Of a stretch of DNA of 64,000 nt, positions 1 through 64,000 are shown in pieces. The position numbers and the translations under genes were made by a program. Within the stretch, counting starts at the first letter, position 1. Every line of letters begins with the position of its first letter. The DNA is from Negaprion brevirostris. Lineage: Eukaryota. The notes under the pieces are model-generated. The model was not told the DNA's origin, did no database searches, and saw only the letters and a list, made by a program, of their open reading frames with translations. Location: NCBI GenBank assembly GCA_030324005.1, contig JARDVH010000059.1, positions 56,626,681 through 56,690,680 on the forward strand, in the 5' to 3' direction.

Positions 1-146
1 TTTTAAAAAGCATTTAGACAGTTACATGGGTACGATGGGTATAGAGGGATATGGGCCAAATGCGGGCAATTGGGATTTGAAAAAATGTGGCATGGACAAG
101 TTGGGCCAAAGGGCCTGTTTCCATTCTGTAAACCTCTATAACTCTA
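1..146 (+). mobile_element. CR1/HER1-type LINE 3' end
   Basis: FKKHLDSYM-type ORF2 end followed by a 3' UTR reading ttgggccaaagggcctgtttccattctgta and a ctctataactcta terminal repeat. Confidence 0.8.
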
Positions 147-159
147 AAGGGCAGTCCTT

Positions 160-420
160 CACCACAAGTGCCAATCTAGTGAACCTACTCTGTACTGCAA
201 GCATATCCTTCCATAAATTTGGAGAGCCAACTTGCCCAATATTCTCAGTGTGGTCTCACCAAAGCCCTGCAAGTCTTCTTTATTATTGTACTCTATTCCT
301 CTTGGAATAAAGGCCAACTCGCCAGTTGCTTTCCTAATTGCTTGCTGTGCCTGAATGCTAACTTCTTATGTTCTTGTATGAGTACGCTCAACTCTCTTTG
401 CATAACGCCACTAGAGGTGG
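160..420 (-). mobile_element. CR1 ORF2 fragment, decayed
   Basis: Reverse complement gives ALVRPH.EY..Q.GSPNLWKD, a CR1 RT C-terminal motif. Confidence 0.65.
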
Positions 421-487
421 TATCATATGAATGAACATCTCTTCTTTTATTATTACTGGAAACTGGAGGAGCCTATTTTTAATTTGA

Positions 488-672
488 TCTTGGGATGTGG
501 GCATGGCTGCTGAGGCCAGCATTTGTTGCCCATCTTAATTGCTCTTGAGAAGGTGGTAGTGAGCTGCTTTCTTGAACCATTGCAATATGGCTGGTGTACC
601 TACACCCAAAGTACTGTCAGAAAGGGAGTTCCAAGCTGAACTCAATGACAGTGAAGAATGGTGATATATTTC
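488..672 (-). mobile_element. 3' end of the L2/Daphne-like LINE
   Basis: Reverse complement ...ggttcaagaaagcagctcactaccaccttctcaagagcaattaagatgggcaacaaatgctggcc matches 19430-19510. Confidence 0.7.
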
Positions 673-782
673 TGTGGAAAGAGAAATGGTTATTGCGGAG
701 TCAAAAGGTTAACGCTGTTTCCCTCTCCACAGCTGCTGCCAGACCTGCTGGGATTTTCCTGCACTTTCTGTTGTTATTACAG
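672..782 (+). mobile_element. Penelope-type terminal fragment
   Basis: ctctccacagctgctgccagacctgctgggattttcctgcactttctgtt. An inverted copy of the same family lies at 38670-38800. Confidence 0.5.
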
Positions 783-1538
783 TTCTGTGTTACTTATTTT
801 TCTCTGATAGACACAATTAAGGCTAAAGCTATGCACATAGAGCAAAGGGAAAGTGACATGATGGTATCTGCAAGAACTCTTCAGAATCACAATACACATA
901 TGTGTAATTTTAAACCATCAGCTCTACTCTAACTGGCTCAGGAGCCAATGCTTTATCTCCCTCATATATTCATTTAAGTACACCCAACCGAAATAGCATG
1001 GACATGCTGGGTTAGATTTCCTTTTACCCTGCTCCCAAATAACTTCCAAAAACATCAGTGCACAACAGAGGCACAATGAGCAGCCAAATATCCTCAATGT
1101 ACCTGACTGAATTTGAAGAGATTGTTGCAAGTTAACTTATATACAAATTCATGTAAGATTGTTCAACAAACAAATTTTCTCCCACTGTGTTTGATGCAGA
1201 TCTCGGACAATGTTCTGCACTTCTTCAGCTGTTTGATTCTTTTTGGGTTTAAAGTGACAAATACTATTAAGAAAAGTGTTTTTTAAACATTTTTGAATAA
1301 GATTTGGCTTTGCTGCATCAGAGCTCAGTGCTGACTACTGTTGGTTTCATTTACTTTGTGATAGAAGTTCTTCTGTCCTACCTCTATTTTGAAAATGGCT
1401 CATTTCAGAACAAATAAGGAGAAACAACCACAAGCTATCAGGCAACTTATAAAAAGAACTTGTCTCGCCCTGTCCTAAGCCAGAGACAAGATTGCCCCAC
1501 CACAAATTAAGGCTCCTCTCTTCACTCACCTAGTAATT

Positions 1539-1842
1539 CATAGAATACATTTAGTGCAGAAGGAAGCTATTTGGTCATCAAGCCTGCACTGCCAACAATC
1601 CCATCCAGCCCTCATCCCTGCAACCCTACCCTGCCAATCCTCCTGTTACTAAGGGATAATTTAGCATGGCCAATCCATCTAACCTGCACATCTTTGGACT
1701 ATGGGAAGAAACTGGAGAACCCCAGAGGAAACCCACATAGACACGGGGAATATGTGAAAACTCCAGAAAAACAGTTACCTAAGGCCAGAATCAAACCCGG
1801 GGTCCTGGTGCTGTGAGGCACCACTGTGTTATCATGCTACCC
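1539..1842 (-). mobile_element. HE1 SINE (V-SINE superfamily)
   Basis: tRNA-like head, V-core (…gggtttcctctgggttctccagtttcttcccatagtccaaagatgtgcagg) and CR1-type tail ending in tctatg. Confidence 0.85.
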
Positions 1843-2507
1843 ATTCTACAATAAATGTCACAATCAAACCAGCACAATCTTCCAACTGCTGTACCATCAT
1901 CCTTCACACATAGCCCGGTTTTCCTTTGCCTAACTCCGATCACTGTGGTGGTACACTTCTAGCAATTTACTCAAGATAAACTGCCTAGTGCCCACATACC
2001 AGCTTGCGTTACTCCTGCCATCCGAAACCAGGTGCAGCAGCACACATGCATTCAAAGGAAGCGGCAGATTTAATTAAACTGCAATACGACTGAGAAGAAA
2101 ATTCCAAAATGACTTTCAACTCTCCCCAGTATTTGTCAGCAACTGATAATTCTAAGATTCACGATCCTATACCCTACCAAGTTGTCTCAATGCCTCAAGA
2201 GCTATTTTTTTCTCTGTGGGACATCCAAAGTAACAATTTTTTTAGGTGTCAGTTGCTTTTGAAGACTTGCGAATGTCTCATGCTGTGTCCCTGTTCCAAG
2301 ATTACTTATATTATGCCCCGTAGGAGACTGGTCTGTTTGCTACCCCAATGGCAAGAGTATCTTGGATTCTCTAGCCAAAGGGAATAAGCAGGTATTGGTG
2401 ATGGATCAATAGAATATTAGCATACATGGGCCCCATGCAAATGAGATAGCTTACTGGCAGGTCAGTACTGTAGGTGACTGGTCAGCACAAGCCTAGTTCA
2501 ATGTTTA

Positions 2508-2850
2508 AAGAAAGAAAGACTTGCATTTCAATAGCACCTCTCGTGACCATTAGATGTCTCAAAAGGGGTTAAAGTACTTCCGACTGTAGTCACTGCCACT
2601 ATGTAAGAAATGCAGCAATGAATTTGTGTTCAGCAAATTCCCACAATCGGCAATGTGAGAATGACCAGATTTTTTGTTCCTGTGCTGTTGATTGAGGGAT
2701 AAGTACTGGCCAGGACATCATGAATATTTTGCTTGCTGATCTTTGAAATAGAATCATGAGATTTTTACAGCCACCCAGGCAAGTAGAAGGGGCCTCAGTT
2801 CAACGTCTTATCGAAATACCCACTTCGGACAGTGCAGCATTTTCTTAATG
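2508..2850 (-). mobile_element. DeuSINE (SacSINE1-like), 5'-truncated
   Basis: Reverse complement has a Deu-domain-like tgctgcactgtccgaagtggg…gataagacgttgaactgaggccc and the tail gaaatgcaagtctttctttcttt. Confidence 0.75.
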
Positions 2851-2898
2851 TGACCATAGCATCATAGCTCATGGATTCTCGGAGATAGTTTGTTCATT

Positions 2899-3209
2899 CC
2901 TTCTCTTCCTCCCCCTTCAGGTGTGATGCCCCAAGAGGGCTTTGGGGACCATGGACTTCCACTGGACTGGTCCATGATTAAACTTGGCAAAATAATATAA
3001 TGGTTTGCCATTGCTTTCTTCAGTATGGCTGACCAGGAAACATTCCTGCTCATACCACCTGTCACCAGGTATATTGGGGACATTACAAGGCTGGTAAGCA
3101 GTCTGTCCAGCCAAGTTGTGATCACACCTTTCATGGTAATCAAGTGGGGCTTGAATCTAGAACTTCTGGCCCAGAGATAGGGATGCTACCACTGCATTGC
3201 AAGATCTCC
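2899..3209 (-). mobile_element. tRNA-derived SINE with RTE-like tail
   Basis: Head ggagatcttgcaatgcagtggtagcatccctatctctgggccagaagttctagattcaagcccc has A/B-box-like motifs. Tail gcaatggcaaaccattatattattttgccaag resembles RTE-type 3' ends. Confidence 0.6.
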
Positions 3210-5385
3210 CAATATGTTTATTATGATTCAAAAACAAAAACATCATGAAATTATAAAGACCAAGTAAGATTTTCTGCTCTGACTCTTAGCTGCAATGGAT
3301 TAGAAATTGGTTAAGGTTTGTTCTTGGCCTGAATCTTGAGGCATAAACTTTATTGTGTCTCTGGCCTCAATCCAGTAATTTGGATGAGCTGTAGCTTGAA
3401 ACTTTTGGACAGATTAATTTTGGGCCACCCACCTTGCCTGCAACGGCCCTTAGTTGCATCTGGAAGGGGGATGATAATGGGAAGTTGACTGATCAAAGGA
3501 CAACTGGGAGGTGCATTCTTGCTTCTCCTTGTTTCACAGCAAGAAGCAAAACATTTTTTTAAATTTACCTCTTATGATGACTTACCAGGATGCATACATG
3601 ACAGAACATTTTAAATAAAGAATGGTTGGTGCTGGCTCTCAGTTCAAGGCCATCCATTCTGGTTGAGAGTATGTCTATTTTAGACAGTCACCAGGGACAC
3701 AGGAAAGAAGTGCTTTGGAGTGTAGCACAACAAAAGTTGGGCTTGGAGGATGGAAACAATATGGACCAATTTCTACTCCTGTAACCTTTTTTAGCTTGGC
3801 TATGTGTGCAACCTTCTTGTACCTTCCTTGCTCTCTTTTTAGCTTTGTTTACAATGATGTGTTGGAATGTTCTTTTTACCCAGTGTGAGTTGCTTAAATG
3901 GCTCACACTTCACAAAGAGAACATACATACCATTTCCTTTTATTTAAGATGTGGGTTTGCATGAATCACTGACTGTATTAGAACAGTTATTGTATTCAAA
4001 GTAATGAATTACATCTGAAATGTTTTGAAATGCTTTTGTGAGAGAAGGCACTATATAAATGCAAATGTATGCATCTGAGCTGATCACACCAGGTACTTTT
4101 TTGGTTCTCACTGCAACAATAAAAACTGGCTCTCTTGTGGGGATAAGCGACTTAAGAATCTCAGTGAGGGACTGTTAACATTTACAGACAAAGCTTGGAA
4201 TACTAGCTGACAGAACTATGCCACGCAATTTCACATTTTAAAACAAAAACAAACTTTACTGTATATCAAAAGAATTAAACAAAGTAAACACCATTAATTT
4301 AATACTATAGCTTCTAAAGAATTGTTATGGACTCAGATCTATTTTTTACTTCCTCACAAGAGTTTCCTTATTTTAGGAAATCGCAAAGATTTTGACATTT
4401 CCTGGGAGTAACTAGGACTTGTATGTTATAATCATCCAGAAGTTACTTCAATTTTCCTCAGTGTTCTGGCTTTCCTCAAGGTACATGATTTGGGGGATCC
4501 TTCAATTAGCTTTGGCTGAGCAATCCTCTAATTTTCTATAAAGACCTCATCACTGTGGACTCTCCAGTTCTTTCTCCTACATAAACTGCCTTCTCCTAGT
4601 CTGATCTCACAGCTTCTGTACAGCTCTTTCCAGGCTAACAATTCAAGCTGACTGTTTTTTTTACACAAGGCTCTGTGAGGACCACTATAGATTTCTTCCT
4701 GTAGTTTCAAAGTAGACATATCTTCTAGATTCTTTCCCATCCACGTTGGTCAATTCCCCACCCACATTCCTCGTGCCCTCCTCCCCCCCCTCCGCCAATT
4801 CCACATGGTGAACAATACAGTTGTTATTTTCACTGCTCAAATGTAGACCTGGTTAACTAATTTGTTTTAGTTCTCCCCACTCAATGATTGCACAAGACCA
4901 AATCTGCAACTGCCTCTTTCTGTCCCCAAACCTAACTGTCTTTTTCTGTCAGCAAAACACAAAGATACACAAATTAAAAGAACCTTCTAAACAAGCCATC
5001 CTCCTGAATCACTATTTCCGTGGCAAAGTGGCATGCTTTACGATGTTTCAAACAGAAATTCAAACAAATTACTTTACCATTAATACAACTATTTGATCCT
5101 ACAGTCCACAGGAATAAATTATATTTCTAATGTTCGTAATTGCCTCTTCTTCAGATTCTCTAACTCCATTACAAGCTTAGACATGCATCATTTGTTGTCA
5201 GATTGTTTCACTGTCAATTCTGATCTTGCAAAATAAACACAGACTACTCTTTAAGCGTAATAAACCCAGGGATTATTTGAGTTGCTTTTATATCAGAGTT
5301 GTGTTTATACATTTTACAACCAGATATCTACCTATCTCAAGTTTAACACTTCCATCTCCAACCAAAAGGTTATATTGCACAAACT

Positions 5386-5460
5386 AAAAGTTCCAGTTTT
5401 ATCATGGACAGAATGTATTTAAACAAAAAGTTCCAGTCTTGCCATGGACAGAATGTACTT
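5386..5460. repeat. Direct tandem duplication, period 40 nt, 2 copies
   Basis: aaaagttccagttttatcatggacagaatgtattt / aaaagttccagtcttgccatggacagaatgtactt. Confidence 0.85.
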
Positions 5461-5480
5461 TCTTTCTTACAGCCAGTGGA

Positions 5481-5900
5481 GGTAGCATAGTGGCACAGTG
5501 GTTAGCACTGCTGCCTCACAGCGCCAGCAGTCCGGGTTTGATTCCCGGCTTGTGTCAGAGTGGAATTTGCATGTTCTCAATGCATCTGCATGGGTTTCCT
5601 CCAGGTGCTCCAGTTTTCTCCCACAGTCCAAAGATGTGCNNNNNNNNNNNNNNNNNNNNNNNNNNNNNNNNNNNNNNNNNNNNNNNNNNNNNNNNNNNNN
5701 NNNNNNNNNNNNNNNNNNNNNNNNNNNNNNNNNNNNNNNAAGAAGGAATCTCTTCACTCAGGGGGTGGTGAATCTTTGCAATTCTCTATCCCACAGGGAA
5801 AAGCTCAGTTACACAGTTAGGTGGATTGGCCATGCAAAATTGCTTCTTAGTGTCGGGGGATTAGCTAGGGTAAATACTTGGGGTTATGGGCATAGGGTTC
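5481..5900 (+). mobile_element. HE1 SINE interrupted by a gap and a CR1 fragment (about 5740-5812)
   Basis: Head and V-core run to ccaaagatgtgc, and the SINE resumes at gttaggtggattggccatgc. The intervening sequence translates RRNLFTQGVVNLCNSL, a CR1 C-terminal motif. Confidence 0.8.
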
Positions 5901-5975
5901 GAGTGAGGCTTCTAACTCAAAAGTGGGAGAATTACCCACTGAGCTACACCTGTCATGTAATTGCACCATCACAAT

Positions 5976-6300
5976 GGGAGGCAATGGCCTGGTGGTATTA
6001 TTGCTAGACTATTAATCTAAACACTCAGCTAACGTTCTTGGCATCTGAGTTCGAATCCTGCCATGGCAGATGGTGAATTCAATGAACAATATGTCTGAAA
6101 TTAAAAATCTAATAATAACCATGAAACCATTGTTGGAAAAACCTATCTGGGTCACTCATGTCATTTAGGGAAGGAAAGCTGACATCCTTACCCAGTCTGG
6201 CCTACATGTGACTCCAGATCCACAGTGGTTGACTCTCAACTGCCCTCGGGCAACTAGGGATGGGCAATAAATGCTGGCCAGCCAGTGACACCCATGAAAA
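5976..6300 (+). mobile_element. tRNA-headed SINE with L2/Daphne-like tail
   Basis: A-box tggcctggtgg (5985), B-box agttcgaatcc (6048), tail gggcaactagggatgggcaataaatgctggcc. Confidence 0.85.
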
Positions 6301-6430
6301 CACAAGGAAGTACAGACACCTGGGAGAGATCGTGGCCTGGTCAAAGACCAAAAACAACATAATGATCTAGACAGTCAATGAACCTTCCTTTGATTCATTC
6401 CTCATTCTGAGATGCGTTACTGGTGAAAGT

Positions 6431-6730
6431 GGGCAGCATGGTTAGCACTGCTGCCTCATAGCATAGCCTCACAGCGCCAAGGACCTGGGTCCAATTCCAG
6501 CCTCGGGCGACTGTGCGGAGTTTGCACATTCTCCCCGTGTCTACGTGGATTTCCTCCAGGTGCTCCAGTTTTCTCCCACAGTCCAAAGATGTGCAGATTA
6601 GGTGAATTGGCCATGCTGGGTTCTCCCTCAGAGTACCTGAACAGGCGCCAAAATGTGGTGACTAGGGGATTTTCACAATAACTTCATTACAGCATGAATG
6701 TAAGCCCACTTGGTACTAATAAGTAAACTT
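6431..6730 (+). mobile_element. V-SINE with HE1 head and core but an alternative tail
   Basis: HE1-like head and V-core followed by aggcgccaaaatgtggtgactaggggattttcacaataacttcatt…aataagtaaac rather than the CR1 tail. Confidence 0.75.
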
Positions 6731-6735
6731 CAACT

Positions 6736-7632
6736 TGTAACAGCATGTTTTGTATGGAAAGATGTGTCACTTTCCTTACCTTTGGAGTGTGTATTCCAAT
6801 TAAATAATTTGGTAGCAAGCTCTTAAGTTTAAAATGAAGACTATTCTCATACACTTAAAGAAAAATAACATGTCACACACTTACACAAAATTAATACATT
6901 ATACACTCAGTCTCATCCATGCACACACACACACAAAGATAAAGATAGTGAACTTTTATAGATTAAGGTTAATTCAGTCTCTGATTTACAATTTCTAATT
7001 TCCCACATGACAGGCCGGTGTGGATCTTGAATCTTGATAAGATTTTATGATTCAAAATGCAAGCGAGACTCTTGTAAAGCAAAGTGTTCACCGCTAGTTG
7101 TGAGGTTTCCTGTAGTTGAATATCTGGAACTTTGAAACTGGACAGGTTAAGTCCTTTGGTTACTTTATGACTGGCACCTGGTTTCTGAATCTGGTTCTCA
7201 AATTGACTGATGATAGTTTTATTGGATATTCTGGGTCCTAGACTAATAAAGATACAGTTTCTGAAGCAGCATCAATCACGTGACCACTGGGTTAAAAGTA
7301 CTGAAGCTTACACATTCTAGTTTGGATGGGGAAGCCATTGTGATACAACAGAAAATAGCCATTGAGTTTCAGTCTTCCCTTTTGTCCATTGTGAAACATG
7401 GGGACAGGCTCAGTTTACAGAAGCTAACCTATTCTTAAACAACAAGGTGTGCTAATTCCGCCAAAGGCTGTGAGCTTACCCTCACCAATGTTCATTCGTA
7501 ATTACGTATCCTCCGGAGACTTGATACTGTCTGTAGTTCTAATGTTAGAAGCCACACGATTTGTGGCAGGCATCCTAACAGCTTGTTTACATCCAATTAT
7601 TAAAGCATTGACTGAAAGTTCATACTATGACA
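6736..7632. mobile_element. Possible solo LTR
   Basis: Begins TGTAACAG and ends CTATGACA (imperfect inverted termini), with an internal CA tract. No clear TSD. Confidence 0.3.
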
Positions 7633-8639
7633 TGCCAATACTGGATATGATATTTTAAAACATATGAATTATAAATCAGATTTTCACAAAAATACCTATG
7701 CATTATATAGCTTTTCTTTCTGTGGGTAATAGGAAAGTGAGGAACTAAGCAATAAACAATTGTGTCAAAACCTTTCTTTGCAAAAATACCATTGACCATG
7801 TGGACATGACAGTGACAGATTGTTTTCTAGGTGACACTATACCCAAAATGGGTTAATTGGCAGGAAATAATCTTTTTTAAAAAAACTGAATGGATGAAAC
7901 AAGCCAGAAGATACAACTTCTCGGTTAAAGGTGACCTGTATGATAGAACAACTGTATAATTAATTGTTTAGTATGCTGTTCTGTGCTGGTACTATGAACT
8001 ATGCTCTAACTCCACAAACTACCATTTCATTGGCTGGCACTTCTAACATTCTTATTAAAACATATGTTGCTACATTCTGCTCATTAAGTTGGATGCCTTT
8101 AAACTGACTGCCAAAATATTTAATCATTGCTAACATACTGTCAATTTATTCTTTTTTAATTTTGTTCAGAAGTGGTTACTTGTATTAGCAATGAATTTAA
8201 CAAAATAAAAATAAATAAAAGTTAGCATGAACAGCTGGTTAAAATAAAGCTGGGGCTTTATAAATTCCTATTGGCTACCTTAATTTATTTTAATTATTAT
8301 TTACTAAAGATCAGGCTGCAAAATCTGAAAAAACCTGAAACAGGTGTCAAGATTCGTGACACAAATTGCAATGTACCTGTTCATTCTGATGCAGCCAACA
8401 TGAAACTTTGTGTTCTCTGCACATTATTACCAGATTGTTGTGTTTGGCCAGCAGTAAGCATGCTACTCAGTAGCTGGACACCAGAAATACAAAATTGTGA
8501 ATGGTGAGCATGAGTTCAACCAAGTTAAAAGTAGCCAGTACCTCTTNNNNNNNNNNNNNNNNNNNNNNNNNNNNNGATTCTGCACTGGCTGCACAAATAA
8601 TGTTGACCTGGAGAAAACAGACTGGCACAATATGAAAGA

Positions 8640-9240
8640 AAAGAAGTTCCAAGGTTCTCAGGTACAACAATGAAGATCGGTGCAGGAGGTTGACAGAGGC
8701 ATAAAATAGCTCTACACACAGTGGGCCAGGATACCCCCCAGACAAACTTTCAGAATGAAGTGGGAGCATATAGCTGTGAAGATCAAAGCCATCATATAAC
8801 CATGGTGGTCAATGTCAGGAATCTACACTCAAAGATCTGAATGCAGAATTGAAAAAAGTTCAATGACTTCACACAAGTGGTCAGCATTTTCAATATGTCA
8901 CATTCCATCAATTGGGTCACAAATCTCACACACCGTGCAGGTCAATCCATCTTCATCTTTCACCCAGCAACAATCTCCATCACTCAAAACTCATGCCTAT
9001 CACTTGTAGCTTTGCTTCACACTCACACACCATGACTGCAGTAAGTTTCACATCCAATCACTGCCATCACAAAATGCCAGTTCATCAATCATGATAGTCA
9101 TTAAAACATATTGCACACTTGATAATGCACTTTGTTCTCTCTTAGAGGATAAAATGGTGCATAATCATAGATAGCAGCTAACGAATGGGCAACAAGAATA
9201 GTTGCATGTCCTCATGCCAATGCAGGAGACAGTGTTTGCT
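8640..9240 (+). pseudogene. Decayed PIF/Harbinger Myb/SANT-like gene with intron
   Basis: Frameshifted EVPRFSGTTMKI/VQEVDRG…KWEHIAVKI…MQN*KKFNDFTQVV, then after a pyrimidine-rich acceptor near 9145 DKMVHNHR*Q…LHVLMPMQETV. Confidence 0.65.
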
Positions 9241-10239
9241 ATGAGGATATAATTCAGCGCTGAAAGGTTTGAAGCTGATACCATACTTATATCTAATCGT
9301 CCTTCTCACAACCCACTCCCCCTTATCACATTCTGATTTTCAAGCTGCATACAGTGTAAACATGCAATACTTACTACCCCGTGTCGCCACCTTCCCTCAT
9401 CACAAACTTACCCTTGTGCCCTGGATGATCAGCCATGATCAAAATGAATGGCCTACTCCTGCTTCTATTTTCTATGTTTCTATGTTTCTGTTTCTTCTCC
9501 TTTCAACTACCCAAAAGCTTCCACCTGGCCAAGGTGTGGTGCAGGAGTATGAGTTGGAAGAGAAAGAAGAAGCTGACAGAGATGATGATGTAATATTGTC
9601 ATTCAAAGAAGAATGGTTGGGTGTGAACTGTTGTTGAATGGGAAATTGGGGATGTGTTTACCGATATTGTAGTCAGATGAGCCAATCTCGGCCACCTTGG
9701 CTGAAAGGGCAAGTGTGCTTCTCTCCACTCTGGCGCATCCTCCTCTTCTGCTCCTATGCCCAAGTTGCACATGTTGGACAGGGTGCACTGTCATTATGGC
9801 AAAGTTATACAGGATGCATCAGACTATGATGAATTGTGACACACAGTCTGGAAAATACTGTCAGATTCCAGGAGAATAGTCCCGGCAGTGGAAGTATTGT
9901 TTAAGCACCTTGCTGGTTTGCTTGATAGATATACTTGCGTGCTGTCTGCATGTGTTTCTATTAACTAGCCATGAGCTGGATGATAGGTACATAGCCCATA
10001 CATGCAGAAGCCACCCCTAGTTTAACATTGTGTTCAATTACTGATATTATAGTGGATTGGCACAAAATAAATACATCATGCCAGATGGCAGGATATCAGA
10101 CATTCATTGGTATGATGAGCAATGCACGGTCACACCTCAACTGCACATTAAGGCAGTGAAACCCTTTGTTGCTTTGCATAACATAAGTGGCACACAAGCA
10201 GCCATTTAGCTTGATTAGTCCATGCTGGAAATTAGGCAC

Positions 10240-10445
10240 CACTTGAACCTCTTCCCATCTTTCCTTACTTATATCTACCATCATAACCATCATTCCTTCT
10301 CCCTTCTCTCCTGTAATATTCACTTTCCTGTGAGTTCCACATTCTCACCACTCTTTGGGCAAGAAAGATTATTCTGAATTTCCTACTGGATTGTTCAGTG
10401 ACTATCTTTTATTACTTGCCTCTATTATGTTCTTCCCATCTGTAT
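10240..10445 (-). mobile_element. CR1 3' fragment, old
   Basis: gagttccacattctcaccactctttgggcaagaaagattattctg, which on the reverse strand reads …QRVVRMWNS. Confidence 0.55.
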
Positions 10446-11146
10446 TTAGAGATTTTCCAATTTTAAGGTCAGTGTTCTAAGTAGTTCAGGCACTCTCCTT
10501 CTACTCAGAGTCAGTCGAGTAATATGACGACAGCACCTGAGCACATGACAATAATTAGGAAGTAAATAAAATTGAGGTGTAGTTCTATCGGAACTGGCAA
10601 ATATTTACTAGAAAGGAAAATAATTAACATCTGTAATATGCAGAGATGTCTCCTTTGGTACTGCTCATGGTGAATTGGAGGATACGGTAGGGAGGAAACT
10701 CCGTGGAAAACCTTTGTGAAATGATAAACTTGTGAAGCGAAAACTTTCTGCAATTCCAACATGAATTGTGCATTCAACACGAATAAATCTGGATGGGTTT
10801 ATTTTAATCATATTTATTTGAGTATGTTTTTCTTGTTTTAAACAGCATTTGTAAACAAAATTGAATCCCTGAAAACACAAGCGAGATCCCTTGAAAAAAG
10901 CCTAAAAATGGAGTGATTTGATTGTTTTGAGTTGTGGATTTACTAGACATTGATTGATAGCTTTGATAAACAGCGAACATGTTTGTGGGAAGTGGTAGGC
11001 CCTGATTTGTTGCTGTTTCTCGCTGTAGCCATTAGAACAAAACATAGCGTTTTTTTTTGAGTGAATTCATTCAGTTTACAAAATCTAATGTTTTGGAAGT
11101 CCGACATTTGAAGAAATGTTTTACAGATATGGCACTTTGAAATGTT

Positions 11147-11291
11147 GACCGGAGTTCTCGCATCCTGCCCACTAAGGGAATCATAGTGGGTGGAGAGCCG
11201 GGGGCGGGGTGGGGTGTGGAACAATGCAAACGTCTGTCGACCTCAGGCAGGATTTTCTGCTATTGGGAAGAGTGCAGCTGGATAGTCCACC
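11147..11291 (-). mobile_element. About 130-nt Harbinger-type MITE
   Basis: Reverse complement contains aaaatcctgcctgaggtcgacagacgtttgcattgttcc, matching 28247-28371 and 52307-52433. Confidence 0.55.
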
Positions 11292-11590
11292 TGTTATATA
11301 CCAAATTTATAATTTGGCAATGCCAACTTTGAATTACATAGATTAAGTTTATTTCCCATTCTAAAAGTGGCAAGTAGCAGACTAAAAAGTTTGCATTTTA
11401 CATTGTCCTAAATGACCATTTTAAGGTGGAATTTTCACTTTGTGCAATCGGTAACTCCACCGTAAATCGTAAACAAAATTGTGCCAGTTTTGATGGTTTT
11501 GTTCTCACAGCTTCTGCTCAAATTGGTATGCATATTGCTGAATGCAAAATTCTCCAAGAATTAGTGGAAATGCCAGGCTTTGAAGGTGTA

Positions 11591-12640
11591 GGGCGGGATT
11601 CTCCCAAAAAAATCTGAAGTGTCGAATTTGCATAAAAACTGGAGTAAATCCCACAAGTATTTTCAGTGGGATTTTCAAAATGAATCTCCCACACTCTATG
11701 CACTGCAGAGGGCAGTGGTGTGAATCTCATAAAAAATCAGTGGGCTGAGAGGGCCACTGCGCATGCGCCAATCTGTCATACTGGAGATCGGCACAGACGC
11801 AGTAGCCTGCACTGCTGGCCTCCTGATCACTGGCCAGCTTGCTCGCTGGTTGGCCCCGCAACCCCACCGCTGACCGTGCAGCCTCACCCACCACCCAATT
11901 GCTGTCCTCCCGCCTCAATCTCCCCCTCCCCCGGCAGTCCTGATCTCCCAATCCACACTTCACACCCNNNNNNNNNNNNNNNNNNNNNNNNNNNNNNNNN
12001 NNNNNNNNNNNNNNNNNNNNNNNNNNNNNNNNNNNNNNNNNNNNNNNNNNNNNNNNNNNNNNNNNNNNNNNNNNNNNNNNNNNNNNNNNNNNNNNNNNNN
12101 NNNNNNNNNNNNNNNNNNNNNNNNNNNNNNNNNNNCCACAGAGGCCCCTTCCCATTAGAGGCTCCACCCCCCTGGCTCTGCATCCTTGGCACTGCCTGTT
12201 GCCAGTAGGCAGTGCCAAGGTGCTCCCTAGGCATTGCCACTTTGCTCCTTGGGCAGTGCTAGGGGGCCAGGCTGGCACTGCCAAGCTGATAATGTCCAGG
12301 GGGCACCCCCTCTTATGCCTGGCTCCTGGGAGGCCTCATGCTCTCCCTTCACTCCAGCAGGGTCAGTCCGCCAGCTTCCCACAAGTGGGGAACTTTGTAA
12401 ACTCTGCTGGAGCAAAATACTCCTGGCTGCCGGGGGCCAAAGAGACTAGGGGGCCTGGAGACATCAGTTCTTGGCCTGCTAATGATTGGCAAATCCGCAC
12501 TATACATTATATACATTATATATTCAGCTCCGTGCCAGAGCCGACGATGCCAGAAATCCAGCGGCCAGAGACTCGCAGAGACTGTGGTGCCCAGCGGGAT
12601 GCCCAATACACGGCCTCCACTTTACCTTGCGGCCCACCAC
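11591..12640 (+). mobile_element. GC-rich non-autonomous DNA element (Harbinger-like terminus GGGCGGGATTCTCC)
   Basis: The 5' about 220 nt and internal ggcactgcc/ggcagtgcc arrays are shared with the inverted copy at 29440-30113. Confidence 0.65.
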
Positions 12641-13003
12641 GCTCTTTAAAAATATTCCTTGATATTTTTAAGAGTGGTAAGTGGTAACTTGGTAAATTTA
12701 AATTTGAATTTAAATTGGGCTTATAACTACAAAACAAGTGTTTAAGATCATTGTGTGAATTTACCAGCTGTGAGTGCTCCAGTATTAAATGACTGAAAAG
12801 GCACTTAAAATATATAAACCTATTTACCAGTTAAATTGAGGCATAGTAATCAGTTTTCTTGTAATTTCAAAAATATCCAAACTTTTAGAAATTATTAGTC
12901 TTCTTCTTGTACTCAAACATTCCACTTTATCTCCTGGTGCCTACAAATAGGAGCAATTAATGGAAACTCCCAGTGATGATTCATTCACCTCCTTAATTTT
13001 GAG

Positions 13004-13755
13004 TGTTATGACCAAGTGAGGAGGCTGAACTCGTTGCCCTCTACGAAGATATGCCTTTTCCAAATCAGAATGCATATCACTATTTAAGCTGAGAACAACA
13101 AGGAGCCAATCAAACAAGGTTTTCTTAAGTCAAAGAGCAAATTTATTAACCACTATACATGAAGCCGCCCCCCCAACAAAAGCATGCATGCGCGCATGTG
13201 CACATGCACACACACACTCACACACATACATGCACACACACGCACAGATGTAGAAGATGTTAAAGTATCATGTGATATTGATTCGCTGGTAGGTTCCAAG
13301 TAGAGATGGTTTCTCAAACTGGGTGACTCTTTTATTCCAAAGGTTGGAGAGAGAGCAGCCCTCAGCTTCTTTCCTCAACTGAAGCCCTTCTGGACACTGT
13401 CTGTGTCCCTTACAATCTCTCTTTAGTGGCTGGCAGCCTTGCCTTGAAATATTTTACCCGTTTTGTACATCCAAGAGGATGTGGGTGTGTATGACTGTAG
13501 AAGCCATTGTTTCAAAATCCAGTACTTTGCATTTTTAACGTCCCTTGCTTACATAGCCTTAAATATTGATGGGTGTCTGCATTTTAGGAAATGTCTCTCT
13601 TTACATTCCTTTCAGCATGATTGTTAGTTTCTCACCTTCATTTTGTAACTGAATGTTTAATCAGTTTGCCCTGTCTCAGTTCAAATTGCAATATTTCCAG
13701 TCAGCTGAAAGTTGAAATACCATATTTTCAAAAATAAGTGGGCATATCCTCAACA
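13004..13755. mobile_element. Probable solo LTR
   Basis: TGTT…AACA termini; flanks tgag/tgtg form a 3-of-4 TSD; internal CA-rich tract at 13185-13226; minus-strand AATAAA near 13142. Confidence 0.4.
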
Positions 13756-15212
13756 TGTGGCCTGAGCTTGTTTCCAGTGCAACCTTTGTAAAACAAATGA
13801 AAAATATCGTGGAAACTCAAGTTGTGTTGATTGCAATCCACACTTAGAAATTGTGATTTTTGGCATGTTATGCCAATTTCAGGGGAAGTGTATTAAAATG
13901 GAGTCCTGANNNNNNNNNNNNNNNNNNNNNNNNNNNNNNNNNNNNNNNNNNNNNNNNNNNNNNNNNNNNNNNNNNNNNNNNNNNNNNNNNNNNNNNNNNN
14001 NNNNNNNNNTCAGGGGAAGTGTATTAAAATGGAGTCCTGAAGTGGATAGCCCAAGTATAAAATACTCTTGAAAAAATATCATTTTCTTCGAACATACTTA
14101 AAATGTACATTGCTTTTTGATTATTGTGTCAAGATCGTCAACAATGAATAAATAATAGATAACCAAGACTTATGCATTTAGAAACAAAGAACATTTTTGG
14201 ATATGGTGGCAAGATTATTTTATTATTATAGATATATTGAGGTCATATCTAAGACAGTGACAATATTTTACATTTAATAGAACAACATTTTTAGTTTCTT
14301 AATGGAAATCTTCCTAAAACCGTCAAAACCCAATTGTTATCCTGTTATATGTATTGCTAGGAAAATAATGGTTAGCAAGTTACTAAGTGGATTGATCACA
14401 GCTGCAATGTTTCTTAAACTTATGCTTTCAGTGTTTTTTGGTTATAAATAATCTGAAGCCATAGACTGGCACTAATAAGTGAAATGATTCTTACAAGGTC
14501 ACTAGAAGTTCGAAGTCTAATTCAATCAGATTTAATTTTTGAAGTTCAGAAATTAAATGTTTCAAATTTAGTATTTAGTTGTGTCAGCTCGACAGTATCA
14601 ATTCTTAATTGCTTATTTGTATTATATAAAAATAGTTAGAGTGACTGTCATTCAGCTGGACAGTAACCTGCTTTAACTGTGCTGTTGTGCACAAGTATGT
14701 AATAGGAAAGCCTCATCTTTGGGATTTATAGTCTTATTGATGTATTCCATTTTAAACGATACCACATTAACAGTATCTCTGAGTCATGCTTGCAGCAGAG
14801 GATGCAGGATAACACTTCCCACTGGCAATCTCACTACTCACATATCAACAGATGTCAGACCCCGAAGACAGTGGGAAATCACTGATCTCACTAAAAATGA
14901 CAGGAACAGTGAAAATTACAGTAAAACATTGTGGGAAACTTCGTGAGTTAGGAATATTAAAACCGTTGAGCTCCAATTTTGTGTTGCGCTGAAGCTCAGG
15001 AAATTAAAAATATGTGGTAACCCATTTCATTACATTGGTGACTTATTTAAAATAGTGTGGGGCTTTGGAGAGTCATCAGCTATACATACAGAAATATTTT
15101 TGTCCTGGGGCTTGGGGAAATAGTGTATAGGTCCAACAACACATTGCAAATCAGCAATTCCTTTTACCAAAATAAAAAAATAATTAGTGCAGTTAGTTGG
15201 GTCAACTAGCAC

Positions 15213-16800
15213 CATAGAAAGGTTAGAGAAGGGCCATTTATCCCATCATGTCTGTGCTATCCATAAAAGAGCAAAAAAATGAGGCTTATTTTGATCCCAA
15301 TTTCTGGCACCTGGTCTGTAGTGTTGCAGGTTACAGCATTGCAGGTGAGGATCACCTGACCTTTTAAGTGAGTTGAGTGATTCAGCCTCAATCACCAATT
15401 CACACAGTAAATTCCAGAAACCCACTACCCTCTACGATTTTCATCATGTCCTCTCTAATCCTTCTATCAATCACCTTATATCTGTGCCCCCTGGTAACTG
15501 ACCCCTCAGCTAAGGGAGACAAGTCTTTCCTGTCTACCCTATCTAGGCCCCTCATAATTTTGTACACCTCAATTAGGGTCACCCATTTGTCTCCTCTGTT
15601 CTAAGGAAAACAACCCTAGTCTATCCAATCTTTCCTCACAGCTGCAACTTTCAAGCCTGGCAAAATTATTGTAAATCTCCTCTGCACTCTCTCCAGAGCA
15701 ATAATGTCCTTCCTGTACTATACACAAAATTCTAGCTTGTTACACGCTGGCTAAAAATGTTCTCTTGAACACAGTTCAAAAACTTTGTACCTTCTGTGTC
15801 CTTTACACTATTTGTATCCCAATTGATATTATAGGGTGGTTGAAGTCCACAACTGCTATTTCTGTATTGTTTTTAGATTTATAAATTTGCCAACATACTT
15901 GCTCTTCTAACTCCCTTCCACTATTTGGGGGTCTATATTATAGTCCTAGCAACATGGCTGCCCCTTCTTTACTGATGAGATCAACTCATTTGATACTTCA
16001 TTTCATACATCATCCCTCCTCACAGCTGTAATCGATCCTTTAACAAATAATGCCGCACTCCACCTTTTTAACCCCCTCTCGATCCTGCCAGTAAACTCTA
16101 TATGCAGGGATGTTTAGCTGCCATTTTTGCTTCTCTTTAAGCCACACTTCTGCTGTAGTGATGATATCATGCTGTCACGTGACTATCAGCTCATCAGGTT
16201 TATTTACTATGCTCCTTGTATTTACATATATACCATCTAACATTGCCAAATTCTTGTGCTGTGCACTTTTTAAGCTGTGCTTCTCCTGTCTGTCTGAGTC
16301 ACTCACTAATCTCCTGTTCTGAATTAGCCCTTAGGTTCCCATCTACCTGCCAATCTCATTTAGACCACCCCAACCCCCAAGTTCTCCCGAACTCTCAAGA
16401 GCACCAGTAAGTTTCTGTGAGAATGTTCCTTCCAGTCCTGTTCAGGTGTCAGCCATCCAGCTTGTATAGATCTCTCCTTCCCCAGAACTTGTCCCAATGC
16501 CTCAGAGATCTGATGCCCTTCTCACCACACCAGCTTTCCTGCCAACTGTTTAATCACTTCCCTTTTTATATTTAATTGTGCATGGGACTGGGGGTAATCC
16601 TGAGGTTACTACTTGAGGTTCTGCTTTTCAAACAACTTTCAAGCTCCCTGAAGTCAGCTTTCAGGACCCCATCCCCTTTCCTGCCAAAGTCATTGGTACC
16701 TACATGGACCATGATTTCTGGCTGGTCACCCTCCCCCAGAAGAATGTCTTGCAGCCACTTCATGACATCCCTGATACCAGGGAGGCAAAATATCATCCTG
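15213..16800 (-). mobile_element. CR1 LINE, internally deleted (ORF1 esterase, endonuclease remnants, ORF2 end, 3' UTR)
   Basis: ORF track shows CLPGIRDV…GEGDQPEIMVHVGTNDFGRK (SGNH esterase) and LIEVYKIMRGLDRVDRKDLSPLAEGSVTRGHRYKV. Confidence 0.9.
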
Positions 16801-17674
16801 CAGTAATCCAATTTAACTGTTTTTCCATTGAATTCTAAATGTCACATTGTTAAGAGTTTTTGATAGTGAGATCAAAAAGTTCCTGAGATCAAAAATATGC
16901 CTATTTAAAGGCAGGCTGACTCAGGGGGAAGCCCAGGTGATTCAAATCAATGCCAATGATGAATTCCATTATTTTCAACTTCATTTACATTTTACAATCA
17001 ATTTACATTTGTGAAATTGTTCAAAAGAAGTAATATTAAATTTACAACAGCAACTTTGAATAAATTAATGGAGAGCTGTCTCATAAGAGTTGGCTCCATG
17101 ATGACTCAATCTGATTCTCTCTCATGTTACACCAAGGGACCAATTGGAAGATTCAATCAGTTCATTTTTCATGCTGCCTGATTTCCAAAATATTATTGTA
17201 ATGGCAGCTTTGACAATGATCAGAATATTGATGCTGCAGCAAACTTGACTTCAGGGAGAAATGACTTTGACTGATACATTGGGCTGGATTTTCACTGAGT
17301 CAGGATGACTTGGCAGCTTTTAAAAATGGCGAGCATCTTGTCTACCGTTTCCAGGATTTCTCGGCATTTATGATTTTCAGGAGAGCTTGGTAAGGATGTG
17401 GGCTGTGCCTTGCACTCTCACCCTGGCCAGCACCATTGCAAGGAGAGGCATGACCTCATGCTTTACAACTTTCACAGAGTCAGACTAACTTTTCAGAAAG
17501 TTCAGGTTCATAAAGGTATCATGATCGATCGTCTACATGAAGGAATCTTTTGAAAGGTGAGTTGGAAAGCTCCTGCTCATGACCTTCCATGCTATGGTAT
17601 GCCACCAAACAACCCCGATGGCTCTCATGATCCTCCATAGGCCAAGATGTGGCACTTCTGTGCCCATTAATTAA

Positions 17675-19512
17675 GAGGTGGTGGAACAGCAGTATTATTG
17701 CAGGACTAATGACCTGGAGACCTGGGGTAATGCTGTGAAGGCCCACATTTGAATTTCACCATGATGGAATTTGAATTCAATTAAAAAAATCTGGAAAAGA
17801 AGTTTAATGATGACCATGAAAAGATTGTTGGCTGCTAAACAAACTTATTGGGTTCACTAATGCCCTTTAGGGAAGAAAACCCATTCTCTTTACGTGGTCT
17901 GACCTACATGTGGCTTCAGAGCCAAGTAATGCAGTTGACTCTTTAATTCCCTCTGAAATGGGCCAGCAAGCCACTCGGTTGTATCCAACCACTACAAAAT
18001 CACAAAAAGGAACAAAACTGGCATTGACTGAGGCATCGGAAAAGACAATGGCAAACCCAGCCCTATTGACAACTGGGGGCTTGTGCCAAAATTGGGAGAG
18101 CTGTCTCACAGACTAATCAAGCAACAGCCTGATATAGACATGCTGATGGAATCATACATTACATGAGCCTTTATAGTTTATTGTGGTCTTGGACAGAGCA
18201 GGAGCCATAGCAAGCTGTGATACAAACAAAAGTAATGCTTTTTATGGTGCATCTATAAAAGTTTGTGAGAGTCATAGTGGACAGGCCAAATTTCCTTTGT
18301 CTTCTGAGAAAGTAGAGGCATTGGTGGGCTTTCTTAACAATAGTGTTAGCATGGCGGGACCAGGACAGGTTGTTGGTGATCTGGACACCTAAAAACTTGA
18401 AGCTGTCAACCNNNNNNNNNNNNNNNNNNNNNNNNNNNNNNNNNNNNNNNNNNNNNNNNNNNNNNNNNNNNNNNNNNNNNNNNNNNNNNNNNNNNNNNNN
18501 NNNNNNNNNNNTGATACAACCAGAAAGAATGCTTTCTATGGTGCATCTGTAAAAGTTGGTGAGAGTCGTAGATGACATGCCAAATTTCCTTGGTCTCCTG
18601 ACAAAGTAGAGGCATTGGTGGGCTTTCTTAACTATAGTGTTGGCGTGGGAGGACCAAGACAGGTTGTTGGTGATCTGGACACCTAAAAACTTGAAGCACT
18701 TGACCATTTCTACTTCATTCCCATTGATGTAGGCAGGGGCATGTCCACTACTACGCTTCCTGAAGTCGATGTCTATCTCCTTCATTTTGTTGACATAGAG
18801 GAGATTATTGTTATTGCATCAGTTCACCAAATTCTCTATCTCTTTCCTGTGCTCCATCTCATCATTGTTTGAGATCTAGGCCACGACGGTAATGTCATCA
18901 GCAAACTTGAAAATTGAGTTGGAGGGGAATTTGGCCACACAGTTATAGGTGTATAAGGAATATAGTAACGGACTGAGAACACAGCCTTGTGGGGCACCAA
19001 TGTTGAGGATGATTGTAGAGGAGGTGTTGTTGTCTATCTTTACTGATTGCATTCTGTGGGTTAGGAAGCTCAGGATCCAGTCATAGAGGGAGGATCGAGC
19101 CCCAGGCCACAGAGTTTGGAGATGAGTTTCAAAGGGAGAATGATGTTGAAGGCTGAAACAGAGTAGCAGTAGTGTGTACCATATACAAGGTACATGGCAG
19201 AAATTCACCATTGCTCCTTAGAAAGCACCTTCAAAACTCATGACCACCACCATCTAGAAGGACAAAAATGGCAGATGCATGGGAATATCACCATTTGCAA
19301 GCTCCCTCCCAAGCCATTCATCATCCTCATTTGGACATATATCATCATTTCTTCACTGTTGTTGGATCAAATCCTGGAACTTACTCCCTAACAGCCCTGT
19401 GAGTGTACCTACAGCACATGGGCTGCAGCGGTTCAAGAAGGCACTCACCACCACCTTCTCAAGGGCACCTAAGGATGGACAATGAGTGATGCTTCTCCAG
19501 TGATGTTTCCAT
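17675..19512 (+). mobile_element. L2/Daphne-like LINE with SINE-like tRNA-derived 5' end, internally deleted and interrupted by Rex1
   Basis: 17675-17950 aligns to the SINE at 5976/48086. 18071-18163 translates NWGLVPKLGELSHRLIKQQPDIDMLMESYIT (APE domain I). 19162-19512 is the ORF C-terminus (…SKSWNLLPNSPVSVPTAHGLQRFKKA) plus tail. Confidence 0.75.
18171..19150 (-). mobile_element. Rex1/Babar LINE RT fragment
   Basis: GAPQGCVLSPLLYSLYT…FKFADDITVV and FKFLGVQITNNLSWS…TNFYRCTIESILSGCI. Confidence 0.9.
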
Positions 19513-21774
19513 CCATTCTATACTGTACACAGTATAGAAGCAATGAAACCTATAATGGCAGTAAAAAAAAAATTAAAGACACAAATTCATTGATAAATTT
19601 CCCACTTTCTTAAATCATAGTTTTCGACTGCAACCCAATAAAAGTCACAATCATCCATATCTTTGAAGTATCAATAACATAAACTGGAAGGACTTGAAAC
19701 ACTCTAATTTTCTGTAACTAATCATTGCAAAATTGACAGCATATTTCAAAGGACTGGAGCTATCAATCAACAATGTTTTCCCTGGGGCGCAGGTGTTTTA
19801 ATAGGTTAATGGCCAAGCTTCACTATATGTTTTTGATTTAGATCCCAGACATTCATTAGACTACTGAACACCTGAGCCCCAGAGAAAACATTATTTGCTT
19901 GACAACTCTGGCTCTCTGCTCAATGTTGTTGATTTCACAATGTTTATTTACACAAGATTAAGAGTATTTGAGTGCTTACAGTTTATGACATTGTTACTTT
20001 AAAGGTACTGGATGATTTATACCTATTGGGCTGCAGTAAAAATGAGTTTTTAAGAAAGTGGAAATTTATCAATGAATGACTTGTTTTTACAGCTTTTGTT
20101 TGAACACATCCTGCTGACAAGTTAGAGTTTATTACTTCTATACANNNNNNNNNNNNNNNNNNNNNNNNNNNNNNNNNNNNNNNNNNNNNNNNNNNNNNNN
20201 NNNNNNNNNNNNNNNNNNNNNNNNNNNNNNNNNNNNNNNNNNNNCAGTATAGAGTGCATGCAAGGAAGTGCCATAGCTTGGTATGGGGATATGAGGGGCC
20301 ATAGGAGGTAGGGGGGGGCATTCTTTGGCATTGTGACATGAGGTGTCATAGGGGGTGGATAGGCGAATGAGTTGCCAATGACATGGCATGGGTAGCATGG
20401 GGAGGGGGGGTGATGGCTGAGGGTCTTTCTGTTTTTATTATAATGGGGGCAAATTCCCACAACACGGAGGTGGATCATTTAAATAGCCCACCTCCACCTC
20501 AGCTGCATCTGTATTTATCAGCAAACTTGTCTTCAGCCCACACCCACCCCACTCTCCCCACAATGAGAATCCTGTCTTTACAGACACGCTCCTGAGAATG
20601 GTGGGCTGAGCCAGGAATTTTGCACACTGCCTTGAGGATGAAAATCCAGTCTAGTAAATCCAGAGCTTTTCCTTTCTGGTGTTTCTTAGAGTGCTTTCCA
20701 TTATGAGATATAGAAAATGGAGAATTATGGTCTATTGTGCATTTTTTGATACTTAGCAGCAAAAACATTTACCATTCCAGGAAATAATCAGCTCTTAAAG
20801 CTGCCGGAATATTTCCTTTTATTTTTCTCAGAAATGTTTGCGGAATTCACATGATGCGTTGTCATTGTGAGTGGAAAGGCAGCAGAGGCATTGGGATGTG
20901 ACTGGCAGCCAAACAAAAGACTGTTTCGCAATGATGCATTTGTTGATGAAAGGACTTGGCGCCGATCATACAGCTAAACTAAAATATCAAGCCAAATCTA
21001 CAAGAGAAATAATCTTTCCCACTCACATGGGTAGTGTGAATGTGGCTGATACTAATGATGGGAGAAAAGGAATAAGAGGCATCTTAAATTGTGCAGGGAA
21101 AGGTGATTTCATTTGGTTTCAGCTACAGATGTTTTACAGAGACAGCTGCTACCATTTCCTTTTCGCTCTTTGCCTAGTCATTTACCAAATGTGTCCATGA
21201 CTTTCTTAAGTTCATAGACACAGCAGAGATATGAATAAAATCATGGCTTTTGACCAAAGCAAAGCATGCAGCTAAATACACTACTAAACCGCGAGGGCAA
21301 TGTCTGTTGGGATTCTCCCGATTTACCTTTATTTTCAATGGAAGGTAAACAGAAGCCCTGGTGAAATGATTGTTTTTGGCTGCTCACACCATCCCTCTGT
21401 TGTGCAGTGATTTTTGACTGTGGATACAGAAAGGCATTTGATACTGCGCACTTCTGTGCTCTGGAGTCTTGTACAGTAAAGAAAACAAGATCCATGCACA
21501 CAATTGTCATTTAGTTGAATGGTGCTTATGAAAAGGAAATAGGCAATTAGGAAAAAGTATTTACAAATAAACTACTTGACACTTGCAAGAACTATAGCAA
21601 GTTTAGAAGTCCAAAGGTTTCTATTTTTTTCAGAGTTTTACTGACAGTAAGAATTTGGTTTCAAATTAGAGGGGATTTTTTTAAGCTAGCTGCAGGGAAT
21701 CTTGGCTGTTGAGAGCTCATATCACAAATTCAGGGTTTGTACTGACCTTGATTTTCCAGTTGTCCTCCTACATT

Positions 21775-22005
21775 GAATTGAATTATTACTGTCATTTGTA
21801 TTGGGATACAGTGAAAAGTATTGTTTCTTGCAAGCTATAGAGACAGAACATGCCATTCTTAGAGCACATAAGGGAGAAGGGAAGAAGAGGGTGCAGAATA
21901 TAGTGTGACAGTCACAGCTTAATATATTGTAGTGTATTTAGCTGCATGCATTGCTTTGGTCAAAAGTCTGCTGGCAGCAGGGAAGAAACTGCTCTTGAGT
22001 CAGTT
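21775..22005 (-). mobile_element. Rex1/Babar 3' UTR fragment
   Basis: gatacagtgaaaagtattgtttcttgc…gtgcagaatatagtgt is shared with 33190-33312 and, inverted, with 32720-32795. Confidence 0.65.
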
Positions 22006-23109
22006 GATATCATTAATTTCATCCATAGACATCACTGAGTTATCAATTTGTTCCAATTTAGTTGAAGCCTGGCTAAAATCCTGTGGCTTCTGACTCTATT
22101 CTGGATCACAGTTTGAGCAGACACAGGGTGGAATACTGCCAGACACAGCCAGTAAGCTTGTTTGCATTTTTACTGCTGAAGAACAGGAAGAAGAGATGGG
22201 GCTTAACTTTGTACAGAAAGCTCAGAGGCACAGTAACATAAATTAGTTCTAACCTTTAAAATGTACAGACTACTCCAACCTGTGCAGGAGACGAATGCCA
22301 AACTAACAGCAAATGCACAGCATGGCACCGCAACTGACTCATATCCTTTCAAGATCAAAGGTTACCAACCAAACAATGATAAAATCTGGCATAATAGTTG
22401 TAACTTTTTGAAAATACAACAGGAACAATTTATTTTAATAACATAGCTTTCTGCAAAAGCATTGACAGAATGTTCACCGGCACAGAGAAATGAGTCAGGA
22501 AGATCAACAATTTAAATACAAATCAGAATAAATAAAAATGTTGACGTGGTAAGCATGAAAGAGATTAACAGTATTGTTGCACCTTATCAAACTCTTGTCC
22601 TCCATCCCCTGACTACTGTTCAACTTCTGACACACTTCACCGATCCCCCAACCTGACAACACCCCTTTGCCCCATCTATCTCCCCAAACTGCACCCCCAA
22701 CACCACCAACCTTTTGATGACCCCTTCCCTGACATACACCACACCCCAAATACCCCCGACCCCCCCCAACCCACTGACTAGTTCTTATACATCCTAGCAC
22801 TTCCCCAACCTTACCCTCTCCCGCCCCGCACTTCCTCACTCACTTACACAAATACCTTCTCTCCTATCAACTTACCAGTATACAATAGCCAGTGCTACAA
22901 AAAAGGTGAGGCATCAGTTCCCCAGATTGTATGCTTGTATGTTAGTGGTCAGCCATTCCCTCTCTCCTTGTATACTCATAAACTGCAGGGTAACCACATC
23001 TGCAAATGTGCGGTCCACAAAGCTCTCAACTTCACGGATGCAGCACAGTGACACCAGCTGCTGCTCAAGCAGTTAGTAAAGCATACAGTACCCTCAGCAG
23101 TATTGATAG

Positions 23110-23935
23110 GGACATAGAGTAAAAGAGCAAGGAGATGATGTTAAACTTGCACCTTGTTTGGCCTCAACTGGAATATTGCACCATGTCTCAGCACCACACT
23201 TTAGGAAAGATATCAAGATATTGGTGAGAGTACAGAAAATATTCACATTAGTGGTCGCAGGGACGAGGAACTTCAGTTATGATGAAAGATTGGAGAACTT
23301 GGGACTTTTGGAGAATAGAAGGCTGAGAGATGATGTCATAAAAGGGTGGCATGGTGGCACAGTGGTTAGCACTGTTGCCTCACAGTGCCAGGAACCTGGT
23401 TCAATTCCCACTTGGGTCACTGTCTGTGCGGAGTTTGCACATTCTCCCCGGGTCTGCGGGTGTTCCAGTTTCCTCCCACAGTCCAAAGGTGTGCTAGTTA
23501 GGTGGACTGGCCATGGTAAATTGACTCTTACTGTCAGGGGGACTAGCTAGGATAAATGCATGAGGTTATGGGGATAGGACCTGGGTGGGATTGTGTTAGT
23601 GCCTCCTGCTACACTGTAGGATTCTATGATTCTATTAAAATCATGAGGGCTCTGGAGAGGGTAGAGAGAGAAAAACTGCTCACACCTGTGTAAGAATGAG
23701 ATTTAATGTAATTGGCAATAGACGCAATAGAGATGTGAGAAGAAATCTGGAGAAGAAACCTTTCCATGCAGCGAGTGATTAAGATCTGGAATGCGCTGCC
23801 GTGGAGGCAGGTTCCACCAAGTCATTCTAGAGGAAGAATGCATAGGGTTACAAGAAGAAGACTGGGGAATGCACGAGATGAATTGCTCTTCAGAGACTTG
23901 GGTTAAATAGATTCATTCTGTGCTGTAAAATGTCT
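23110..23935 (+). mobile_element. CR1 ORF2 C-terminus and 3' UTR
   Basis: APHFRKDIKILVRVQKIFT…FSYDERLENLGLLENRRLRDD; resumes after the SINE with KIMRALERV…RVIKIWNALP. Confidence 0.85.
23344..23634 (+). mobile_element. HE1 SINE nested in CR1
   Basis: gggtggcatggtggcacagtggttagcactg head, V-core, and gattctatgattcta tail. Confidence 0.9.
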
Positions 23936-24527
23936 GTAACTCTGAGATTCTGAGCTGAGCTAAAGGCCTTTAGGAGCAGCTGTGCTGCTCATTTCTCAGC
24001 CAGCCTGGGTTAGAGGTTTAGACGAGAGATCGAGAGATTGGCAGCTTCAGATTAAGAATAGGAGTGGCAATCTAACGGTGATTGCAATCTGATAATGATT
24101 GCCCCTGTAAGGAAGATTTGGACCTAGAACTGCACTCAGAAATATATTAAAACTGAGAAACAATGGCAGGGGGAAAGCTATTTGTCTGGATTTGCATCAT
24201 CCCATCTCCCCTCACGTAAGTGTAAGTGTACCATCAGCCCAGTCACACAGTTAAAAATAAGAACACTTCATTCACAAAAGACATTCAAATTTTGACTTAA
24301 AATAAGCATTGTGTCTTAAAGTTCATCTTGCAAATGAAACCTTTTCGTACATGAGATCAAAATCAATCGTAAGAGATAATACTTAAAAAATTAACGTGGA
24401 ATTATTTATTGTCTATTCATGGAACTTCTTAAATAAACAAACAGACTTCAGTAATGGGAATAAAAGGTCTAGATCTATTGAGAGAAGTGAAGCAGTACAC
24501 TGAGAGAGAAGTAGGCCCTAGTTGAAG

Positions 24528-24826
24528 GCCCTACCTCTCTATGGTATTCACTGATCACATATCCTATCTCCCTTCAATCAGGAGCAATGTCTAAGATGCC
24601 TATGATTCACCAAGGAGGTGTGACTGAACTGTGCCACATCCTACAAGTGGATCTGCAAACACACAGCAGGGCAAGGAAAATGCTGCCAGCGGCTAAGAAA
24701 ATCACTGTCCCTCTCAGTTTGTATGCTTCAGGATGCTTTCGAGCCAGAAACAGTGACATTGCCAATATTTCTCAGGTCACCATGCCTTACTGCATCAGGG
24801 AGATTTTATTGGACCTGTGCAATGGG
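24528..24826 (+). pseudogene. PIF/Harbinger (HARBI1-like) transposase N-terminal fragment
   Basis: VTELCHILQVDLQTHSRARKMLPAAKKITVPLSLYASGCFRARNSDIANISQVTMPYCIREI, matching the HTH region with AL.FYASGSFQ…GD…ISQ pattern. No DDE domain is present. Confidence 0.8.
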
Positions 24827-24965
24827 AGAAAGGCTATATTCCATGATGAAGCTGACAAACCAACAAATCACCCTCAGGGAATGTGAACAGAAACATTTCC
24901 TATAATCCAGATACCCATCGAAACTTGTAACCGTGCAAGGACGAGACATTAAAAATGCAAAATGC

Positions 24966-24992
24966 TGTGTGTGTGTGTGTGTGTGTGTGTGT
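24966..24992. repeat. (TG)13 microsatellite
   Basis: Direct read. Confidence 0.95.
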
Positions 24993-25324
24993 TCACAGCT
25001 TAACTAGTGAAGTACATCCTGATTCAGAAAAGGCATTTCCTCATGAAAGATAAACTTAGACATTTATTGTAACCAAACGAGGAAGTTGAATAGAGAGGAG
25101 ACAGTTCCGTCCTTTTCACCCGAATAGCAATGATCACTTAATGAGGTGGTACTGTCACTTTTAACTGAGCTTCACTATTTACCAATACATTCTATTTCAT
25201 GCCTGTAATTTGCTCGGAAGCTTTGCAATCAAATTATTAAAATCCCACAATGCATCCTGGCAATCAATCAATAGGTCTGATTATGTCAAATGGCAATGGA
25301 GTATATGACCCATAGCTTCCTTAC

Positions 25325-25355
25325 CTCAGCTCCTGTGCCACAGGCTCCACTGGAA
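25325..25355 (-). CDS. ST18: Second coding exon (31 nt) of the same MYT1-family gene
   Basis: ttccctctgttgacag|TTCCAGTGGAGCCTGTGGCACAGGAGCTGAG|gtaagg. Phase 1 in, phase 2 out. Joined to the first exon it gives ...KGSR-VPVEPVAQEL(S/R), compared with recalled ST18 VPMDSLIQELS and MYT1L VPVEPAIQELFS. Confidence 0.9.
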
Positions 25356-26059
25356 CTGTCAACAGAGGGAACATGAGAATAAAAACATGTAAGTTTACAT
25401 ATCCACTATAAGAGCTTTTGCTGTTTGCACCTGTCTCCCTGTGATAACTCCAGCTGCAGTGTCGAAACCACAGGTGAGCTTAAGTTCACAGCAATGTTAA
25501 TAGTTAAGTCATTGCAAGTTTATTTTGACTGGGCACATTGCCTTCATTGTATACATTTGATTCCAAGTGCTTCAACATACAGTGATTCTAGTTTTGTTGG
25601 CACTGATGCCAGCCTGAAGTCTAGCAGCAACATAACCAAAGCTTTACAAGCTATGATACATAAAGTACCACTTTCCTCCCCTAGTGTTGGGCTGGCTAAA
25701 TTACTATTTACAGCTCATTTTAAGAATTTCTGGACAGCCTGCTCTGGCTCTTTAGCCATCTTAGCATGATATAAGCAAAGGTACGTGTATTTACATATGC
25801 TCGTGAGACTAAAGACTGATAAATTACACTGTGCAAAGTTGGCATAAAAATGTTCAACGCATCTGCCATTTTAGAAGAACAGAAAATCTATTTTCGTAAG
25901 AATATTTTATATATTTGAACTGTGCTACCATTCATTTTAATTTCTTGGGCTAGCTTTTTAAAATATTTTTAATATTTTAAAGAATTAGGAAAGACAAGAG
26001 TTGGGTATGGACATCAGCTGATGGCACTGATCTATCTGAAACCGGTTTCGTCTTAAATA

Positions 26060-27925
26060 ATTAAATAAATAGCTTGCATTTATATAGCCACTTCCTCAGG
26101 ATGCTCCAAAATGCTCCACGTTCTATAGATTACTCCTGAGTGTCAGTCATGACAGCCAGTTTGCACGCTGCAAGATTCCACTAACAGTAGAAGAATAGTA
26201 ACTAGAAGCAGGAGCAGGCCATTCGGCCCTTCGAGCCTGCTCCACCATTCATCTTCATCATGGCTGATCATCAAATTCAATGAACAATCATTGATCTGTT
26301 TTTGATGATGTTAATTGAAGGACAATTGTTGGCGCAGTCATCTAAACAACTCTATTCTTTATCAAGAAATCATGGTCTGGGGGGAGGGAAGGGCTGCTAC
26401 GTTCACTCCTGCTCCCACTAAATGTACCGATCTTTAATATCTGATTAACCGGCAGCCCTAGTAGATGGGCGGAGGCAGGACTCAGTAGTAGAGGGGTTAC
26501 TGTGTCTGCAAAGAGGCAGCAGGATGNNNNNNNNNNNNNNNNNNNNNNNNNNNNNNNNNNNNNNNNNNNNNNNNNNNNNNNNNNNNNNNNNNNNNNNNNN
26601 NNNNNNNNNNNNNNNNNNNNNNNNNNAGGGTCCAACATTCACCCTAGCCAGCCTCTTCCTTTTTATATATTTATAAAAACTCTTGCTATCCTTTTTTATA
26701 TTAATAGCTTTAGTAAAAAATACTGTACAAACAAAATACTGAACAAACTTCAGGCTGGAGTGAGACTCATCCCAAATTTAGCAGTGGATCTTACCTAAAT
26801 TAATTAGTGAGGTGCAAGCCGCTCCCCAGTGCCAACCACAGCATTTTGGGCTGGCTCTGATGTTGGCAATGATCCTTGGATAGATCTTTTGAGGGCTCCA
26901 GATGACATTGGAATTGGAGTGACTGCCAGCTTAGTGAGTCATATACACTCGATTGGCACCTAATTGAAAAATGGAAGTTGAAAATGAGCTGACCACATCT
27001 TGGATATTCCAGTTGGTTGGAGTTTTTGACATCTTTGCCAATTGATTCATGGCTCTGAAGATTTTAATGGGATTAAATAAAATTGTTTAAAATTGGAAAA
27101 CACAGTGACAGTTGCATTATTCACGATGGACATAATATTTACTATGAGAGAAATCAACTTAGTAGGTGTGCTCCTTCCAACTTCACAGAAGATATATCTT
27201 ACAGTGTTTTTGAACCTTTTCTCAGCAGCTTTCCATGGTACCATTGTGATAATTGCTCTAGACCCAGACAAACTAGTTAGTGCCCTTGTAGTGCAAGTGC
27301 ATCTAATTTCACTTTGAACCCTACGACTGGCTTAGGACCCTGGTTTGCATTAGGTGGGTTTTCTCAAGGGCTAAAAATCACCTGAGGCAATTTTGAATGA
27401 AGTCTACTTTCTTGTGTCATTCAGGATTGTGACCTGATTTTGATTCTGTTTTGCCTATTTCAAAAACAGTCTTCTCTCATCTGCCCACAACTGCCCAGTG
27501 TTTAATGGCAGTGGAGGTCACTTGAGACCTTTAATTACCATTAAGGGTCTTTATAGGCCTAAGGGTGGGTGGTCTAGTGGGTGCCTTATCCACACCCCTC
27601 CCCTGTATTAAGGGATTATGGGAACAGATTATGCATCAGTGGTAAGGAAGTGGGCTAGTACCCATCATATTTTATGTGACACCCCCTCCCCTCACCGAAA
27701 AATTGCCTGGTGGAGGGGTGGGGGGGATATTAAATGCAGCCCCATGAGATCTTTTACATCCACCAAATAGTACATCAAAAATACCTGATCTGAAAGACTA
27801 GTTCTGACATTATAGCAGTACTTCACTGAGATAACAGCAAAAATTCTACACTTAAATCCTGCAACAGGATATAAATATTACAACATTCTAAACCAAATAT
27901 ATGAGAATGAGCACCACTGAATCAA
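26060..27925 (-). mobile_element. DeuSINE split by two insertions (CR1 3' tail about 26200-26283; DNA element 26374-27742)
   Basis: The 3' part (26060-26373) and 5' part (27743-27925) rejoin as …aagaaatcat|gagatcttttacatccacc, which is collinear with the copy at 2750-2775. Confidence 0.65.
26374..27742. mobile_element. Non-autonomous Harbinger-like DNA element
   Basis: Termini GGTCTGG… and …GCAGCCC, flanked by a 3-bp duplication CAT (26371-26373 and 27743-27745). Confidence 0.55.
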
Positions 27926-28246
27926 ACCAAAAGTTTTTTTCAAACTGAGCTACTCTACGATCTGAATTCCTTTAGTGTAATATTCGGAAGTAGGTCATTT
28001 GAAATGCTGACCCATTCTGATAAACAGTCCACCATCCCGACTGCCCCCTATCCCCTTACCCTGCTATTTAAGAACTACTCCAAATTCCTAAAGTTCAAAA
28101 CAAATTCTGTAATTGGTGTTACAATTTTTTTCAATTTGGTGGTGAAACTGGCTAGCAAACTTGAGGCCAAAAAATATTTTGGGTCCAAAAAGGTGCTAAT
28201 AAATGTTGATTTTCTTTTGTCGTTATGTTTCATCAAAAGACACTGT

Positions 28247-28371
28247 TGGCAGAATTTTACTGCTACGCTCGCCCCAAAATTGTAAAATCCCGCACAAGGT
28301 CAACAGATCTTTCCACGATTCGCCCCTCCCTCACTCCGATTCCTGTGGCAGTGGAAAGGGAAAATTCTCCC
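28247..28371 (+). mobile_element. About 125-nt Harbinger-type MITE
   Basis: tggcagaattttac…gggaaaattctccc termini; body collinear with 52307-52433. Confidence 0.75.
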
Positions 28372-29439
28372 AAGTGGGAAAAACATAGGCACATATTAAT
28401 GCTCAAATCATATCAGCATGACGTAAATATAAGTAGATAGGCTGAACACCGAAATGTCAGGTTACGATAGAGAGTACTCCAGCATTGCCATATGATATGT
28501 GGCATCTTAGTACCATCTGATGAACCATGGCTGCGATTACGTGCTATGATGTTGTGGACGAGGCAAAGCGAGGATAAATGATTTATTTTCTGGGTGTCGA
28601 AAAGCATCAGCATTTTTTACTTTAAAACAAAAACTGCCTTCAATATATTGCACAAGCAAAGAGTCACATTTTCTGTATCTTACGTAAAACAAATTAAATT
28701 AAGAAGGAAAACAAAGATTTTAGAGAAATATACCTAAAAGATATTGCTGACGTTACTGTTTGCTTTAGAAATAAACCAATTTGTATAAATTCGAAACATT
28801 GGAGGCGATGATTTTGGACTCAGAAGTAAGCAAGCAAGCCCAATAGACAACAGGCAAACTGGCATTTATCTATGTATTCAGATGGCACAGTTGATCCGCA
28901 TGGCACACCACTGAATAAAATTACAGTTTTATGCTCTGGTGCATTTAACTATTTGCTTCACACCAGCAGAAATTATAATATTCTACCTCATGTTTCAGGG
29001 TGGTCTATACGATACAATGTGAGGCTTCCTCTTGTAAAGTTATGTTGTTTCCACTACTACTTAACATCAATGCCTCTATGCTTACTTTAAAATAAGTATA
29101 ATATATGATATTTTAATTAATTAGTAATTTTTAAAATGTTCTGTAACGTTTATTGTCATGCAGCTTTTGTATCATTGTAAAGGAAACCTTCTGACTAAAA
29201 AGAGAGGGATGTTTTCAGAGTTTGCACTACTCACAGACTCTTAAAACTGTTGGCCAAGAGTGTTGGGAAATTTTGGACATGCCACCGATGGTTTACCATC
29301 CACTGAAATCAATAAGTGTCAAATCTAGTGCCATACGCTCTATTATCTTAATAAATGTGTTCATTATTTCTTAGATTTTGCACTTTGGAGTTGTGGAATT
29401 ACAACCGCTCCCCATTTGGGATTTACAACTGCTCCCATT

Positions 29440-30113
29440 AATGGGAACAGGCGACCAACCCCGCTGGAGGGGACAGAGGCCCCTCACGAGGTCGGGGGAA
29501 ATGGGAATGCCCTTTGGGCATTGTCAACCTAGCAGTGCCAGCCTGCCCAAGGGAAAAATGGCACTGCCCAAGGGATATCAGGCAGTGCCAAGGAGGTGGG
29601 TCCAGAGGGGGATGGGACCTATTGGGGTGATCAGTGGGGACGGGGGGACCCACTGCCACTCTGCAATCATGATCAGAGGCAAAGGAGGGAGGATGGCAAT
29701 TGGGGTTGGTCATCCGGGAGGTTGGCGGGGGGACATAGTGGGGAGGTCCAGGAGGCCAGCGATCAGTGGGGGTTAGAGGGGGTGGTCTGCCACGCCAGTG
29801 ATGGGAGATTGCAGAGCTCGTCAGCGATTGGGTTGGCCAGTGATTAGAGGGCCGACAAATGGGGCCACTGCGCATGTGCCAATCTTAGCACTGACAGATC
29901 AACACTTGCACAGTGGCCCACTTAGTGCATTATGTCAGTCTTTCACATGTGAATAACCTCTGCCCCTGATTTCCAGAGGAAATCCCGCTAGGGTACTCTG
30001 TGGTGCCCGGTATCGGAGATTCATTCTGGGAACAAAGCTGAGAAAACCAGTCAGAGTTACTCACATTTTCCCACAAATTGGGGATTTAGAATTTTTTTGG
30101 GAGAACCCCAGCC
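29440..30113 (-). mobile_element. GC-rich non-autonomous DNA element, same family as 11591-12640
   Basis: Reverse-complement start ggctggggttctcccaaaaaaattctaaat…gaatctcc; shares the gggccactgcgcatg…cagtggcccc hairpin. Confidence 0.65.
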
Positions 30114-30582
30114 AATTTCTTCCATTGACATTGAGAGACTTGGCCACCAAATTGAATATAATGCTGTGGCTCTGTACTTGCTCTAAATGATATTAATGTG
30201 GGCATTGTAAGGTCTCAGGTCTCAATGCTCTTGGGATTCGAAGATGCATCTGCTGCTATTAGTTTAGGTAATTCTACATCGTAATGTGCTATCTTTGACG
30301 ACAACAAACTCTCCTTGATTTTTTTGAATGATTTCTGGTATGTTTCCTCTTAACACCATTCATTGCCTTGGCAACATTGACATAGTAGCTTATTGAGCTC
30401 TGGTGAGTTTTTAAAGATATTTTTCTACTTGACTCTGGCCCTCAGTGAATCAGCTTTTATTCCTGACATATTTACTATGTGACCAAGAAACCTGATTGCT
30501 TTCCATGAAAACTGACACTGTCAAGTATCAATCCTATCTTTTGTGGTCTTCTCAGCACTGCTCTCATTCATGTCACCAGCTT

Positions 30583-30892
30583 GGGCAGCACAATAGCACT
30601 GCTGCATCACAGCGTAGGGACCCAGANNNNNNNNNNNNNNNNNNNNNNNNNNNNNNNNNNNNNNNNNNNNNNNNNNNNNNNNNNNNNNNNNNNNNNNNNN
30701 NNNNNNNNNNNNNNNNNNNNNNNNNNNNNNNNNNNNNNNNNNNNNNNNNNNNNNNNNNNNNNNNNNNNNNNNNNNNNNNNNNNNNNNNNNNNNNNNNNNN
30801 NNNNNNNNNNNNNNNNNNNNNNNNNNNNNNGCAAACTTGATGGGCTGAATGGCCTCCTTCTGCACTGTAGGAATTCTGTGAGTCTATGATTC
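30583..30892 (+). mobile_element. HE1 SINE nested in Gypsy RT (middle lies in a gap)
   Basis: Head gggcagcacaatagcactgctgcatcacagcg; tail gatgggctgaatggcctccttctgcactgtagg…tctatgatt. Confidence 0.75.
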
Positions 30893-32464
30893 ATACTCAG
30901 CTTGAGTGGACCCATCTATTAACGTGTCATCCATGTAGCAAACTATATGTAAACACTCTAAAAGGTTTGATATTGTCTTTTGAAAAACCTCTGGTGTTGA
31001 TATTATTCCTAAGGATAACCTGTTAAAATAAAATCTTTCAGATAGTAATATGAAAGTTATGAAAAGCTTGGATTTCTCATCTAGTGGTATTTGCCAGAAT
31101 CCACTGTTACTGTATAAATTAGAGAACGTGAGCTCTTCCCTGACTTAGCTAAATTCTCAACTACCGATACCATTGGATGGACTTCTCGTTTTATGGTTTT
31201 ATTGAGATATGTCAGATCAACACTTATTCTGATGAAAGTATCTGGTTTCTAAACCATGACCATCCTTGAACATCAACTTGTTGGCTCCTTTGCTGATGAA
31301 ATGGCTCCTTGTCTTTCCATTGTGTCAATCTCTTTCTTTACTTTTGGTGATAAAGGCTGTGGAATCTTTCTGGATGTATATTGGCATATAAGTTTTGCTT
31401 CTGGGCTTAGTGTTATGATATGCTGTTATCTGTTTTCCCAATCCTGTAAATAACTTTGCAAGTTTTGCTCTGAAGTCTGCTGAAGATCTTTACCACTCTT
31501 TATCTCTTCTATTCTGAGAATTAGAATCAATTTCATACATAACTTTCTACTTGAAAGTGAACAACTCTGATCTTGAATTACGTATAGTATTTCAGTAATT
31601 AATTTGTCTGTGCTTTAAAGCAGCTATTATTTCCCCAGAGCCTTTTGTAGAATGGTGAAGAACTAACTGTCTTGTTTTACCATGGTTCAGCATCAAAAAC
31701 AACTGAAACTGCTACTCCAATATTTAATTTAATGTGTGTCTTGTGACCTTCTATCAGGACCTACACTCCAGTAATTCCCACTGAATTCTTTAATCTCTCC
31801 TAAGAAGAGATGTCCTGTGAATCTTCAACTTCATGGATCCTGTTTCCTTTCAAAACTTTTTTATTTTCAGTGTTCTGTGCATTTTTGCTAACTGTGGCAT
31901 ATTTCCTGAAAACAACATGGAGACGATCTTATCAAAAAAATTATGTGTTGACCAAGCATGAAAACAGGAGAAAATCACACTCATTTATTGGGCAAGCTCC
32001 CAGAAGAATCAATTGTATGGCCCTTAGGAAAACAAATGAGGTAAAAGGGGAGTGGATGGAGTCTATTCATGCCAGGAAACCGGCTGCTGAGCTGTAGGGG
32101 CACTATTGTGCATGCACCCAGATCTCCCAGTGCACTGTGCGCAAGTGTACACAGTGCACTGACATATCATACTCCCCGGACACATTGTATTCCCCACCGT
32201 GACCAATCCCTTTAGACGTCACCCCCAACACCTCCTCAATTATCCCCACATTCCCTGTGGACATTACTTCATGATTGCCACTCTCAGTTTCCCCCATCCC
32301 CAGCCAATCACTGTTCCTGATACCCTTCCCCCACCACCAGCCCCCCCACCCTCTGCCAAAGGCTGGTCCTAATCACCGCCACATCAACGGACGACCTCTG
32401 GCCTGGAACTGTTACCCCCACCCTGGCCTATCCTATAGTACAGAATACGTGCCCCACTGATTGC

Positions 32465-32795
32465 GAAGGTAGCCCAATCCATCACGCAAACCAGCCTCCC
32501 ATCCACTGACTTTGTCCACACTTCCTGCTGCCTCAGCAAAGTAGCCAACATAATTAAGGGTTCACGCACCCCAAACATTTTCTCTTTCATCTTCTTCTGT
32601 TGGGAAAAAGGTACAAAAGTCTGAGGTCACATGCCAGTTGGAACAGGAACAGTTTCTTCTCTGCTGCTATCAAACTCTTGAATGAATTTACCTTGCATTA
32701 AGTTGATCTTTCTCTACACCCTAGCTATGACTGTAACTCTATATTCTGCACTCTCTTGTTTCCTTCTCAATGAATGGTATGTTTTGTCTTATAGA
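32465..32795 (+). mobile_element. Rex1/Babar 3' end
   Basis: AQSITQTSLPSTDFVHTSCCLSKVANIIK…KRYKSLRS…NSFFSAAIKLLN plus 3' UTR. Confidence 0.8.
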
Positions 32796-33189
32796 CCAGC
32801 ATGCTAATCCAGTAAGATCTCCCCTGCTCATCTTTATGCACCAAAGGAATTCAACATCTTTGGTGGGACAATTGTCATGCCCATGCCTTTCTCTTCCACA
32901 CCAGCAACAGCTAATCAGGACTACTACCATGAATGCCACATGACTCTCCTTGTGTTTATTTTCTCTTTTTTTTACGTCCGACAAATTCAACTGCTTCTGT
33001 TACTTAGGAATTTGGGCTTCCTCACTCTCCTCTGACCACTGATTGGTTCTGCCTTCTAATCTCGGCATGCCTATACAATTTCAATCACCCTCTGCGTAGT
33101 CAAGTCTTCTTGGGACTGCAAATTATCTGATAAGCGCAATCCACTTTGCTGATAACTACTATGCTGTGAATAATCTTTCAGTGTTTTTT

Positions 33190-33312
33190 TTGAATTGATT
33201 TATTATTGTCACATGTATTGATATACAGTGAAAAGTATTGTTTCTTGCACCCTATATAGACAAAGCATACCATTCATAGAGAAGGAAACAAGACAGTGCA
33301 GAATATAGTGTT
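33190..33312 (-). mobile_element. Rex1/Babar 3' UTR terminus
   Basis: ttgatttattattgtcacatgtattgatatacagtgaaaagtattgtttcttgc…gcagaatatagtgtt. Confidence 0.7.
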
Positions 33313-34854
33313 AAGAATGAAATTTTAGAAGCATAGAATGAAAGTAAAAGATAGAATTAGAAGTTATGCTGGGCACAGCTTGCAAGAACTTGCCTCGCTC
33401 CAGCATCATCTTGGGAAGAAAAGACTGGTACACAACATTAATTAATGTGTCGAAGCTTTCCCCATCAATATATTTATTCAGCATTGTGTGTTCCACAATG
33501 GTGTTCTTGCGGAGGCTGAAATATGTTTCCATGGCATCAGTAGCTTCAACATATGTACCTGTACTCTCATCGATCTCAGGGTAACCAGGATATCGTCCAT
33601 ATCATCACCCACTGTGTACAAAGGTGTGCTGACCTGCTTACAGTCTGGCTTTGTTGCAAGACCCAATGCAATGCAAAATCAAGTGAATTGTCTTTACCAC
33701 TTTGGCCATGCTTCATCCTGAATTAGGTCTGCAACTTCCTCAAAACTCTCCACCAGAAGGAAAGATTTTTCTAATGCCAACTTTTTACCACTTGCCAACA
33801 CGTATCAGTGTATTGTTGGGTTGGGGTAGGTTGAATAACTCCTAAAGACTGCCAGCTGCAAACACGCTAACTTCATTGTAACATATTTACAGTGGCTAAA
33901 ACACTCCCTTACTCCAGCTTAGTTCTTTATCTATACTGCTTTCTCAACTTTCAGATCACATGAATACTTGTAACTTCCTTCATTGACATTGCAGACTATT
34001 ATCGCCAACCCGTTGCATGACATAGTCTAACACACTCTTATACTATTGGACATACGTAAATGACAGCCCTGTTTTAACCCTCATACCCCATATCGAACTA
34101 GGGATCACAGAGTAGAGCAGGAGCTCAGGATTTCTTGGTGGTTGCTATGGCCTCAGCAGAGGCTGCCACCAAAATATTTCCATTTTCAGATTGTTCCTGT
34201 GAAGGTAGTAGGAACAGGTGTGCTCCTCTCAATCTATAGTACTCAAGATTAACCACACCACTATTGTCACTTCACCTCCCTTCTGGAAATTACCTTCATC
34301 AGCAAGCTTCATGTAGGTATGCACCTGTCGCTGAACAGCTACCCCAAAGTATACTAGTGAGACCCAGTTTCATGTCAGCCCCGGGCCTCCAGTTGGGGCT
34401 CATGTTGTCTATTTCAGGCTCTAAAATCGGCCTAAAGGGATTTTTACCTCCTTATATATTCTCATTGTATATCAACATTATAGGAAAATATTGGCACCAA
34501 ACAACTTCACAATCTGCACACTTAGATACTTGGGGAGTAACTTGAAACCAGAGCCATATTCTTAAGTGATTTTAAAATGTGACATTAGATGAAAGAGAAG
34601 CACATAGCCTCTCTCCCATATAAAATGCAAAGATTTAGCAAAGTTTTGTTTCTGGCAAGGGGTTTGATCATTGTGAGCAAAGTGGAAAAGGGAGGCTTTG
34701 AGAAAGAATTGACATTGAAGGCAAGATATTATGACTTCACTTGAGCAAGATTGGAATTCCGCCTGTGGTCAACGGAGATTTCCGTTGTCGGACCCTCACC
34801 CACCCTGATTCCATAATAGGCGAGGTACTGGAGTTCCATCGAGATTTTCAAAAG

Positions 34855-35430
34855 ATTTGAATTTCTTGAGGAATACTAGATAGTGGAGTGTCAATGGATG
34901 TCATTTATATGATTATTTTGGAAGGCCTTCAATAAGGTCCCGCATAAAAGATTGTTAGCTAAAATTAAATCTCATGGAATCGAAGGCAAGTTATTGATCT
35001 GGTTAGGCGATTAGTTACACTGGAGAAGAATTTCTCATTTCTCCATGTTATATTTCATTTGCATGTTCTTGGCCACTTTCTAAATACTTTTGGAGTCACT
35101 TTACATCCTCCTCACAACTTACATTCCCACCTTGTTTTCTGTCTTGAGCAAACCTAGAAATATGAGCCGTGCTCCCCTCATCCAAATCATTGGTATTATT
35201 CGTGAATAGCTGGGGTGGTATGTCATCAAGTCCAAGGGATTTATTAGCTTTCAGTCCTATTAATTTTTCTAGTACCACTTTTTTACAAATGCTAATTTCT
35301 TTCAGCTCCTCATGTGCACTAATTCCTTGGTCTTCTAGTATTTTTGGCACAATTTCTATATCTTCTTCTGTAAAGATGGCAACAAAATTTTTGTTCAGAT
35401 TCTTTGCCGTTTCTTTATTCTTGATAACAG
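34855..35430. mobile_element. Two CR1 RT fragments in opposite orientation (+ 34855-35030; - 35040-35430)
   Basis: Plus: MDVIYM…KAFNKVPHKRLLAKIKSHGIEGKLLIWL. Minus: VVLEKLIGLKANKSLGLDDIPP…HISRFAQD. Confidence 0.75.
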
Positions 35431-36829
35431 AGACCGAGTAAATACTTCACCAATGAAGGAAATCATATAGTGCAAAGCATAGCTAAATGTTAACTGTACC
35501 AGCTTGTGACAGAAATCAGCCACAAATATCACCAGCATCACCAACTCATCCATAAAAATCATACAAATGAGTTGGAATTTTATCATGACAGCCCCAAACG
35601 CTGCAGGAAACCAGTAATGGATGAGGGGAACTGTTTGTTCTGTCAGTTGGCTTTGCCAAAGTTCTTTAATTTAACTACGGCATTAGCATTTTGTTTTTGG
35701 GTTTTCTGATTAGTTTAGAGTGGGCAGGTGAGATAATGCACCAAATTTATCAAAACACGGATTCCTAATTCAAGGGCCCACCTGGGGTTAGAACAAATGA
35801 ACTGTGCACTGATTTTTGAGGCTTCAGCAGTCATAGAAATGGAAAAGAGGCCNNNNNNNNNNGGGAAGGTTTCCCAACCCTCTCATCCTGGGAATCTCAC
35901 TCCCACCTAGGAGTCTTGATGTACATTCTGAGGGATCTGATAGGTACTTTGAATCATAGACTTTCTACAGTGCAGAAGGATGCCATTTGGCATCCTTACT
36001 CAACCCCATTTTTTGGGGCTTTAATTCACTGACCCCCCCCGACCTGAACCTCTCACAGCACACACAAGCCCACCCCCCTTAGTGATTAAAAGTCTGTCCA
36101 TGGTCCTCAAAATTCCTGCTTGAGGAGGGTGAAAATTATAATTAACGCTAAGGAGAATAAAGAATGTGCAGCAAAACTAGTTCAGCCAGGATTCCATCTC
36201 ACTTGTGTTGACTTCTTTAAATTTTTGTAACCTTGATAAGTTTTCCATTTCAAAACAGGCAACGCAATTGCAATGCAAGATTAAATTGTCCAGTGCCTTC
36301 CAATGCAAGCAGTATGCAAACTTTGTGTTATCTATTAATTTACATATGATACCTGCATGCAGCCAGCATTAACGAGTGACTGCATGCCTCAGCAAGGAGG
36401 CCAAGTTAATGTGAGGCTAATATCACTTTATGTTAGGCTGCACTACTTAAAGGCATCCTGCACCTCTTGAAAGGAAAATGCATTTGGCTGGAACAGGCAC
36501 TGGAAGTGAGAGAGATCCCCAGTCACTTGGGAGAAGTGAAGGAAGAACCTGGCCAGTTTAAAATGGTGTGTCAGTGAGGGAGATCTCCCAGGCAGCACTG
36601 ACACAAGAGACACACACTGGAGGATTCCTGGAATTCTGGAAGATTGATATCAATATTAACGTCACGGCAAGCAGCCAGATGGAGCACTGAGGGTAAACAA
36701 ATCGGCTGAGTGAACAGGAAGTAATTTTTTAAAACATGCACAGAGAGCTCAAAGCTAAGGAGAATGGACCTGAAGGAGTTCAGGGGCAGAGCATTTGTAG
36801 TCAGGGTGTGAGGTAAAATAATTAAATGA

Positions 36830-38645
36830 AATGGCAACACAATGAAAGGTGCTGCTTGGTAAATAGCTGGTGAGTATAATTGTGTGAGTCTTTAATAAGT
36901 CTTTATTTAGTTGATTAGTAAATAGAGACATAGCAACACATCTCAGTCCCATGAGTACACATCCTATTCCATGTGGGAACTCCAGGATGCTTCTTATGTC
37001 CTGAATAGCCACATGTACCAGAAGCATTGTTAGCTAGAGGAGTCTTCAGCTCTGGTTTTCAGCTGGTTTTCAGGAGCAGCTGCAGTCACTGGGGTGCATG
37101 CAAAAGGCTGGAAGCTACATGGCAAGCACATTTCTGAGTATTATCCTTAGATTTGTGGGACACTGGGCTGGTTTTGGAGGAACGTGGCACCTATACAGGC
37201 CAGACAGGTTACACTTCAATAGAGCTAGGACCAATGTCCTTACAGGGCAGTTTGCTAGCATTGTTTGGAATGGTTTACACAAACATGGAAGGGGCATTGG
37301 GGAGCAGGATGCAGCAATATAAAGGAAATACAAAGTACATAAGGGATTAGGAAAGTCAGCCAGTAATACAAGAAACTATAGGAAAGTATTAGAGATGGAG
37401 TAAGAGGGAATACAATTAAGTCTCAATTATGTTTACTGGGCATATACATAAACATAGCATGGTAGATAAGGTCGGTGAATTGTAGGCACAGATGGGAGTC
37501 CAACTGTCTGTTGATAATGGAAATCTGGCTCAAAAATGGTACTAAATATCTGTATATACCATAAAATAGAATCTCTACAGTGCAGAAAAAGGCATTCAGC
37601 CTGTTGAGTCCCACATAGTCCCTCCACTTCGCCCTATCCCCATAATCCCTGGTGCTGTGAGGCAGCAGTGCTAACCACTGCGCCACCGTGCCACATACAA
37701 AATTGTCAGGAGAAGATAGGGAAACACAGAAGAGGGGTGTGGGTATCAATTAAAGTAAGTATTACAATACTGGCGAGAGAAGATGGCTGGAGGAGTCAAG
37801 ACAGAATTTATTGTGTTATATTAAAGAATAACAGAACAGCATGACACAATTGGATGCATTCTATAGGCCATCGATGAAATGGATAGACACTGAGGAGCAA
37901 ATTTGAGAGAAATTATGAGATACAAAAACTGTAGAGTCATGACAATGGTGTCCATGATTATTCTAATACAAACAGGGATAGTAGTCTTGTAATGGACAAA
38001 GTGGGGGAAGAGTTTCTGAAGTGAGTTCAGGAGAATTTATTTGAGAATTTATGAGCGTGGAAGGACAGGGGCATTGCTGGATTTGGTTCTGGAGAATGAA
38101 ATGGGTAAATTGGATCAAGTATCAGAAGGACAACATTTAGGGTACAGTGATCATTGTATCATAAGGTTTAGATTAGCTATAGAAAGGAACAAAAAGCCAT
38201 CTAGAATAAAAATGCTTAATTAGAGCAGAGTCAATTTTAGTAAGACAAGAAAAGAACTGAGACAGGTAGATTGGACTCAAAGGTTGGTAGGAAAATCTGT
38301 AATGGAACAATGGGCTGCCATGTAAAAACTATCTTGGCTATTGTCAAAGTACATTCCCATGAGAGAGAAAGTTATAACAAAGTCAGAGCACCCTGGATGA
38401 CAAATGAGAGATAAAGATGGAACAGAAAATGGCATGCATGACAAATGTCAGGTGTAATATACAACTGAGAACTAAACTGAATGTAGAATGTTCAGAAGGG
38501 AAGTGAAAAAGGGAATACAAGAGGCAATGAGAGAGTGAGGAGAGATTGGCAGTTAGCACCGAAAGGGAATTCAAGTCTTCCATTAGTGCATAAATAGTAA
38601 AAAGACAGTAAGAAGATGGATTGGCTTGGGGTTAAAAATGGGATT
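36830..38645 (+). mobile_element. CR1 LINE 5' half (ORF1 and endonuclease), decayed; collinear RT pieces continue at about 39945-39998 and 40345-40830
   Basis: MWELQDASYVLNSHM (ORF1), RFVGHWAGFGGTWHLYRPDRLHFNRARTNVL (esterase end), ALLDLVLENEMG…HLGYSDHCIIRF (APE), and VDIMCMNIQKA near 40615. Confidence 0.85.
37566..37693 (-). mobile_element. Internally deleted HE1 SINE (head fused to tail)
   Basis: Reverse complement ggcacggtggcgcagtggttagcactgctgcctcacagcaccagggattatggggatagggcg…ctgcactgtagagattcta. B-box and V-core are absent. Confidence 0.8.
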
Positions 38646-38669
38646 TCACAATCAGGTAAGTTACAAGCA

Positions 38670-38980
38670 AAATTCTGTGGATGCCAGAAATCTGAAATAG
38701 AAAACAGATAATGCTGGAAAAACCCAGCAGGTCTGGCAGCATTTGTGGAGAGGGAAACAAAGAGAGTATTTCAAGTGAGTATAATTCTTCTACAGACTAA
38801 AGAGATAGAGAAATGTGGTGGATTTTATATTGTTCTAAGAGGGAGTGGAGCAGGTGGAGAAAAGTAGGAGGTCAGGAATAGTGTGAGCTAGGAAAGACTG
38901 CATAAAGATGTTTAGGGCACAAGACACAGGAAGTATTAATGGTAGTGATAAAGATAAAGAAGGTGCTAATAGCACCTTCC
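38670..38980 (-). mobile_element. Penelope-type terminal fragment
   Basis: aatgctggaaaaacccagcaggtctggcagcatttgtggagaggga is the inverse of 715-782, followed by a purine-rich body. Confidence 0.55.
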
Positions 38981-39836
38981 AGCACTTTGCTATGACAGAG
39001 AGTGGACAGCTGGGACAGTAATTGGCCAGGTTGGATTTGTCCTGATTTGTTTTTTGCACATGATGTACCTGGATAATTTTCCACATTGTCAGGTGGATGC
39101 CTGTGTTGTGGCTGTTCTGGAAATGCTTGGTTAGGGACATGCCCAATTTTAGAGCACAAACCTTCAGTATCATTGCTGGAAAGTTACCAGGGCCCATAGC
39201 CTTTGTAGTATCCAATGCCTTCAGCTGTTTTTTGATACTTTGTGGAGTGAATTGAATTGGTTGAAAATTGATGAAACTGGGAAACACAGGAGGAGGCTGG
39301 CATGGGTTATCTACTTGGCACTTCTGGTTAAAGATTGTTGCAAATTCTTTCGCCTTGTCTTCTGTACTGATGTGCTGGGCTCCCGCCTCATTGCAGATAA
39401 TGATATTTGTGGAGTCCTGCATTGCTTAACTGCCTACTACCATTCATGACTGGATGTGACAGGACTGCAGAGGTTAGGTCTGATCTGTTGGTTGTGGGAT
39501 TTCTTAGTATATGTTGCTTATGTTATTTAGCATGCAAGTAGTCCACCAGTTTTGCAGCTGCAGCTTCACCAGATTAATTTCTANNNNNNNNNNNNNNNNN
39601 NNNNNNNNNNNNNNNNNNNNNNNNNNNNNNNNNNNNNNNNNNNNNNNNNNNNNNNNNNNNNNNNNNNNNNNNNNNNGGCCATGGGTTTTTATGACAATCG
39701 ACAATGTTTCATGGTTACTATAACTAAGACCAGCTTTTAATTCCAGATTTAGGAACTAAATTTAAATTCCACCAATTTACCGCGGTGGGGTTTGGACTCA
39801 TGTCCCAGTGCCAGGACCTGTGGATTACTAATCCAT
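38980..39836 (-). mobile_element. L2/Daphne-like LINE: RT-proximal ORF piece and, across a gap, the SINE-like head
   Basis: AQHISTEDKAKEFATIFNQKCQV…KKQLKALDTTKAMGPG…MWKI…KSNLANYCP. 39677-39836 is the reverse complement of the tRNA-like head. Confidence 0.8.
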
Positions 39837-39998
39837 TGAAATTTGGTGAAGGGGTCTGAGAAATAGCTGAGACTGAGTTGTCCCTGACCTTCCAGCTCAT
39901 GAACAGTGCAACCCAGCCTCGTAAATTCCTGGTCATAGTGAAACAGAAATGACATTGCATGGACTAAAAATTAATAAGGGGAAGGTATTAGCTAGACT

Positions 39999-40342
39999 GG
40001 AGGTCTTGTGACACAGTGGGTAGCATCCTTGACTCTGAGCCAGAAGCTCCAGGTTTGAGTCCCACCCCTGGACTTGATGGCCAAGGAAGGTGAGTTCATA
40101 ACACATCAAACAGATGAGTGGTTAATCTGCAAATCTTTCCAACATACCAATGACTAATGGTAAGTCTGGGAGAGACTCAAGGTCAGCCATGCTCGATGTG
40201 GAATGGAACCCCTCAAGCTACAAGTACCTGGAGACAGACTTGTGACCTCTTCTGGGGCTTGCTAGCTATAGAACCATACAAGAGTCTGCCCTAATGCACC
40301 ACTAGATGCAGGAAGAGAATTAGAATTGGAATTGGAATTGGA
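39999..40342 (+). mobile_element. tRNA-derived SINE ending in (GGAATT)n-like repeats
   Basis: Head ggaggtcttgtgacacagtgggtagcatccttgactctgagccagaagctccaggtttgagtccc; 3' end gaattagaattggaattggaattgga. Confidence 0.7.
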
Positions 40343-42463
40343 TAGTGTGTGCACCAGAGCCTTTTTCATCACCAGGAGACGTATCCAAGCGAGATCACTG
40401 AGGGAAGGAAGGGTGGAAATTGCGTTCTATTCTTCCTTAGTTACTTGGGTGATTTCAAGGAACTGGAGAGCACATTGTTCAAAAAAGGATTGAAGGATTA
40501 ATCTGGGAATGGCAGACTAGTTGGTGGTGAGAAAGCTTTTTGAAACAGTTTGTTAAAGGTAAATTGTGTTTAAGTAACTTGTTTAGGTAGCAGGGAGCGA
40601 CGAAGAGGTAAATGTAGTTGATATTATGTGCATGAACATCCAAAAGGCACTTGGATAAAGTGCTGCGTAATAGGTTTGACAGGAAATTTGAAGCTTATGG
40701 AATAAAAGAGACAGAGTCATCATGCATATAAATTTGGCTGAATGATCGGAAATAACAGTGTGTTTTTGAACTTAGGGACGGCAGGCAATGGGATTCTCAG
40801 GATCGATATTAGGACCACTGCTTTTCTTGCTCTGTGGGTGGAATCTTGTGAGGCTCTTCGAAACAGGAAAACAGGAAGTCGGGACACTTAAATAGGCAGA
40901 CAGCAAAATGTCAGCTTCCTGACAACAGGATGAAAGTTTGGTAGTAAGTTGGCAGTGGACTGAAGGTGCATTATGCTTCTCAATGGCAAGTGACAGGAAT
41001 CTCTTTTTAATACATTAGCATGTCATGTATGCCCATTAAAACACAACTTTAACCAGATTAACGTACACCTTTGGAATTAGGTATGCAACAAATAAGAAAA
41101 ATGTGCCTTCAGATTCATGGCTGGTTAATGTTGTTGTGCAGCAAGTGACATAGTCATCTGGCGGCTTTGGACTGAGTAGCAGCTACTCTTGTATGGGTAT
41201 TTTTGTTGTGCTGGGGAGAGGAGGCATTGATGTCTGAGACTGAATGGCTGTGAAAAGGAAAGGGGTCATGGCAGCAGAAGGTGGCAAGGGCAAAGAATGA
41301 TGGCAGCTCTATGAAGTCTCTTGGAGGCCAGAGGGAGGAAGTTGGCCTGCATAAGAAAAGTTAATGTCTATAGGTAGCAGGTCAAGCATGATTGTGGGAG
41401 ATCAAGTGTTATACATGGAAAGTAAGGATGGGGTCCTGACAGTTGGAGACTAAGAGAGGCAATGCTAAAGATAATGGAGGAAGAATTGCAGATAATGGAT
41501 GGCAGGTCAAGGGTCACCAGAGTTGGGGGCAGTGCAGGGGAGATGGGAGTTCTTGTGTAGTGGGGGTAAATTCGACCATGAAGGTTATTTGGTCATGGAG
41601 GATGATGCAAAGGGGGGCGGGGTGGGAGCGGTTACGAAAAACACCATTACAAGCACAANNNNNNNNNNNNNNNNNNNNNNNNNNNNNNNNNNNNNNNNNN
41701 NNNNNNNNNNNNNNNNNNNNNNNNNNNNNNNNNNNNNNNNNNNNNNNNNNNNNNNNNNCCAGCCAACATCCTGCTGAACCTTCTTTGTGCTCATTCCACA
41801 GCTTCTATGTTCTTCTGGTAGTGTGGTGACCAGAACTGCATGCAATACTCCAAAAGTGGCCGAAACAAGGTTTTAAATAGCTGCAATATGATTTCCCAAC
41901 TCTTGTACTCAGTGCCCACGCTGATGAAGGCAAGCATACCACATGCTTTCTTAATCGCTTTGACCACAGTGTTGCCACTTTTAGGGAACTGTGGGCCTCT
42001 ATGCCCAGATCCCTCTGTCTGTTAATGTTCCTAAGGGTTCTGCCATTTACAGTATAATTCACATCTAAATTTGATCCTCCAAAATGCATCACCTCACATT
42101 TGTCCAGATTAAACTCCATCTGCCATTTTTGTGCCCAAGTCTCCAATCTAGCTAAATCCTTTGACAATCCCCAGCACTGTTAGGAATTCTACCAATCTTT
42201 GTGACATCTGCAAACTTACTAATCAGACCACCCTCATTTTCCTCCAGATCACTTATACATACTACTACAACAGAGGTTCCAGCACTGATCCCTGCGGAAC
42301 ACCACTAGTTACATATCTCCATTCTGAAAAAAACACCCTTCCACCACTACTCTCTGTGTCCTCTGACCAAGAAGTGGAGATGCCAGCGTTGGGCTGGAGT
42401 AAACACAGTAAGACGTCTCACAGCAATAGGTTAAAATCCAACACGTTTATTTGGTAGCAAAAA

Positions 42464-42500
42464 CCATTAGCTTTCGGAGCGCTGCTCCTCCATCAGGTGA
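42464..42500 (-). ncRNA. Second hammerhead motif, core-mutated
   Basis: ucac-CUGAUGG-a-GGAGC agc GCUCC-GAAA-gcUA|augg. One core A-to-G change and one stem I mismatch. Confidence 0.5.
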
Positions 42501-42510
42501 CCTGTATTCC

Positions 42511-42551
42511 TCACCTGACGAAGGAGCAGTGAGCACTCTGAAAGCTAGTGG
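42511..42551 (+). ncRNA. Minimal type I hammerhead ribozyme motif
   Basis: ucac-CUGACGA-a-GGAG cagugagca CUCU-GAAA-gcUA|gugg. Stem I is ucac/gugg and stem III is reduced to the palindrome AGCU. Confidence 0.65.
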
Positions 42552-44338
42552 CTTTTGCTACCAAATAAATCTGTTGGACTTTAACCTGGTGTTGTGAGAC
42601 TTCTTACTGTGTCCTATGACTAAGCCTGTTCTGTATCCATCTAGGCAGCACACCCTGAATCCTATGTGATTTAGTTTTAGTACCAGTCTAGCATATGCCT
42701 TACTTACATCCATTTAATCTACATCCACAGTCCTTCCCTCATTAATTATCTTTGTCACCACTTCAAAGAACTCAATCAAGTTGGTGAGACATGACCTTCC
42801 CTGTCCAAAATCGTGCAGCTTATCACTAACTAGTCCATTTTCTTCCAAATATTCATATATCTTGTTCCTCAGTACCTTCTCCAAAAGCTTCCCCAACACT
42901 GTCGTCAGACTCACCGGCCTATAATTTCCTGGATTATCCCTACTTCCGCTTTTAAACAAGGGATCAACATTGCCAATTCTCCAGTCCTCTGGAGTCATGC
43001 CTGTGGCCAAAGACGATGTGAAGGTGTCTGTTAAGGGCTGCAGGATTGGCAGACAGGGAAATGGAGGATCTGGATGTCTCCTCAGATGAGGAAGAAGGGT
43101 AAGAAGCTGATGTTCATGAGGGAGTGGATTATGCGTCTGCTGCTACAAATTCCAAGAGTGATGGAATGGTGCACTCGACAGGCATGTGACACTCTCACTG
43201 CACCCGTATTCCAGCCAGAATGAAGTCCCTGCAAGTTCTTTTGATCTCCTCATAAAACGTCAGTGCCTAAGTGCCAGCAGAACTGATACTTGACCTCCCA
43301 GACAAATGTACAAGCTCATCTTCTCTGTCATCTTAATGGAAAAATACTACAGGCCATTTGCATGAGCAAGCCCACATGCAAGGTTTGGTCAAATCCACAC
43401 GTTAAAAGGAGATTGAGCTATGTGCAGGCTGTCTCACAAGTAGCAACATAAATTCTGGTGGGTGGCGGGGAGTGGATGCCTCTCTGGGTNNNNNNNNNNN
43501 NNNNNNNNCAAATCTTCGACCCAATGAGGCAAGGGTGGCTTATGCCCACCCCCTCTGTCTGATTGGGTGGGTTTCTTACCTCTGCCTCTCTAATTCACTG
43601 GCTGCCATGTGATCACGTGGTCAGCTACTCCCTCCACGAGCGGAAACGACATGCACTTCTAGTCCCACCGTCAGGACTCATGACCCTAGAAGATGCCACT
43701 CTATGGATGGGGCTGCAGTTATGTCAGAGAAACAACGATCATTTATCTTATATACTTAGTGATGCCATAATGAATTCAGGCACTGGATAATGGAAAACTA
43801 TAAATCCAGGAAATGAGGTAATTATTCACCTCACTCTGTCAATTACTTTCTTTTCGCTCCCCAATACAAAACAATTATCTAGTATTCATCCCTGCAGGGG
43901 TACTGCTTTACCTGTTGGTAGCCATTGCCAGCAGTTTGAACATTGTTCAAAAATTAAGTGGTACAATCATCACCAGAATCTATTTCTAATTATGTTGTGG
44001 TCAGCATACTAACAGATGCATATAATTCTATAGATGCATTTTAAGTGGGAAAATTTGTTTAAAGCTAAGGTTTAAAAAAAAACCTTTTAAAGACCATCTA
44101 CCTTAAACAGGCTGTTATGTGGCTCATTATTTTTACTTATTATTAAACTTAATAGTACATAATCTGGTAAAATTACCCAACTACTTCACTTCTGTTCAAT
44201 ACATCTCTTCTGCTGAACATATCACATTGGGAAAACCCAATATTAATTCAGTGCCAACCGATCAGGAGTTCTCCACAGGAACTGGCCTCTTTTCTACAGA
44301 GTGGAGCAAAGTGATTTAAGACCTATTCAGCAACTCAC

Positions 44339-44393
44339 CCCGAGATCCTTTAGAGCGTGTGCGCAGTCTCTTTTCCTCACTGTCTGCATCCAT
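44339..44393 (-). CDS. ST18: First coding exon (55 nt) of a MYT1-family C2HC zinc-finger transcription factor, most likely ST18
   Basis: Minus strand reads ...catgttacag|ATGGATGCAGACAGTGAGGAAAAGAGACTGCGCACACGCTCTAAAGGATCTCGGG|gtgagt, i.e. MDADSEEKRLRTRSKGSR plus 1 nt. Matches recalled N-termini of ST18 (MDAEAEDKTLRTRSKGTE) and MYT1L (MEVDTEEKRHRTRSKGVR). The family call is strong; the paralogue call is moderate. Confidence 0.9.
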
Positions 44394-46201
44394 CTGTAAC
44401 ATGGTGAAAGATGTTAATGGCATCTATTGCCTATGATTTCTGGCACTCACCTTGGCATAAATTCATAATAAACAGAACAAAGATGTTTGCTCAATAGTTT
44501 TGCACTGAGGTCACCCAAACTTATCTGAGTTATTGCTGGACAACGATCATCTCTAGTTTTTTTTGCATTCTCAGAAAGAAACTGAGTGAACAGGATGTGA
44601 TGTTACCTTAGTTTAAATGGGAAACATGACTCTTTTATCTAATGTTGTGTTGTGATTGAAAGCAGTGACCTGTATTAGATTTATAATAGGGGAGCAGGTG
44701 TGGCTATGATGGACCTTAATTTCCTTTAATAAACCTTTTGTGTGCTGCACTCATATGGCAATACGATGCTCTCTGAGGCCCTATGCATAATAGGTTCATT
44801 ACTTTTGATTACTATGGTCTATTGAGAGAAAGAACTCCCCAACACACTATATTATGTGCTGTTACATCAATATATATACCATTTATTCATTTTCTTTCAG
44901 TAGTTCACGTGCAGCACTTACAGTGATTTTAACAACTAGCCTTCATAAATTAAACTATCAAAAGACACAACTGGTGTATTTTATAGCTGGTAGAATTAGC
45001 ATCAATGTGTTTTTTTTTGCTGCATCCATCTCTCAAGTTATTTTAAATTTGATTTGGCTGTGCATAATGATAATAAATCTTTAATCTCCAACAACATTCT
45101 ATTGTGGTAAATAGACGCAAGAATGAATTTATAATATCTGTTGGAAAGATAAATCAAGTCAGATTGACATGACCAAGCTTTCTATTTTGGTACTTTCTGA
45201 GAAGGAGAATCACTTCTGTTCTAAATGAATGACGACTCGGACACACAAACATCCTTTGAACGAAACTAATTTCTGCTGCACATTGAAATTGTATAATTTG
45301 GATGCAGACGCTTAATGATAAAATTGCTTTGCAATATGCAGCAATAAAATGCATGATTTATGGATTTTATTTTAAAAAATGCAATCCTGGCCAGTTGTAG
45401 TTATTAAAAAAAACGAAATATAATGCAACGCTATATCAGCCTTCACAAAGTGTATCCAAACAATTCTTGCTGCAACTTACACTGCTTCTTCTGCACTCTT
45501 TCTTGAACCACACTGGCAGATTCCCTTCACCTAACACCTAACACCTAAGCTTGTGATGTCTGACTAAATCTTTTTTATTTAAATTTGATTTTCCTTACAA
45601 CAGGCAAGAATTAGAATTTTGTACAAGCGACACTGGAAAATGTGAAGGAAGCATTTCTTATACAGCCAGCAATTGCTTAAAAAACCCAATAAAAACTTAA
45701 AAAGTAGGGTAGAAGGGAAATGGATAAGATTCCACACATAAAGCAATTAACTAGCGATAATGAACTTGATATGTGTAGTTCTTTCAAATTAAGGGCAAGA
45801 TAGCCTGATTGATTATCAACCTTGCTCTTTAACATCAAGCCTGTCCTCAATTTAGCAAGACTTCATAAACTAGAAATTACTGAGGAACCTGCGACATTTA
45901 CATATAACATTTGCCTGTCCACTATAACAAAGGAACAGTCATATTTATTTCTAACAGGTCAGCACCTCTGAGCCGAGAGAGAATGAATGGCTTCTGCCAC
46001 TGTGCATCTTTGAAAATAGAAAATGAATTGAACTGTAAATAAAGCCAATTAGTGGCCTCTAAATTTGTCACACAGCAAATTGTAAAGTAACCCCAGTTAA
46101 AATTAAAGCATTTACTTCTAGGACCTTAGGGGTGTGCGTGTACCACTGCACCAATGAGCACATTTACAATGGAAATATTTAATAAAGACACTGAGCCTCA
46201 C

Positions 46202-46308
46202 CTTTGTCGGGTTGATGCTACAATTATCTGGTGCTTCACAGCGTCCAAGCCTTTCACTGTTTCCACGTATCAATGTCTGCTTTAACAGGTAATCCTGAAA
46301 TTCATTTT
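46202..46308 (-). other. Probable 5'-UTR exon (107 nt) immediately upstream of the ATG exon
   Basis: Acceptor tgtttttaatcttacag and donor AAG|gtgagg. Splicing gives ACAAAG|ATGG, a good Kozak context (A at -3, G at +4). Lies in repeat-free sequence. Confidence 0.65.
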
Positions 46309-48085
46309 CTGTAAGATTAAAAACATCGACAATATACTCTTGTGTTTTAACAGGAAAGTAAAACGTAAAATAAAAAGAGTCTGAATGCTTTACCAGAATT
46401 TTCTTTAAATGTTAACTTATCTGATTTTAGTAAGTTTGTTTTAAATTCTCAGATCTATACTGCCAGGTTATATCATGGTAGAGAGCAGCACCAGTTAAGC
46501 TTATTATCAACACCAATTCTATTCTTTCAATCTAAGATGAGTACGCTGAACAGCACAAAATCTCATTTCACCTCAAGTTCCTTGAACCTAACAATATTGA
46601 ACCAGAGTTGCTTTGTTTAAATAATACATTGTAAGATTAAGGCACAGCTATCAATATCTATTTCTTTTATGACCAATCAGCCAGCTTTCAAATAGAGGAC
46701 CCCACTAAACGGGGGGCACTTTATGGAGACCGCAAGAGCGGGAAATGTAGAGTGCGAGGTGGCTTAATTAGGTGGGTTGTGAAATGTCAATTTCCCAATG
46801 GTGGGTTGAGATGCAGGGGCAAAGTCAATGGTATGTGTTTGGCTTGTAGAAAATTTTGCTGGCTTTTGGTGGATTCATACTTGCAATACACATGCATGCC
46901 ATGAATGCTCATTAATTTGAAACAATTTTTAATAAAGTCTGACATTTGGGAGAAAGTCAGTAGTGTGAGAGAATCTCTTGGCTCTTCATTTGCAAACATT
47001 TAAAGGTGAAGTGCACATGTTGGCTTTGTGCAGCTGTGTGTAAGATTTGTCTTGTCCAACTCTATGGAACAGGGAGTTGTGCATGGGAATGGATTCTTGC
47101 ATAGAGGCTTAGGATTGGGTAAGCACGAATCAGAGCGGTTTTGGAGTTGGATCCGAGGCATAGAAGTGTGACATGGGAAGGGCTGGGTGTCCTGGGTGTG
47201 GTGGGGGAGAGGAGTAGGCAGTGGGGAGGGGTGGTAGAGACAGTCAGACAAGGTAAGAACATAAGGAGTCTAAGCAGTGCTTTCAAAACTGTCCAAAAGT
47301 ATGTCCATCTCAGGGTCTTGGTTAATGGAGTCTTTATAGGTCTCCGAGTTCATCTAAGATATTTCAGTTATCCCTGCTGAGAATGATCTCGGACAGTGTT
47401 CTTTCCAATGCACAGAAAGGAGGGCCAGATAAGCCACAAAATTCAGCCACATTACAAACAGTACCCCGCTGGACACTGATACAGACATTCCATGCAGAGA
47501 TGACACAGAAGCACAAAATTGTTTCTTCCATAATAAAAGAAATGTCTCTAACTCCCTGTAGCCATCAATGTGTGTTAACTATGAGACATGCTAGGACATT
47601 TATCTAAGCTGTCTCAACAAATAATAATGATGTATACATGGATGAAGTGAAACCAATGTAATGTGAAATATGTACAATTGAAGTTTGATTTTGAGAAATA
47701 TCCTTGCCACCTTTATGCTCCCAAGTCTTATGTTAATGGCAGTGTAGTTGGATAGGAAAATTGTGGCCATGATGCAGAGCACGCCCCCCACCCCCATTTG
47801 ACTAGGAGGCTCTTTAATACGCTACCTACAGATGCAGTATTGGCAACTTCAATGGGTTACACCATTGAAAAACTTTCTCAACCGTTAAACCGAACATGTT
47901 TTGCACTGACACTTAGAATTATAATTAAAATAGCAAAAGGGAAAAGGCAAAAATAGTGACAATGCACAGTTCTGGTTATGACATTGGGAATGGCACACTG
48001 TTGACAAAACTCCAGCCAAAGTCTGGACCTTACAGCCTTTACCATTATGATTTTTATTACATGGACGTTTCTGAACAGTAATATA

Positions 48086-48420
48086 GGGAGAGGCAATGGC
48101 ATAATGGTGTTATCACTCGACTCTTAATCCAGATAATGTTCTGAGGACCTGGGTTCAAATCCCGCTATGGCAGATGGTGAAATTTGAATTCAATATAAAA
48201 AAATCAGGAATTAAGAATTTACTGATGACCATGAAACCACTGTCAATTGTCAGAAAATTCCACCTGGTTCAGGGGAGGAAACCCACTGTCCTTACCTGGT
48301 CCAGGCTACCTGTGACTCCAGAGCCACGGGAATGTGGTTGACTCTCAATTCCCCTCTAGGGATGGGCAATAAATGTTGGCCAGCCAGTGATACCCAGGTC
48401 CCACGAATACATAAAAAAAA
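48086..48420 (+). mobile_element. tRNA-headed SINE with L2/Daphne-like tail
   Basis: A-box tggcataatgg (48097), B-box ggttcaaatcc (48152), tail tagggatgggcaataaatgttggcc and an A-rich end. Confidence 0.9.
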
Positions 48421-49034
48421 GTTCTTCTATTCTCCATCTTTTGCCATTGTTTATTGAAATGGGATGCAAAACATTTAGAAGGGAATCTGCAGTCTTCACA
48501 ATTTTTGTGAATTTAATTTAGACCTATTTAACAAAAGTTTTTTCCACACATTTGAATTGATCTCTTGTTAAGAACATAACTCCAAATTGATTCAATAAAA
48601 GTTTTCTGTTTTTACACTTTGATCCATGGTAAGATTTTAATCTCATTAGTATCATGTCTTCAACATCTGTAACAAGTGTGGTATTCAAAGCACTGCATAT
48701 CTTGATCTCATTTTGCAAGGTCCCTTCATACATAACCATACATCTCATTGCTATAGTATCAGCTGATGTAGAAAAGGGAAGCTACCGCAATGGCGCACAC
48801 AAATCCTGATTCTTTATCTAGTGCATTAATTGTGTCCCATAATTACATTTAGATCTATTAGTCTACAAATGACTCATACTTAAGACCTGTCTGCTATATA
48901 ATAGAGCAGTTCAATGGTTATGTTGTTAGACTAGTAATTCAGAGGATTATTAATCCAGAGAATACGAATTCAAGTTCTACTCTGCAAATACGTGAACTTG
49001 AATTTGGTTAGAAAAACTGGAACTGTTCTCTTCA

Positions 49035-49690
49035 GGACAAAGCATTTAAGGGAGATTTAACAATAGTAATAAAAATTATGAAAGGTTTTGTTCCATTGGC
49101 ATGAGGGTTGATAACCAGAGTACACAGGTTTAAGATAATTAGTAAAATAACAAGAAAGGAGATTATATTTTTAAACACAAGTTAAAATGTGGCTATTACA
49201 ATGTGGAATACACTGGCTGAAAGGAGGAACTGGGAGGCAAAATAGATTCAGTAGTACCTTTCAAAAGAGAACTGGATATATACATGAAAAGGGGGAAAAA
49301 ATCCAAGTCTATGAGAATGTGAGGGTGAGTATGATGAATAAGAGGTACAGTGAATACACTCGTTCTGTGCTGTATGATTCTGTGGCAATCCTTTACCTGC
49401 TATTTTAACAGAGAATATACCTGTTTGTTTTAAATAACCCTATACCTGTGAAAACAACAGAAAATGCAAGGTCATATATGGGTTGACGGTGGTGTAACGA
49501 TAATGTAGCTGGGCATGGGTTCAAATCCCACCATGCCAACTGATGGAATTTAATAACAATGTGCAGGGGTTCAGGGAAGAGGCAAAGAAATGGCACTAAG
49601 CCATGATGCTCATGCAGAGAGCCAGCGCTGACAATGATGGGCCAAATGGCCTCCTTCTGCACTGTAACAATTACTGTAACAATTCTAGGA
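49035..49690 (+). mobile_element. CR1 3' fragments (49035-49382; 49560-49690) flanking a SINE-head remnant (about 49480-49555)
   Basis: LREI*Q…KIMKGF…TRVHRFK…FKRELDIY; 3' UTR gatgggccaaatggcctccttctgcactgtaac. Confidence 0.65.
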
Positions 49691-50749
49691 TTCTGTCATA
49701 TAAACAATGCTTAGATTTGGACACAGTACTGTAGCTGAGGCCGAACCAGCAATTTATAAATGTTTACTATAAATCCCTTGTTGTTTTAATCTACACCTCT
49801 ACGTATAAAGTCAAGCATCTGGTCGGCTGTTTCAAGGACCGTATTAAACTGAACCAATATTTTATACAGTCCAGTTATTGATCAGTGCAAAATACTAGGG
49901 GACTATAATGCCATTTTCCAACCACTAAAATGGATCACAGTGCAAAAGTAGCTATTTCTTTTAAATGTCATGTTTAGACACAAAGGACTCCCAGCATGGG
50001 AGAAGTCCCAGCATTAAACCTGCCCACATCCACCTGTTAATGATGAGATATAATCCATATGTGCCACCTGNNNNNNNNNNTAGTAAAATGTGCACAAATC
50101 ATTTAAATTTGAACAGAAGCTTTAAGGCGTAAAACTTTTTTTTAATCATTGATGGTACTTACTGGTGATGCTGGAAAAATAATATTCAGCCTCCAAACCA
50201 GTCTTGTAGTGTTCACATTTAGTTCAATGGTTCATTTAAAAATGTGACAAAGCCAAACATTCGGACTCAAAGCAACATCAGCTAGCTGAATGTGACATCA
50301 CTTGTATGATCACAAAAATATATGTAAAAAGCAAAGAAAGAAAGGATGAACATCAGTGGACTTGTTCTTGGACAGCTAAAGATAAGTTTGAAAGGTTACT
50401 TCAGACGTGGCCTGCTGTTTGCATTTATTCCAGGGTAAATTATGCTTCATTCGCATAAATAGGCATTGATATTAATACACCCAGACTCATAATTCCTCAA
50501 GAACAGTTTTTAGTTATTCAAATCACCAAATGTTAATGAGTTGATCTACATAAATTCCAGCGCATTTCCACATGGAATCTATGGAACGCTGGAGAAGAGC
50601 CAAGGAAGACACAGTTTTTCTCTGTGCTGTGTAAATACCTTAGCTGTTTCTCCATAATACTCAAAAGATGAGCAATTTCATTCAAAGCAATTAAAAGCGA
50701 CCACGTTTTTTTGGAAGAAATAATTTCCACTAGTTGGTAAGTCAGTGGG

Positions 50750-51150
50750 ACAAACAGTACAGGCATGGTCATTGGCAATGGGACCAGAGGGGAAATGAGA
50801 TTTTTTTTTAACTTGTTATGATTTGGAAGTACTGTCTAAAAAGTTGTTTGAAGCAGATTCAATAGTAAATTTCATGAGGAATTGGATAACTATAAACATA
50901 GAAGATAGGAGCAGGAGGAGGCCATTTGGCCTTTCGAGCCTGCTTTACCATTCATCACAATCGTGACTGGTCATCCAACTCAATAGCCTAATCTGGCTTT
51001 CATAGAAACATATAAGATAGGACCAGGAGGATTTTCACCTGAAGTAGAAAAATCTGCAGGGCTATGGGGAAAAAGCAGGTGAGTGAAATTATTTAGACAG
51101 TTCTTACAATGAACTGACACAGGACTATAAGCCAAATGTATGATTCTATG
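50750..51150. mobile_element. Cluster of CR1 3' ends; a + copy is interrupted by - tails at 50895-51030
   Basis: acatagaagataggagcaggaggaggccatttggcctttcgagcctgct (minus tail) lies between + strand ORF2-end and 3' UTR pieces. Confidence 0.65.
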
Positions 51151-51591
51151 AATAGTGGGAGATAGAGGGATATGGGTCAACTTTAATCTTTTCATCTGAA
51201 CTCTCATCTCTGTATCCAGTTTATGTGGTAACAGTTCTGTTACGGACCACCTCCATTCATGTGCTGCAAAACATAGCTCAGCCTTGATGAAAAGAGACAC
51301 ATGTTGCTGAAAATGTTTATCTTGCATTCATCAGGACAAACCCAAGAACGCCAAATTTTAAACAATCATAACTATTTATATTACAGGGGAGAAGGGTGCT
51401 GATTGGCTAGTAAGTTGACTCTGATTGGCCAAGGCATTACCATGGAGAAAGAAATGAGAACGTGCAGGCTCCCCAAGCTCCCAGGCACCTGATCATTGAA
51501 AGGCAAAGAGTTTCAACAACATGCTAACTAATCAAGTTTCTTTGAACAGTCTTCTTATTGGATGACATACACAATTACTGATAACTTCCCT

Positions 51592-52265
51592 TTTTTTATT
51601 CGTTCATGGGATGTGGGCATGGCTAGCTGGGCCATCACTTATTGCCCATCTCTAATTGTCCCTGAATGGCAGTTAAGAGTCAATCACATTGCTATGACCC
51701 TGGAGTCACATAGAATCCCTACAGTGCAGAAGGAAGCCATTTGGCCCATTGAGTTTGCACGGACCACAATCCTACGCAGGCCTTTTCCCCATAACCCATG
51801 CATTTACCTGAGCTAGTTCTCCTGAGCTAAAGGGCAACTGACATAGCCAGTCCACCTAACCTGAAGTGTAGGAGGAAATCGGAGCACCCAGAGGGAACCC
51901 ATGCAGACACTTGGAGAATGTACAAATTCCACACAGACAGTGACCCAAGGGAATCGAACCCTGGTCCCTGGCACTGTGAGGCAGCAGTGTTAACCACTGT
52001 GCCACCATGCTGCCCCACATATAGGCCAGACCAGGTAAGGACAGCAGATTTCCTTCTCTAAAGACATTACTGAANNNNNNNNNNNNNNNNNNNNNNNNNN
52101 NNNNNNNNNNNNNNNNNNNNNNNNNNNNNNNNNNNNNNTCCAGATTTTTATTGAATTCGAATTTCACCATCTCCCATGGTGAGCTTTGAACCCAGGTCCC
52201 CACAGCATTATCCTACATCTCTAGATTACTAGTTCAGTTATAATACCATTACACCATTGCCTCCC
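51592..52265 (-). mobile_element. tRNA-headed SINE (L2/Daphne-like tail) split by HE1
   Basis: Tail at 51592-51712; body and head at 52016-52265. Rejoins as ctggagtcacatataggccagacc. Confidence 0.85.
51713..52015 (-). mobile_element. HE1 SINE with 6-bp TSD
   Basis: Head, V-core (with a small deletion) and tail; CACATA at 51707-51712 and 52016-52021. Confidence 0.9.
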
Positions 52266-52306
52266 CTTTCTATGCTACAATAGCAAATACACTTTAAAAA
52301 CACTTT

Positions 52307-52433
52307 GGGCAGGATTTTACGGCCTCGCTCATCCCAAAACTGTAAAATCCCACCTGAGGTCAATGGACCTTTCCATTGTTCGCACCTCACCTGCACTGAT
52401 GCCCGTGGCAGGCAGAATGGTAAAATTTTGGCC
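52307..52433 (+). mobile_element. 127-nt Harbinger-type MITE inserted in a DeuSINE tail
   Basis: TIR GGGCAGGATTTTAC / GTAAAATTTTGGCC (11 of 14), TSD TTT. Flanks rejoin as acactttattggctgtaaagcattttgagatatcctgagg. Confidence 0.85.
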
Positions 52434-54414
52434 TTTATTGGCTGTAAAGCATTTTGAGATATCCTGAGGTCATGAAAGGCAGTGTGTGAATGCACACATT
52501 TTATTTTTTGTTGCCCAACCTACTGCAGGATCTTCGGTGTGGCATAAAGGAAAGCAATGGCATTCGAGGGGATTTATTTAACCTACCTTCCCATGTGTAT
52601 GGGACGAATACCTTGGTCCACCCTTGTCTATTATATTTTTCCCTCTCTTGTTCTGAACTGCTCTTCATTGGCTGCAAGGCTGCTGGAGAATCCCCTCATA
52701 ATAATGCTTCTTGCACTTGCCACAGCGGGGAATCATTTTCTATCAGTTATGAGCTAGCCTTTTATTATTGAACACTTTCCAAAGAATCAAGAATTAAAAA
52801 AAGAACAAGAGGCATAATTGCAAATTTGAGTCAATAGGGGGAAAAAAAACAAAGGAAGTTGGATATTTGCACTACCACACTCCCCCAACAAGCAGGCTAT
52901 TGTGTGGTGTGATAGTTGTGGCAGCTGTGCCAACTTAAAGAAATGACAGAATTAAGTTTGGTGCTGCATTAATAAATNNNNNNNNNNNNNNNNCTGTGGC
53001 ACACTGCCAAATAGATTGTGCTGTGACAAAGTACCAATAAAACTATTCATTTGCATTGTGACAAACACATTTTGGAGGGGGATGGATTTCTGTTCTCTTT
53101 TTATGCAAGTACTGCATTACAATCAAGCTTTTCAGATTTGCCCTGTCAACCTTAAAAATATACATATGTTTCCATTCCTGTGACACTTACAAAATACACT
53201 AATGTATGTTGATGTTGATTGTAGAGTAGAAACTGAGAGGTTTATTTAAAGTTTAATTCCCAATATGTAAAGCCATCTTTGTATTGATTTTGGTGTGAGA
53301 TTACAATCTAAATTCCAGGGAGAGTAAGTGAAACATATCTTGACCCGACAGATAAATGTTTCTGAGTCCCTGTTGGTACATCCATTCGCTTCAACTAAAC
53401 ATTATTCCAAATCAACTATTCAGCAGTATGATGTTAAACAATAAGTTTAAAAAATTACTAATGCAGAACTGAGATGAAGCTCCATGTGCCTAATACTTCA
53501 ATAATGAGTTGGAAATTCTTTTTTAATAGAGGGGAATTACATGTTTCTACCAATCATCTTGTTGGATGAATATTATACAAAGAAACTGACATTTTGGAAG
53601 TTTGTTATGCTGAAACATAATCAACTTGAAACTAATTGTACCAGCCCAACTCATGAAAAACAAACTGGTCCCTCTTTTAAGTGGAATACCTATCATTTTC
53701 AAAAATTTCCTGTGAAACACACTTCTTATTGAACACATTTCAGTTTCAAACTACCTTTAAGTCCCAGTGTTTTAGGATGGTATAGTAGTCCTGTTTTTAT
53801 TGCAACAATTATTATAATGCCATCCAGTTATTAAGTGCAGTTGTGGCCGAGACTGAGAATAAAGCTGCTGGATTTTTTTTTCAGCTCCTAGTGGCTTAAG
53901 GGGAAATATTTCTGGCTTAATTGTCATCTGACACATATATATGAAATAAAATTGGCTTTCCAGATACAGGGGTTATTATATGGCACTGTTACCTGACCAC
54001 AGCATATATATTTTCTTTTAGAAAATTACTATATGTGGCTCAGCATCTTGTCACTAAAATTCTGGTCTCAGTAAAAATGTATGCCAATAATTGACACATC
54101 AGAAGATTACAGCAGGATTTTGCATTAAACCTTGTCCACATATGTTCTCAAGTGTATTGTAATACTCTTTATCGTTAAAGAGCTGGAATTGACTGCCCTT
54201 CCCTATGTTAAATTTCAGTTTTAGGTCTGGGGCAGGAAGACTCCTTGATGGCCTTCCCACCTAACTATCATGTGAGACCATTAAGTGGGCAATTAATGTC
54301 CACCACCATTGATAATTAGCTAAGGGTGGGCATGAGATTTGCCTTGAGTGAAATCTAAAAAGCAAACCCTAAGTTTTGCAAACTCTAGTCCCCTAAGAGG
54401 TGCAAAGTCCCTAG

Positions 54415-54760
54415 AAGGACAGGAAAGGTGAGTGGCAGAGCATTTTCACCTGCCAAGATCCACACTTTGACTTTCCCAGCACCCTCTTGCATAGCACTCA
54501 TCACACCAATGCACTCCGAAGCTCCATTCATTCCTCTCTCTCCAGGGACCTCCTCACATCCTCATTTGAAAAGCCATCTTTTACATTCATCCTCATCTTT
54601 GCGGCTCACAGTCGCGCTCTGCAAAAGTTGTTTTTCCCTCATTGCCACACAATTCATTTCTCACAATCACAACTTTCTGCTTTCACTCCTTGCAGGAGAG
54701 GAGAGTGCACAACACTTGGGAGAGACAGAGAATGAAGTGGGAAGAACTCCAGTGATATCT
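54415..54760 (+). pseudogene. Harbinger Myb/SANT gene remnant (intron plus flanking codons)
   Basis: RTGK|gtgagt at 54428 … ccttgcag| at 54695, then ERRVHNTWERQR, paralleling the second exon at 9148. Confidence 0.45.
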
Positions 54761-57700
54761 ACCTTGAAAGCCACTGGCCAATTTGATAGCTCACTGGTCC
54801 ACTGGGAACAGAGACCTTGTTCCAGGAGACTGCAGATGTCAGAAGCAAGCTGCTGTAAAAGTCTGAGCCTCCTGAGGCATTGGTGCTCACATATATTGCA
54901 AGACTTGATCCTCTGCTAAATGACCATCTACTGGTGATCACACCTGCTACAAGATGCATCTCTTAATGTCTTCTCCGCTATGAAGTAGCACATAGCTAAG
55001 GAGAAAGCCTCTGTTGCTATTGCTAGTGTTGCTCCTGCTCATCTTGATGTTGGTGTTATTGCCTATCTTGTATCTCATCATAGACGCAAGGTACAGCTGC
55101 ATATGTTACCCTTATGCTGTTAGTGAAGAATGGCAGCAAGAAAATGCGAATTAAAACAAGCCTGCTCCAAGACCGGTAAACTGACTTCCAAGAAGTTCCA
55201 AACCACCTGTCAAACAGTTAGACCATACTGTCAGAAGAAGTGTTGTGATCACTAGCCTCTCATTTAGGCATGGCTGCAGTTATCCAGTTTCCCTCTTTGA
55301 AGGCTTCCCACCTTTTCAGTTTTACTGAAGAAGCACAGCCTGCTGCCCTCTCATTAAGTTGACCCTGGTGGGTTCCACAAATCTTATCATGGGCAGGATC
55401 ATGTGAGGCTCCCAACTTGACACCATTTCTCAAGGTTTTAACCCCCCCCCCCCTCCCTCCATACATACCTGCCCCTTTGACAGTTAATTTCAGTCCAATA
55501 TTTTCTTTCAGCAATTATTTTGAACTCATAAATTTACGCTCGTGCTCAGATTTTTCTTCAGTCTAAGTGGCTGCAAATCCAGTTCGCTGACTGGAGGGTA
55601 TGGGATGTGAGACTACAATAACTAACTTGTCATGTGTTCAACAAGCATGTTGACAGAGCAATTCCAAAGCCCCAGGAACCTATGATGTAGCATGATTAAT
55701 GGTACACTTCACATACACCACAGCTTCCATGGACATTCACAATATATAAAAATACCAACTCCAAAGCTGCACCATTCAAATGGGGCAAACTTCAAGAAAC
55801 CCCTGTTTCTTTCCATATTTTACTTTATTACTATAGAATGTGTAGTCATTTATGGATTGCCATGATCTGAACACAAGAAGTGATGTGTCAGTAGTACAGG
55901 TGTTCATACTAATGTGGCCACAGGCATGGCGTGTCAGAGCTGCTGAAGATTGTATTATGAATAATTTAAGATATAGTCCTTTGTCATCATCCCTCCACAA
56001 GAGAGCAACTTTACAATTACAAAACAATTATAGGGAGTACAAATATGTTTGATTTTGCTATATGACAACACTTTCCAAAGGAAAGCTTTTCAAACTTATT
56101 TAGAGTTAAATCCCTATAAACGTGGATTTTTTCTAATGAATTGTTGCAGCAACCTTAGCAAAGTTTGTGATGCAGTATTATTGGGCCAGATGACAATAGA
56201 TAAATGAGATCATGGACCGTGCCTTGAAAACTAAAGCTAAAGCCAATTTAACAAAAAAGCCCTTTGGGATACTTTTCAGATTCTGTTCTTAATATGAAAA
56301 ATGATCAAAAAGTGGGGAATATCACTCAAGAACGCAATTGGAGAAATTTTCAAATCTCTTTTTCACACTTTCATTCTGTACACCTTTAAAACTGAACATG
56401 GAAGAAAGCTACACGGTGAAATAAAAATTAAGAATGCTTTAATAATATTTTAATAAAAAGCACACAGACACACTAAGCAAAAAACAGTGTTGGAAGCATT
56501 TTAACTCTGCATTGCTGGTCAATTTACAATCTTCCATCTGAGTTTAAATTCTATTGATATTTAATTTGATGGGCTCCTATGGTATCCAGTTGCTCACCAG
56601 AAAATTCAACTATTTGTTAAACTAACCAGTTAAATGAATTAGCAACCATGTAGGCTACTCTCTTAGCTGAGTTCCCATTTCTATTTTCCCTCTTGCTTTG
56701 AAGTAATTTGTTATTGAAAATTAGGTTCCTCGATGTATGGATAGTATATCAAGATGCCATCATGCACGTTGCACAATACTTGTACTGTCCATGATGCACT
56801 CAAGTCATGCTCCTGCTGTTNNNNNNNNNNTAATTTATGATTTTTAAAGAGATAATTGCTTATTATTAATTCACCAACTTGACAAAACCCACAAACTCAA
56901 ATGCTGCCTAACTATAGAACACGTAAGTTCATGCTCTTGTTAATGAATACGTCACTAAATAAATACCACTAATGCAATGTTAAAAATACCAACTTTTTGG
57001 TAGCGTGGCATTCCAAGGTTGCAGACGCATAGTACTGACACACAGCACATCACAGAAGGAAATCCAAGCCCAAGCTCCCATCTCAGCCACTCTATCTGGA
57101 ATGAAGGTTAGCTATACTAACATATACATTACACAGAGTCCATGGAATTTAGTTATGAGGAAAGCCAACAGATAATGTAGCTGCGTCGATGTAATTAATA
57201 CTCAAATTCCCCATGTTGACAAATTAGCATAAAGATAACAACATAAGAGACGTCATCTGCTAAAGTGCAATTTTGGGTACTTTTTCATAACGGTATTTCT
57301 CAGAGGATTGTTTTCAATTTATTCAGTACTCCACTAGTTCTCAGGGGAAAGTGTCATCCTGACGCTCATAGCTTCTGCACAGCAACCAGAACGTTTATTG
57401 TCAAAAGCATCAGCACTCTGCTCTAACCCCATCTGCTGCCTTTTTCGTCCCTGGGGATGGAAAGTTCAGAGTACAATCATGAGATTCGCTGACATGATAT
57501 TAGTGAGTGAAAATAAACTAACAAGTATTGTCATTTTCAGGGAACTTACTGATTCCTTCAACTTTTTAAAATTGAAAGTGTACATTGAAATAATATTTTC
57601 TTTGGTATTAGTTTAAGCTTACAATTAATTATTCACCATTCATAGGTTAGTTTATACTTATCTTTTTCCTTTGGATTTTGTAATTAAGGATTCATATAAA

Positions 57701-57789
57701 GCACATCTTAAATCCAGAACCATCATTCAAAATATACAATAACACATTACTTGTTCAAGTGATTCTTGAAGTTGCCCAAGCATTTAAAA

Positions 57790-58205
57790 GAAAACCCATT
57801 TACATTGTGCCTTTCATCACTTCGGGAATTACAGTCAATAAAGAACTTTTGAAGTATAGTTACATTGTAAAGCAGGAAACATAACAATCAATTTGAGTAT
57901 AGCAAGCTTCCACAAACAGTAACGAGATACTTGGCTAGTTATTCTGTTTTTTCTGATGTAACTTGAGTGCTGAATGTTTGCCCGGATACTTAGAAAACTC
58001 TTCTATTCTTCTTTGAAAAATGTCAAGGTAGAATGGTCGAGAGTCTCATTTAACAAAATTAATTCAGGAGACAGCACTTTCAACAGTGCAGTGCCATCTC
58101 AGTACTGTACTAAAGGACCAATCAAAATTAAGCCCTGAAGTCTCGTGAAGGGCTTGAACTAACAACCTTCTCACTCAGAAGCACAAAAGTGTTATCACTG
58201 AACCA
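57790..58205 (-). mobile_element. Near full-length old DeuSINE
   Basis: tRNA-like head (rc tggttcagtgataacact…ttagttcaagccc), Deu domain (rc gcactgcactgttgaaagtgctgtct) and tail, collinear with 2508-2850. Confidence 0.7.
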
Positions 58206-61200
58206 AATCTGACAGCAAAAAATATTGTTAGTGAATTGATATTGAATGTACTTATGTAAAATTCCTAATTCTGTCATTTTAATGTTAGCACATCCATTAA
58301 GAATTGGAGGAAATAATTTGTTAAGTTTACCTTAAATATTTGTGCCTTAACATTCCTGACAGTAATATTCAGTCTCTTATACAATTATTACTGAGGATTT
58401 GTTTCTGAAATGATGAGTATGGTATTTATACCAATTCTGTCAATTCCATGTAAATGATATACACACACACCTGCCAGTCACTGAGCATGCAAATGAAGAA
58501 CATGCACTGGGAAACACATCTAAAACTGCGATCGATGCTGGTACCATGATTTTGCAGGAGGTTGAAGAAGATCTTTGCCCTATGTTATATCATCTGATTT
58601 ATCCCCCTTGTTCACCAGAAAACTAAAAAGAAACATCTGTGTAGATAAGTTCAACAGAACCACACATTGCATTGTCCATATGCAAATTGAAATCTGATCC
58701 TAAATTTAAGTATTGTTTTATGAATGTAATGCACTGTCTGTTTCTGATGGAGCAGATTAATGCATCACCCCTTCCCTTGTTTCAAAAGCAAAACAGTACA
58801 GGGATCATGTACCTTTCCCACTTCATCTGCACTAATGCGCTACAGCAGTACATGGCAAAATGACAGCTTCATAATATTTTGCTCTTATTGTAGCTAAAGA
58901 TTTGGGGAATTTTTACTTTGTCAGATAGTGTAAAATGGGTGATGGTGAATCACCAACCAGCTTTATATCTTTCCCAATTCTTCTTCTCCACTGACTGAAT
59001 TTGACTATCTCACAAAGTTAACTCCATTCGGTACTTTGACAAAAATAACCAATCAAGTGGATGAAACACACATCATTATTGATACAACTGCAACCTAACA
59101 ATCCAAGGACTATGGTGGAAGACAATCATAAAATTGCAGAAGTTGCAGATAGTAATTTTTTTGAAAGGATAGCATGAATCACAAAATGTCCAACTGCTCT
59201 TTCCGTTTCATTATATATCTGTATTGAAATTTTATTAAAACATCGGCAACAGAAGATAGGTGAAAAGCTTCTATTTTAAAAATGAGAAAGAACTTGAGCA
59301 CTAAGAGATATTTTATTCCACGAATATGTGGCATACCTTTAATTCAATTAATTATTTTTATTACTTGCACAAATATGACAGAATGGAAATATCAAAAACA
59401 CAATGTTCTAAATATTTTCATTTCTTGGTTCCAGTACCATTAGGGAATAAGTTTTTTTTGGGAGTGAATTTTGGATAATTGCATGAAATGTTATTATAGA
59501 GACAAAGATTAAATATTGTTAATACAGCTTGTAAAGATCACATTTTCTTCCCTATCCAAATTACAATGCATATATATTTCCATCATTAACATTTCTAACT
59601 GTTTAAAATCTCAGTCTAGAGTATTTTTTATTATGCAAATGTTGGATTCTACAAAAGGCAGTTAATTGGACATCAAATTCCTGAAATATCCCATAATTAA
59701 ATGTAAACATAAATTTCAAACTATCAAAAGCACTTAATAGTGTTTGAGTTACTCCCTCAGTGAGCAGAACAGTAGTGTGCAAAGGTGAATGGCTTTCACT
59801 ATTAATCAGTTTACATATAAATACTATTGTGTTACAGAGACAACATAGCCTTGTAATGTCCATTGGACCAGGATTTCTGTATAATACCTACTATGGTCCC
59901 ATTTCTTCTGCACAACTGCACAAGTAGGATATGAAGATGGCTTTAAGAAAGACTAGATTTTCAACCTGCACTTTTATTTATTGATACTGAACCATTGCTT
60001 ATATGTTTCTGTGCATGGCTACTGTCTTCTCGCAATTTATTTAAAAACATCATACAACTTACGGTAACCAGCAATGCTTTGATTGATCTTAAATGAATCC
60101 AATGGCTATTTGTGCATTGAGAGAAGTAATGTAATGACTTTTGATTTAATATTTCATACCTCTTCAAGGACAAATATGCTAAATGATAAAAGGACTAAAC
60201 TTTTCTGTGAATCCTTCAAAGCTCAGGGCAACAGCAGTCACAATATAGTTTTCTGCACATCATATACCAGCTCTAACAAAGACATTCATTTCCAGGCTGT
60301 CATTTATCTGTTTGACAATCTGTTTGTTTTAAAGGATATCAATTTTGGGTTTTGACGGACAATGTCTTGTATACTGCAAGCTCCAAAGGATATTCAGAAC
60401 TCCAATGGTTAATGCAAATGGATTTATGATAAGCTTCAGGCCAGTTGTCCCCTCATTTATTAGCCCAGCTGATAGAAGAGATTTGATGAGGCACTTCTGG
60501 CATAATTGAGTCATCACACAAAGAAGCCTGCTAGCATTCAGAGTGTTTTTTATCAGCAGCAAACAGGCCTGATTACTGACAATTACACTCTGATCCGTGA
60601 GGTAAGAAAGAGTAGGCAAAAGAGTGGGAAATCTCCACATGTTTATACCCAAGCATAATTTTTACATTCATTTCACATACTGCATGTTTTCCATACAAAC
60701 ATAGTAAACTGTAAACAGCAGTAGATGGTACAATTTACCTCACCATCACATTGTAATGAATGCATCAGTGGCCATCTGTAAGTTGAATTGAAATGCAACA
60801 ACCAGCAGGGCAAGCATTTCAAACTGTTTGCTAGATTACAAACTAACATGCAGAAAAAAATAGCAAATGCTGACCTNNNNNNNNNNCGTTTTGCTATATG
60901 TTATAATCAACTAAAAGTCACAAAAATCAATCACTATATTGAACACGTTTTTCGAAGGAAATCATGTAATAACAATAATGTTTTGGTGGGTGTAAGCATA
61001 AATTATAGTTACCAACTTTCAATCTATGAAACAAATGAATACTCTAGTTCGGACAACCGATGTTGTTGTTGTTAGAGAAAGCTACATAGTTCCATTTTAG
61101 TAATGTTCCAACTAATGCTTAAATAATGACAAAGCTCTGTATTATGGCATGAATACAAACAAGAACAAATTATTTTCCAATTACATTCCAGATGAAGACA

Positions 61201-62897
61201 CCAGAAGTAATACTATTACATAAAATACTTAAAAAGTGTAACATATGTCCATCTCCTCTGTATTGGAGTATATCAACTAACTGATACTTGTAGGTGAGCC
61301 CAATGATATAACAAAGTAACTTTGGATGGTGTGGCACAATGCATTTATCTGTGCAAATACAAGACAGGGAAAGTAGAAAGGGACAATGTGGGAAGTTTGA
61401 GTCATGAGTTATCACTTCTGAATTAAGCAAAGGTTAAATTTACAGTGACTCATATTTCTATTGGCAAAACCTCATCCTTACGCATATTGCTGGTGATTCT
61501 ACTAATGGCTTTTAGGCCCATTGTGCCAGAGAAAGTATTTCATTCCGTGATGCAATGCAGAAATATGTGGCACAGAATTAATATTTAAATCCTAATTTAA
61601 ATATTTTCTGCTGTATTTCTGTGCCACTGCTGATATTACTGTGCTGAATGAGCAATCACACATGATAATGGAAGTTAAAGCGGTATGAATGCCATTTAGG
61701 ACCCCTGCCTTGCGAAGAACTGGGGTCCTGGCAAAATTTGAAAAAAATAAATAAATTGGGCAGTAAAATCAGAGAAATGGCAGCATTGTGCCATTGCCTC
61801 CAAGGTTACTTTATTGCCATTGCTGGGCCTACAGAGAGAAAAAAAATCAGCTATTTGATACACTCCATTAAAGGAGGGATTACCTGTCCAACTTCTCCAC
61901 AGGGGAACTGAGGCAAAATCCTGCCCTGCCAGTAATTGTGGATGGGATCGGGAAAGAGGATATGAAAATAGGCCATTGTGTTTGTGTTCCGGTAAATAGA
62001 ATTAACACCACATGTAATAGTACAAATCAAAGGAGTAAAATCTCACTATATGTTTGTTGCAAATATCTCCCCATTGTCTGAAGCTGGTTTTAATATTTTG
62101 CATTAAGTGTAATCAATGATTATTTTGTGCTTGGGTGACAAAGAATAGACATGAATCAGAAAGTCATACTTAGGGATCAACCAGTGCCTTACAAAGGTCG
62201 GAGAGAGATTTGCATAAAATGCAATTGCACTAAATAACAACAAGGTACATATTTCAATGAATGACCCTTAGCTTTCTGTTATGGTCAATGAAAAAAGTGC
62301 TTGAAAAGTACTTTGCTTTAAATGTTAAAAATACAGCGGTGTAAGCCTTATTCAAAGGGGAGGATTGTTCATATTGTATCTCATTATTTTCTAATACAGT
62401 TACATTTTTTCTAAGTACTGTTACAAAGATTCTCTTGTAACCTGTTGACAAATAGGTGACTGGCACTGAGTTTGAAGACAACAACTCAGTTTGGTGCCTC
62501 AGATGATCTAAATGATAAAACTTGTGCAATTTGCCATCGATCAAACCCCAAACCTATGTGATGGACTTAAAGCTACTAAGAGCTTGTTATCATTCTCATT
62601 TTAAGAAACGGTGCATGTTCTGTTTGAAATAAATATCCTTCAGACCTTTGTTGTGATTCACTGAATGCACGATTGAGGTAAACGTGACAGGACATAGATG
62701 GCAAGTTTATATCAATGATAGTGTTGTAGGGCCTAAAGGCACACATTACAAAGTAAGCACTAAAAATATTTTTAACATGCGTTTTGCAAGTTAAATTTCC
62801 CTCCATTACAACCCTGACTAACTGCAAATATACTTAATTGGCTGTGAAATATTTGGAATGACATATGGTCAAGGAAGACGCTGTACCAGTCCTTTAC

Positions 62898-63014
62898 CTT
62901 TCTCATTCTGATATCTAACTCAGTAAAGAAAGAATGATATAAGTTGATGTTCTGAGAAGTTCCTTCACCTTTTAACAGAATGGCTCTCAAAAAGGTGAGT
63001 AGTAGAGTGTATTG
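62898..63014 (-). other. Candidate upstream (5'-UTR) exon, 117 nt
   Basis: Branch-like tctgac, then tttatataacttctttaattag acceptor; donor AAG|gtaaag. Unique sequence, supported by splice signals only. Confidence 0.35.
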
Positions 63015-63804
63015 CTAATTAAAGAAGTTATATAAAGTCAGACTTATTAGATTCTTCTGTTCTTTTGATGAAGAGGGGTGGATGGAGCTGAGATTTTTTA
63101 AATTCTTTTTTTAACCCCAATAAATAGACATTAATTAATGTTTATAATGTTGCTGCCTTTGACTGCACATTTCAAAATTACTGGCAGGATTGTTTGGTCC
63201 TTAGAAAATGTTCTCATCAGGCAGTTTAGGTCAAAAGGAAAACTTTTATATTTAAATCATTCCATTACCCATCATATTGGTGGCCTATGGAAATTTCAAA
63301 AGTTTTTTTCTCCACCGCAAATTCTACCCCAATCTCAGGTCAGCTGCAAGAAATTCATGGAGCCTGATTCTCCGACCCCCTCAGATAGCCAGTGGAAATC
63401 CTAATGCTCAAGCAAATGGGGCATCGGTCAAAAGTCTGGATTGCTGACCAGCGTAATGGCTCTCAGGATTCACCTGACCTGCCCTGCTGACCCCAATCAG
63501 GTTTCCACCCAGAGCAGATAATTATGTAAACCCACTAATTTGAATGTAATTAATGGGTTTGACTGGCCAGCTTCCCTCCATTCACCCGGCCCACCAGAGG
63601 GGCTCAAAAGTTTGGCCCAGTGGCCATTTACTTCTGCCAGGCTGCAGAGGAAGGGTCTCTCAATAACCCCAGGCGCTGGCTGGGCACAGGCTGTGAACAT
63701 GGTGTGACCTCGCTACGCTCTGCCGGAATTGGGGTGTCACAGCTGGATTGCCCCTTGTAGCCCTGGCAGTCCTGAAGATTATCCCTGTCATGGTGATTTC
63801 ATGA

Positions 63805-64000
63805 TGTGGAGATGGTGGCGTTGGACTGGGGTGGGCAAAGTAAGAAGATTCACAACACCAGGTTAAAGTCCAATAGGTTTATTGATGGCACAAGCTTTTG
63901 GAGTGTTCCTCCTCCTGCTTCAGGTGAGGAAGGAGGAGCACTCCGAAAGCTTGTGCTACCAAATAAACATGCTGGACTTTAACCTGGCATTGTGAAACTT
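63805..64000. mobile_element. Second Penelope-type palindromic element (runs off the window)
   Basis: Same leader gtggagatg…gcgttgg.ctgg as 42374; inverted arms at 63845-63913 and 63931-64000; centre shortened. Confidence 0.8.

Follow-up and report, generated by a model that had tools for sequence, protein, structure and literature searches.

A probable copy of an elasmobranch Zenon LINE that carries a tRNA-like, SINE-type head as its 5' end

Layout of the copy at 17675-19514 and of related pieces

The window analyzed here is a single stretch of 64,000 nucleotides that resembles an assembly, with gaps, of shark-type DNA, judging by best protein hits in two sharks (55-58%) and by assembly-type runs of N. 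Its region 17675-19514 is likely to be a copy of elasmobranch Zenon, a LINE with a single APE-RT ORF, that has decayed, lost internal sequence and been interrupted by Rex1. On the forward strand, the copy begins with a tRNA-like head (17675-17770), which lines up by eye with the opening ~95 nt of seven published Zenon consensuses, and passes into a 5' UTR body (17771-17953) that is common to the SINE as far as a breakpoint at ...CCCTC and was delimited by alignments and by the consensuses. A LINE-only leader follows (17954-18070), recognized from the consensuses and from read depth that carries on past 17953, and then 31 codons that open the APE endonuclease domain in the single ORF (18071-18165), identified by translation and by protein and profile matches. 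The next stretch comprises a Rex1-like LINE piece on the reverse strand (piece A, 18166-18411), an assembly-type gap of 100 N (18412-18511) and a second reverse-strand Rex1-like piece (piece B, 18512-19156), which by domain matches holds the C-terminal half of an RT and an ALKBH8_N-type stretch. Forward-strand Zenon sequence resumes with the C-terminal ~105 codons of the ORF (19157-19472), which are frameshifted and end in a stop at 19470-19472, and closes with a 3' UTR, or tail, common to the SINE (19473-19514). No poly-A is left at 19514, and two of the three SINE copies with the same tail end in A7-A8.

Local alignments of 17660-18170, with z scores from 200 shuffles, bear out the sequence-only reading, in which 17675-17953 was collinear with the A/B-box SINEs of the window. 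Positions 17692-17953 were identical to the SINE at 5976 at 177 of 247 positions (score, 161; shuffle maximum, 43; z, 32.6), and the query matched the SINE at 48086 (score, 173; z, 33.6) and a minus-strand SINE head beginning at 52281 (135/175; z, 15.4). That reading had listed SINEs at 5976, 48086 and 51592. The first two are indeed SINE copies on the forward strand, one at 5976-6294 (head, body, last three codons and tail, by alignment and box scan) and one at 48086-48420 (intact A and B boxes and an A8 tail, by alignment, with a weak Rfam tRNA match at 48097-48173), whereas the third marks no more than the tail of a SINE on the minus strand. The head and body of this last copy lie at 52015-52281 (minus strand; alignment and box scan), and its body end and tail (51585-51710, minus strand; alignment) are parted from the head by another SINE. 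The intervening element (52014-51711, minus strand) belongs to the other abundant SINE family of the window, which we take to be HE1-like, and is accompanied by a short ATGTG duplication; as it sits inside the Zenon-type SINE, the Zenon-type copy is older. Self-BLAST gave no match between this HE1-like family and the Zenon head or body.

All three SINE heads contain an A/B-box pair with 0-1 mismatches to the usual box patterns and a spacing of 55-64 nt. The head at 17675 differs from the patterns by two letters at the A-box position (17682-17692) and by five at the B-box position (17746-17756), and the scan found no A/B pair in it at up to two mismatches, so that its own boxes are decayed, as previously read. 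One further A/B-box pair, 45 nt apart, lies at 58205-58160 on the minus strand, outside the aligned SINE families.

After ...CCCTC (17953), the copy continues with TGAAATGG..., while the SINEs go to the tail at that point. The earlier claim that the copy enters an APE start where the SINEs jump to their tail is upheld by a peptide in frame at 18071-18163, which is identical to predicted protein P0151 at 25 of 30 residues (83%) and aligns to positions 31-60 in a profile of 961 positions made from 10 long, full-length relatives. Only 117 nt separate the junction from the APE motif, which leaves, as had been noted, no room for an ORF1. About 20 nt just 5' of the APE motif are missing from this copy, and contigs with loose ends before 18069 numbered 238, 231 and 167. 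The Pfam search returned no match for the 43-aa APE piece or for a 155-aa interior piece.

The ORF C-terminus and SINE-type tail claimed beyond the Rex1 sequence were also recovered. Positions 19160-19472 map, weakly, to profile positions 863-952 (domain E values of 0.0025 and 0.018), and the tail aligns with that of the SINE at 5976 (42/57; z, 4.2) and more weakly with the other two SINE tails (z, 2.2 and 3.5). The 3' end of the copy matches a separate Zenon 3' end on the minus strand (476-672; ORF C-terminus and tail, by alignment and profile) at 152 of 199 positions (z, 32.9). About 800 codons, including the whole RT, are missing, and a search for target site duplications (TSDs) yielded only chance matches of 6-7 letters.

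Where a Rex1 insert had been reported, the matter is Rex1-like and comes as two pieces. Domain searches gave RVT_1 (E value, 1.3e-8) and ALKBH8_N (E value, 5.5e-21), a domain pair that we take to denote Rex1, and two Rex1-like 3' pieces, 89% alike over 186 nt, stand on either side of the 100-N gap. A tandem duplication, two insertions and a mis-join are possible readings of this arrangement. Thousands of Rex1 reads continue past 18168-18170, indicating that piece A is without its own 3' end, and one contig of run X4 spans 18104-18203, the APE/Rex1 border. Since near-identical contigs of runs X1 and X4 cross the junction between body and leader and the X4 contig crosses the APE/Rex1 border, neither is an assembly artefact. 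The simplest history of the locus would be an antisense Rex1 insertion followed by a single deletion that took the LINE middle and the Rex1 3' end; the gap could conceal sequence. At a second 100-N gap in the window (13910-14009), the same 30 letters are repeated in both flanks, and such gaps are therefore placeholders whose size is not known. Immediately downstream of the Zenon copy is a long imperfect inverted repeat (19585-20077; 71% over 522 nt) of MITE-like appearance; related palindromic repeats, ~80% self-complementary and likewise MITE-like, occur at 42368-42612 and 63800-64000.

Further Zenon sequence lies on the minus strand at 39850-38961. It starts with a second decayed head of a variant type (39677-39850; 105/143 to the SINE at 48086; z, 15.5), closest by eye to the dogfish-type consensus, and continues, after a 93-N gap, with the ORF interior just upstream of the RT (38961-39583; profile positions 401-543; 55-58% to two shark proteins). 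If this is a single copy, it has lost ~1 kb by internal deletion. The variant head suggests that there are several head subfamilies within one genome. A protein search with 38835-39425 among longer proteins gave 0 of 527 candidates. One predicted protein, a sushi-domain gene model (P0004), contains ~115 residues of Zenon ORF that are 52% identical to the window piece and are either exonised or mis-predicted.

A family-wide 5' unit in the Zenons of sharks and a ray

Four sequencing runs, from a list of 24, were compared with 17540-18240 at 80% likeness. In the raw reads of another species (run X21; 1,922 Mb read), depth was 0-0.4 in the flank (17588-17707), ~8,800 on the best-matching head bin, ~600 across the junction (17948-17971), ~250 in the next bin, 10-85 at the deletions of the 17675 copy and 1,100-1,600 over the APE start. 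These reads share alternative letters at 17944 (407/431 reads), 17962 (488/589) and 17977 (392/477), and at these three positions they have 172-194 start places. Among the 15 contig joints listed, of 151 in total, 6 connect the SINE-shared body to the leader or to the APE start in single contigs, although the short side of such joints is just 20-28 letters. At the protein level, 6 of the 13 hits for P0151, with P0151 itself counted, have the translated leader directly before the APE motif, and two of these six, P0151 and P0159, extend into the SINE-shared body. Viral and metagenome contigs, when scanned, contained no match to patterns for the APE start or for the junction.

Stuart et al. (2026; PMC13343379) have described Zenon, a clade of the CR1 group, in five elasmobranchs, hagfish and coelacanth. 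In that paper, all Zenons are given as lacking an ORF1 and ending in poly-A, the elements are said not to be annotated in repeat repositories, and the elasmobranch consensuses (CarCar, RhiTyp, ScyCan, HypSab and SquAca_Zenon) are made by extension of RT seeds. We compared the first 400 nt of the consensuses of Table S2 in that paper with our copy by eye. All seven elasmobranch consensuses (five species; 2,886-3,314 nt) begin at the head and are collinear with 17675-18110; the CCCTC-TGAAATGG junction is present in six, with a small deletion there in the seventh, and two reach the APE motif within the 400 nt. Six exact B-box words occurred in only 6 of 1,003 vertebrate CR1-group consensus 5' ends, all of them elasmobranch Zenon; the stingray consensus has lost one B-box letter. 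The head was not seen by eye at the starts of three non-elasmobranch vertebrate Zenons (two from hagfish and one from coelacanth), and no A/B pair lay upstream in any of the 11 distant relatives with 5' flank (from 65 loci at 28-35% identity).

These results show that head, body, leader and APE start are one unit across sharks and a ray. The sequence-only reading had named two findings that would count against its view, namely, a junction unique to this locus and full-length copies with a different 5' UTR and an ORF1. The junction proved to be family-wide in reads, consensuses and predicted proteins, and the full-length family consensuses share the same 5' end, in a clade described as being without ORF1. 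It may still be asked whether a SINE fragment came by chance to stand beside a LINE fragment, or whether consensus building ran into an abundant SINE, as the 17675 copy is heavily rearranged and without a TSD and the SINE is very abundant. We regard this as extremely improbable, because the same junction letters recur in five species, in hundreds of raw reads, in several contigs and in separate predicted proteins; reads, consensuses and predicted proteins refute chance insertion as the source of the junction.

The 17675 copy, whose own RT is missing, appears to belong to Zenon, being collinear by eye with elements that were placed by an RT tree. As far as the published description goes (PMC13343379), copy and consensuses have in common the collinear 5' 400 nt, the same junction, a single APE-RT ORF and the lack of an ORF1, and no sequence feature sets them apart. 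The single ORF is unsurprising, as it is the rule for Zenon.

The Zenon family, its lack of an ORF1 and deletion derivatives of Zenon in moths (Persaeus) are already in print. A whole-text term search of the main text of PMC13343379 found no mention of tRNA, promoter or polymerase III, and SINE in a reference title only. Neither a Zenon with a tRNA head nor its SINE turned up in the open literature; Repbase, Dfam, SINEBase and subscription papers lie outside that scope and may name the SINE. The head is a genuine feature, found throughout a LINE family already in print, and has apparently gone unremarked.

Origin of the head and of the SINE

The tRNA ancestry of the head, as read from its sequence, rests on boxes and layout and not on score. 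The Rfam tRNA model matched one of four heads, at 15.4 bits (E value, 1.8), under the cut-off of 29, and ARAGORN and Rfam at gathering level found no tRNA in the 64-kb window. No cloverleaf emerged when four decayed heads were folded as a consensus, decayed copies being uninformative in this respect, and ARAGORN at a lowered threshold gave scattered matches on both strands of the 65 relative loci, which we took as noise. By eye, the consensuses have an A box, a stem of five pairs closing a loop of seven letters, a long extra hairpin and a B box. The center of the anticodon-like loop is AGT in most of them (threonine by code; by eye), and the letters of the extra hairpin differ between dogfish and other sharks with pairing kept (by eye). 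The acceptor stem is unpaired in the consensuses by eye, and on this ground we rejected the idea that processing of a tRNA fold sets the 5' end.

The head was probably acquired a single time by elasmobranch Zenons, with an older SINE or a tRNA gene as its source, since the Zenons of hagfish, coelacanth and moth are without it. The abundant SINE, in turn, is probably an internal-deletion product of the headed LINE. It consists of the first ~280 nt of the LINE and the last ~55 nt (the last three codons and the 3' UTR) and nothing more, and CTC with similar upstream letters is found at both breakpoints. A template switch from ...CCCTC in the 5' UTR to ...TTCTC, three codons before the stop, would have removed the ORF and left an element of ~320 nt, which the RT of the LINE would then spread. 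Such a product already has promoter and tail, and no separate capture of a head is needed. It counts against deletion that the microhomology is three exact letters and that the breakpoint shifts by a few letters among the three SINEs.

The opposite order, in which a tRNA-headed, Zenon-tailed SINE came first and passed its head and body by template switch to a Zenon truncated at the 5' end, the resulting chimera then taking the place of the former LINE, seems unlikely to us. It gains from the headless state of non-elasmobranch Zenons, which means that the LINE did acquire a head, from the good documentation of module exchange among SINEs and from the roughly five-fold excess of head reads over APE-start reads (8,800 versus 1,600), a ratio that depends on local likeness. 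However, the LINE departs from the SINE exactly at the border of body and tail, which comes free with deletion and is a coincidence with capture; none of the three SINEs in the window combines the Zenon-type body with another tail; and Zenon is known to produce deletion derivatives. A mixed history, with an older donor of the head and the present SINE formed by deletion, is counted within our estimate for deletion. Both directions had been offered in the sequence-only reading, and internal deletion of the LINE is the one we favor for the SINE; the head itself was gained by the LINE in the shark and ray lineage, so an older donor of the head is still required.

Several known systems resemble the shark elements in part. 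One study by Wang et al. (2019; PMC6740152) described Persaeus, a lepidopteran SIDE in which the 5' end of Zenon is joined to its 3' end, microhomology being present at the breakpoints; it is often commoner than its parent LINE and has no tRNA similarity and no Pol III promoter. The shark SINE is similar in that it is made up of nothing but the two ends of a single LINE, which meet at a (three-letter) microhomology; it differs in that A/B boxes are present, contrary to the definition of a SIDE. Like tRNA-derived SINEs (SINE2), the short copies have A/B boxes at tRNA spacing and the 3' tail of a partner LINE, and the deleted shark form resembles a textbook SINE2 because its parent LINE carries the boxes. 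The Okada-Hamada model, as extended by Kojima (2018; PMC5786205), derives body and tail of Bov-tA, Mar-1 and AfroSINE from the 5' and 3' parts of a LINE; there, only RTE and Vingi were found to make such bipartite SINEs, with the tRNA head added afterwards. In contrast, Zenon is a LINE of the CR1 group that already bears the head itself. The same source reports LINEs with tRNA-like sequence, RTE-1_DAn and relatives; by their description there, they come nearest to being a precedent for tRNA-like sequence within an autonomous LINE, albeit in the RTE clade; the passage gives no account of its position, of a promoter role or of derived SINEs.

Other SINEs have only a tail in common with the LINE, as far as their published descriptions show. 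The tRNA-headed shark SINEs HE1 and SacSINE1 share a tail with CR1-group LINEs, HER1 and L2-2_CM, respectively (PMC5499810; PMC3747384), whereas the Zenon SINE shares head and body too; SacSINE1 is described with a Deu body and an L2 tail. ZenoSINE of Heliconius (PMC6685494) has borrowed a Zenon tail and certain bivalve SINEs have CR1-Zenon tails (PMC11481361), and in the accounts given of them the tail is all that they have in common with Zenon.

In the usual split, LINEs are coding and made by Pol II, and SINEs are non-coding, made by Pol III and supplied with a head of separate origin. Here, a LINE family with thousands of shark and ray copies bears a SINE-type head as its own 5' end. From a headed Zenon, a SINE could arise in a single step, and its "body" would have a definite origin outside RTE and Vingi. 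Repeat libraries would mislabel Zenon heads as SINE inserts.

Promoter use and translation start

The boxes may also act as a Pol III promoter inside the LINE, for the LINE's own transcription, and this is the step of which we are least sure: judged from sequence features, we put it slightly below an even chance. LINE consensuses of sharks and of a ray alike retain the A and B boxes, which counts for Pol III. The sense strand of the Zenon pieces in the window has one run of at least four T in 1,848 nt, versus 4.6 expected (P = 0.04), and no such run was seen by eye in the seven 400-nt consensus starts. In comparison, there are six in 880 nt of Rex1 (with two pairs duplicated), five in 1,303 nt of CR1, and 230 versus 187 expected in 18 distant relatives. 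The depletion of T runs is suggestive only, a weak pointer to Pol III use. Intact Zenon ORFs number 0 of 2313, 1 of 1419 and 3 of 612 copies in three species; with almost no intact ORFs, selection on the boxes may be ancient, or their retention may reflect exchange with the commoner SINEs.

It is also possible, at what we judge to be even odds, that the LINE is made by Pol II and that the boxes are a relic, or an insulator that binds TFIIIC, and drive only the short derivative. LINEs are regarded in the literature as Pol II units, and in the Zenon ORF pieces alone the depletion of T runs is not significant (1 in 1,165 nt versus 2.7 expected; P = 0.23). An uncapped RNA of 3.3 kb would, moreover, require cap-independent translation. 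Set against Pol II are the placement of the boxes at the very 5' end of RT-anchored consensuses in five species, the absence of the six B-box words from all other of the 1,003 CR1-group starts, and T runs that are scarce in Zenon pieces and not in Rex1, CR1 or the relatives.

The start of translation was considered in the same consensuses. By eye, no ATG in frame with the APE motif precedes it in the stingray consensus, an observation on one consensus, and the upstream AUG of six consensuses is off-frame; the predicted proteins show both frames. An ATG at the end of the SINE-shared body was rejected as the ORF start, as by eye it is off-frame with APE or soon followed by a stop in the consensuses. 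Non-canonical initiation or frameshifting is possible for the Zenon ORF.

Taken jointly, these features may describe an autonomous, coding Zenon that would be transcribed end to end by Pol III from a tRNA-derived promoter kept from sharks to rays, purged of T runs, without an in-frame AUG, and able to give birth to a SINE in one step. We hold this combined account only tentatively, and with less assurance than Pol III use by itself. A headed Zenon makes Pol III synthesis of a translated 3.3-kb RNA a testable question.

Within 17954-18070, a very short ORF closes just where the APE frame opens.
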